This document shows, one piece after another, positions 1-64,000 of a stretch of DNA of 64,000 bases; the stretch's first letter is position 1, and each line of letters opens with the position of its first letter. The notes under the pieces are model-generated. The model ran no database searches and was not told the DNA's origin. It was given only the letters and a program-made list of their open reading frames with translations. The DNA is from Raillietiella orientalis (taxonomy: Eukaryota), in NCBI GenBank assembly GCA_036172245.1, contig JAYWIR010000028.1, positions 62,001 to 126,000 of the forward strand, written 5' to 3'. Both the position numbers and the translations under genes were made by a program.

Positions 1-1804
1 CATTGCTGCAAGTTTTCGATCATTGCTTGCGCCAGTTACTCATTCGATTAATTTTGCAGTGGCTTCCTTGATGAAAAAGTCGACATCCTTTGCCGTGGTC
101 TGTGTTTCTCCTTTTTTTGAAAAAAGAATAAGTAGATGAGGGTTTCTCTAAATGAAAGAGTTCTTGTAAAATGGAATGCTCATCACGGTCAACGTAGAGG
201 GGACGGAGTTTTGCAAAGGAGGAAATGAACGACTTGCCATGCATTCAACCCAATGCATTTTTCAGGTTCATTAATAGCTGTTTCATCTTCAACCCATGTG
301 GCAGCATAAATTCAAGGTTCTGAAAGTAAAAAGGGTTTCTAATCAGAGAAAGTGAACACTCTACGCGTTGATGTCAATTAATTCTCGGTGTGCGTTTGAC
401 TCTATGGAAACACTATTGGTATGTCATTTATCTCTGCTATTATATACATCTCTTTATAGATACACATGCTTACATAGAGTACTAGAAAAAAACGGTCTCC
501 ATAATAAAGCGTGCAGATAAGACACTTGCTAATATTTCCATAAATAAAATCTTTCCTTGTTTCCATATTCCTAAAAGAGCACTAATAACACCATAATATT
601 TATCGGCCTGCATGACCTCTCTTTCCATACGTGCTTGCTTTCTGAGTCGCATGCGAAAATGCCTTCCAGGCATTCTTCCGTGTGAAGAAGCGGTTATTTC
701 TTGAAACTCATGCCTAACGAGTCAAAACTCATCCTGCAGAGTTTATATGCTTTGAACACCCTACGCTCGTCGTGTTCGGTATGATCCCACTGCCTACATA
801 AAATATGAATTGAGTAGAAACTTCATGTTCTTGTGGAATATTCTTGTCGCTTCCATTGAAATGGGGTAAGTCTGCAGCCAACGACACTCTGTCCGCTGCC
901 CATATTGATGGCTTTTGACTTCATCAATCTCACAAGTGTAAGTTTCCTCACAGTTTCTTCAAGTGCAGCCCTTCACTTTAGTCAGCATTATTTGAAATCT
1001 CTCTGTGAATGGCTTCAGTCGTAGATAGACCTCTGGTCAACCGAAATAAAAGCCATACTTTTGAAGGCGCAAAGTGTTTGTAATGAGCAGCTTGAGATAT
1101 CAAATGATGAAAAAGAGGGTTTGGTGTGATGGAGAATTGGTAAAAATTCTCAATAAGAATTGGAAGTAAAGAAGTAGCATGAGACTTTCCGGACAAACTG
1201 GAATCGATGGTTGCGAAAACCATTGTGCAAAAATGATCAAGAGACAAAGGAGTAGCATGTTGTTTCTCTAAAGGAAAGCAGATTGCCAGGAGATTTACGC
1301 GCTAACGTGCTTAGTGAAGGCTTCTTCACCAATTCCTTCGACTTTTTCAAAAAGTTTTTCGAGTACATGTATGTTGTGTTTTGATCGAAGAATAACTATT
1401 GCTCAAATGTTGACTTTTCCACACGCAGGACGGATCCCTTGGTCCGGTTCTTAATTATCAACTGAAATTGATTTTTGGGTTTCTCAAAATTAACAAACTT
1501 GCGATGTCTTCTCCATATAAACTGGAGCAATTTAGAAACTCATCAAAAAGAATGGAGTGCGCAGAGCAAATGCACAATTTCTTAAGCGTCTCACGTGTTT
1601 TAAATTAATGGGATCCCAAAAATTGCCAAATTGAAATTTGCTTTTTTTTTTATTTTTCATACTCAGGTTTCTACAGGGAATAGCTATATATCACACTCTA
1701 TTCTGAGGATGGACTACGTATTTCTCCGAAGATTTTAAGGATTGAATTGGAAAAGTGTAACGTTTGAATATACGTATGGAAACCCTAATAGCAAAATGGA
1801 AAAA

Positions 1805-1843
<39 letters not shown>

Positions 1844-2335
1844 AACAGATTCCTCTACAAATGATTTCTTTGCGTGCATCGTGGGAAAAATCCAGGTTTT
1901 TCGATTTATCAAAAAATTCGTACGTCAGATGTAAGGTACTAGCATCTTCCAGGCATACTCTAAAGTGCCATGAATCATAGCAAGAGATCCAATATGGCTG
2001 AATGAAAATAATTCTTCTCGGTGGTTCTTCTCCTTCTGAATTTCGTGATGAGTATTTTGCTAATTTATTTCACCAACTCAAGGGTGATGTACAAATTGAG
2101 AAGATTACGTACGTTTCTCAGGATGAGGACTTTGTCTTAGCCATGGCCAAGCAGCACTTTTATAAAACACTGCAACACTGCAATGCGTGCGTTAGGAAGA
2201 AGGACGTCTTTGCCTTTTTGAGGAGGCAGTAGGGAATTTGTTTGAGGGCAGCCGTCGAAAACGTGGGCAAAGTTGTACACGCCAAAATCAGTACATTCGG
2301 CCACGCGAAACACGAAACACCCAAGTGGGATGAAC
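1..2335 (-). CDS. Unidentified multi-exon protein-coding gene (partial model; probably continues off the left edge), divergent from EHBP1
   Basis: Phase-compatible minus-strand exons joined by a short intron: 2169-2113 (FYKSAAWPWLRQSPHPEK), 53-nt GT-AG intron 2112-2060, exon 2059-1924 (KYSSRNSEGEEPPRRIIFIQPYWISCYDSWHFRVCLEDASTLHL). Further coding-like segments near 1300-1400 (ILRSKHNIHVLEKLFEKVEGIGEEAFTKH) and 1050-1270. No family recognised; start and downstream exons unresolved. Confidence 0.5.
1807..1841. repeat. Poly(A) homopolymer, 35 nt
   Basis: Read directly; probably intronic in the minus-strand gene. Confidence 0.9.
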
Positions 2336-3199
2336 CTTCAGGTTGTCTGGAGATGCAGTTCGTTCCTGCGGAGTGCACTGACGTGAAAAATGAGCCAAGA
2401 GTATGGATGGGATCGCAGCGATAGGTTTTGCCTTTTTGTTTTCTGTTTTTCGAGTCTGTTCCCCCAAACAGTAAGACTGCAATGAGAGAAATGTTCTCGA
2501 CGGTCAGACGGTAACTTACGTGAAATCAAAAGGGGAAAAATTCACAGCGAAATTGTGCCGTATCACATTGCCAAATGGGCTCCACCGTGTGGACCGTTTG
2601 GAACACTGAAGTGTATGATGTTAAAAGAGCAGTTGCAAATCTTTCGGTAGTAATGACGTTACAAAGTATCCTCAATATTGCTGTAACGAAAGTTTGTGGC
2701 TGAAACACAAAAATATGTCGAAAATATTAGGGCAGCATTTTCAGTACCTACGATTACATTCTCTTATGTTAATATGTTCAAGTCTCATTTCCGGATGGGT
2801 AGAGTTTCGTCAACCCATGGCTAGGGTAAAATAGATTAAATAACGGTGTTAAATAAAGGACAAGATTGCTAATTGTGGCATTTGTTTATGAATCGGATGG
2901 GATAATTTGAAGGCGGTGTTAGTTTTTGATGAATGCTTACGAACTTTCCATGTAGTATTTATCCGAGTAGCAAATTGTTTCGATACGGGATTAACAGCAA
3001 ATACTACGTGCAGCATGGTAGGGAAAAATGATCGGGTAAAATTAAGTTAGTTGTTCAGATTAAGTTATCGGGTCTCGAAGTTCAAACCCCAATAACCTAG
3101 TATTGAAATGACAGGGAACGGAAGTTTTGTTACGTAGCAAACCGTGTAATTTTCCAGACACAACTCGAAATCCCAAAGCCAAGGATGTGAAAATTCATT

Positions 3200-4510
3200 A
3201 TGAGTTCAGTTTGGAAAAGATTGCAACGTGTAAATAAAAGAGCAGCCAAATTTGCGTTTACTGCCTCATATAATGAACTCATCTTGGAATGCAATTCTAA
3301 ATGGTAAGGATTTCTTTGAATAGCAAGTGAAGAATAAATTGGAAGCCTGTTTCGTCCTTGTAAAGCGTAAACTTATTAATTTTTATATAAATTCCACACT
3401 AACTTTATGTAAGTGTGTGTAGCTCTTCCTGTTTCTTGTTAGAAGCATTTAACTGTATAAATAATTGGCAACAAAGTTGAATGGAATTGATTGATTGCAT
3501 GAATTGTTACAGAAAGTTATTTTGCAGGACGCCAAAGCAGATATGTATAGTTTGGACCAGAAGGAATAGGAGAATTGTATCCAGTTGTCATGAGTGGGAA
3601 CCCACCATTAAAAATCCTTATAGAGGTTTGATTGTGTGGGCCACTCCTGAAAACAAAGAAATTACAGTGACTTTATTTCGAGACCCAAGAAACCAAGAAT
3701 TTGAAGATAAAGAATGGACATTCGTGATTGAAGAAGAAAGTATCTGAACATTACATTCTGTTGTTTCACTAACTTAATTTGATTGTGGCAAATGTTTTCA
3801 GTCATTTTTTTAACAAGGGATTCACTTTTTAGATTCTTCCAAATTCAAAATCCCGGAAGATAGCCATAGGTAACATTAATATGAAGCTTTATGCATCCAT
3901 GATTCCAGCACAACATGATATCAGATTGAATCTCAAACCAGTCTTGAAGCATTGTGTATGTGCACAATTTCAGTTAACGTTATCATGCATTTTCATCAGA
4001 GAAGGCAAAGCAACGTATGTTGAACTGCTTGTATATCTCCTTGTGTATTTTGAAAAAAGTTTGCGTATCAAAGTGCGATATCTGCAATGTGGTTGATTGT
4101 CTCTATTTCAGGGAATCATGTATTACTCAAGTCAGACCTCTTGTTTGTTGTTTTCGGTAAACTCAAAAATTGCATGATTAGTGTGACATGTTAACTGCTT
4201 ATTTTCTAAATAGTTTATGTGTTTTGTGTGGATGTAATATCCTGTTTTCAGCCTTCTGCATATGCATAACATTGTGTGAATTACTGTTTGCAATAATAAT
4301 TCCCTACATGCATTGTTTCTTGCAGTGAGCCAAATGAGATACTGCTAAAACATTAACAACATACAAAGTTTGTGATGGATGTTGACGGTTAACTAGCTTT
4401 TAATTTTAGGGATGAGGATATGATATCACTTGCCAGTTTGATGAGCATGAATAATCCTGATGATGTTTCCGATGTGGCACAGCTGAAAGATTTTGAAGAG
4501 GAAGAAGAAG
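3200..4510 (+). other. EHBP1: NT-type C2 domain-coding exons 1-4 of EHBP1
   Basis: Translation [88 protein letters not shown] matches the EHBP1 N-terminal C2 domain. Confidence 0.93.
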
Positions 4511-7500
4511 GTTTGTTTTTGATGTTCTCAACAGGGTAATGCATTTCCTATTGCTGAAGGCATTGTTGTTAAGAAACTTGTTTTCAAGTTTCATTTTTGG
4601 TATGTTCAGCATGCCACTTTCTGGATATTGTAGATGTTTTTTTACTCTTATTGTTTGAATGTTCAAAATGCAGAAGTTTTGATTCCTGTGCTGATGCTTT
4701 TTTGGTTTTTTTCTGTTGGAACTTTGAAGAAGTCCGTTCGATAGCATGTGAATTCTTCCTTGATTGGCAAAAATTTTCATTGTGAATGTGTTCCTTGAAT
4801 GCATCAATTGATGCCTCTTTATTTGGTCTTTTGTAGTTGTTGAGTCACAAGAGACATCTGCTGAAATGGCCAACTTTGCAGAGAAAATGAATCAGTTGAT
4901 AGCTGAATATGAAGAGGACCCTAATAGATCTCAGGATGCAAAAACGTGTCAAAGTAAAATTGAACTGAGGTTTCACTTATGTTCTTTCTTTCTTAAATAT
5001 TCAGCATCTTCTGATAATGGATTCCCCCATGTGGACAGTGGTCCCAGTTCTTCATTGATGTCAGCAGGGGACTTCAACAGTTTAGATTCACAGTACAAAG
5101 GTGTTGAAAATCAGAAAGTTCAAAATGAAGGACCGGAAATATTGGACTTGAGTGATCATCAATGGTACATATTCAGATTGCTTCTGTGATTCCTGGTCTA
5201 TTTATTGTTTTTTCTTCATTGTTGTTGTGCTTTGTATGGATCCCTTCGTATATAATCTTTCTAATACTCACTTATAAACTCAGTTGTTTACCACATTCAA
5301 AATGTGTGACCATTATGCTGCTTTTCCTCTTGGGGAAATGCAAAATTTTTGTAAGGGAGTGATTTTGAAAGGAAGAGTTGTGATTGATGATGTAATGGAA
5401 GAATGGAACAATTTGAGAATGATACTGATAATGTGCGCAATTTCCATATCTTCTTCCCTATCAGATTCCATCAGTTTCACACATAAAATGCAGGTCATCT
5501 TCCGAAAATGCGTGTATTTTGCTTTATTTTGCATTTTGCATTTTCTTTATTTAGTTGCATATAGCATCTATGTTTTGTGGAAAGGTTACCAGAGTGTGCA
5601 TTTCGTTAATGTGGCTTGTAGATTTAGAAGTTGATTGGATGGTGTGGTGTGGCAATCCCATGTTGCTTTTGAACAAGTTCCAGCAGTTTCTGTTTGCATG
5701 TTTCAACTTTTAGGATGCATGTTCCCCCCATTGAATGTGGGTCTCCTTTTGTGTAACGTACGATATATTTTGCATAAAATATTGGTACATAAGGTGTTGC
5801 TGTATGAATTGTTGTTTGCATGTTGCAATTGTGAAAGTTTGTCTTTGAGAAACCGTTTTGTGTTTCAGTCTATTGTTTCATGACGAAGATGAAGATCTCA
5901 CACAGAAGGACTCTTTGCAATCTGAGAATGTTTCCGAAACCAAGGTTAGCATTCTCTTATGGAAAGCAAATCGATTTGCTATAACAAGAACAGTGGTCTC
6001 ATTCCAACATGATATAAGTATTCAGAACTGTAGAAGGATAATGGATTTTTCTAACATTTGCGAGTGGTGTGTATTCTGTCCGAAATTGCAGCCCATGCAA
6101 GGATAGAGGGTGAAATTAGTCTGGCACTTGATATTCGAGAATTTGATTTCTGATGCACAATGCTTCTAATTTGAGGAGAACGTCAAGTTGAGATTTTCCT
6201 AGTTATTCCCCAATGATTCATTCGTTCGGTTTCCCCCCACAAATCAGTTGACTGCTTATTTTTCGTAGTGCTTCAGCATGTCCCGCTTTCTGCTCCTTAA
6301 GTGAATGAATGACAATCCTTGTGCCTGTTGTTTGTTGGTAGATTGGTGTTGCAGCGCATGTTGATATGTGGGATGCTTGATTTTAAAAGGTTGTTTATGC
6401 TATTTCTTATATCCGTCATGCACACTGTCTAGAATTTCAGAGTTTCCCATTGGTGATGCTAAAGAGATCACATGTTTGTTTAGAATTCTGGATATTTCTT
6501 GCAGTTTTTCAATCTGAAAGAAAAGCTGGGAAATGGGAGCATCATCAAATGCTGCTTTAGGGTGAAAATGCAGCAGGTTTAATAGGAGAAGGAAAATTTA
6601 CACGTTCATGAGAAACTCTTGTTCAAGTTTAAAAGAAATTGCCTGAATTTGCTTGCCAGCATGAAAAGCAAAACAGCTATCGGAATGAATAATGGGCAGC
6701 ATACTGAAGTTATGAGGAAAGTTGAAGAAGGTGTAAACATGGATGATTTGGGTTTTTGAAATTTTTGATTCCTGCGATCCAATATTTTGTATTTGAAAGA
6801 ACCATTTGCACGTGATTTCATGTAAAGTGAAGAGTGCAGTCACAGCAGAAATCTTAATTCCAGGAATGAATTGTAAATTCCTAACAGCAGAAGTTTGTAA
6901 TTTTTAGTTTTTTTTTTTTTTTTTTCCACTGTGTGCCTCCAAGATCTGTGTAGCAAAAGTAGTTTCTCCATGTCTTCTCGTTTCGAGTTGGCTGCTTTCC
7001 GAATGTCTTTGTAGCTTACACACACGTTTTAGATGAAGTAATCCAAATTTTCACTTGCATGGTTTTGTTGGGTGTGCCTCAGCATACTTAAATTGATTGA
7101 AACCACTCGTTGTTCCTTTTGACTGAAGTTGGTCTTCACATTGCCTTAATGTTTGACATGGTTTCCCATTTATCTGTGTGATAATTCATGTACTTGAACT
7201 GACATCAGGCGACTTTTGAATGCATCTTAGTTGTTATTTCGTTTCTTGAATACTTTAAACTCACTACCATTCCATCCTTATAAACAGAATGGTTTGAACT
7301 TTGTGTAATAAACTGCACTTTCTATACAGTTTTGTGCTTAGCTGTGCGTTGCTGTTCTGCATGTTTCATTATGGAGGGTTATTTTTGCACTTTCAAGGTG
7401 AATATGAATCATGAGTCTCTTTGTTTCAGCATAGAATTCTTACAATCATGTTGTGCATGTGTTCATTCTCAGAAAATAGGAAGTGATTTTCTTGCATCAG

Positions 7501-10500
7501 ACAGTTTTTAACAAGGCACGGTTGTTTGAGATCACCAATGACATGGCTCCCATGTTGAAACATGCTTGCTTATGTTTCCTTATATTGGCTGCTTAAGGAT
7601 AAACCAGAACTACACTCTGTATGCTTGTGATGGTCAATTACTTCATCAGAAAAACAGTTGGTTTGAATGCTGTGGAAACTTTGCGAAATATGATATCAAT
7701 CTTGCAGCAATCCTTGATGATCCATCACGGAGTATGCATTCTGAATTCATATGCATATATCTAATCACTCAGCATTCATCCGGATACTCATAGCAACTTG
7801 AAATTTAGGAAAAAAGAATTGAAAACAGGGCAGGCAACTCGAGTGTCTGGAGTATCTCTAAATTTTCGAATGTTTAAAGGAAGACTGCTTCATTTTCATG
7901 GAATAGTTTTATCATGTGTACTTCGCTTTTTTTTTCTTTTTGTTTTTACCATTTTGTTCTGTGGTTCCGTGTTTGATTACTGAATGTAGCACAAGCACCT
8001 GCTGATGCATTTCACATGCATCAGTACAGATAGCATAGCTGTGACTTTTGCTTTTTGTTGTAGACTGCATACATTTCGTTCATGGCCTCTTTAGAGTGGT
8101 ACGCCTGGGTGCTGTTTCGAGTCAAGGTTTGCTTTCCTATGCCCGCGTGCAGGCAGTGCGAATCGAGAATGATGTTGAAAGTTGGAAGTCGACAGCTGCG
8201 TTTGTTGTAGCGTGCATAGATAGCGAATGATTGTTTTACCTGAAAAATGTGCAAGCTTGTATTTGTTTAGAATCAACATAACACATCAAGTGAAGATTTG
8301 ATGACTTGGTGCCAAGAAATAACAAACCAATATTCTGGGATTAAAGTGACAAATATGACTACTTCCTGGAGAAACGGTATGGCTTTTTGTGCCATTCTCC
8401 ATCACTTTCGACCTGATCTGATGTGAGTAGGAGTGTCTTTTTGATATCATGAATGCTTCAGTAAATCATGGCAGTGTTTAAATAATTCACAGCTTGATTT
8501 CATGTATATTTGCTTTAGTGATTTTGCAAACTTGCATCCTCATGATATAAAAGGGAACTGTAAAAAGGCATTTGAAGCTGCTGAATCCTTAGGAATTCCC
8601 AAGGTGATCGAACCTTCGGACATGGTTCTGCTTGCCATACCTGATAAATTAGCTGTAATGACTTACCTGCACCAATTGCAAGCCTATTTCACAGGTATGG
8701 ATTAGAAATGTGATGACTGAAGGTACATGGGTACTTGCGATCCTGGTTTAGGAAGGGGACAGTCAAAACAGTCAGCAGAAGATTCATCTTACAGATTGAC
8801 TAACCAGCACTTTAATGAAGATGCTGAAGTTCCTACTGAAGATGCTGGTTCATCTTCGAAGGTGGAAATTAGTGCTCCCAAAGGAATGTTGAAGAATCTG
8901 AAGAAGTTTCCCTGGAAAGCTAAAGACAAAAATCACCTGATGAAATTTAATTTTAAAAAAAGATCTCCTAGTCTTGAGAGTACTCATGCTGAACAGCCGG
9001 CGAATTCTGCAAAAAAGAGCTTAGCTACTTCGATGTCTGTTTCGAACGAATTGATTCATACTTTGTTATCAGGGTCCAGTCGAGAAGTTTCCGACAAGGT
9101 GAAGTTAAGAGTGTTTTTTAGTTTCTGTTGTGTGTTGGGTTGTTGTTTGAGTGAACTAACATATGCTGTTAAGGCACAACTGTTTCACAGTCTGACACTT
9201 TGTTACTTTGGCCTCAGTTACATCAGTTATACTGGGTCATAACAAATGCTATTTGTTGTTTCCCATGCATTATGATTTCTGTTTGACTTGGTGTTCAGTA
9301 TGGTGTAGGAATGGGAAACAGTAGTCAAATTTCAAATTGTCTGCTGAGCTGCAAACCAATTTTTCGTGGCTTTGGTTGCACTGGAAAATGTGGGATGTTG
9401 CCCACAACTGCTATTGCAGGTGGAATTCAAGTCAACATTGTCCAGTTCAATTTACCTGTAGGTAATTGTAAATGAGTTTTGATGCTGATGAAAGGAAATG
9501 AAGAGGTTAAGTCAACACGAGGCAACAACTTAATGATATTGGGATTGCTTGCAAACAATTTGATTGGAAATGTTTTGGATGTATTGATATTAGCATTTGT
9601 TCGTGGTTATCAGTATTATAACAAAAGTGTCTGCTACTAGCTCTAATGTCCCTTCAAAAAATGATACTAGCCTATTTGTTGTGCTAAAGGCAATATACAG
9701 TAGTTGTAATGAAAAATTATTGTGTTTTGATAGGAAGGTTCTCACTCAAACGCCCAGTTTTCAGTCTCTAGGAATAAAATGTCCTTGGAAAATCCTGTTG
9801 AAGAACAGAAAGAATGGTAAGTGCTTTATGTAAGGAACGTGTTTTTCCGTACTTGTGTTGGTTTGGTAAGATGTTACAGTGCCGGAAATTTTTGTGGTGT
9901 GTTTTTTTACCTATTGGGTGTTTATGTGCCTAAGAAAAAGCAAAAAGAAAAGCTATTGTGAATCTCGATTGCCTGGCACCGATAGTGTGGTGTTGTTGAA
10001 AAATAAATAAAGTGTTTAATCGTGTTCTCAAAGATCATTGTTTGATACCGCTTGCAGTTTGCATAATCAAAGCATATTTACAGTGAACGTTGGTAATTAA
10101 ATAATTGAATTTAATTTTGCCTATCTTGTGAATTGTCTGATTTTGTGAATGAGAAATCCCTTGTTTTGAAGAATGAAGGGATCGCTTTTTTTTTCTCGAT
10201 TGACATCGATTGTAAAAAAAGAAAAAATGATTGTGACCCTTTGCGGGGCCAGCGAATGGAAAATAATGCAGCTGATATATCCAAAATATAAAAACCATAC
10301 TCAGACTTTTGTAGAAGCCGTGGAAATAGAAAAAAAAAAAAAAAAAAAAACGTTTTAACTGGTTATGTGGCTTGATTTTATGTGAAAATTCATGTGCCAC
10401 GTCGGACGAAATAGTTTGCAAAAAGTGTGACTTTTGTTTGTGTTTGCAGTTCAAGCTTCAGCCCCAAATCAGGGAGCGTTTCGTACAAGTTTGAAGCACA

Positions 10501-12448
10501 AGATCAAAACAAAAGTAATTACGTAAGTTGAGCTTTTTCAATGTTTCAGCAACTGCATCTTGTGTCGAATTGTTCTTCATTTCACTATTTAGGAGTCGTT
10601 TGCGGTTAACTTTGTTGATTTGTTTTTGCCCCTCCTTTCTCCCGACTTTCTGCAGGATAATTCCGGCGGCGGCGACGTAAATTCCGCAGCGAAGCGTTTC
10701 GCTCACGAAGACGTTAACGAGTCGAAAGCGGAAAGCATTTCAGGTTCTCGTAATCACTTACCGAGTTCTCGAAAGGTATTACGAATCCTTGTACACCGCA
10801 TGTGGTGTTTTGTGTTTTTTTTTTTTTTTGGGGGGGGGGGGAATGGAAATAACATTGCAGCAGTGTTTACTAATCATTTGCCTGCTCCCGCGACTAACGC
10901 TTGTTTTCCACCTTTTCCTCGCAACGCCGCTGCTTTTTCCTGCGCCAAGCGAGGGGGGGGGGGAGCGCCTCTTTTCCCGGATCTTGCAAGAAACCCCTTG
11001 TTTGCCCGCCTGCCTACATGGCTTCTTTTACTAGCATTCGTTTTCATGTGACGATGAGTTGAGAATGCGAGCACGAGAGCTACTAGAACGGTACCGCCTC
11101 GAATATGCTTCGAGCTCACGGCATTGCCAGACCAAGGTATTTACTAACTCGCCGCAGCCCACTCCCGCGGATGGCAATGCCAACTGCTTCTTGAGATTCT
11201 CGCCTTTCCAGAACGAGAGAGAGTGCCAGATTGCCCTGCTGGAAAGGGCCCGAAGGCTGATCGGCAGCAGCAGCAGCAGCTCCAAGCAGCCCGGCGGCGC
11301 CTCGGGGCCTTCTCCCCTGAAGACCGTTCCCGTCTCCAGCCCCGTCTCCAACCCCATCGGTGTTGGTAATTAGTGCAGTCATTTCGATGCTTGCATTTGT
11401 AGATGCATTTATGTGTAATGATCGTTGATCTTTTTTTTTTTTTGTTTTATTTTCATAATCTTATGAAAGGGCTTCATTTTCGGCGTTTTAATCGCATGAA
11501 ACGTAAGTTGATTTTATGTTTACTTCCGTTTTCAATTACGTTTGTTATCCCTCCCCCACCTTGCAAACACACACACACACACACACGCACACGCAAGAGG
11601 GGAAAAAGATTACGTTTCCCATGATCATCTTTCCACTTACCAACGGTGCGCCTTTGAAATGCAGACGAGGCCGTGCTGAAAGACGCCTCTCCCAAGCCAA
11701 CGCACGATGACCGCAGGAACTGTTCGGCCAAGCCGGAAACCCCGGAAAGCCGTGACGACGCTTCCCACTACTTGGAGCGCGAGATGGACATGCTGGAGAA
11801 GGAGCAGATGCAAGTGGACCACCAGGCGTCGGAGCTGGAAAGCGTTTTGCGCAAGGCCATGAAGAACGGTGAGGGGCGGAGTCGGAAGTGATGCGTGGGA
11901 ACGCGCCGCGCGCCCTCCGTGACCTAGGCAACAAGCGCGACGAGGACCGCCTGCTCAAGAAGTGGTTCGTTCTCGTCAACAAGAAGAACGCGTTGATCCG
12001 TAGGCAGATGCAGCTGAACATCATGTGAGTACGAGCCTGCGGCCTCGCGCCGTATGCATCTCCTTCAGCAAGCAGGAAGAAGATCTCGAAAACAGTTTGC
12101 AGCTGCTGAATCGGGAACTCCGCTCTATTCTGGAACTGGAAGGTAGGGGTGCGGCTGCCTGGAGCTGATCCGCAGGACGTGGCGACCTTTGCAGATTGGC
12201 AAAAAAGCGAAGAGCAGGTCGAGCGCGAACATCAGCTGCTCGACAAACTGGTTGAAATCGTCAATAAGAGAGACGAGTTGGTCCACCATCTTCACAACCA
12301 GGAAAGGGCGTGAGTACTCGGTCGATAGGGACAGTGGGCCGTAAGGCGTGCCTCCCTTAGCATCGAGGAAGACAAGCAGATTGAAGAGAGTATCAGCAGT
12401 CCCGAAGTGTTGCACCGGGATGCTGATAAGCAGTGCTCTGTGCAATAA
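3200..12448 (+). CDS. EHBP1: EH domain-binding protein 1 orthologue (NT-C2, CH, bMERB/DUF3585, CaaX); 20 predicted coding exons, ~910 aa
   Basis: Exons: 3200-3303, 3528-3735, 3833-4014, 4410-4510, 4837-4953, 5005-5164, 5869-5944, 8271-8422, 8519-8694, 8752-9098, 9734-9816, 10450-10522, 10656-10775, 11035-11136, 11212-11365, 11665-11868, 11928-12024, 12069-12142, 12195-12309, 12361-12448. All phases are compatible (2733 nt) if intron 2 uses a GA donor. N-terminus [18 protein letters not shown]...[10 protein letters not shown]...[12 protein letters not shown]...[23 protein letters not shown] is the EHBP1 signature; the protein ends CSVQ*. Middle linker exons (4.8-11.4 kb, outside the CH exons) are less certain and extra exons may lie in 5945-8270. 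Confidence 0.95.
8271..8694 (+). other. EHBP1: Calponin homology domain exons of EHBP1
   Basis: [97 protein letters not shown] is a MICAL/EHBP1-type CH domain; GT-AG intron at 8423-8518. Confidence 0.95.
11665..12448 (+). other. EHBP1: bMERB (Rab-binding) domain exons and CaaX box of EHBP1
   Basis: [95 protein letters not shown]; introns of 44-59 nt with GT-AG ends. Confidence 0.93.
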
Positions 12449-12911
12449 CGAAAGCCTTCCGGTGATTCGGAGAAGAGGAAAATCGCTTACGGACATCCCA
12501 CTTCGTCAAGCTCTTGTCGCCACCCTGTGCGCTGACTTCTTGATACCCTTTCTTCCCCGTGACATATCCCCAAGTTACCATATATTTTTTCTGCTTCCTT
12601 CAGTCCGCAACCCCGGTCAGCTGTCTTCGCCGGTCGACTTTTCGCTGGCCGCGCCCCCTGCAGCGCGCTTACACACAAAGGGGGTCGGCAGTCTCAAGGA
12701 AGGAAAATCACCCAAAGATATTGCAGCTCCGCATGGTAATAGCTCTTTGAAATAATAAGTATTCGGTAGTATTACGTGATAGACGTATTGTATTGATAGA
12801 ATTCCTGAATAGTATTGCTGGTATGTGAGATCACAGAGTCTTATTCCTGCCGATGGTTGAACCCATTCGAAATGCACTTCGCCAGAACAGTGGGGTATGA
12901 TTTACCCCTCA

Positions 12912-12917
12912 AATAAA
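12912..12917 (+). promoter_or_regulatory. Candidate polyadenylation signal of EHBP1
   Basis: AATAAA about 460 nt downstream of the stop codon. Confidence 0.4.
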
Positions 12918-15900
12918 ACGAAAGCTCGAGCTGCAACGTCCCTCCCTCTCCCTCCCCCAAGGGTCCCAGAGTCGAAAATTCCCGTTTCTGAAGTGTTGCG
13001 GTCACTTCAGGTTCATCAAGGACGTTGGTATTGGGATTCTCTTTCCTTTTCCAAGCTCTTTCCTTCGTGTCCTCCCGTAAGCGTTTTTTTACGTGGCGTT
13101 TAGCAGCCTCGCGGGCGGGCGGGCGGGCGGGCGTGCTTTCGTTCAGCAGAGCATAAGAGATTCTTCAGCAGTCGAATGAAGTGTTGATTGGCAAATGAAG
13201 ACCGGCATGTGGGACCCGTAGCGGCAGTGTACACAGTCGGAACACACTCGTGTCCGAAGAAATACCAATCATTTCGAGTCAGCATGGTGAGGTCATCATA
13301 TTCGAGATGCACGCATATTCGAATGAAGGACGCTTCCTACCGCCCGACGCTTCCCACTCGTATGAGGAGATTCCGTGGACCTCTTGTTATCGGAGGGTTG
13401 TACGGTACATCCAGCGTCGGTCGTTCTAGTGAACTGCAGCTGAGTGACCCGAAACCCGTGCCCGGTTGACCGCCGACGAGGTTTCGGCATCTGTTGCGTT
13501 AGCGGACTGAAGCCGTCGGCCCATTCTGAAAGTGAATCCGGGAAAAATTGCGCGGCAGGATCTTCAGGAATTCTTTAAAATGCCTTTTTTTACCCGTTGT
13601 CCCCATTTAGGCAACGGCTGTAGTGTCTTATCATTTTGTTCTCCGCGATGGTAGGCACTGCAGCCGATCCGGGATGTTGTGCTGCTTCCAGAACGGGGTG
13701 CTCCTTGCTTGTAAATGCCGCTTCCCAAACCAGCTGGCCCTCTGGAGAATGGGTGGCTCCCCAGAAAGTTGCAGTTTCTAGGGAATCTCAAGTTCGCCCA
13801 CATGAGGACGGAACAAAGGGGTGTTGGGTTGTCAGGTTGATCCCTGATGCAGACCATCGTTCGAAAGGAACAATCAAGGCGCGCCGGTCTGCAAATGCAG
13901 AACCTTGGAAATACGCAATTGCATACGTTATAAAGTGCACTTTGGAGGACTGTAATCCGATCGGTGAGCTTTCTTAGCAACTTCGTCCTCACAAGCGCTC
14001 CCGAAGCACCATGAATGAATCCCCTTGGCCATGCCTGGGTCCGCTTCTTCGAGCAACGAAATTCAAGCTTCGCGAAGGATGCTGGTGAAACGCGCGCGCA
14101 AGTCTCCCCCCCCCCAGGAAATGGAAGGGAAGGAAGAGGGATCTGATCCGACGATGAGTGCAAAGCAGGGGTGGGTGCTTCCTGAACACAATGTTTATGT
14201 GGGAAAACTTTACCCGGTCCAGTCGGCTGAGGTGGAATTTGTGTTTCCCAGCTTGGGGCTACGGACATGCTGCTGCTTGCATAGTCAAAAAAAAGAAAAA
14301 AGAAAAATCTTACCTGGTAACTACGGTATTCTCGTGTTGCGAGCTGGCTGAGCGAGCTTTCTCTTGTGCATCGCAGCCTGCTGGTCTCGACGTCTTCCTG
14401 TCCAACTGGACTGTTCTGATTAAGTCTCGGGGTGGCTGGGTTTCCAGCCTCTCTCTTGGTCGCTTCATTAGATTACGTCACGGTTGCACCGCATCATGCC
14501 GCTGCTGCCAAACTTCGATGGGATGAGCGGCAGCAGGAGGTTCTGTATCCACTCAGATACCTCCTACCGCTGCACATCCTATGCTTTTACTCTCAGCTTC
14601 CCAGTCCCAGAGTTCCGTGAGAGGAGCGTAGCAATTCCATTACTTGCGATAATGCCACCATAACCCAGCAACGGCACCAGGAAACAGGGTTGGCAGGGGG
14701 CGGCGGTGGGTTCGTGGGAGATCGTTTTAAAAAGGCTATATAATCTCAGGGAATGACGGAAAATCTTTCTGTAAAGTATGCTTTTGATGAGGGTCGTAAG
14801 GCTCGTTGATTGAAAAGAAGCTCCTGGTAAGTCTGATGATGGAAAATGAAAAGAGCTCGCAACGATCCATCTCCAGATTCCATGCTTTGGCAACCTGCAA
14901 AGCAATATGAGTTAAGCACATATCTGCCATCAACACCGTCAGCTATGCTTCGCATGTGCTGGTCAAGAGCTGAAGAGATGTCGCTTTTTCAGCTGCCCTT
15001 GGAACAACATCTAACGTCAACCACGTTGCGGCACATTTCACATTCGGTGGGCGCCGCGAATGGCCATTCGAACGAATTGTTGATTGGCAAAGGAAACCCT
15101 GCAGTCATCCTCGTTGTGGGACGCTCTTAGTGGCAGTTCAGTGATGTAATCACAGCACTCTCGCCGAAAGAGATACCGATAACGTCTGTCGTAAGCATGA
15201 TGAGGTCATCACGTCTGAATGGCGAACTCGGAACTGCTTTATGGTGTCGGCCCTGACAACGAACGCTTTGACGCGATGACGCCGACCTATTCGCATGGTT
15301 TCGGTACCTCTTTCGGTCTCATTTGTTCTTTGGTGGGAAGCACAGGGCGCCACAGTTGTAATCGCGAATCGATCCGTGCGAGCCTCTCGAGTGATGATTC
15401 TGTAGCTCGGTCGGTGACTTGCTGCAAGCATCCTCACTCTGACAAAGGTTGCACGCAAGGATGTTTGGGTGGAAGACACCGAAAAGTTGACGGCCGCGAT
15501 TTCTGTTCTCAAAGGCACCGGTCGAGAACTTTGCGAATCGGCGCAAGCGCGGCAAGGATCGGGAAATTCTCGTCACGCCCTCCCCGCTGCCGTCGTGCCA
15601 GAGAACTGGATGTGGCAGGCTTTTTGGCGCCGGGCTAGAGAAACCTCGCATCCCAGCCGGCTTGTGGGACCTTCCCCCGCCCTTCCAAACTCTCCACGGA
15701 ACCGGAGATCAGCGTTGGCGGCCTTTTTGAAAATGTGGGCAAAAGGCTGACTTCGGTCTCCAAAAAGTCTGCAATGAAAATGGCGTCACTGCCAACGCCA
15801 CTCACGGAAAGCGAGCAGTCTCGCTCAGTTGGTTGCACCGAAGAGCATCGGCTCGGTGGTCCTTCCGATGCATCTCTTTTCGCGCTCGATTTTCGCCAGC

Positions 15901-18900
15901 CGACAACGCGGGCCACCACGGCGGGGAATCTCTGCATCCGCTGGTAGCAAGCGGCCTTGCGAGATTCGCCGGGTCGGTTTGACAGGTCATTGCGCGTGAT
16001 GCCGAGAGGCTCCTGCGGTCGCCGCAGCAATCGGGAAGCAGAATGTGCAGCCTCTCGGAGAGCCCACAAGTCTGAGTGGGGGTTCCTCTAACGATGCCAA
16101 GTGCTCCCAATTTCGGAGACGAGTGCGCAAGTCGGACTTTTGCCCACATTTTTCAAAATGCAGTCCACATGATCGTGTTCTCCAGAGCATTCGTAACACC
16201 AGGAACAGACGGTGGACCCACGTCGCGTGCACGCTGTGCTTGCTTTTGCACTCGATGCCTGCAGGCATCGTTATGATCAAGACGGCCTCCCAGCTTGCTT
16301 CCGTGCTAGGTTGTCCTTCGGAAACTGCTCTAACGGGATCTTCCGCCGTTGATTCTCCAACTTGGAAGCTACGTAAAGGAGCAGCTTGGCAACCCTGGGT
16401 TCCGATCTCACACCACGTGGCTGTTTTCTTGCAGTCATCGGCAGGCGTTTCGCTGCTCCTCTGGAGAAGAGTTTTAAGTATCACCGTGCTGCAGATCGCT
16501 GCACCTTTTTCTCTGCTGTCTCGCATCGCGCTCTCCTGCTTACGTCTCCGTCTCCGTCTTGTCTGCTAGTTCACCCGGTGGCGCGGAAGGAGACAGCATG
16601 TCTGCATTTCCAACGTTTCGCTCCGTCCTCTGTGCCAGAATCCCCGCACGACCTCGGTGGCACACCTCTCCCGTGAAGTAGAAGTCAGCAATTTTCCTCA
16701 AGCTACTGGTTGTTTCCTGAAGTGATTTCGTCAGGTGAGGATCATCTGTGACCTCGGCTGACCGTTGAGGTGAAGGCTTTGCCTCGCGGATGCGCCTGCG
16801 GGAGTCGAATGCGCAACCTGCCGCTTGACCCAGAGGGCTTTTTTTTTTTTTTTTTTTTTTTTCCGCCACCGCGCCAAGCTCGAGGAAAGGTCATCGGTAA
16901 AGGAGCTCCAACCGATACTGCAATTCGCATGCGTTCAAATTTCGAACAGAACAGTTGCCCCCTCCCCCCCGGGTGGCGTGGATTCGCCGTTTGTCCCAAC
17001 TGGGGACGTTGCTTAGCTCTTCGCGGTGACGCCTATCGCGGGTAGCAGAGGACCTCTTCCGCAGGAAGGGGTGGTTTCTTTGCAAAGCACAGGAAACTGG
17101 ACGGTTGTGGAACCGAAATCCCTGGGCGTGGAACACCCATGCGCAACCGTGGCAACTCCCTTGTCACCGGTGAACAGTTGTGCTTCTAACCGGGAACTTC
17201 CAGGCTCGTGATTCAAAGGACTGGTTTCTTAGCTTCAGGCTTCCAGATCTAATCATCGAGAAGGGGATCACAGCGCTCTCCACTGCACTTCTTGTACCGC
17301 CGTGCATCGCATCTAAGCCGACCGCTAAAAGATTTCACGCCCGCTCAGCAGACTTGCGGGGCGCCCTCGTGCCACCTGTTGAAAGCTTCCGCGCCCCGAG
17401 AGAGGAGGAGGAGAGGGGAAGGGGAGGGGAAGGATCGTTAACGGAGTGCCCCGTTTACACAGCACGGTGACGACACGCTCGTAAAAACCTATTCGCTCCC
17501 CATGGGCCTCTCTGATCGGAATCTGCGGCAAATCCCTGGCTTTCGCACGGCGGTGGCATTCCTCAACGGTGCTGTCGGCACGTACCGTTCCAGGTCCCAC
17601 GCCTCGGGGGGGGGAAGCACGGTAGGAGCGGAGCCTGCGCTTAGTGTCATCCCGTGAGCAGCTGATGGCGAGCGGCTGCTAACCGGTCAGCCAGTCAGTT
17701 TCTAGGATGCCCGCAGTCCTTCGAGATGGCACCGAGCGAAGCAAAAGTCAGGCCGGCTGCTCGTCTCGTACGTTTCTCAGCTGCATGGGGACGCAGGCAA
17801 GCGGCACCCTGGAGGCACCCGATTTTGAACCCATGTGGATGTTTTTTTTTCCCCTCTTCAATCGACCATTGCGTGGACTTCCGGGAAGTCTTTCTTAATT
17901 CTCCCTCGCAGGCTTTCGGAGTGTTTCTCGGTCCAGAGTTGTTGGCGCCTCCATCGTCCGTGAGGAGCGCAGCGCTGGTTTCACCAGCACGGAACTAAAC
18001 TCGTGATCGCTGGAACAGATCGAAACAACAGCAACCAAAAGAAAAAGACAAAAAAAAAAAAAACGCAGTCTTTTTTTGCATGACGAATCGACGGGGAGCG
18101 CCACTTCGGCTCGCTGTGTAGCAGCACGTCGAACCGAAAGGGAGATGTGCGACCCCTTTCGGTGTGACACGTATTCCTCCTTTGCGGTTTGGTTAGGTGA
18201 TGAGCATCTCCGCGACCTTGCTGACCGTGGAAGGACTGGGATTGTGTCAAGTTTACACCTCCGCAGCCTGCTGCTTGGCCCGGGGGTAGGGGTAGGGGCC
18301 AGTCGCTGTCACTGTGCCAGGACTGCATACTCGAATCTCGGTCATGGCGGGATTGCTGGTCAGGCCAGAGCTTCGTCAGACGTGCGCAGCGCGGGCCTGC
18401 ACTCGGCCCGTTTTTTTTTTTTTTCTTCTTCTTCTTCTTCTTTTTCTTTTTTTGCGTGCACTTCGCTCAAGTGCTCTTTCCTTCCTTCGTGTGCATCGGG
18501 GAGGTCTCTCGATCCGAACCGACCATTCCAGGTTCTTCGCCGGGACCTCCATCCCAGCGGCTTCTGCTTTCTCCCTCTCCCGTCTGCAGCTCGACGTCTC
18601 CACGGCTCCGTGGAAATCCTTCATCTCGCGTCGGGGGAAATCCGTCGACCCTTTCCCCCCCCCCCGCCTTTTCCGGAGCGGCAGGTACCCGACGTACCCT
18701 CCTCCACGATTCACCAATCACGTTTAAGAAAGCCAATCGATGTTTACTCTCTCTGCAAGGAGAGCGATCGAACCGCAGCTGCGGCACTGACACGGAAGCG
18801 CGTTCTCTCCAGCGGCGCCAATCGTTGCCTCGAGATCCACTCTCAAGTACCCTCCTTCCGTGAATTCCTTCTTCTTCCTCTTCTTCTTCCTCTTCCGCCA

Positions 18901-21900
18901 CTCGGAGCTCCGAGGAAACTTCCGGATTCGCGTCACGTGCCCGAGGGATGCTCCCCGCTGTTGCTGGTTGCCCTGACGTCGGCCACTCGCGAATTTTCGT
19001 CGGCTCGTCTATTTCAATCTCATCAGGCGATCTTCGTAATGAACGACCTTCCCGCCCAATCAAAAAGCCCGCCCATTCGCAAATCCCAAAAAAGAGAGAA
19101 CAGAAGCGCAAGAAAAATTGCTGGCGATTTAAGCCAACTTAGATGGACCTGCCCCGACTGCGAACGCCTCTCCATCTCCGAAGATGCTCATTTAGATAAT
19201 GAAGGGTGAGGTTCTTTTTTTTTTTTTTTTTTTTTTTTTCTTCCGACAGGAGTTTTCCCCCTATCCTAGATATAACGTGTGGCTTTTTGCCTACCAGTCG
19301 TCTCCGTTAACGACCACGCTCCCATGGCAACCCGGTAAGCTTCTTTGCTCCGTATCCTCCCAACCAGAAATCGAAAAGGGCTGGGAGATTTGGTGTGAGG
19401 GATGGCTGCTGCGAGCCTCCTTCCCTGCGAGCTCTGTTTTCCCACACACCTCCGATTCTTCCCACGCCTTCCCTCTACCTCTATCCCGGGTGCAAGTTCC
19501 TCGGAGACCCGTCAAAGCCGTGTGTCTCCTGAGCGACGCCACCGCCACCGGGAAGCTTTCGTCCACTGGTGCGGCATTCTCCGTCGGGCAAACAGGCGTG
19601 CGGGAGTCTGACCTTCCTGGTCATTGAAGTTGTGCTGCGAGGGGTGGCACAATAGGTTTCACTCACCAGGACGTCCTGCAGGCTGCATTTCGGCGGTATC
19701 TTCCCCTTTGTCCAAGAGCTGCTCCTCTTCATGAAGTTGTCGCAGGTGTGGGGCGTCATCCGGCCATCGTCCAAGCCGACGTGTCCATCCTATGGATGTC
19801 GCGAGAGTAGTGGATGCACGAGGCGCGAGCCGTTTCGTTGCTGGGGTCCCAAGTTCCCAAAGGCCCGCCAGTGATGATGGCCGGCACCTTTGCATCGACT
19901 CCTTTCTTGGATGGCTGACTGGAAGCAACTTGTCATTTGGATGCTCTCTCATTCCTGGCGACGCTGAACGCTCCTTCCTCAAATTTCTCAAAGGGGCGAG
20001 CTGCCTCCAGCGCCACCGTCCCCTTCCGAAACACCGGATCTGGGCCTCAGAGTTGAATCCGGACCAACGACGCGAGGATTCTTGGACGCCGGTTTTCATC
20101 TTGCGGTTTCTACCGCTGCTGCTGTTTTGATCTCGTCCAAGATCGCGTGGTGCCGGGCCGTGTGCAGGCGAGGGCAGCGTTCCTCGTGGGTCACGTGGAA
20201 CGACATTTCGCCCCACAGGACACAGCGGCGACACGAGCGATCAGCTTCCCTTCTCCCCCAGGCGGCTCCTCTTATAAGAAGCACACATTTAACCTTGCAG
20301 TGTGGATGAATCTACACTCGGCGAATCTCAGGTAGTCTCCACTTGTAAGAAAATAGCTCGAGGGGATGTGCAGTCGCACGGCCTTCCCCCTCGATCCAGA
20401 TTTGCCAGGGATTGACGTGCGCTGTGCAGCTCTTACGAGGGAGGAAGATTTTCTGCTCGCGTTGACGCTGAGAGTCATTTCGCCGACGTGAACTGTCGGC
20501 TCTTCTTGAAGCATCTTTAAAACAGGTCCCGATCTTGACTGATCTTAGCTTGAAACCTTACCGCATGGGGCGACACGGCCTGGACCAGTGTGGCGACTGC
20601 ATCGACGGGTTCTTCTTGCACAAGACGAGGGCCCCTCCGCTCTTGTCCAAGGTGCTGGCCCGGAGTCCGTGGAACGATGAGCGCATTTTTGGAATCACCT
20701 GCTTCCTTATTCCCAGCAGAGCCTACCGAAACGATTCCCTCTTCGTGCCCGGGGTGGCGATGGGCTACCGCCACCTCCGCTTGCATGGCGAGCAACATAG
20801 GCGGTTGCGGTCACCTGGCGAGCGTTTACAAATAATCTGATCCTCAGCCGTGAAGAAGTTGGTGACAGTTTCCTCGTTGTGTGCGTGCCTTCTCTATCAG
20901 GTGCCATTTTAAACACCAGTTGCACCCTCTGACATCGAAGAGAAGACCCCGAAACTTATCACCGAAGGGCAGGGCATTTCCAAAGGAATGCGCATCAAAT
21001 TTCACGTGTTTTCGATGATTCTTGCCAAAACGGGGGGAAAAAAAAGAAAAGAAAAAACAAGGGAGAGAGAGAGAGAGATGGGCGAAACGCATCGAGTAAC
21101 CATCGCGAAGTGGACATTGGACACTTATAATTGGTAGGCAAGATAAACAAAGGCAGAGAGAAGCACGAATGCACGTGACGTCATAATTAGTGCCGTAATT
21201 AAAGAAACATGAAACTGAGGCCCCCGAGTGGGGGAATGGTTGATTCTTCACCACTTCTAAGGTGCATTATCACCGCGAGGCTAATTTGGGATTAAGCAGC
21301 CCTGAACGGCCTATTCCGTCGGCGTTGGCCATCCCGAGAAACAAAGCAGTCTTGCGCTGCTCTTTTGCCTGCGAAGAGGTACATCACTGCTGCTGGCAGG
21401 GGAGATTCCAGGTGCGTACGTGTACAGGAGGGCATCCGGGTGCGTGACCGAAAAGGCAGGACCCATCCATCCGCAACCGCGTCTTTCTCAAACATCTGCC
21501 CGCGCTTCCCCTGTGGCCGGCGCTGCGCAAATTCCAGAAAGCGCGCGCGTTTTCCTCAAATCCGCCGGGAGGTGCTGGAGGGCACCTCCCGGCGCTCCGG
21601 GGAACAGGAGCGGGAGGTCTTTTTCGCTGCCGCACGTGCCGACCGCAGTCTCCGGCTTGCATTCTCGAGCGGAACCGCCCTCTTCCCGAGCCCATTTGGG
21701 CGCATCGGCGGCTGCCCTGCTTCGCGGCCACCTCTCGCCGAGCCACCCTTCGCCTTCGCCACGGCGGACGCAAGGCGGTGCACCGCAACGCTCAGCTGCC
21801 GCGACGACGGAAGCGTCTGCCGGAACGGTACCCCCATTTTCGCTCCGGCGATGATTTCTGCACGTAACTTCTCCATTTAGGAAGTTCCCTCTCCCTGTAA

Positions 21901-24900
21901 TCTTATGATTTGTGGGATGCGCCGAGACGGACGAGGCTCGACGCGAAGACATCGGCAGAGTGATCATGGCATGATGAACTCACCGATCGCAAAGGTTCTT
22001 TCTTTCTTTCTTTTTTTTTTTTCTTCCTCCCCTGCCCCCGCCCCCCCGATGCTGCTGCTGGTTAAGTTTTCTTGGGGCCAGAAGTTGCGGGGCCTCCTTT
22101 TTTGGTTTTTGGCTCGCGTCATCACCGAATCGATCCCTCCTCTGCAGCTGCATTAGGAGTTGCTCGCTTTAATTTTCCTTTTCGCAGGGTTACCACAATG
22201 ATTCATATCGCCATCACATTTACTTTCCTCCTTTTCCCTTCGTCGAAAGCCTGGACAAAGAAAGAGCCTTTCTTTTTCCACAAACCGCAACGAACCTTAA
22301 TGATTCATTTTCGTAATTATCCTCACAATCAGAAGAGACGACACGTACTCTGGAAAGGTGGATTGACACATTGATCCGAAAGCTGCTTGGCGTTCCCTCC
22401 GTCACGTCAGATAGCCTCGGCGAAGAAGACGCCCGTGGCAGTCAGTTCCCTGGTGACCTCTGGGGAGCGGGAGGTGTTCTGGGTCTTTCGCGACCCGTGG
22501 GAAGGCGAGGAAATTTCTGGAACCTGAACGGGCAGCCTGGGAATTCCCCAGCGTCCGAGCAGGGCGTGCAACAGGCTTCTGGACAGCAGCAAGCAGATCC
22601 CAGAAGTGGCCGGTTTGGCGGGAAGGTGCCTCCGGCGTGCCGTGCCTGCGCGCGTCCGCCCCTTCGAAACTTGGGCCCGGGAGGGTTCGTGCGACCCGTT
22701 GCGGGGCCCGCGTCGTCGGCTGACGGGCGCGGATTCCGGGAGACCGCGGCGAACATTCGGCGGTCGCTCGGCAGAAGGGAAAGGTCGGTGCGTGGGTTTC
22801 GAGCGAGCCCCGAGGACGCCCATGCTAACAAAAATGAGCGGACCCTCCCACTCCCGTACCCTCTCCAGAGAGGGGGAAAAAAATAAAAAAATAAAATAAA
22901 GATGAAACATGGAAAAGGGAAGGCTCGCTTTGGAAACCAGGGCGAAGTGCAGCTTGCAGGGAGGACGGCAACAGCGAAACAAAGGGCAAAAATGCGAATG
23001 GCCCAGAGCCGAGGAGGTCCAGGAAAGTTTTTGCAATCGGACAAAGCGGTGCGGAGCCCGTAAAAGGAACGGTCCGGTTCATAAACTGGAGAGAGCTGCC
23101 TGGCACCCCTCGGGGCGTCGCGCGCGCGCAAGAAGCTCCGAAAAGGCCGCCGGTGTGGCGGCGAAGAGAGGACGTGGTGCGGAGCGGGCTGTTCCTCGCC
23201 GGGACGGGGGGGGAGAGGAGAACCTCCTCCGCCAAATCCAGCAGCAGGGATATCGATCAAGCCCGCCCCTCCCCCTCCCGGCCCGTTCCTCAGGCTCTGT
23301 CTTCAACCAGTAATTTTTAGCTGCCTGCGCAACGGGAGGGCAGACATCTTGGTCACGCGATCGTGCGCCCGAGCGGATCCGGCGGCGCTGATGGCGGCGG
23401 GCAAGAGGATGACGAGGAATCGTACCGACGAAGGCACAGGAGCATCAGCTTCCGGGGTTTCTTCCCCATCCCCCCCGCCCCCTCGCACCCCATTCTCCTT
23501 TTTTTTTTTTTCCCCCGCCTCCCTTTGGTCGATCTTTGGAAAGGCGCGCGACGGCGCTCAGGAAGCGCTGCGGCTCTTCGAGCGCGAGTGGCTCCAGCGG
23601 TGGCCGGCGTAGGGAAGGTGCATTTCGCCGCGGGCGACGAGCGAATGCAGCGCGCGCTCGGCGGAGCGGCACGGGACAGCCTCTGCAGTCCCCGACCCAG
23701 GCGGGTGAAGCTGCTCGCTGCGCCGCGAGCGTTCGCTTGGCGATTGTGTCCCCTCGCCCTACCAGGGAAGTAGTGGCCCGGGTCTCCTCGGAGGAGGAAA
23801 CCTAGGAGGAACGCGCGTCCCGGCTGCGCTTCTGGAAGGGCGCTCGCCGGAACGCGTATCTCGGCGGACACGTCCCGCGTCGAGGGCGAGTCTACCTGGA
23901 AGGCGGGGGCTGGGCCTCCTCCTCCCTTCCGCCAGAGACGCGCCCCTCCCACACAAGGCGTTCGGAGGGTGCCGCCGTCCGTGCAGGCCGTCTGCTGGCA
24001 CCGCCCTCTCCACCTTCGAGGCACGGAGGCTGCAGGAACCCCTCGGACCAGGAGCAACGGGATTCCCCATCGTGACCACAGGGTGGAACATGCGGAGGGT
24101 GCCGTGGAGTTCACCCCGGCATCCCCGCGAGCGGGGAAGCGCGCGGACTTGAAGAAAAGGAGGAACGGGCAAATGTTCCCCCTCTCCAGCTCGCCCCCTC
24201 CCCTTCTCAGTCCCGCAGCAGTCGAGCGCGACGATGATGCGCGCAGGAAGAGGTCGGCTCTCTACCGGGTGTCACACGGCACGTTCGGGAGGGGAGGAAG
24301 GGGAGGAAAAGGGGTGAGTTCTGCCCCAGAGGGCAGAGGCAGCTGGGGCAGAGCTTCCCTTGACCCCCTTCGCGCCCCACCCCTGAGGAAAACGCCTGGA
24401 AAAGAGACAGGCCTTCGCCCTGAAAACCCCTCGTCTGCTGCGAATGGAAAGGGGGGGAGGAGGGGGAAGGAAACCCAGGGAATGGACGAATGTCCTGCAG
24501 CCTCCACGTCTCGTTCCTGTTTTTCCTTGTACTATTGGTCAGGTTGGGATCTCTCGAGACACCTGAGTATGTGCTCGAGTCTGTGGAAGGGGTGGGAAAG
24601 GAAGAAGAGGACGTACATCGGTTCCCTTTTTTTTTTCCTTTTTTCTCCCCCTCTCCTCTTTTTTTTTTTTTTTTTTTTTTTTTCTCGTTTCAAGGTTCAT
24701 CCGGAACGGTTTTGGAGGGCGAGGCACGTCCAGACCCTCCTCGCCCCACGCAACTCTTCCTGCCTCCACTGCGGAGCCGGAACGCGGATGATGACCTGTG
24801 GGTTCCTCTCCTTCACTTTGACTAGCGGTCTGGCTCTCTCAAGGGAGGAGGAGACCGCGCGGCCATGGTCCCCTCTCTCGTCTCTGCGCAGCGCATCCTG

Positions 24901-27704
24901 ACGGGAGCTCTTTGGTTGCGGAGGGCGCTCTTAGATGGCGCCATCGAAAAGCTTTTCCCACCCGCGTCGCGCGCGGTCTCGTGGGCGCGCGTCGCTCGGT
25001 CAGCGCGACTCACTTTTCGGTGAGGCAGCGGTGGCGAGAAGTGCCGAGAGATGAGCTCCACGGCAATCCCACTTCCCCCAATCCCCCCTTTTTTTCCTTC
25101 CCTCTCCGGAGGCTTATTCCCGATTCCGCGCGAGAAGCAATTTATTTTTTTCGCGTCCAGGGGAGGAGGGCGGCTTTTCTCTCAGGGCGATCTCTTACTT
25201 TTTTTCTCTCCCCCCCCCCCTCCCTCCCTCCCACCCGTTGTTGTTGTTTTCGATGGGAAGTCGAAAATCCCTCCTGCGCGCGCTCCCCCCATTCCGAAGG
25301 CGGTAATTCCCTTCCCCCTATCAGCTCATGATCCCGATTTGCCGCCCATTCAAAAGAGCCATTCGATCCTTTTTCGGGGAGGTGGGGGAGGGGAGGGGGA
25401 GGAAATCATATCTGAAAGAGGCAGTCGCTGCAGCAGCCGAGGAACGCGAGGGTCACGTGTTTCGTCCCGGGGGTTCGCCCGCTCTTTGTCGCGCCGAGCC
25501 TTCCCCTTTCGGCGAGGGGCGTGCCAGCGCGAGGGCGGAAAGTCGGGGAGAATGGGGGGGGGGGGGGGGGAGGAAAATCAGGGGCCTCTCCGGGCGGGCG
25601 GCGGGTCGCGCAAAGGCAGGCTGGCCGGCAGGCGCTTGCTTTTCGCCCTGCGGGCCCCACGGGGAGGCCCGGAGAGGGCTGGCGGAGTGCGTGGGAGCGA
25701 TGGTTTCTCGCGCGCGAGCGGCCGGCCGGGGCGCTGCTGCGCCTCGACGGGCGAACTTTCGGGAGGCGAGAGGAAGAAGGAACCCTCCCCTTGCCCGGGG
25801 TGGGGGGGGGGGGGGGGGAAAGGTTCGATCCCTCTGCTCCCCTCCTTTTTCGTCCCCGTCTCGGGGATGCAGGGGGGGGGGGGGACGTTTCGGGGTGACT
25901 GCGGAGCCTTTCCCCCGGCGGGAGGCTGCTCCTCGGAGCTGGCGCTCCCGCGTTCCCCCCGGTAATCCGCAGCGTACACAGAAGGAAGCGCGGAGCGAGA
26001 GGGTCCATTAGGCGCGCGCAAATTATCGTAATGAACACGCGGGCGATGATGGATGGCGGAGGTGGCGTGGGCGCGCGCGCGCTCTCTCCGAGGGTGCCGC
26101 AGGGGGCGGGGGTAAGCGAGAGAACGGGAAGGGAAGGAAGGAAGGGGGTGGGGAGGTCTTGCGCCCGCCCTCGGAGGAGAGGGGAGGGTGGGCGGCACTC
26201 GCGCGGCGACACGCGGTGCGCAGAGGACTCCGCGGCCCCTCCCTCCCGTCCCCCCGTTTCCAAGGGCGACGGGAGGCCGAGCGAAGGCAGCGAGGGGACG
26301 GTCCCAGCGGGCCTCGAAGATCGTCTGACGGAGCCGCTCGAACCGACGACACACGCCCGTGCGGTAGGGACGCCCCATAAATCAAAACCGCGGACAGCGC
26401 TGCCTCTCTCGGGCCGATGGGGGCGTGCGCCCCCTCCCTGGGGGAGGGAGGGAGATTCCCAAACGCGCCTGCGCGCAGCTGCAGGCTCCCTCCTCCCCTC
26501 CCCCCCCCCTCTCTCTCTCTCTCTCTGTCTCTCTCTCGCCATCATCCCGGGCCCGCCGCGCGCCCCCTCCCTTCTCCGGAGCCCGACGAGGGGCCGCTGG
26601 CGCTGCTGCGAGCCGCGCATTCCTCGCCGGATGGGATGGGCGGCGGCGGCGGCGACCCACCGACCCCCGGAAAATTCCGCGGATGCCTACCGTTTGTTGC
26701 TGTCCTCGATGACACGCGCGATAAGAGGGATGGGAGCTTTCAGCGGGGGCCGTTGCGGGGGACGATTGACTTACGCGCGGACGGACACGACGGAGGTGCG
26801 CGCGCACGTCGCCGGGCGCGCCGGGACGGGGGCGGGACGTGGAAGAAGAAGGAGGGAAGCGAGCGAGAGGAAATCACGCGACCACGCGTGAAAGGGGGAG
26901 TGGGGGCGGGAAGAAGAAAGGAAAAAGGTCGAAAGAGCTCCGTACGCCTGGGGGGGAAGGAGGGGGAGGAGGCGAACGCGCGCGCGTGTGTGGCAGCTCC
27001 CGCCTCGCCTCCGAAATTCCTCCCGAGTCGATAAAATTCCGATTCATCATTAAGCGGTGTACCTTTTCCTCGTCACGTGACGCCCGGCCGCCGCGGTAAT
27101 TGCCTAGAAGCATTCCAGGACACGGACGCGTCACCCCGTGTCTCCCTTCCCCCCCCCCCCTCCCTCCCTCCTTCCTCCCTCTTGCGAGAGAGCGCCCCTT
27201 CGCGGCTGCTTCTCCGCCGTCCGCCACGGCTCTCTCTCGCCGGCTGGTGGGGCGGCCGCTCGGTCCCCCGGGGGGTGCGCGCGCGCGAGGGAGAGAGGGA
27301 GGGTCGAAGGAGGACAAAAATCCGGAGTAAATCTTCCGCATCCGATCCGAGGGGAGAAATCACGGCGGAATTCGTGCGCAGCGGAGATTTTTTTTTTTTC
27401 TTTCCGAGCTTCGCTCCCGAGCCGATTGTTTGGCCAGCGTTGCCGGGGCAACCGAGGCGCGCGGGGCTTCCGAGGCGAGGCGCTCCTCTCGTGCGAGCTC
27501 GGCAGCGCATTCGCCGCTTTCCGCGTTTCCTCCCCCTCTCCTCTTCCGCCCCCCTCCTTCCCCTTTTTCCCCCGGCGGGTCTCGCGGCGCATCCGGGAGG
27601 ATCCGACGGGAGGGGAAGGAAAACCTCGCGGGAGAGGAGCTTTGCCCCTTCCTTTTCCCGTCCCTCCAGCGTGCTCGCCTCCACGCCGCCTTCCGACGCT
27701 CTCC

Positions 27705-27707
<3 letters not shown>

Positions 27708-27741
<34 letters not shown>

Positions 27742-27762
27742 GCGCGCGCGCGCGCGCGCGCG
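27708..27762. repeat. Compound microsatellite (CT)n followed by (CG)11
   Basis: ctctct...ct then cgcgcgcgcgcgcgcgcgcgcg at 27741-27762. Confidence 0.9.
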
Positions 27763-27895
27763 CACGGACCGGAAGCGGCCCGCGCGCGGCGCGGCTCGTC
27801 GGACGCCATCCGCGCGCGCGCGTGCGCGGCCTCTGCCCCCGGGGCTCCACGATCGTCCTTCCCGACGACGGATGGGAGCGGACGTCCACCCCTCT

Positions 27896-27923
27896 TCCGG
27901 GAGACGGAGCTCCGTCTCCCGGA
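27896..27923. repeat. Perfect 28-bp palindrome
   Basis: TCCGGGAGACGGAG|CTCCGTCTCCCGGA is its own reverse complement. Confidence 0.9.
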
Positions 27924-29765
27924 GGGGCCTCCACAGGGCCGAGTGGCGCTCTCGATCGCCGAGCTCCTCCGCCTCCCGGAAGGACACGAGAAGCGCATCT
28001 TCCTCCGGCTCTGCACGGATCCGTCCTCCAGATTAAGGGAGGATTTCCCCGGATCAGATCCGATTACCTTCCCTCCGGAGATGCCGGGATCCTGGAGCGA
28101 GACGCCCCCCCGGGAGGAGGAGATGGGGGGGCGCAGTTCGACTCGTTTGCTTGCCTTTCCGTTTTTCGAAAATAGAAAACTGCGAACCTCCCGGAAGAGG
28201 AGAGGGCATCCCGGGAACCGGACAGGAGATGCTGCGCGGGATCGCGCGCGCGGAGCGGAGCGTTAGACCGCGGAGAGATGGAACGGCGCGGCTGCTCCTT
28301 CTTGCCCTCCCGGCAGCCCCGACCGCGACGTGCGCGCTTCCCGGCGGCCCTTCGCTCTGCAGTGCGGTCGGAGGCGCCAGCGCGGAGGCCTCCCGTCGAC
28401 GCGGTCGCCGGCAGAAGGGGGAAGAAGCGACGAGTCCGTCCTCGGCCGCGTTTCCCTGTCTGCTGAGGTCCCGGAACGCGATCCGGGTCATCAGGAGGGG
28501 CCCGTCTTCCCCCTTCCACCCGCTCCCTCCTCGCTGCCCGTCTTCCCCCTTTGGCTGCTTGGAACGCGCGCCTCCCCTGCCCGCACCCCCGCAACAGCGC
28601 CGTTGTTACGGGTCGCGGGGAAAAGGCGGGGTGGGGGGAAGGGGGTCATGCGACCTGCATGACGTCTGGAGGCGATAGGGGGAGGCTGGCGAGGGGCATA
28701 GGAGGCTGGGAGCCCGCTTACCCCTGGCTTCCTCGTGGACCATCGCGCCTGTCGGGGGGCTGGAAAAGCCTCCCCATCGATTCCCGGAATCTTCGGGGAA
28801 TCATCCGAGCATGCGAGAGGCAGGCCCCCTCTCCCTGAGCACCTCCGGCCCCCACCCATCTCGGTCGGCGGTGAAGACTGCGGTGGCCCCTCTTCCCCTC
28901 GACGAAGTGACCCCGTCTTTCCCCACCCCTTCCTTCTAAGCAGGACGCCGCCGCTCAGGCCCCGGGAATCTCTCGGAAGCAGGGTGCCTCCGCCCCTCTC
29001 CCTTCCCCAGGGTCCTGGCTTCATCCGATCACACTGGCGCTCCGGCCCCCCTCCCCTTCCTAAAAGAGGGAATCGCTCCCGGATTGCTTCCTTGCAGCCT
29101 TCTCGCGGGACCAGCGGGCTGCTGGAGGGTGAAGCAAGCAGGGAGGGAGGGGAGCGACGTCGGCCCGTAGGGCGGTGCATGCCCGCCTAGAGGGAGCCAA
29201 TAGGCAGGTAGAGAAAGGCTTTGAGGGGCTCCCGCTGCACCCTCTCACGGGACCGCGCCCCTTTCCGCAGTAGGGCTACGAGGATAGTTGGGAAAGGCGC
29301 TGCCCACCGCCGGGAGGGGAGCTTCGGGAAGGTCAGGGAGATGAAAGTCGTGCCCGTCCGTTTCCCGGGCAACGACGGGTTCGTTGCAGGGGAGCGCGTC
29401 TGCCGGCTTCCGGGGGAAACGGGCGAGTGGGAGGACCATTTCTTGCGGGCCCTGGGTCTCGGGAAGGAGGTCCTCCAGGAGGAGAAAGTTTCGGGAAGGG
29501 CCTTCTTCCTCCCACCTTCCCCCATCGAGCGTGGGACGCCCTTCCCTCACTGCCCCTGCGATGGCCTTCCCGCAGGGCAGCGGCGACTCGAGATGTCAGA
29601 GGGAGGCGAAGGGGACGGTCCGAAAGGGAGGGGGGGCCCCTGAGAGCGCAACCCCGTCCCCGCCAGCCACCTGGCGCTTGCCGCCGCCCTGGTGCGGACG
29701 GCCCGCGCTCCTTCCCAACGCCCGCCCGACCCGAGAGGACGCCTCGGCAAAACAAGGAGACTAGA

Positions 29766-29771
29766 TTTATT
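29766..29771 (-). promoter_or_regulatory. Candidate polyadenylation signal of Otx copy A
   Basis: AATAAA on the minus strand (plus TTTATT) about 130 nt past the stop, within GC-rich sequence. Confidence 0.6.
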
Positions 29772-29899
29772 CCCGGAACACGGGTGTGTGTGTGTGTGTG
29801 TGTGGCCCCAGCGCTTCCAGTCCGCGCTTTCCGGGCGGGGCGCTGGGGGCGAGGAGAGGGAGGGGAAGGACGGAGGAGGACGTCCTCCGGGAGCGGCCC

Positions 29900-31451
29900 C
29901 TACAGCACCTGGAAGCCCTGGTACTTCAAGCCTCCGCTCCTGTCCCCGCACTCGAAGCAGTCCGGGCTCACGGGGTTGCCTGGCGCCAGCGCCGGCCGCG
30001 CCAAGTTGGGGCTGAGCATGGTGGAGGCCGTGAGTCCTTGGGGGCCGTGCGCCATCTGCATGCAGCTGATCTGCTGCAAGGGAAAGAGAGAGGGACGACC
30101 AGGTCGAGGAAAGGGCCGACAGCGCGCGAGGGCGGTGGCAGCGGCGGAGCCACGCGCGCGCGCCAACACCTACCGACTGGCTGAGCTGCGGGTGCGCCGC
30201 GGCGGCGGCGGCCGTGCAGGCGAGATACTCCACGCCCTGGTAGTAGGCGGCGGGGCCGTAGTTGGCGCCATAGGTGGGCTGGGAGGGGCTGATGGGGTAG
30301 GCGTTCCTCTCGAAGCCGTTGCCCTGCAGCAGCTCCGGCACGCCCACTAGCGGGGAGGGGTGCCATAGGGGTCCGAACGGGCTGCCGCCGGGGGGCGTCG
30401 CGGCGGGGTGGTGATGGTGGTGGTGGTGGTGATGGTGGTGACCGGGGCTGCTTGCAGGCGCCGACGCCCCTGCGAACGACGCACCACCGCCACCAACGCC
30501 GCCGGGGGACTTGTAGTGGTGTTGGTGGTGCTGGTGGGCGTCCTCGGCGACAGGGGAGGGCGGCGCTGAGTCCGGGCTTTCCGCATGGACGGACGACGAG
30601 GACGACTTGGCCTTTTTGGCCTTGGGCGGCGGGCACTTGGCCGCGGCGGCCCTCGGGCCCGCCGCCGCCGCGGGCTGGTGCTTCTGGTGCTGGCGGCACT
30701 TGGCCCTGCGGTTCTTGAACCACACCTTGAACCGGGACTGTGAAAGGGGGGCCGCCGGGCGGAGAAGGGACAGACAGACCTGCACCCGGGACTCGGGCAG
30801 GTTGATCTTCAGGGCGACCTCCTCCCGCATGAAGATGTCCGGGTACCGCGTCTTCAGGAATAGGGACTCGAGGATGTCCAGCTGCGCCCTGGTGAAGGTC
30901 GTCCGCTCGCGGCGCTGCTTGCGGTTGGCACCTGCAACCCCAGGCGCCAGTGAGCGTCTGCGTCCACGGGCTCTCGCGTACCCCCCGGCCCCCCTGGGGC
31001 GCGGGCACAGAGAGCGAGCCCGCGCCCCAGGGTCCGCCCCTCGGGCGCGAGGTCTCTCTCTCTCTCGCAGCTCTCAACCGTCCGATTCCTCCCTGGAAGG
31101 AGGGGAGTGCCCCTCAGGGCAAAGCGCACCGGGAGACCCCCTGCTGGGGGGCAGGGTGCTCGGAGGGGTGGGTGGGGGTGTGGACCCGGCGGGGATGCAC
31201 GAGAAGGGAAGTAGTGGGCGACTCGGCTCCGTCCGCTCCCGACCGGGGACGTCTCCGTCGGGGGGAGGGATGGGACGCGCGCACGTCCTGGGGTGTCCCC
31301 CCCCCCCCAACCTACTTTGCAGGGCGTTGGGGTACTGCAGACTACCGTGGAGGGGCTCCATGGCTATGTTCAGCCCGTTGATCCCGTACTGGGGGTGCTT
31401 GAAGTACGAAAGGGCGGGACCGGGCGCTGAAGCAGAGCATGCCGACGGGAA
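29900..31451 (-). CDS. otx: Otx/orthodenticle-class K50 homeobox gene, copy A (5' end unresolved)
   Basis: Exons (minus): 31451-31316, 30931-30780, 30725-30174, 30073-29900; phases 0/1/0/0 are consistent. Homeodomain [61 protein letters not shown]-terminal [21 protein letters not shown] motif, poly-His, WSP-like PLWHPSP, and C-terminal [22 protein letters not shown] Otx tail. Confidence 0.95.
30726..30779 (-). other. 54-nt phase-0 intron in homeodomain helix 3 of Otx copy A
   Basis: GTCTGTCTG...GGTTCAAG between RVQ and VWFKNRR, the usual intron position in paired-like homeoboxes. Confidence 0.9.
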
Positions 31452-34400
31452 CTGAGGGAACGCCAGGATGAACGGACGACACTGGAAGAGAGAAAACTGG
31501 GATGCTTCCTTCCCCCGTGGGCCGCAAGAGGGCGACCCGCCTCCCACCTCTTTCTCCGATCCCCCGCTGCTCCTCCTCTCCCCCTCTGGCAGAGCGAGGG
31601 ACGCGCGGATACGAGAAAGACGGAAGGGACGGAGCAGGGGTGGAAAGGGTACTCTCCTTCCCCCCTCCTCCCCCCGTCCCGGGAGAACCATCCCTCTCAC
31701 CACTCTTCCTTCCCCCCCTGCGCGGTTTTCAGACAGGCCAAAAGGGGCAGCGGGACGGTAAGGGACGGCGCGGATTTTTTCACCTCCTTCGCCCCAAAGG
31801 AGCACGCGCAACGAAAAGACGGGAGGGAGGCCCCTGTCCTCCGGAACGGCCCTCCGGCTGGGTCCCTCGGGAGCGGCCCTCGAGGTGGAAAGGGCGGAGC
31901 TCGGGAAAGAGGTGTGAGGATAGATCCTCTCCCTTCCCCCCTCCCCCCCCATGCTCCTTTCCTACCCCCCGTCTCACCTGGTATTCGTCGCTAGGCGACC
32001 AGTTCGCGGACAACCCCGCTTCGGCTCGCTGCCGGGATGCGATCTGCCCTCCGCAGCCTTCCCGCAGCGGCGCGCGGCCGCGGCGGGAAGGCCTGGCTGC
32101 AGGCCCCGCCCCTCGGACGCTGCGGCGGTCGGACGTCGTCTCCAGGCCCCGCCCCGCTCCGCAGCGGCGGAGCGTCGGGGCGCGCCCTCTGGCCGGCGGG
32201 GAGGTGTCGGCACGGCCGGTCGACGCCGGCGGTTCGCGGACGCACGCGCCCACCGCCTCTGCCGGGCGACTCTCCGCCCGCTCGCGCGGGCGCGCGCGCC
32301 GTTCGCTCGCGGCTTTTTCCTCCCTTCGGCAACGGCGGCTGCAGCCGCGCTCGCTCTCAGCACGCTCCGAGGCGGCGGCCGCCGCAGCCTGACCGGGGAG
32401 GGGAGGGGAGGGGAAGAAAGGGTGGGGGGGAGGGTAGTCTCCGCCCCTCCTTCCCCCTCTCCTCCCCCGCGAGCGAGACCCTCCAGAAGGGGCGTCGGTG
32501 TACCGCCCCGTCTCGGCGCCATCCGAGGGAGGGCGGCCAGCGCGGTCCCTACGCGCTGCGGGGGACGGACGGCCCCGTGGTCGATCCGCAACCCTCCGTT
32601 TCTCGAAGGGTGTGGAGGAAGCTTTGTAGCCTCGGCTTCGGGAGGGGAACGGTGGGGGTAGACGGGTAGGGGCGGCCCACCTTCGCATGCCTGTCCCTTC
32701 CGGAGGATTCGGAGCGGGATGGGAGCCTCCCCTCCCCCTCGTAACCTGCTTCACGAGCGCGGCGGCCCGTCCCTCCAGGAAGGAAGGAAGGGCGGGGGGC
32801 GGAAGGGGTTGGGCGGGGAGGAGGCGAGCGCAAGGGAAACGGGGACGATGGGGGAGGGGGGGGGAGGGCAATTTGCGGCGCCTCCTCTGCGCCCCACACA
32901 AAGGGCGCGCGGATCGCCGCGCGGCGCATGCAAATCGCCGGGGATCCATCACGAGATAATCCGGATTTGCTCCTCCCGCGGTGATGGATCGCGTTGACCG
33001 CTCTCTCCCGGCGGGCGTGGATGCTGCTGCAGCCGCTGCAGCCGCTGCTGGTGGTGGTGTGGTCGCACCCCCTCCCCAACCTCTCCCTTTTCCTGCCTGC
33101 CTGGAGAGGGGGCCGGAGAGGGAAGAGGTGGGAAGGTCCTTCGCATCTCCTGTGCCCGAGGAGGGCCGCGCAGCGGGAAGGGGGGGGGGGGGAGGGCGCG
33201 CTCTCCTGTCGGCCTTCCCCTTCTCCCCCGCCCCCCTCCCTCTTTCCCGGCGCAGGCGAGGGGTGCGCGCGCGCGCGCCTGCTCTCTCCCCGGGCAGCCG
33301 AGATAAATCTTCCCCGCGGAGCCGCCGTAAACTCCCGGGGCGGGCGGGCGTTCCAGGAAGACGTGCCGAGGAGATGCGTGAGAGGAAGATTTAGTGCGCT
33401 AAGAGGATTACGGCGCTTCCCCCCCCCCTCCTCTTCCCCCCCCCCCTCCCTCCCTCCCTCTCGCCCTCCGCCGGGCCATTCGACGTGTCACGTTCCGGGC
33501 CATAAACCGGGATATCTGATGGCGCAAAAAAAGGAAAAAAAAAAGAAAGGAGGAAAAAAGGAGGAAGGGAGAGCGAGGGAAGGGAGGGAGTTTGGTCCAG
33601 CCACCTCCGAGGGGGGAGGAGGCGGAGAGCGCCGTGGTCGCTGCCGCAGAGGGACAGGCGGACAGGCCCCTCGGAGGAAGGGGGGGGGGGGAGGGAAGGA
33701 GGGGCAGGTGCTGCGCTGGCGCTGCTCTCGGAGGCCGGTCGCGCGCGGCCCCTCCGCCGGCGGCCACGGCACGGAGGGCGCGCGCCGCGCGCGGCCCTGG
33801 AGGGTCGCGGCGGCGATGGCCGCTGCCGCCGCCGCCGCGGCCGTCGTCGGATCATCCGGCGGAGATCGGCGAGATGATAATTAGGGGGTTTTTGCTCCTC
33901 CGGAGCCAGCAATCCCTTAAGCGGCTTGAGAGAACAAAACGGCGGAGCCGCTCTTTCACGCCGGCACCTCCTTCCCGCGCGGGCCCCGGGATCCGCGGGC
34001 GTATAAATGGGGCACCGCCTCCCGCGCCCGCGTCAGTTCGATCTGCCATGTGGCCGGTGAGCTGCCCCGCACCCTCTTCTTCCCCCCCCCCCCCCCCTCT
34101 CCCCGGGGAGGGCGAAGCTCCGGGCTTCGGGGCACATCGCGCCGGGTGGAGGAAGGCGGCGGGAGTAGGGGGAGGCAGGGTAAGGGGAGGGGGAATCGCT
34201 GCTGGTGCTGCTGCTGCCGCCGAGGCGGCGGCGGCGGCGGCGGCGGCGAGGGCCCTGCATAGGGGGGATGCATGGGGGGGCGCGGGCGGACTGGAGCAGG
34301 AGGAGGAGCAGGGTCATGCAGCGACGACGACCACCTGGAGGGAGATGCGTCCCATCGCCGGCGGCGGCAACAGTAAGGATCGGTTTCTTCTCCGGGGACG

Positions 34401-37400
34401 GCCCACACCCACCCTCACCCCACCCATGCGGCCTCGGGACGCGTCCCGCCTTCCTCGCAGGAGTCCAGGCGCTCTAGCGCGACTCGCGTTCCCCTCCCTC
34501 CGCCCCCTCCGTTTCGCTCTCCATGGAAACGCCTCGTTCCCCCGTCTCCGAGCAAATATTGTGACAACGAGCGCCCGTTCCCGGGAGGCGCGCGCTGTTT
34601 GCTTTGCCATTACCCGCCTCGTCCTGCCCCTGGGGAGGGAGTCGGCAGTCCCTTCTCGGGGGCGAGCCCGCCGGGATAGACCGTGGAGGACAGGCCATCC
34701 CGCGCCGCCTCGGTTCCCGCCGCCTCGTCATTTATTCATGGCCCCGCGCCCTCCTCCGTCTGCTCGCCTCAGGCCCGAGTGGCAGGGTGGGCCGCCGACG
34801 CGGCGGCGGCCCACCCGCTCCCAGGGGGCGCGGCGGCCCTGCCCGCCACGTCCCATCACGAGAAAGCTGGTCCTCCCGGGACTCGGGGAGAGCCCCCTCC
34901 GGGCCCCTCACTAATCCCGCCGCTCCTCCAGGGAACGAGAGGGGCGGGGCTTCCCTCTCGTTCCGTGGGGACGAACGCGGGCAGGGAGGCGCTCCCGCCG
35001 CCGGCCGGAGGGGATGCGACGCCGCGCGGGACGATCCCCCTTTCGCCACTCCGTCCTCGGACCCGAAGACGCGCGCCCTCGGAGGCCCCGTGCCGTGGGG
35101 CCCACCGTGTCCTCCCCCTCCCTCGGGAGACAGGAGGGAAGGGCGGGTTCCCCGCCTCTCCCGGCGTCTCTCCGCCGCCGGCTCGAAGGGGAGGGGACGG
35201 CAGGACGAAGGGATGAGTGAGGACGCGCCCGCGGGTAGGGAGAGCGTCCGAACTCCGGGCCCCCGCGGGAATCCCTCCCTTCGGGAGCAGTAAGGCTGTT
35301 TACCGTGACGGCGCTACAATGAGAGATCCGGGCGCTGGCGACGGGAGGGTCGGGAGGAAGGGGGGCGAGGGGAGGGGAGGGGTGGGGGGGGGGGAAGGCG
35401 GAAAGAGGGGAGGGGAGGGGGAGGTCTCGTTTTTGATTCTCGTGATCGTCGCGCCCGAGTTCCTTTGCCCAACCTTAATCCCACCTCAATGGGGACCGGG
35501 CCGGGGGGAAGAATGCGGAGCGCGACGCGGTGATCGGTTTAACGGGATCAGAAACTGGGCGGGCAGGGGCGCCCACACCTGCCGAGGGAGGTAGCGGCAC
35601 CGGCGGGCGCAGCCGGGAGGAGCGGTGGCCGAGGCTCGAAGTGACACGGAGAGGCAGCCCGCGCGCCCACGACCGGCGCACGGAGGCGTGCGTTCAGCCC
35701 GCGGCGGCGGGCTTTCCCCTCCCGTGGGATACGATGCGGCTCCCGGGGACAATGGAGTGACGCGGGGCCCCTTTGTCCCCATCGGTGCGCGCCTCTCGCT
35801 CAGGAAGGGGAATGGGGGGGAGGAGGAAGAGGAAGGGACGTCCGAATGGGACTCTCCGCGTCCAATGGCCGTCCAATGGTCCCTCGAAGGGGGACGGGCA
35901 GCGGTGTCTCCCGGCACGCAACAGAGTGCCGGGAGACGCGCTCTCCTTTTGCTTCCCCCTTTGCCACCCCCTTCCCGGGGCGCCCGCCCTGCCCTCCACG
36001 CGCCCCGTCACCCGGGGCAACGCGGTGTCCTGCATCCCAGGTGGAGGAGACTCCGAACCTACGCTTCGCTCGAGCAGGGAGAGCGCTGGCGAGGCTCGAA
36101 CGGCGCTGCCCACATCTTCCTCCCCTCCCTCCCCTTCCTTCTCCTTTTCCTCGCTTTCCGGGCAGCGCGAAGCTCCTTCCTTGCCTCCTTGCGTGCTGCC
36201 TCCTCTACGAGCGAGGATCCTCCCGAGAGTGGGGGAGCGCCCGGTGTCGTCTCCCAGTAGAAACCCCTTGTCGGCCATCGCCTCACTCTCCCGTCGCGCC
36301 ACCCTCCACCGGTTGCTCGCGAAACGGGCAGGAACGGGAGGGGGAAAGAAAACGGCGGCGGCAGCAGCAAGGGGCGGCATTCCACTCACCGCCACCGCGC
36401 CCATGGGATGGGGCCACCTAGCAAGCCTCTCTCCGGAACCCGCGCGCGCGCACGGGCGGTCCTGCCGGGCCTCTCCGTTCCCGGCGGGAGCATCGATGCT
36501 GATCCGCGTTACCGCTTGCCGTGCGTAGCAGGCACGAGCCTCCCCCCCTTGAGGGGGGGGGGGGAGGGAGAGGGGACATCCTAGCGACCTCCCTCTGTGT
36601 CACGGAAGCGCCCCGTCAGGCGATGGTTGGGGAAGGGGGCGCGCCTCTTCCGGGATCCGCCCCCGGAGGTCCTGGAAAAGGAGGAGGAGGCACTGTGAAA
36701 GCCGTACCCGTCGAACGCCTCTTCCCAAAAGGGCGAGCCCGCCAGGAGCGGCGTCTCCCGACAGCCTGGTCGGCCGTGGGAGCGCGGAGGAGGAGCGACG
36801 TCCCGCTCGGCGGCATGCGGGATCGATAAGGGAGGGAGGGAGAGAAGCTCCCGCCCGTCGGCACGGAAGCCGTTGGCGCCCACAAAAGTTCCTTTCCCCC
36901 TCGGGAACGCCCCTCGCCTGGAAAGGGTGGCTTGCAAAGGGAGTGGCATCGCGGGGCGGACGGCGGCTGAGCCCGAAGGTCGCGCGCGGGCGGATCCAGG
37001 AAAGGGGGCGCGGCTGACCCGGCCCCCATCCTGGGAGGCGGCGCCTCGGGCTGCATACGGATAGTCCGGGGGACGCAGCGAGGCCACCGGGGAACCTCGC
37101 TCGATTAACCCGAGGAGTCCTGGGGACAATGGGGGCTCCTCCCTGGAAGTAATGGGATGATTGGCGGGATCGCGGGCCGGCCACAAAGGGGAGAAAGGAG
37201 GAAGGGCGGAGGAGGGAGAGGACCGCCGCCCCCGGAGAACGCTCGCGGCGTCTCTCCTCCTCCGTCTTCCGGGACAGACCGCGACCACTCGCGGACGTGC
37301 GGCCTGCACCACCTCGGTGGCGGGAGGGATCTCTGGCGTTTCCACGTCCCTCTTCTTCCTACTCTTCCCGTCTCCGGGAGGAAAGGCCGCTGCCATGCTG

Positions 37401-40400
37401 AAGATACCGTGCGCGCGTGCGTGCGACGAAGGTCATCGGGGTCACGAGCCCGGTTCCGTGTCCCCAGTGAGGGGGTAGGCTAGCCGGGCGGTCATCCGCC
37501 CCATCCCGTGACTGTGCCTCGCAGTCCCGGAAGCTGCTCTGGAGAAGGGTTCAAAGTCTGGAACGGGACGCGGGATGCCCGCATCCCGTAGGCGCGCGTT
37601 AGCTCCTTGGGCGCCGAGCCTCACCACTCTCCCGCGCCAAAGGCGAGCGGATGGAGGGCGCGCCTTCCTCGGTGCTGGCTCGCTCGTTGCAGAATAGGGC
37701 GGCGCGTTTACCAGGCGACGGGAGGATTGAGGCAGTGCTGTGCCCCCGAGACCCTTAAACTCCACCGGTAGAGGAAAAGGCAGGCCCGTCGTCACCCCCA
37801 CGCCTGACCGCTAGAGGCGGTCAGTCATCTCGCGACCAGCGGTAGCGGCAAATTGCCTTTTCCTTGGAGACTCGCGGCTTCGGACCGTCTCTCGGAAACG
37901 GTACGACTCCGCCCTGCATCTCAGAGCGGGATCGGAAGCAGCGGCAGCTCGGTCAAGGTGGCGCCAGGCTCTCCCCTCCACCCCCGACTCAGAGCATTCT
38001 AGCCGGTCAGGGGAACGGGAAGGAAGGAGCTGCCGAGTGCCACGGTGGAGCTCACCGGCCCGGGGCGGCAGCCGTCCCGCTCCGGGGAAGGGGACTGAGG
38101 CGTGAGGTCCGCCTGTGGTCACTTGGGCGACGACCTCGAGAACGCTCGCCCTCCCCATCCCGTCCGCTAGGGCAGGGATCGGGTCGCAAAGGGACCCTGG
38201 CGCGCTCTCCTCGCCATCCGAGGGAGCAGCGCCACTGGATGACCTCCCGCTCTCTCCCCTCAGCCCATTCAACCTCAGGGTGGAACGGCGGAGGGAGGGC
38301 GCCCTTCGGGAGCGGCGAGCAAGGGGATCGGTCCAATCATCCCCACCAGAGGGAAGGGAGCCGTGAAGTTCCCCATCCTTATGCGGCGAGGAGGGAAGGG
38401 ACGGCGCGAGTGGGAATGGAGGGTTGGGCGCGCATCTCCCCGCGAGTGGAACATTCAAATCCCCCCACAGGGAAGGCAGTGCCCTACGGGTCGCCACGAG
38501 TTCAGGAGAGAGCACCCCCCTTCATCCTTGAGGACCGACCGACGGAAATGGGGATCAGCAGAGTTCACCGAGGGGGCTGCTCATGCTTCTTCCCCTACGC
38601 GGGAGCGAAGAGAATGACCCGCGACGAGCAGCGGAGCAGACCGACGGGAGCGGAGGGAAGGGGAGAAGGACGGAGCGTCTGGACCGGAGGCTGCATCCTG
38701 GGGGAGTACGGAACAGGGAGAGGAAGATCCAGTTAAGCGTTGCTCCGCGGGACGAGCTTTAGAATGAGCCTCTTCTTCCTCCCCGCTGTGCTCCTCCCTG
38801 GAAGGAGGGAGGGAGAGAGGGGGGAATTCCGGTAGTTCCTGTGGCGGCAACGGTCGTTGGTTCCTCCAGGCGCTCCGTCATTCCGAGCCCTTCCCACGAC
38901 GGCCGCGAAAAGCCGTTCGAAGTGCCGGGAGCCCCGTTCCCGCTGAGGCCCCAGGCGTTTTTCCGCCACTCCTTCTCCCTCCCCCCTTGTTCTTCTCCCC
39001 TTTTTCCTTCCTTGTGGCAGCGGCACGCCGGGGGATGGATGGGGAGGAGGTCCTTTCCCGCGACCCTTCTTCGGGACCCTCTCCGGGAAAGGTCGCTTGC
39101 AATCCTCTGCTGTCCACCTCTTCCCGAAATGGCGAGTTCGCCAGGGGCGGTTGTGAGCGGCGTCTCCTCCCGCCCGCCAGGTCGGCGCCGTGGGAGCGGA
39201 GAGGAAGGCGCATCCCGCCCTTCCAGGATTCATCCGCCTTCCTCGGACGTCGCCCCAAAACCCTCCCGCAGAGCGCGTGCGTGCGCGCCATCGCCACAGG
39301 GAAGTGGGGGGGGGGGGGGGGGCCTCCGCTCTTGCTGCCGTTGTTTGCCGCTCGTTGCCGGGGCGACGGCCGGCGGCGGCGCACTGGCTCTCGGGTCGGG
39401 CGGGCCAGTCGGAGGGAACGACAAAGCCACCCCCGCCCGGACTTCGTGCCGAGACCCGAAGAGCAGCGGATTAACCGGGGGAACAAAAGGGAGGAGGAAC
39501 CGGGAAGCTCCAAGGGAAACGAAATTCCCGCCCCCGCTCCCCCCCCCCCCGCTCCCACCTCCCTCTCTCTCTTTCTCTCTCCTCGCCCGGCCCGAAGCAC
39601 GCAGCCCCGGCCGACCTTTTTCCCCCGACCTCCCCCACCTCCTCCTCCTCCCGGTTCCCTCCTGCCCCCCTTCCTTCCTCCTGCGGTGGCTTCCGTCCCT
39701 AATCGCCGAAGATTAGACCCCTGCGACATAAAGCCCCCTCTCCCCTTTCATCCCCCCGGTCCCCCATCTGCTCTTCCTCCTGGATGCGACGGCGGCGGCG
39801 GCGACGGATCTGGACCATCTTAGCGCTAATCCCGTTCCACCCCGGAGCGGTCCTCATTGAAGATGTTTTTCGCCGGAACCGTTCCCTTGGATTCCCCGCG
39901 CGGCGAATCAGTCACGGCCGAGGGAAGATCAGGGTCGGGTTGCGGAGGCTGCACGGCGGGGAGGGCGAGGAAAGGGGGATGGGGCGGTCAGGAAGAGCAC
40001 TTTTTCCCTTCTGCCCCCTCCCCTTGCCGCCCGTCGTCTCCCCATCCGCGTTGACCCTGGAGAAGCGTCCGACGACCAGGGAAACTAAGGGAAGAGCATC
40101 CCTCCCTCCTCCCCCTGCTTGCGTTGGCGGGGATCGCCCGGGCCCGCCATGTGTAAGCCGAGAGCCCCCCCGCGGCTTCTTCGCGGGCGCTCTCGCACAC
40201 CCCTTTTCCCGAAAGCGGAAGAGGGGGAGAAGGGGGAGAAGAGGGGTGTCCCTCCACCTTCCCTCCGCTCCGGAGATCTCCCCCCGGACGCCCCTCGTTC
40301 ACGTTTCAGGTGTCCTTCTCCTATCATGTTCATCGCCGCCGCCTCGTGCCCTGAGGCGGTGTCTGATCGGTCCAAGGCGCTCGCGCGCGACCTGCTTTGG

Positions 40401-42364
40401 CCCTGGCAGCCTCCGTCCTTCCACGCCCCACCTTTCCCAGCGATGTCCCAGCAGCCCCGCTTTCGTTCCTCTTCCACCGCGCTCCCTGATTGGCCGACAC
40501 CGGGAGACCGACGCCTCTCTCTGGGTCATGCTTTCCGCCTCGCGGCGACCTGGCGCGCGTTCGCGCTTCCTCCCCCCCTCAGGTCGTGCGGCGGCCCACC
40601 CGCGCTTGCGCTCTCTCGCAGGAAGGGAGACGCGCCGCCGCCGCCGCCGCCGCCTGAGCCTCCCAGGAGCGCAGGGAGGTCCCCGGACCAGAGTGGGACG
40701 AAGGATGGAGGGGTGGGGGGACGCGTCTGGTCCCGGAGTTCCGGACGCTTCCTCCGCAGCTTGCTCCTCCTTCGGCGCTGCCCCGGGGCCCCCCTCCGTC
40801 GGGCTGCCGGACTGGACGGCAGTCAGCCTGAGGGGATCGCCGCGGGCGACGCTGCTCTCTCTCTCGGCTGGCCGAGGGTCGCATTCGGGGTGGCGCCGTC
40901 CTCCCCGCACTTCTACAAGAGGGACGGGATGCCCCGCATCATTACAGGATGCTCGGGGTCTCGTAGTCGCGGAGCCACGTCCGAGCCTCGGGGCCTTCCC
41001 TGCCCCCTCTCCTTCCCACGTCCTCTCGGAGAAGGTGGAAGTGAAGTTCTGTGCCCACAACCACGCCCCCGCTTCTTATCCCCGCCTCGAGGCGCTTCAC
41101 GTCTCTCCAGATGACTGCAGAGAGGGACACCTCAGAACTCCTCTCCCTGGCGTTTCGAGGAACGCCTCCCTCCCCTCCCCCATCATCCCAGCCTCCAGGA
41201 ATGCCCATTCTCGTGAGCTCTCTTAAACGGAAGGAGGAGAGGGTGCCAAGTCGAGGAATCCGATAGGAGGTTTGGGCTCCGACCACGTGCGTCGAGGTCA
41301 GAAGCGGACAGGACGACCCCCCCCCTCCCTGGAAGCTCCCCGACGGAAGCTTCTCCCCGTGCTCCAGCCGGTCGAGACGCGACGCCCCGGGGATTACAGC
41401 ATCCTGGGGACGGCCCCCTTTCCGGCGGGCGCCGTCCATCCTCCCCTCCGAGGTGGCACCACCGCGCCCCTTCAGAGGAAGGGGGGGAGCAGCCGTCTCC
41501 CGCCGGAGGGAAAAAGGGCAGCGGCCGGGACTTCCCGCCCAGGTTCCCGGAGCCCCCGGCGGGAGGCTAATCCGCGCCCGCGGTCCTCGCCCTCCCTTCT
41601 CCCGGCTTTCCCTCTGTCACGAGGGGCAGGAAAGGAGGGTGCGTGACCGTTCCTGAGATGGGGAGGCGGCTGGAACGGTCGGCTCTAATCGCAAGCGCCC
41701 ATCGATCCGCTCGGTCACCCGGAGGAGAGGGGGGAGGAGATCGGTGCCCTGTCCCCAGTGGAGGGGCAAGGGAAGGTCTGCCCCCTCCTCCTCCCTGGAA
41801 AGCGCTCTCTCTGGGAGAAAGCGGGGGCATTGAGGGAGCGGAAGGCGTCTCCGAGGTGCTGCCTGGTGCCTCCTCCTCCTCCCCGGGACTTCTGTCTGCG
41901 TCTTCCAGAGCCAGAGGGGAGAAGAAAGAGAAGGGAAAGAGGAGAGGGCGAGGGGCTGATCCGCTGTCCATCCTGACGTGGAGGGCTGCCGAACGCAGTC
42001 CATCCCGGGAAAAGGACCCAGGGTCGTGCATCTCCAAAGCGAACGCGAGAGGGCCGGATGGAGAGAGGGACTCCCTGGCCGCCCGCCACCTCCTCCTATC
42101 CTCGACTCTTTCGTGGACATAAGGGGGATCGCTCCGGGAGGGGAGATTTCCCCCCACCACACTTCCCCCTCCCTCTGACCGCTTCCTGAGCGCTTCTCCA
42201 GGCTGCCCAGGCTCGAAAGGGTAGGGAGGGGCACTCGGCCTTGACTGCTTCTCCTTCTCCCGGGATCTCAGGCCAGCAGGGGCCAGCCCTTTCACGGCCG
42301 CTTTCCTGACATAGCCCCCCTGGCCAGGGCAGCTTTGGGATCCGGCGAGAGTGGCAGGGGAAAT

Positions 42365-42384
42365 GGGGGGGGGGGGGGGGGGGG
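42365..42384. repeat. Poly(G) tract, 20 nt (others: G17 at 25554-25570 and 25802-25818)
   Basis: Read directly. Confidence 0.9.
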
Positions 42385-45300
42385 AGGACGTGCAGGGCCG
42401 GGATGCTCTCCCGCGAGCCCCTCCGACCGGCGAGAGGGACGGCAGCTCTCCTTCCTCCCGGGTGCCCAGTTAGGCGCCGTCGCTCCTCCTCCTCTTTTCT
42501 CCGGCATGGCGGAGGGTGGGGGACCCGCCCCCACCCCCGCCCCATTTCTTTGCGCCCCTGTGTGCATCTCTGCCTCCCAGTGAAGGCAGCGGCGGCAGTG
42601 GGCTCTCCTCCCCTTCTTCTCCCCTTTTTTTCGCTTCCTGCTCCTCCCCCTCCCCTTCCTTTTTTCGGGATGAAAGGACTTCCTCTTTTCTCTCTCCCAC
42701 CTTCTTTTTCCAGTCTTCCTTTTTTTCCCCGCCCCCTCCTCCTCTTCCTTCCTTCCTTCCTTCCTCCCCTTTGCCTATCCTTTTCTTCCCCCCCCCCCTC
42801 CTCCAGTCCTCCCACCCGCCCATCCCACCCCCCTCTCCCAGCTGGTCTCCCCCATCCCCACTTCCCTCGGCGTCTCTCTATTTACGTCCTCCTTTTCTTC
42901 TCCTGCCGCTTCCTCCTTTTTTTTTTTTCCCCCCCCCCTCCTCCCCCTTCCTTCCGCTCTCCTTTTTTCTACCTCCTCCTTAATGCTTCTCGGGATGCGA
43001 CCTGGGCAGGGGAGCACGAAATTTACTGCGCTCTCCTGGCGGGACGGGAAGACGTGGGAGGCGCGGTGGTGTGGGAAAAAAAAAAGGAGGGGGGGGAGGA
43101 AGGAAAATCAAAGAGAGGGGCGGGAGAGGAGGGGGGAGGGGAGAAGGGGAAAAAAAAAAAAAAACAGACAAGGAGGGCGGAGAAAGACGGAGACAATAGT
43201 CCCGACGGTGTGCCGATGGAGAAGAGGCGAAAAGGGGGATAGCCGCCGCCGCTGCCCCCCCCATCACCCCTAGACGCCTCCGCCGGCTTGAAACCCTCCC
43301 CCCTCAGCGGACAGACACCCGTGGCGACCGCGGCGAGGCGTGCGCGCGCGCGCGCATGGACTTCCACCGCCCCCGGCCTTTGTTCAGGGGGACCTCGCTG
43401 AGCCGGAAGCGACCTGCTTGACCGCAGCGCGTCCATAAATCTTCCCTATTCTCGAGGGGGGAGGGGGGGGGGGAGGGAGGAGGAAGAAGAAGAAGAAGAA
43501 GAAAAAAAACGTTCCTTCCTCCTCCCCCCCTTCTCCTTGGCCGGCCCTCGCTGCCGTCCTCTCCCCTAATGATCCCCCCCGCTCGCTGACGGGACGACCG
43601 TGAAATTGCTATCGCGGGATCGGCAGGGCGCACCTGCGAGATTCCTCCTGCTGAGGCGGCGGGGGCGGAGGAAGGCAGGGGGGAAGGGGGGGGGGGGCAT
43701 TGCGCCCGCGTTGAGCGCGTCGCGGTCTCCAATGGCGGCGCAGATCGGCGTTGACAGGCCGCTCGCTCACTCGGCCGACGGACTGCTGCCGCCGCCTGAA
43801 GCGCTCCGCGTCACCTTCCGTGACCTCCGCGCGGAGCCGCTGCCGCATCCTTTGCTCGTTCCCTGACCCTGCGCCGCGCTTCCTTCCTTCCTTCCTTCCT
43901 TCCTTCCTCGCCCTCTTTTCTCCCCCCCCCTCCTTGCTTTTCGTTGGCCCTTCGTCCCGTCCCGTTCTCGCGTCCCTCGCGGGGTGGGCGGAACGGAAGG
44001 AGCGGCCCCGGAGAGGGACGAGCCCGCCACCAGCCCCGTGTTTGCTGAGCGGATCAGGCCCTCCGAGCGCGCGCCCGATCGCCCCCTCCCTCCCTCGTTC
44101 CTCCCCCGCCCTCGAGCGTGTCAACACGCTGACTTTTCCGTGAGGGGGCTCTCCCGCCCTCGCGAACGGAGCCCCTCTCCCCGTTTATGGCTCCCCCATT
44201 ACGGCGGCGTGCCGCCCTGCGCTCCCCCTGTTCTTCCCTCCGCTAATCCCAACGGGAGCCCGGCTCCCCGGTGGCGATGATTAAGTGAGCAGCACCGAGA
44301 CGGGAGAAGGGGGAGGAGCAAGGACGCCTCCCTCGTCGTCGGCGGGCAGCGCCGCGCGCTGGCGAAAGGGCGCGTCCCGGACGGGAAAGTCATCCCCCTC
44401 CCTGGCGGAGAACGCCTCCAGGCAGCGCGCGCAAACGCTCGATGGGGCACCTCGAAAGGGGAGGCGCGGGAGGGAGGGGGAAGCGTCTTGCTCGCCACCT
44501 CGTATCTCCTTGGAAACCTCCCTTTTCCCCCTCCCGTCTTTCCGAATTCCCTCTCGGGATCCCCAACTGCCTGAGGAGGGAACCTGGAGCGACACTGCAC
44601 GCGCACGAAACCCCCCCTTCCCGGACTAGCCAACTCCGTTGCCGTGGATACGCACGACCGCATGCACCTGGGCCGGATTGTCCTCCTCCAGTGGGCGGGA
44701 GAAGGGCAGACTCCGGAGAGCAGGTCTCCCCTCATCCTCCCTCCGGAGCACCAAGGAGGCGCGTGCGGCGGGAAAGGGCGAGGCGATCGCTTTCAACGTC
44801 GAATCCTTCGGACCCCGCAGTACAACGTGATTAGCCAAGGCACGAGGGACGTGCTACCCCTCTCCCTCTCGTGCCCGGGCGAACGAGGGGAGCGGCACCC
44901 CGCGCGGGATGTGCCACGCCCGCCTGCGGTCTCCCCGGATGCGGGGCTGAAACACCGTGCGTAGCTCTCGCAGCCCGGGTCGACACTTCCTGCAAGCGTG
45001 TAGAGAGGGAGCGCTGGCTACGGGCGATCTGCGCCACGACAACCTCGGTGCCTCCTTCTTCGGGAGTGGGCGGACGCGCACCCCGAGAGCTCCGGCGGCG
45101 ACCGTGGCCGCCAGGAAAGCCAGAGCACCAGGAGCGTAGAGGGAGAGGGGGGCGAACCCGGCGGCGCAACAGCGGGAGGACGGCGGTGGCAGCGACGGAC
45201 TCCTCGCCGACGCGCGGACGCCCAGCCTGTCAGTCGTCTAGGCAACCCCCTGATGTCTTCCCTCCCGTCCGGAATGTGCCTGCCGACAGTGCCTCGCTAA

Positions 45301-45842
45301 TTGCCATGACTCACCTCTGGGGATCCACCGCCGCCGCCGCCGCCGCCGCCGCCACCCCTTTTCTTTCTCCCCCCTTCGCAGTGGGAATCCACAGTGGGTG
45401 CGTCGCGTCGGTGGCGATGTGTCTGTTCGGCGACGGGCGGACTCCCGGAGACGGCGTCGTGGAGACGTCCCTGAACGCGACCCTCCTCCTCCTCCCTTCC
45501 CCTCTCGTTCCCAGGAAGTGGACGGCGGCGGCGGTTGCGACGCATTGCTTTGCGGCGAGCGCCGGCCAATCATTCGCGAGCAGGGAGGCTTCTGTTGCTC
45601 GGAAACGCTCGTTCTCGCGAACGGGATGAGTCCTCGGCGCTGGTCCGCCGTTCCTCCTTCCTTCCTGCTTCCCTCCCTCCCTCCCCACTCTGCGCGGGCG
45701 CCTGCCGCGTTCCGCCGGGGAAGCACGCGAGGAGGAGAAGGAAGAGGAGGAGCGCGGTGGTCTCTTCCGGCAGTCGCTAAGAAAGTTCTGGAAAAAAAGA
45801 AAAAAGACGTCCATTCCTGGAAACGGCTCCACTTTTTTCCGT

Positions 45843-45848
45843 TTTATT
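45843..45848 (-). promoter_or_regulatory. Candidate polyadenylation signal of Otx copy B
   Basis: AATAAA on the minus strand about 155 nt past the stop codon. Confidence 0.6.
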
Positions 45849-46003
45849 GATGGCGTCATGGCCTTCCTCGAACCGCTTCCGATCGCCGCGGGCGGCGCTG
45901 CCGTCCTCGTCTGGCCGAGAGGACCGAGCCGTGTTCGGGGTGATGGTGGGTGGGGTACCGTCGTCCTTCCCGCTCCTCGACAAGAGAAACGGGACGCCAC
46001 ACC

Positions 46004-46605
46004 CTACAGGATGTTCGGGTACCTTTCCGGGTACTCGTAGTATTCGGGGGCTACGGGATACGCTGCCGGGTGCCGCGCGAAGGGCTGAACCGCTTGAGGC
46101 GCCCCGTAGAGGCCGCCTCCCACCTGCTGGAAGGCGGGCACCGCCGCTCCGTACTGGGGGTGGAGAGCCGCTGCCTGCTGGTGGGAAGGGAAGTACTGCA
46201 CGTTCACGCCGCCGTAGAAGGGCGAGGGAGGGGTCCCGTATCCCGGGTAGGGGCTCGCAGGAGACGAGAGCTTGCACGCGTGGTAGACCCCCTGGATGCC
46301 GCCGCTGTTGTTTGTCGCCACGTAGAGCGGGGACGCCTCGCCGGCGCCGGGGAAAGCGGAGCTCCACACGGGGGGTGAGTAGGGGCAGGGCAGCAACTCC
46401 GGAGTCGCGCCGGCGGGCGCGGTGGTGGCAGCCAGCGAGGAGGACGCCGTCGAGGACGGGGTCGAACAGGTCGACGGCGACGCGGACTCCGGGGGCGACC
46501 TGTAGCTGGAAGGCAACTTGTCCGCCACTGCTTTGGCGGGCAGGTCCGCGCCGGTGCTCTTTTTGCTCTCTTTCTCTTCTGGCTGTTGTTGGTGGTGGTG
46601 GTCGC

Positions 46606-46640
<35 letters not shown>

Positions 46641-47144
46641 TGCTGCTTCTGCTGCAGCTGCTGGCGGCACTTGGCCCTGCGGTTCTTGAACCACACCTTG
46701 AACCGGGACTGTGAAAGGGGGGCCGCCGGGCGGAGAAGGGACAGACAGACCTGCACCCGGGACTCGGGCAGGTGTATCTTCAGGGCGACCTCCTCCCGCA
46801 TGAAGATGTCCGGGTACCGCGTCTTCGAAAAGAGGGATTCGAGCGTGTCCAGCTGCGTCCTGGAGAACGTGGTCCTCTCGCGCCTCTGCTTCCTGACCGC
46901 TGAGTTGGCACCCGGGACAGCTGAAAGGTCACCCGGAGTGTAAGGAGGGGCGGTCGAGAACGCGGAGGGGGTGAGGCTGACCTGCTGCGTATCCCGCGTG
47001 CGGGTTGTGGACGGCGGCGTCCACGGCACCCGGGTGGAGCAGCTCCACTCCGGCGTGAGGGTAGTGCGCGGGCTTCAGGTAGCCGATCCCGAACCTCTGG
47101 ATGTGGTGATGCTCGGACGTCTTCAGGTTGCTGGAGTGGTGCAT
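46004..47144 (-). CDS. otx: Otx/orthodenticle-class K50 homeobox gene, copy B (3 coding exons, 341 aa)
   Basis: Exons (minus): 47144-46982 ([27 protein letters not shown]), 61-nt intron ending TTTCAG, 46920-46751, 54-nt intron, 46696-46004. Homeodomain [60 protein letters not shown], then poly-Q, PVWSSA, and end [14 protein letters not shown] further acceptor at 47159-47161 suggests an upstream exon or trans-splice site. Confidence 0.95.
46608..46662 (-). repeat. CAG-rich repeat encoding polyglutamine in Otx copy B
   Basis: Plus strand (tgc)n; translation [19 protein letters not shown] directly after the homeodomain. Confidence 0.9.
46697..46750 (-). other. 54-nt phase-0 intron in homeodomain helix 3 of Otx copy B, identical to that of copy A
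   Basis: Base-for-base match to 30726-30779. Confidence 0.9.
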
Positions 47145-47532
47145 CGCTCGCGGGAACTCTGCGGAGAAGGGGGGAGGGGTAACCAGGGGCAACGTCCCTC
47201 TCCAGAAGAGCGCGGCGCGCGCTTCCATCGCGGCGCGCCTCGGAGGGGCAACAACGACGGGAGGGCGCGCTGCCGCCGCGGCCTCCGGCCGGGCGGGCGC
47301 GCGCACAGGGCGGGGCGGGAGGAGGCGCGCGCAGGGAGAGGACGGCAAGACCACCGCCGCCGCGATTCTTCTCTCGGGGAGAATACGGGAGGCGGCGGCG
47401 GCGGCAGGTTTTCCGCCTCCTTTCCTCGCTCGCCCTTGCTCCCACGCATGCGCGTACCGGACGTGCCCTGCTGGGAGGAAAAAGCCGCCTTGCCGTGGCG
47501 CGACGCGAACTCCTCCTGGAGAAAGGGGCGCA

Positions 47533-47560
47533 GCACGCACGCACGCACGCACGCACGCAC
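47533..47560. repeat. (GCAC)7 microsatellite upstream of Otx copy B; inverted (GTGC)n array at 51292-51318
   Basis: Read directly. Confidence 0.85.
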
Positions 47561-50500
47561 GCCGGGAGTTTTCGTGATTCCGGCAAAAGGTTCTCATCTC
47601 CCCCCCCCCCCTTTTTTTTTCATCCGTTTTTCTTCTTCTTCTTTTTTTCTCCCTGGCGGTCCGGGCTTTTTTCTCTCGTTCTCTCTCTCTCTCTCTCTCT
47701 CCCCCTGCCGTCGCGCAGGCAACTAACTATCTTTCCCGCCGTCTCCCCGTGAGGTCGTCGAGTCCAAAGTCACGAACCTGCCCTCCCCCGTCGCGCGCCT
47801 CTCCTATGCGGCGGGCAGAGGGGGGCTGGAGGGAGGCCCCGACCCCCCATCCACAGCTGCCTCCTGCAACGCGCCAGCCGCAGCGGCCCCTCCGGCGGCT
47901 GAGGCGACGACCCTCCGCCCCTCCCCTTCCGACCTCCTCCTCGCGGGAGCGTCGCATTGGTGACGGCAGGAGGGCTGCCTGCGTGTAGCGTGCGTGCGAG
48001 GCGCGCGCGTGTGCGCGTCCAGCGCGACGGTCGGCACGGCTTCATTAGCCGCAGCACAAACGCTCCCACGCGCGCGGGAGGCTTCCGGGATGCACGCGCG
48101 TCCGTAATTACCTCCGGGAGCGGTGCGAACCGCGCGCGCGCGCCCCCTGCTCGCTCCCTCCTCCAGGGGAAGGGAGGGGTGGAAAAGGGAGGGGGTCGCC
48201 GACTCCCCGCGCTCCTCCTCCTTCCTCGCAGGCGCCTCGTCGATCCGTGGCCGGGGGGGGGCACCTGCGAACCGGCGACCCTCGAGAGAAGGAAGGGCAG
48301 GGGAGTCCGTGCGCATCCCCAGGACGGGCGGACCCGGTGCGCCAGCAGGCTGGGAAGGGCCTCTCGGCGGCGCCGGTCCGCCTGCTCTTCCGCGTTCCGC
48401 AGAGGACCGTGAAATTTCGAACGGCAGGAGGGGGAGGGGGGAGAGAAAAGGGGGAGCGAGGCGCGCGCGCGATAAAACAAACAAGCGAGTTGCCCGGCGA
48501 GGCGCGCATCCCCCCATGCCCGGCTTCCCTTTGCGCGCGCCGGTCCTCTTCATAATAGGGGTCTGTTTGAGCAAGCGCATGGGGGATGGGATAGAGATAT
48601 TTGTACGGCATTAATTTCAGTGTTTCGGGTCTTTATGGGGAGCTGCTGCTGCTGCCGCCGCCGCTTCTGTCCCTCTCTTTTTCGCTTTCGCCTGCCGCTC
48701 CCCCTCCTCCCCTTCTTTCTCCCTCCGGGTTCAGCACGGGTTGGGGAGGGGGGACACAATGGGGAGTCCCACAGTCTACAGGCGGGCGGATCATTGTCCC
48801 GAGCGTCACGCCACACGGAGGATGTCAAACGGGAGGGACACGATGACGTGGCTGACAATGGGCGATACCCTTTCTGCCTGCCCCCTTCAGTTAGCTGGAA
48901 ATGGCGCGCCCGGAACGGCGGAAAATTGCCGCGCTCACGCTCCGCCGGGTGTAAACATTCGGGGGCCGCCCTGAGGTCGCGGTTTGCGGCGGCGGCGGCG
49001 GCGGTCGCCACCGCCGACGCCGCCGGCGACCTTCCTTCCTTCCTTCCTTCCTTCCTCCCCCGCCTCGCCGCCGCGGGTCCGCCGAGCAGCGGCGGCGGAC
49101 CCGCGGCGACCAGAGGGAGGAGGGGCCTGCCTTTCCCCCTGGCGAGCGCGCGGGCACAGCGGGCCGAAACGCGCCCCAGCAGATAAAGGCGGACCTCTTA
49201 ATCGGACGCCCCCTGACGTCACCTCGGATGAACTCGTCAGGCCGGCCCGGTCGCGGCGGCGGCACGAGGAAAGCCGCAGCCGGCGGCGGCACGAGGTCCA
49301 GGGAGGCTGGCGTGCTGGCAACGCGGCCCCCCTCTCCCCCACCGCCGCCCCGATCCCCCCTCCCCCTGCTCCCACGGTCACCAGCGCGCGCATCGGCACC
49401 CTTCTCCCCTCCACCCTTCTCCCCTCCTTTCCCTCCCGCTCCCACCTTCGGCCATTGTGTCCCGGTGCGCGCGCATGTTTTTTTTTTTTTTTTTTTTTTC
49501 CTTTTCCCTTCTTTCCTTTCTGGGCGACCGGGTTGCTGCCGCGCTCCTCCCTTCCCCCCCGCCTCGCTCTCCCGTCCGGTTCCCGGCGCTCGGCGTCCCT
49601 TCCCTCTCTGCTCCCGCGCGTCGTCGGCCCCTCACGTCAGGAGGGAGGGTGGGATGCACCGTCGCCGCCTCCCTTTGTTACTCCAGGCGGCTGCTGCGCT
49701 GCCCGGAAGGGGGGAGGTGGCGTGGAGGGGGAGGGGCAGGAGGAGTGAACGCGTGCGCTCTTGACGCAGCCCGAGGCGGCAAAGCGCGAAGGGGAGTGCG
49801 GCGCCAGCGGAAAGGCGCCAAGAAGCCGTGGCAGCTGGCAACAACACTTGGTCTGCGGTCGACCCTCAGCAGGAAGGAAGGCGTGGGGGGGGGGGAGGGG
49901 AGGGGCGTCCCGCTCCCCCCTCGCCTTCCCCCTCTTCCCTTTGCCTCGTTCCCCCAGCCCTCCCGGGAAGAGCCGCGTCGAGAAGCGGAAAATTGGCGTG
50001 GAGGAGCGGAGAATGAGCGCGCGCGGAACGGAGGGACGGACGGCCAGCGGTGGTCCGGGAAGAAGGGGGAGGACTCGGGAGAGAGGCGAGGTGCTTCCGG
50101 AGGGTGGTTCCGCAGAGGGTAAGGGGGGGTTGAACCTTCGGCCTCCGAAACAAGGGACAAGGAGAGAGCGAGGCTTCTTCTCCCCGCTCCCCGAGCCACT
50201 CCTGCCGCCCCATTTCGGTCCCCTCCCCTTCACGAGGCGGCGATGAGGGACGAAGACGCTTCGATGCGAAGGAAACGGCAGTCGAAGAGAGGGAAGCGAC
50301 TTTCCGACCACCCTTTCCGCGCCCCACTCACCCCTCTGCAAGTCCATGCTCCCGACTAGGCTGCCGCCCGCTCGGACGAGTCCCGTTAGGGAGAAGGCGC
50401 CTCCTCCCTCTCTCCCCAGCCGCCCCCACCACCCTGCTTCCCGCTCGGAACGGGGGGAAGAGCGACCGGCTCGTTAGCAACGGAGGGGATGAAGACATCA

Positions 50501-53500
50501 CGCTGCTGGTCGTGTCGTCAGGCGCCACTCCAATTAGCACCGCGCGCCTCCGCACGGGCGCCGTCACGCGAGGCTCCTCGGCCCTGCGCGACGCGCTTCC
50601 TGAATGAATGGACCACGCGCATCGCTGAAGGGAGGGGGAGGCGGCGCTCCGGGAAGCAGCAGGGTCAAGGAGGGGGGAACGCAGGGGGGGAATGGGGAGG
50701 CTCCCGGGCGCGGAAGACGAACGTCCTCGAGGAGGAGGAGGAGGGAACGCACGCGGGATGGCCCTCCCGCCACGCGGTCATCCCGGACTACGCCCGCTCG
50801 CGCCTGCGAAAAGACGCCCGCAGTGACAGGGACGGGATAGGTTGGGGAAGGGGGTGCGACCAGACCAACCCGCTGCCGACGCCGCCCGGGTTCCTTCCGA
50901 TGTCCTCCGTCCGCCTCGTGGACTGCCGCAGTTCTGCAGGAAGTCGTGCGCCTCCCGGGAGATTTTTTCGGGCTCGGGTCCGGGGAGGGGGAGTCCAACG
51001 GGATGCTGCCATCCAACCGGGAGGCTGGGCGTCGGCAACCGGAAAACGGAGGAGCGACCAGGGGTGCGTCGAGACTCCCCTCCGGGGAGCGGCCGACCAC
51101 GTGGGGAGTGCGCCGCCTCCCACAGGAGAGGCACGTGCGAGCGAAGGCTGCGCGGTTGCGAGGCTCTCCTGCATCGCGATCTCGACGGAAGAGGAAGCTC
51201 AGCGCTGGACCGAGCGAGGACGAGAAAAACGGCGGAAAGGACACGCACGTGCCCGCGGGAAGGAATTCGAGCGCACGGATACGCCGCGCGAGTGCGTGCG
51301 TGCGTGCGTGCGTGCGTGGAGCGAGCGAGCGAGCGTGCACATTCGTGGTGCGTCTGCGATCGGATGCTTGGGGGGGGGGGGGGGGAGGCGAGGGGAGGCA
51401 CGCGGACGACGATCGTCACCTAACGCCCGTGAGTGATCTCAGAGGCTGGGGGAGGAGGGGAGGGGCTGTGGGCGGGACGGAGACGGGGGCGCACACACCC
51501 TCGGAAGGGAGCGCGCTGGGTAGGGAAAACGGAATAAAACCGGGAGGGGGCGGAAGGAAGCACCGGGTGGTTACCTGACTGCTGCAGGGCCGCGGGAGGA
51601 CACGAGAGGAGGCAGCTCCGTCGAGCTCCACGCGCTCCGTCGATCTCGGGCACGGCGGCGCGGGCAGACTGCGCGCGCTCAGGTACGAACGACCCGCTCT
51701 CGGAATCGCAGGCCGCGACTACGTTCGGGGCATGACGTCACCGTCGGACGCACGTCCGCCGCTCCGGCTTGGGGGCTCCCTTCCTGATTGGCGGCGGCTG
51801 CAGTCGGGGCCTCGTTATCGACTGGCACGCGTTCCGTGCGCGCGCGCGGGCGTGCACACGGACGCGGGTGCGCGCGCGCGAACCGGGAGCGCGCTCCAGT
51901 AAGGACTCCCTCCCTCCCTGTTCTCCCCTCCCCTTCCGCTGAGCGAAGCGGAGTCTCCCGGGCTCCCTCGGCCCCCTACGACGATGACGACCTCAGAGAG
52001 GGGATGCGCTTTCCCCTCCTCCCCTCCGATGTCGGCCACCGCCGCCGTGGTCCGCGCCGACCCGGAGTCCAGGAGACAGGAGCCAGACGTCCCTTCCCGT
52101 CTGGAGCCAAGCAGGAAAGAGGGGGGAACCGCCCCAGGTCCAGAAGCACCACTCGCGTCTTCGTTTTCTCTTCCCCTCGAGCGTGGTGGAGAGCGCAGCG
52201 GCGCTGGAAGCGTACGAGGTCGAGGCGCGATTCTCGACCGCATGGAGATGTGGTCCATTTGGGAGGACGCGCGTGGTGCAGCCCCACACTGGAGGCCGCG
52301 AGAGCATCTTTTCGCTTGGAGGGATCTCCTGGCAAACAGGCGCTGCTTCTCCCTCTGGCTATATCTCATCCCTCATCCTCCGTGCTTCTCCCCCGTGACT
52401 GCCACCATCCTCCTCCGAGGAGCAGCAGTAGCAGAGAGCGAGACCGTGGCAGGACGACCTTATTAATGACGCTTCGATGACTGGTCGGAGGCGACTTTGA
52501 CAGGACGTCCTTAATCATCGAGGATGCGTCCGGGCGTCGCTGGGGCAACGAAAGCGAAGTCAGCGAGGAGCGGCGCAACCCGCGAGAGCGACACCTGGCC
52601 GCACTGACCCGCGCAAGACGGCAGCCCTTCCTTCTCTCCCTCCCTCATCGACCAGTTGGGTCCGGGGTGCCAGCTCGAGAGGAGGAGCGCGAGCTCCGCG
52701 TGCGGCAGCCGCCTCCCTGCCCCCAAGTGCGCAACTCACCTGGGTTTGTTCCCATGGTAACTCCTCCCCTCCTCTCGCTTTCGTCCTCTCTGCTTCTCCT
52801 CTGCTCCTCCATTCCATCTCCTGCTCCTCTCCTGTGCCGAGAAGACCCGGCCTTGTCGAGGGAGACCAGGCAACAGCATTCACTTTCCCCCTACTCCCCG
52901 CTCCAGGTCGCGCCGCCCGCCGGAGGGATGAGGAAGAATCGTGTCGTTCCCAAGAGAGAAGATCAAGAGCCTTCTGGCATCCCTCTCCCCAGGGAAGAGA
53001 TCTCCCGCATCGAAAGCCGCCTTCCGTAGGGACGTTGCGGAAGGGGAGACGGCCCGCACCGACACCTCTGAAAAAACGGGAGCGATCGGATCCCGGATTC
53101 CAGGGGCACGCCTGGGGATGGCAGCAAAGTGGATCCTGCGAGACCTTTGTCCCGTCGATGGTGGCGGGGCGGTAGAGGAGCCGAACTGCTGCCCTTGCTC
53201 CTGGTCCTTTCATCAGGTGTGGGTGGAAGCGGGGGAACAATGGAAGGTCTCCGAAGGACGCCGCCAAGGGATCCGGGAGTGGACGGCACCGCTCCTGGAA
53301 ATCCAAGAAGAATCAACTTGGTGGCTCGCCTTCGCTGACATCTCGAGCGATGCTTGTAGCTCCCCGTCGGGCTGACGCGTGGGCCCCCCTTGTCCCGGAA
53401 GCTCCTGCTCACGAGCACCTCCGCGTTCCTGAATTCATGACTGAAGGAGGAACGAGCGCGCCCACTCTGGAAGGAGGGAAGGACCACTGCTAGAGATCCG

Positions 53501-56500
53501 AGCTCTCTCTCCAGACGAAGTGGTCGGCAGTCCTAGCGGTGCCCTGAGTGACCTCTCTTCTCCTCTTCCTGCCCCCCGCACCGACGACCGGGGCTTCTCC
53601 GCAAAGGGCACGGAGACGACTCCGCCCCGCATTCCAATGCGACCTTCCCTTGCTGCTTAGCTATTCCCGCTGGTAATCCCTCCTTCCTCCCTCTCTGGCA
53701 GACAGGGAGGTCTTCGTCGACTCTTAGGGAGAATCACATAGGGAATTCTCGAGATTGCGCCAGGCAGGAGACGGGACGTCGTCGTCCAGAGGGCTGGACA
53801 TCCCTTTTCGTTGCTGCCCCCAGGCACCGTCTCCTACGAGAGCAGCGGGTTCCGGCACCACCAAGACGCCGCCAAATACGAAAAGAACGCCGACGTTCGC
53901 GGCTTCTTCGGAGAACTTCCTGCTGCCCCGGGGTGCTAATTTCGGATCAGGGCTTTCTGGACTTTGCTCGAGATGCAGCCCGTGGCCCCGAAGACAACTT
54001 TTGCCGCAGCTTCCTCTTCGGCAACTTCGTCGGGGACTGTGGCGAGCGTGACTCCTTCGGGAGAGGGCCATCTGTGTGGACCCTTCTTTCCTGGATGGCA
54101 GCCGACGGAGGAGGCGAGGCGGCAGCAGCCTTGCTCTTTCTTCGACGGATCGCTTGCGTCGGTGGGAAGGGAAGCCGCCGTGGTGTCTCCATGACCTCGG
54201 CAAAGGAGCGAAAGAGCCGAAAGATGGAGGCGGAAAACGTCCGGAAGCGTTCTGAAGATGAGTCTCAGGAACGTCCGTCGGGTCATCTTACAATCAGGAT
54301 GCCCCCGACGAAGCGAAGATTTCGAGAGAAGTACAAGATGGAGAGGATGGTGCTGGAATCGGGACGACAGCTGTCCTGGTCATCGGGTTGCATGCGGGTC
54401 GTCCAGAGCGAGGTCCTTAGGGGGCTGGGGAGGTGGGCCTGGCAGCGAGACGAGGTGGGGAGAAGGGATCATGGTCGACGGAACGGAAAACAGCACCAGC
54501 TCCTCCTCACCTGCCCGGACCTACACTGGCACCTCCTGCAAGAGTTCCTCGAGCGCTTTGTGACCCCATCCCGCTCCAGGGAGTGTGGGTGTTTACTGCC
54601 TCCGAGACGTCCTGCGGCTTACGCATAGGGGTAGGAGTGAGGTGGAATGGCAAAGAGCGTCTCCTGGATAGAGGAAGGAATCGAGACTTCGGGGAACGAC
54701 CCCTTTCTCCAGGACAACTGTCGTCTTTCTTGCCCTTCAGGTTCCTGGTTCGTCCCCTGGGCTTGCGACGAGCTCACGGAAGTCCTACTGTGGCGCGCAA
54801 CTCGCACGCCTCCGATCACCAGTCCCATTCCCCTCTCCCTCCCCCTTTATCCTTTCCTTCTCCCCTGAGTCCTTGCTCAGGGGTAGAGGAGGAGGTGGCT
54901 AACCGTGCCAACGGTGGTTCCCTTGGAGCTCGGTGCTCTTCCTGAAAGGGGCAGCTCGAAGAGGTCCGCCGAATGGGCTGCTCTCGTTACGCCCAAGAGG
55001 TGCATGAAGAAAGATGCCCACCCGTCTCAGGGCGGCGGAGGTGCTCAGGAGCCTTTCCGTCGAGACCGGGAGAAGGCGCTCCCATCGCGGAGTTCCCCTG
55101 CTCCATGATGCGTGCAGGCACGGGAATGGCCGCTCCGTGAGGAAGGGGGGAGACGGGGGTGAGCTGGGGCTCCCTGGGAACCGAGGGATGCAGCGGCGAG
55201 GAACGAGGCGGTTGACCGCCCTCCCGCCCCCCTTCGCTTGGCTGCTGCGGAAGACTCGCCCCCGCGCGCCAGGGCAAGGACGGCAGGCGCCGAGCGGCGG
55301 CCGATCTGGTATGCCGGGCATTTCACGCCCCGATTCGTAGGGCGGACGCGGCGGCTCCACTGCTCTCTCTCGCGCGCTCTTGGAAGAGAGAGAGGGAGGG
55401 ATGGAGGAGGGGGTCAGAGGGAACGCCAAGGAGAAGGAGAGAAAGTGGGCTCACCCGGCTCTCTCCTGCTGTCACCGTCTGTCCGCTCGTCGACGTGCGT
55501 CCGTCCGCGCGCGTCTGCCTCTGTTTGCTTTCCCTTTGTTGTCTTTAAGCCCGATCTGCTTCTCCTCGTGTCTTGTTGGCGCCCCGCGTGCGGCGACGGC
55601 GGCGTCAGGGACCTACGGAATCCGCGCACTGCCGGAGGTTGCTGGGCGGGAGCGAAAGCGGCCGCTGCGCCCGTCCTTCGAAAGCTCCTCGTCGCCTCGA
55701 TTGGCCCCGCTGGCTATTCACTCCGATGGTGTCTCCGAAACAGCCCCCTCTCGCCTCTCCCACGGTTCATCGATCTATTTTCGCTACCTTCCTCCTCCCC
55801 CCTTCCTCCTTTCGTAGAAGAGGAACGCTGATCCCGCCTCCTCCGCTTTTGTGTTTCCTTCGGGTTCTACCTCTGCCTGGAAGAATCCTCCCCGTTTCAC
55901 TCTCTATGGACCAGGCTCGAAGGTGGGGAGAGGTGGGAGGCAGCAGCTGGAGTCTTCCGGGAACCCAACTTCCGGTGGAAAATGTGACCATGGGACGAGA
56001 AGGGAGAGAGAATTCCGGGTCACCCCGTCGGAACGGCGCGCCCTCTCAAGAGATTTTTCCCTTTCGGCTGGAAGTCCCTCGACTAGAAGGAAGGGAGGGG
56101 AGACAGGAAAGGGAAACCATCCCTTTCGGCAGAAGCCGAAGTCCCGGTAGCTGTCCCAGCCGGAACATTCGAGCGTCACAGAGAAGAGACTCACCGAGTC
56201 CTGAAGTCACAAAGCGAAGCACAGGACGGGGAGAGGTGGGGAGAGAGAAGGGAAGAGGAGGAAGAAGACGGAAGAGGAATGCGCTTCCTGGATCCAAAAC
56301 GCACCTTTTCTCATCCCTTCCAGACGTCCCTGAAGCCACATCGTCAAGGCTTTGCCGTCACTAGACCGGCGACACAAGTCCCATGCCTTGCAGAGTTCCG
56401 GGAGGCGGGAATGGCAACCGAAGGGGTCCCCTTCCCCTCCATTTCCCAATCTCCCTTGGGAAGGCAACCGCTCCGGCTCACTGGGGAATCGCAGAGGCCG

Positions 56501-59500
56501 ATCGCGGTGGCGTCTCCATCCCAGATGGGATGGAGACTCCACTTCTCATCGTCCTGTCACCGCCACCGCTCCTCGCCCATAATTCCTCGCCTCCTGCAGG
56601 CAGAACGCACGGGAGGGGATTCTGCGCAACCGCCCACCCCAGACAGAGAGTCCCGGGGGGCTTTCGGGAGTCCGGACATGCCGGGAAGAAGCGCCCTCTC
56701 CTGGAAGACTCCACCGCAGGGACATGCGTTCCCGTCCCCGAGAGCAGCTTCCCGGCGCCGCTCTCCTCGTCGGCTCCGGGATCCGCTCCTATCGGGGTCC
56801 CCTAGATAGAGGCGTTCCGAGAGAGCTGGAAGCAGTCCTGGAAGCGCCCGATCAATTAGGAGAGGGGGGAAAAAGAGGAGAGAAGGAAGCGGACTGAAGA
56901 GCAGCGGCTGCGCAAGCCTGGGGGCACGATCCACCCCCCCCCCCAGCCAGCAGCAGTCCGCGCGGAGCGGAGGTGGGCGTGTGGACCCTCGCCGTTCCTC
57001 CTGAACGGCGAGGATCTGCCGCCTGGAACCGCAGCCTCAGGGTTCCGGAGCAGGAAGCTCTGGAGCGGCAGCGGAAGACGAAGGAGCAGGGGGACGGGCA
57101 GGAGGAGAATGCAGGGAGCGGAAGGGGGGTTGAGTCGCCTTTCCCCGTCTGGAATGGACGCTCCCTTCTGCACGAAAGAGGGGAGGAGGATGAGAGGGGG
57201 AATGGACCTGTCACAACCCATAACTCCCTCCTTGCCGCCGCCACTCTTCACAGTCGGATGCTCCCCTCTTCCTCCTCTGTGCCACTGCCCACTCCTCCCC
57301 CCCCCCTTCCAGAAATCCTCCTTCGTCACGCGAACATCACGTGCGGCATGGGATGATTCCGGCCAGACCGGCAGATGGTCCAGCTCAGGGAGGATTTTCC
57401 CCGATTTTTCCGCTTCTTGCACAGTCCGCCGGGAAGCGGCCGTCTCTCCCGGCTGAACGGAAATTTCGGCACTTCCGCACGCAAAAAGCGGCCCTCCCCT
57501 CTCATCCTCCTTCCTTCGTGCTCAGGGGGGTACAGACGGGTCAGAAGGTCGCGCTCTCCCTTCTTCTCCAGGCTCCGCGTTGCGAGTCCGTACGGGCAGA
57601 ACGTCCTGCGGGGGTGGGAGGAGAAGAGAGCTCTGCCAGTACACGCCTTCTCGGGGGAGGGAACCACTCCCAGAGCTTCCTGGCATCCAGGAACGCTTCG
57701 CTTTCGAGCGCCCGCCGAGCTCTGGCAGCCCACTAGCGATTACGCCCGGCGACTCGCCCGCGCGCGCCCTGCGAGCGTCGGCTGCGGGCAAACGCGACGA
57801 GCGGGCGGCGGGAGTCCGCGAAACCACGCGGAGACGTCCCGCAGCTTCCGAGCAGGGATTGGGAATGGAGCAGCATGAGCGAGGGCGTCCGATTCCCGAA
57901 TCTCCGATGAGGGGAGAGCACCAGTCCAGGAGCCCGTACGGACAGGTCGCCTTATGAGGAGGAAGGGGGAGGAAGTCTTCCAACGCACTCCCGCCGCTTT
58001 CCAGGAACGGTTGGTCTCCAGGAGGATCAGCTGCTGGGCGGTTGGGACTCCCGGGGATCAGGCGGGGGCGGGTGTCTCGGTCCGGGCAGTCCCCACCGTC
58101 TGGGAATTGATGGACAAGATGTCACCTCCGGCAGCTTCGCTCCATCTTCCCGATTCTTTCACAAAAGCAGGGACAAGTGTACTGCTCGAGACGGAGTTAG
58201 CGAGGAAGATGAGGTGGACGCACTGGGAGGAGACGTTTATGAAGGAAGAGATCGGACAGCAAACACAAAACTCCACTCCTTGACCCCATGGTCAACCCCA
58301 TCAGCCTTACTCAGAGCAGCTCAAAAGACGCTTGGAGTCTCCCCTCACCCCTTCTTTGTCCGTCTTTGCACCACGGAAAGGCGCGCCCAGAGTCCGTTTC
58401 GGTACTCGCCTCATCATGCAGGCGTTCCGTCGAGCCCCGAGCTCCAGCGGGGGGCCGGAAGCGATCGCACGGACCACCGGGTGGCTCCGTGGCGATCCCC
58501 ACATCTTCCTCCACGAGCTGCTGCGAACGAGGGACGGCGGAGCTCTTGGTTTCAGATCAGCTGCTGGACCGCGGTCGGATGGACGGCGATCGGGGATGAG
58601 ACAAAAGCTCCGGAAAGGGGTGCGCCCCTAGGGAACGGTTCGCCCATCGTCGGAGGCAGCTCGGAGGAACGGGCGAGCACGGGCGCGACAGCGTCCCCCG
58701 GTGGGACCCACGGGGCGGCGCGTCTTCCAGTCCACCCATTCGGTCGAAGGTCTCGCCGGGATCTTCGGCACGTGCGTGGCAACGCACCCGTAGCTCTCCT
58801 AGCGGCCGGACGACTTCCCGGAGATCACAGTGGCAGTGGAACTCGTGGGTGCTCGTGCTGGCGCCGGAAGGGCGCCTCTGATTCTCGCTGTTTTTCATGG
58901 CTGCCGATGGCGAAGAGCGATGGCGAGGTTCTACCTCGGCAGCCGACCGGTCCGTGGCGCACAGCGTCTTTCCGGGCTCCCCGGCGGCGGCGGCCCCACG
59001 CGCGCTTTCTCCCGCCACGCTTGGCGCGGCGGGAGAGCTCCTCCTCGCGGTCTGTCTGTCACCCTTGAGGGATGCCCCGGAGGGCCCCTCCCGAAGGCTA
59101 GTAGGGAGCCGCCGCTCCTTGCGACCCTACCGGCAGTCGCCGCGCCCCAAGGAACTCTCGGGGAAGGTCGAGCGCGCTCGAGTGCATTTGGGTTCTCCGC
59201 ACGTTGGCGTGCGGCTGGTTGTCCAGGAACGTGTCAAGCACCGCTGGGACGGGGGGCATCAAGTGGGCAGGAATTTCATGCCCTATTAGACGCGCGAGTG
59301 GCGGCTCGCGGCGGCGCAAATCCTGGTTTTAAAGTGCTCCTGGAACACGCGGGCGGGCGTTCTGCGCCCCCCCATCCAGTGGCGCGCGGCGAGGAAGGCG
59401 ACGGCCGCTCGAGCTGGGTTCCGCGCCCGATCCGCGCATTCCCTGGGGATCCCTCGGGAGCCGCCCGCCCGAGAGGAGGGAGGGAGTAGGGGCGGCGGCG

Positions 59501-62500
59501 CGAAAACCCCAGTGAATGAAGGTGATGACTGTGAAGATAAGGAAATTTGCAACCAGGGCAGATTACCACTCGGGGGTTTCGCGGCGCGGGGAAGGAGGGA
59601 GGGACGGGGACGGAGGAGGAAAAGGGGGGAGGGGAATTTTGCTCAATCGCTCCACACCCCATTCTGCGACCGTGCACTCCCCGGCGCGCGCGCTGTTGCC
59701 GGCCGCCTCGTTCCCTCCCCGCGGTTGTGCTGCCTCCGCTCGGCGATAAAAATCAGTTGTGACCGAGGAGGATTAGTGCGCGCGCGGGCGCAGACTTTTC
59801 GGGTGTTTGGAAACAATCAGGGCAGCCGGGACGAGGAGCGACTTCTTCCTCCGCCAGACGATTGGGGGGGAGGGGGAAGGGGGGACTCCTCGGCGCTGCG
59901 GCCGTCCCGCGTCGGATCGATCCCCTCAGCAAATTATCTCTGTTAGCATCTTGGTTGGATTTCCGGAATCGGCGGCAGCAGCAGCAGCGCTCCCATCCCC
60001 GGAGAAGCAGCGGAGGCTTCGCTTTTTCTTTTCTTTTTTTTTTTCTTCCGCTCCCTCTCCCCTTCTTTCTTCCTTCCTGCCTTCGTTTGTCCTTCTCCCG
60101 CAGCGTTATCAGGAGAAGCATCCGTTCGTTTCCCCCCTCTCCTCTTTTTTTTCTTTTAATCTCGGCTCCCGCGATCCCGTCCGGAGGAGCCCCTCGGATG
60201 ATCGCGTGCTCCGAGGAACGCACCGGGGCGCGGGAATCTCTTCGCCGCCCGCCGGCGGTAGCAGAGACATCTGGGACTCGCTCGCCCCGGCGAGGCAAAC
60301 GCCCTCTCTCGCAGCGTCACCCGCGCTTCGCAGTGCTGCGACGCCGGTCGCCCGTTGCCACGGGTTGCCGCCATTCAGCCGTCGGCGCGCTCCGCCTCTC
60401 CTGGCGCGCGCGCCGGCCTCGCAGCGCAAGCGGCCCGCGGGGGGCGAGCGGGCGCGCACACACGAGCTCCACCGCCCGCTCTCTCGTGCGCTGGCGTACC
60501 GAGCCGGCGTGTGTGTATACGCGCGTGCGAACCCATCACCACCGCTGCGCGAACCACGGGGTCCCGCGGGTGTTGTGCTGTCCGCGCGCGCGAGTGCGTA
60601 CGGATCGCCGCACGCGCGCGTCGACGCACACACCCGGCGGTCCCCGTGCGAGTCGCTGAAGCGCGCTCTCTTCCGTGATCCTCACGTGACGCTGCTGCAA
60701 CGTACGCGCGCACCCCGCGCTCCAAGCCGTACGACGGGTGGTACGGCGCGCGTGTGCCGCAGAGCGCATCACGCGTGCGTTTTCCAGCTCAGCGCATGCG
60801 TCCCCGGGCAGCCGCCTCCGCTCGCGGAAGTTTCTCCCCTGTTGCGTTCTCCCCTCCCCTCCTCCCCCGCCCCCCATTCACGTGGCGGGCGCGCAGTGGA
60901 GCGGTCCCACGCAGCACACCATCAATTCCGCACCCTTCCCATTGTTGATTCCCCTTATTCATCATGCGCATTGTTTTCGATTCCGGCTTCATAAAAATTC
61001 GGTCGTTTCCTTGGAGACGGACTGTCACCTTCGCGACGGCGTGTCACGGCGTGTCGCGCGCGCGCCTTTGCGTCTCTTTTAACTCTGCGAGCGGAAATCG
61101 GAGTTCCCGATGCGTTCTTCCCTCCCCCCCGACCACCCATCTTCGGCCGGTTGACGGGTCCAGAATTTCGGGCTACCGTGCGCGCACTCATCCCTTCCAG
61201 GAACCAGCTGGGAGCCGCCGCAGAGGGAGGGAGGAGACTGGATGGCGAGCTGGGCACTCGTCCCGGAGCTGCCTCCGTCTGGCCTCCACAAGGGCCGGAG
61301 GGGCGCGCGGAGACTTTCCTTCCTCTCCGGCCCCTCGGAGAAGTACTTGGAGGGCTCAAAGAACGCACGGATGCGGTGACGGGGATGACTCTGCCCCTCC
61401 AGCCAGGTCACTGCTGACCGCCTCAGCGGGAGAGGAAACCGAAAAGCGAGGGAAGGCATAGGAGGGCCGCTGGCGCTAGCGCGTAGTCCCTCCCTCCGCG
61501 GTCTCCTCCCAGGTCGAACGGCCCCGTTGGCGGGCGGAGGGCGGCGACTCCTGCGAGAGCAGGTCCGCTTGACCTCGAGCGCTTCGCTGAGGTAGCCGTG
61601 CTCCAGCGAGGAGGGCGGCGCCGGGACGCAGCACTGCCACGACACCTGGCAAGGGGCGCGAGGAGCAAAGCTCCCGATCAGGAGGGCGCTCCGGGCGGTT
61701 CGCCTCGCCCACCCCTCGTCCGCCTCTTCCGTTTTGAAAGGCCGCTCGGTTCTCTGGGGTGATATGGAAGGGGAATTGAGGATTTTTCTCTCTCTCCCTC
61801 TCTCCCCTAGCTCCTCCGGCAGCCCTCCGCCACCACCTGTGGGAGAGGTGAGAACCCCCGCGGTCGGCAGCCGCCGCGCATCTTCCTGGACGGAAATCGC
61901 ATCATCTTCTTCCCCCGTCTCCAAGGCAGCGCTCCGCAGGTGCCTCATCCCCGCCCGCCATTCAAGCTAAGGCGGCTTCCGGAATGGCGGTGAAGAGAAG
62001 GGAAGAGGAGGGGGGGGGGAGAAGGGGCGGACGTCCCGACAAATGAGGGTGGAAGGCGCGGTGATTTATGGTTGCGGAGAGATGAGTTGACAAGGAGGAT
62101 GCTGCGAGCGAGAGCGCGACGGAGTGTGGCATTTTCTTCCAGGGGTCCGCCGCTCCCGAGGAGGCAGAGAGACGTCGACCCCGAGAGAGGAACGCGGCTC
62201 CCGTCCGAGCCCGCGCGGGCTCGCGGGACGCTGCCACAGTCGAAGGCCGTCCATTCCCTCGCCGGGAAGGCCAGGAAGGGATCGACTCCCCGAGTCCTCC
62301 CGCCCAGCAGGTGGGACGTGGGCGGATCCTTCCTGGACTTCGCTCATTCCTTCCCTCCCCACCCCCGCGCCTTCCCTGGTCGTCGTCATCGTCGTCCCTG
62401 GAGGCCCCTCGCCCCGACGCGGACAGCCTGGAGGGGGAGCGGGGCGACTGCCAGGAGTTCCAGAGATCTCTGTGCGGTCACCGTCCTTGGTGGGGGGACA

Positions 62501-64000
62501 CGACGACGATGTCCCCCTTCCTTTATCGCAAGGGAGGTAGGGGAAGGCTCGTCCGGCAGAAGGCGCGCAGATCGAGGGGCAGATAACCGTCTCTCCTCTT
62601 CCTCCTGCTCCCTTGGCGGCTGGTCAGCTACCCCGGAGGCGGCGACAGCGTGGTCCTTTCCCCGTTCCGTTTTCCGCACCCGTCCCGCCGATCCCTCGCC
62701 ACAAGGGGGAGACCGCAAGGGGCTCGCCGAAGAGTCAGGTTACGGACCGCTTCGAGGCGGGGAGCGCCTTGGCAACCGTCTCCTGGCGCGGGGTCAGGCG
62801 GCCGGCCGGCTGTCTCCGAGGGAACAAAGCGGCTGCGGCGCTCCCCGCCGACACTGCGGGCTTCCCATTCATGGCGAGGAAAGGGGGGGAGGGGGAAGAG
62901 TGGGGCGGAACTCGGGGAACGACCCCTAGCCGCTCCTTGCTGTCCAACTCAGAGGCAGCCAATAGGAGCTGCCCCAAGGCGTGGAGGTCTGACGGGGAAA
63001 GGATAGGGGCGGGAAGGGTCGAGGACGCAAACAAACAAACAAACAAACAAACGTCTCGCGCGCGGGCAGGAGGGCAGACAGAGAATCCCAAGGCGTCTTC
63101 TCCCGGCCGACAGGAAGAAGGGGAAAGGGCAAAGGAAGGAAGCCCTGGGGAAGCTGGTGAGGGGCGAGGAGGGTGGCCCCCGCAGCCGCTCTGGAAACGG
63201 GAAGGGCGAGTCGGCTAGCAAAGAGGGCCCCGGAGAAGAGCGGCGGCATTGAGGAAGGACTTGGGGGTCAATCAGATGCCGAGCCCTAGCCAGGGTCTCC
63301 GGTCAGACCGATCCCCGAATCCCTACGACGGCGACGGCGACGGCGAACGTGCTGGTCCAGAGCAGGAAGCCGCGAAGACCCTTCATCCGCCTTCTCCTGC
63401 TTTCCTCCTTTTCCCCTCGGACATCTCTACCGAGAGCAAATGGCCCCTTCGAAGGGTTCACGGAATTAGTGCGGCCCTCCGTCACCCCCGGGAGCATCTC
63501 CCGGGAAAGGAGAGAAAGGGAACGAAGGAGCGACGGGAAGTCGCGTCGTTCCCCTGTTCTCCCTTCCCATTATCTTTCCTGCTCCTTGAGGGTGCGAGGG
63601 AAGGGAGGAGCAACGGCGGCACGTTCGAGAGGGCTTCCCCGGGCGCTCACGGGTCCGCTCATGAGGAAAACCGGGGGCCGGCCTATCGAGACCTCTTCTG
63701 GAAAATGAAGGGGTGCGCGAAGTAAAGTTGTTCCCGTCTGAGAAGGGCCCTCAGATGGGGGGGGAGGAAGTCGACTGGTCTTCTCCGCCTCCCCACTCCT
63801 TTTTCCGCAATCCCTAGCTCCCAGGAAGCGCCCAGGGGCACGACCTCGCGTGAGCCGCATGAGGCGGAGCATGGTGGGGAGCTGCCCGTCTCCTTCCCTT
63901 CCCCTTCCTCCCCCTGGATGATGAGGTCCGCCGCCGACAGCAGCATCCTAGAGAGGTAGGCGCTCCAACCTCCGGGAATTCCCTCACCCTCCTCCCAGCA

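Follow-up and report, generated by a model that had tools for sequence, protein, structure and literature searches.

Otx/otd genes, which act in head patterning, are found at two loci only in the 210-Mb assembly of the non-insect pancrustacean Raillietiella orientalis, according to searches of its own genome. Both are located in the window (the whole stretch of 64,000 nt analysed here) on a contig of 2.97 Mb, 16 kb apart, on the same strand and head-to-tail, and each has unique flanks and an intact spliced frame. The features are as follows.

29900..31481, minus strand: conserved otd2-like gene; exons 31316-31481, 30780-30931, 30174-30725, and 29900-30073; open spliced frame, GT-AG introns.
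30688..30855, minus strand: tract copy in the otd2-like gene; homeodomain codons 22-58 and intron; 166/168 nt identical to 46659-46826.
30726..30779, minus strand: homeobox intron of the otd2-like gene, predicted to be spliced; 54 nt, at Q46/V47, GT donor, AAG acceptor, stop-free and in frame.
30803..30804 (versus 46774-46775), minus strand: two-base swap, the sole difference within the tract; silent at I38 plus N39H, with the derived state in the diverged gene.
30856..30917, minus strand: N-terminal arm and helix 1 of the homeodomain, encoded by codons 1-21 and lying beyond the tract; 7/17 synonymous codons and four amino acids differ.
46004..47144, minus strand: diverged Otx gene; exons 46982-47144, 46751-46920, and 46004-46696; open spliced frame.
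46659..46826, minus strand: tract copy in the diverged Otx gene; partner of 30688-30855 at offset 15971.
46697..46750, minus strand: homeobox intron of the diverged Otx gene; 54 nt, identical to 30726-30779.

Both genes encode an Otx-type homeodomain with K50 (PRD class); the best solved-structure match is OTX2 (E 2.4e-26), and named matches are nearly all Otx/otd/Crx. Their exon structures differ; common to both is the intron between homeodomain codons 46 and 47, a position that recurs in other PRD-class genes of the same genome. The product of the otd2-like gene, which likely has an additional upstream exon, ends in KYQGFQVL, and its non-homeodomain parts score 36.8 bits to the insect Otd2 profile and 28.5, 20.3, and 15.2 bits to the crustacean-type profile. 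The diverged gene carries L60 at the homeodomain C-terminus, a residue called diagnostic of insect Otd1 in the available text of PMC4084641; it is missing from several beetle and ant Otd1 proteins. Its non-homeodomain parts reach at best 8.7 bits against the insect Otd1 profile, with high composition bias, and the N-terminal and tail profiles of insect Otd1 gave zero signal. For 12 long open frames in other parts of the window, no Pfam match was obtained.

The match reported in the first-pass annotation was reproduced exactly, with 30803-30804 as the only mismatched positions; the perfect run of 115 nt (30688-30802) indeed takes in the whole 54-nt intron, identical in both genes and bounded by GT and AG, and the roughly 16 differences given for the next 69 nt (30856-30924) were counted as 16/69. 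Synonymous differences affect 1/34 codons within the tract (codons 22-58) versus 7/17 in codons 1-21 (Fisher p 0.001). Unrelated high-GC3 homeoboxes of this genome differ at 2777 of 7770 synonymous codons (36%; 432 non-independent pairs), a saturation level at which codons 1-21 stand and from which the tract exon alone departs with a binomial p of 6e-6 (related pairs treated as independent); single unrelated pairs can drop to 13-15% on 23-26 codons. When the 24 mismatches were redistributed at random over the 251-nt block, 200,000 shuffles yielded no run of 115 nt or longer. The homeobox null and the identical intron both led us to reject codon bias as an explanation of the identity. Besides simple repeats, self-BLAST of the window returned the tract block as the only homologous block; in the 4.5-kb gene regions no DNA could be aligned beyond it, be it intron, UTR, or flank. 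The start of the intron occurs at these two places only in the genome (up to three mismatches allowed), and among the 89 homeobox loci retrieved, no exact tract longer than this one is common to two separate places.

The tract has sharp borders, with silent and intronic identity inside and saturated divergence right next to it; very probably it results from a recent ectopic gene conversion at the DNA level, limited to the homeobox and involving anciently duplicated tandem Otx genes. The conversion proposed by the first-pass annotation is supported by the synonymous counts, the shuffles, and the genome null. The event would have been intrachromosomal and non-allelic: a DNA break in one homeobox would have been repaired from the other copy 16 kb away, with the copied stretch of about 170 bp running from codon 22 to codon 58 and taking in the short intron. 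The template would have been DNA, since copying from cDNA would have left no intron; the intron's small size and its position between conserved exons would explain why it was copied as well. Protein constraint and extreme GC3 may keep the homeoboxes alike enough to recombine, and the tract may end where similarity stops or paralogue-specific residues start (codons 21 and 59-60). The two-base swap would be a post-event mutation or a site that escaped repair; N39 is the most frequent residue at its position among retrieved Otx proteins, and the conserved otd2-like gene is the more likely donor. Conversion had also been suggested to homogenise DNA-binding specificity. Its occurrence is supported, and the case for this role is weak: Otx proteins retrieved from insects, molluscs, and vertebrates show almost no variation in helices 2-3, so that conversion there hardly alters the protein, and therefore the copying was probably a by-product of protein constraint and nearly neutral for the protein.

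Two further linked pairs in this genome carry similar signals. The FoxO genes, inverted and 31 kb apart, have 174 bp in common at 96% identity, with 2/47 synonymous differences; this tract reaches about 14 nt into the intron, retains a paralogue-specific patch, and is followed by a second forkhead exon that is 76% identical. In the Irx pair (22 kb apart) 6/57 synonymous codons differ (binomial p 1.6e-5, related pairs treated as independent), and the silent differences are scattered. Eleven other homeobox pairs on shared contigs show 31-71% synonymous difference. Among 68 Fox, bHLH, and T-box loci, exact tracts of at least 60 nt were confined to the FoxO pair and one non-coding repeat. As regards engrailed/invected as an internal control, one engrailed only was found in the genome.

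An assembly or polishing artefact, in which the reads of one homeobox overwrote the other, was considered in view of the lengths of the Otx (168 bp) and FoxO (174 bp) tracts, both close to a short-read length, and of their location in the most similar parts of the paralogues, where mis-mapping acts. We regard it as improbable: each Otx gene lies within unique flanking sequence on the 2.97-Mb contig and keeps its spliced frame intact, the tract retains an internal, codon-sensible difference, overwriting would erase the FoxO patch and the scattered Irx silent differences, and the same pattern is seen in independent assemblies from another lineage (see below).

The identical intron was also examined as part of a functional RNA or splicing element under selection, together with its flanking codons, for example with an alternative acceptor 12 nt upstream (four residues into helix 3) or regulated in-frame retention. 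The intron has no stop codon and a length divisible by three; 12 nt upstream of its terminal AAG stands a pyrimidine-CAG that looks the better acceptor, and 0/21 other Otx introns (51-5451 nt) have an AG so close (within 14 nt) to the acceptor. Use of the upstream CAG would give a 42-nt intron, below the shortest top-ranked intron at 22 myosin junctions (46 nt) and below those in homeobox genes, and without adenosine before position 39; adenosines are found at positions 39, 41, 52, and 53 only, and position 39 may be the branch point. This acceptor was judged unlikely, and the four-residue insertion is absent from all retrieved Otx proteins. No stable fold was obtained for the intron RNA (folding z-scores 0.22, 0.34, and 1.37) and no Rfam match; the AAG acceptor also ends 3/21 other Otx introns, none of the 21 resembles the 54-nt intron, and among 63 metagenome Otx loci, all distant relatives, no intron likeness extended beyond 14 nt. 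Selection on a retained peptide would, moreover, permit silent changes. The constrained element offered in the first-pass annotation as the alternative to conversion is therefore unsupported, and we consider it very unlikely. Still less credible is that the whole gene or segment was duplicated recently and then diverged very rapidly outside the tract. This reading has a parallel elsewhere in the genome (L067), where part of a homeobox exon has truly been duplicated in recent times, and is largely refuted by saturated silent sites adjoining the tract in the same exon, by the failure of any other intron, UTR, or flank to align, and by the differing exon structures.

Recurrence of gene conversion, likewise put forward at first pass, found support in other lineages, where a tract sorting by lineage and flanks sorting by paralogue are seen in six insect-type loci and in Hymenoptera proteins. 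Of the 63 metagenome Otx loci, 55 were analysed and eight with partial or split matches were left out; no close relative is among the 63 (lowest synonymous divergence to the window gene 28%). Six insect-type loci fall into two groups, L102/L104 and L105/L106/L110/L111, labelled otd1 or otd2 from few residues and flank alignment, the diagnostic N- and C-terminal exons not being recovered. Flanks align only within groups (about 84-92%); between groups only the homeobox exon aligns (154-161 nt), plus short patches of 72-74% that vary in place and orientation. Synonymous divergence is 49/366 (13%) between groups, 5/47 and 32/279 within groups, and 55-65% against other Otx loci; the two groups have a single fixed amino-acid difference, at codon 21. 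In Hymenoptera, where paralogue labels were assigned from C-terminal tails, Otd1 and Otd2 proteins have lineage-specific residues in common: G18 occurs in 9/11 Otd2, 8/9 Otd1, and 0/29 other insect proteins, and S9 in 7/7 braconid proteins (both paralogues), 1/13 of other Hymenoptera, and 1/29 others. In all, this protein pattern represents about two parallel changes, both at tolerant sites; S9 and G18 are found in unrelated Otx proteins as well.

The mechanism itself is already known. According to the available text of PMC3199776, Dlxa and Dlxb of Capitella teleta are linked about 18 kb apart with homeobox conversion and are likewise divergent outside the homeobox, with a tract of about 150 bp showing silent-site identity and reaching into the homeobox intron; that pair is tail-to-tail with 12 nt of intron in common, whereas the Otx pair is head-to-tail, unlike inverted precedents, with the whole intron identical and helix 1 excluded. 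Hexapod engrailed/invected, as described in passages of PMC6444547 and PMC3199776, represent an ancient tandem duplication with a repeatedly homogenised homeobox and confused orthology; they belong to another gene class, are tail-to-tail, and cover many species, in contrast to one genome plus indirect cross-lineage evidence for Otx. A conserved and a diverged Otx gene in each genome are likewise described for pancrustacean otd1/otd2 in the available text of PMC4084641 and for centipede otx-A/otx-B in that of PMC5654096; the centipede genes are closely linked as well. In the titles, abstract openings, and passages searched, which covered few subscription papers, no report of conversion between otd/Otx paralogues was found.

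In the available text of PMC4084641, the main text of which does not contain the word 'conversion', homeodomain residues common to both duplicates within Daphnia and within Parhyale are taken as evidence of independent duplications. Tentatively, and as a possibility that we consider somewhat less probable than its opposite, the pancrustacean (perhaps mandibulate) otd pair might go back to one ancient tandem duplication, with the homeobox homogenised repeatedly in different lineages; conversion would then account for the seemingly independent duplications published for Daphnia, Parhyale, and insects, selection would protect a few paralogue-specific positions, and in this genome linked duplicates of transcription-factor genes (Otx, FoxO, Irx) would quite generally, and still today, convert each other's DNA-binding-domain exons. 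Codon 21, both the edge of the tract here and the only fixed amino-acid difference between the insect-type groups, would under a single duplication be such a protected position.

The Otx tract is an unusually clean, recent case of domain-limited conversion between old developmental genes, in which a whole intron serves as neutral marker. A single compact genome with tracts in Otx, FoxO, and Irx allows the effects of distance, orientation, and tract boundaries to be tested with population data; in practice, a probe, RNAi, or CRISPR guide designed against the tract would target the two Otx genes alike. Conversion seems to have happened repeatedly in this gene family and can distort its tree: if it recurs in otd, neither homeodomain trees nor shared residues can be used to date or count arthropod otd duplications, and orthology assignment and subfunctionalisation arguments in head and eye development (as presented in the available text of PMC4084641) would be affected.

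Both copies of the tract are carried on the minus strand, each within a homeobox for which OTX2 is the top solved-structure match, and the two Otx genes concerned each have GT-AG introns and an open spliced frame.

29900-31481, minus strand, conserved, otd2-like gene
30688-30855, minus strand, copy of the tract in the conserved gene
46004-47144, minus strand, diverged gene
46659-46826, minus strand, copy of the tract in the diverged gene

The copies are equal at 166 of 168 bases (offset 15971), with a perfect run of 115 nt (30688-30802) and the adjacent pair 30803-30804 as the only mismatches; the adjoining 69 nt hold 16 differences. An identical 54-nt intron lies in both genes at the usual Q46/V47 position of the homeodomain, and no other DNA-level alignment of the two genes was found. 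The near-identical block described in the first-pass annotation, intron included, is a real feature.

The conserved gene is assigned as otd2-like by its N-terminal and C-terminal parts. The diverged gene has L60, called diagnostic of insect Otd1 in the accessible portion of PMC4084641; orthology to Otd1 is only suggested, because its parts besides the homeodomain give no clear score to the insect Otd1 profile. These two were the only Otx genes found in the 210-Mb, 491-contig assembly, and an RPB2 tree (36 rows) places the genome with pancrustaceans (98/96), outside the insect clade. GC is 65-72% at the Otx locus; over the window it climbs steadily across 1-26000, from 36-38% to ~69% nearing the pair, and then stays at 63-72% to the window end. 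By eye, no further protein-coding gene is evident between the two genes (32000-45900), a stretch with many short TAATCC/GGATTA-type motifs, which we take to be the K50 homeodomain site.

Because homeodomain GC3 is extreme (0.95-0.98), the null for silent divergence was built from the genome's own homeoboxes (432 high-GC3 pairs), which disagree at 2777 of 7770 shared codons (36%). With 90 more strictly chosen pairs the figure is 33%, and individual pairs go down to 3/23. Between the Otx genes, 1/34 synonymous codons differ in homeodomain codons 22-58 versus 7/17 in codons 1-21 (binomial p 6e-6, Fisher p 0.001, the null pairs not being independent). Helix 1 is therefore saturated at silent sites and the tract is not. 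To this the intron contributes 54 non-coding bases without a mismatch. A perfect run this long arose in 0/200,000 permutations, and in the 89 homeobox loci fetched no other two distinct places share so long an exact tract as the Otx pair, the runners-up being 55 and 45 nt.

Two further pairs in the same genome, presumably FoxO and Irx by domain sequence, bear similar tracts.

L190:1489-1662 versus L191:1483-1656, inverted, FoxO tract, first forkhead exon and ~14 nt of intron
L092:1502-1751 versus L093:1586-1835, contig C12, Irx pair

The FoxO genes (contig C6, inverted, 31 kb apart) have 174 bp in common at 96%, with an 86-nt perfect run, 2/47 synonymous differences and a retained paralogue-specific patch; their second forkhead exons (L193/L197) are 76% identical. 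The Irx genes, 22 kb apart, differ at 6/57 synonymous codons over the homeobox, possibly through an older conversion. For 11 other homeobox pairs whose members share a contig, at least 30 kb apart, the synonymous difference is 31-71%. The Otx tract is therefore not alone: the genome has a few such tracts, each confined to a domain and shared by close duplicates. Separately, an lms-like homeobox exon and short intron (L067:1511-1769, contig C29) are partially duplicated at 96% 2.6 kb downstream (4073-4332), the copy having a stop directly after helix 3. In the homeobox set, with labels that we assume from sequence, engrailed was found once only, Dll-, Msx-, Emx-, Lim3- and apterous-like genes occur in linked pairs, and the abd-A- and Abd-B-like homeodomains look divergent.

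Scanning of metagenomes yielded 63 Otx loci, and the analysis covered the 55 that have the full exon. Six insect-type loci form two groups (L102/L104 and L105/L106/L110/L111), whose otd1/otd2 labels are inferred, since the contigs are without the diagnostic terminal exons. Flanks are alignable within groups (~84-92% over 0.5-2.9 kb); between groups, colinear alignment is limited to the 154-161-nt homeobox exon. Synonymous divergence is 13% (49/366) between groups, 11% within (5/47; 32/279) and 55-65% to other Otx loci. Fixed differences between the groups number only three, two in codon 21, and in L105 the identity reaches further upstream, by a few bases, than in the other members of its group. 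Conversion in otd genes thus appears recurrent. In a set of 49 insect Otd proteins with names, from which unnamed ones and a second entry for one species were excluded, G18 is present in Hymenoptera Otd2 (9/11) and Otd1 (8/9) and in 0/29 others, and S9 in braconid proteins of both paralogues (7/7) and 2/42 others; together these come to some two changes in parallel, at sites that tolerate substitution, and may reflect convergence. Proteins of Culicoides, Bradysia and Phlebotomus (P0009, P0067, P0116) look Otd2-like, in contrast with the otd2 loss in Diptera inferred in the portion of PMC4084641 available.

An assembly artefact, by which one sequence would stand in both places, is unlikely: the flanks are unique, internal differences are retained, the FoxO and Irx pairs show graded identity, and the independent insect-type loci show a like pattern. 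The constrained RNA or splicing element offered as an alternative in the first-pass annotation fits worse and is very improbable. The intron folds no better than its shuffles and matches no Rfam family. It bears no likeness to the 21 complete Otx introns compared (51-5451 nt), of which three share its AAG end; in the insect-type loci, orthologues have diverged as much at silent sites as in their introns, evidence against constraint on the homeobox exon at the nucleotide level. Splicing at a better-looking CAG, 12 nt before the intron's end, would leave an intron of 42 nt whose first adenosine is at position 39; the shortest inferred introns of the genome have 46 nt (3/22 myosin junctions; two homeobox genes). 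To judge from the sequence, adenosine 39 is more likely the branch point.

What is seen is a tract with sharp edges, whose silent and intronic sites are identical in two paralogues that are otherwise saturated; a recent duplication also fits this worse and is very improbable. Non-allelic gene conversion during DNA break repair would have made the tract, probably from a DNA template, since the intron was kept. Such conversion may be restricted to stretches whose homology is maintained by protein constraint and high GC3, and the shortness of the 54-nt intron would have let it cross. A single mutational event in ~34 degenerate codons plus 54 intron bases suggests a neutral divergence of 1-2%, and so a recent event. 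The conserved gene is the more likely donor, because the diverged gene carries the derived state at its counterpart of 30803-30804. Helices 2-3 hardly vary among the Otx proteins retrieved, so the conversion is probably a side effect rather than a means of fixing binding specificity; the ectopic gene conversion first proposed is supported by the bounded silent and intronic identity, whereas the case for homogenising of DNA-binding specificity is weak.

The mechanism itself is already established, and the Otx case is a clean one. In the source portions available, the converted tract of Capitella Dlx has 150 bp and takes in 12 nt of the homeobox intron (PMC3199776), engrailed/invected are described with ongoing conversion (PMC6444547), eve of Capitella is raised as a possible example (PMC3359188), and the centipede genes otx-A and otx-B show close linkage (PMC5654096); the portions of PMC11896711, PMC10726417 and PMC5132259 available added nothing on otd conversion. 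No report of otd conversion was found in the literature covered, mostly the main text of open-access papers. As far as the accessible portion of PMC4084641 goes, independent otd duplications were inferred there from shared homeodomain residues, and it is this inference that the Otx case challenges.
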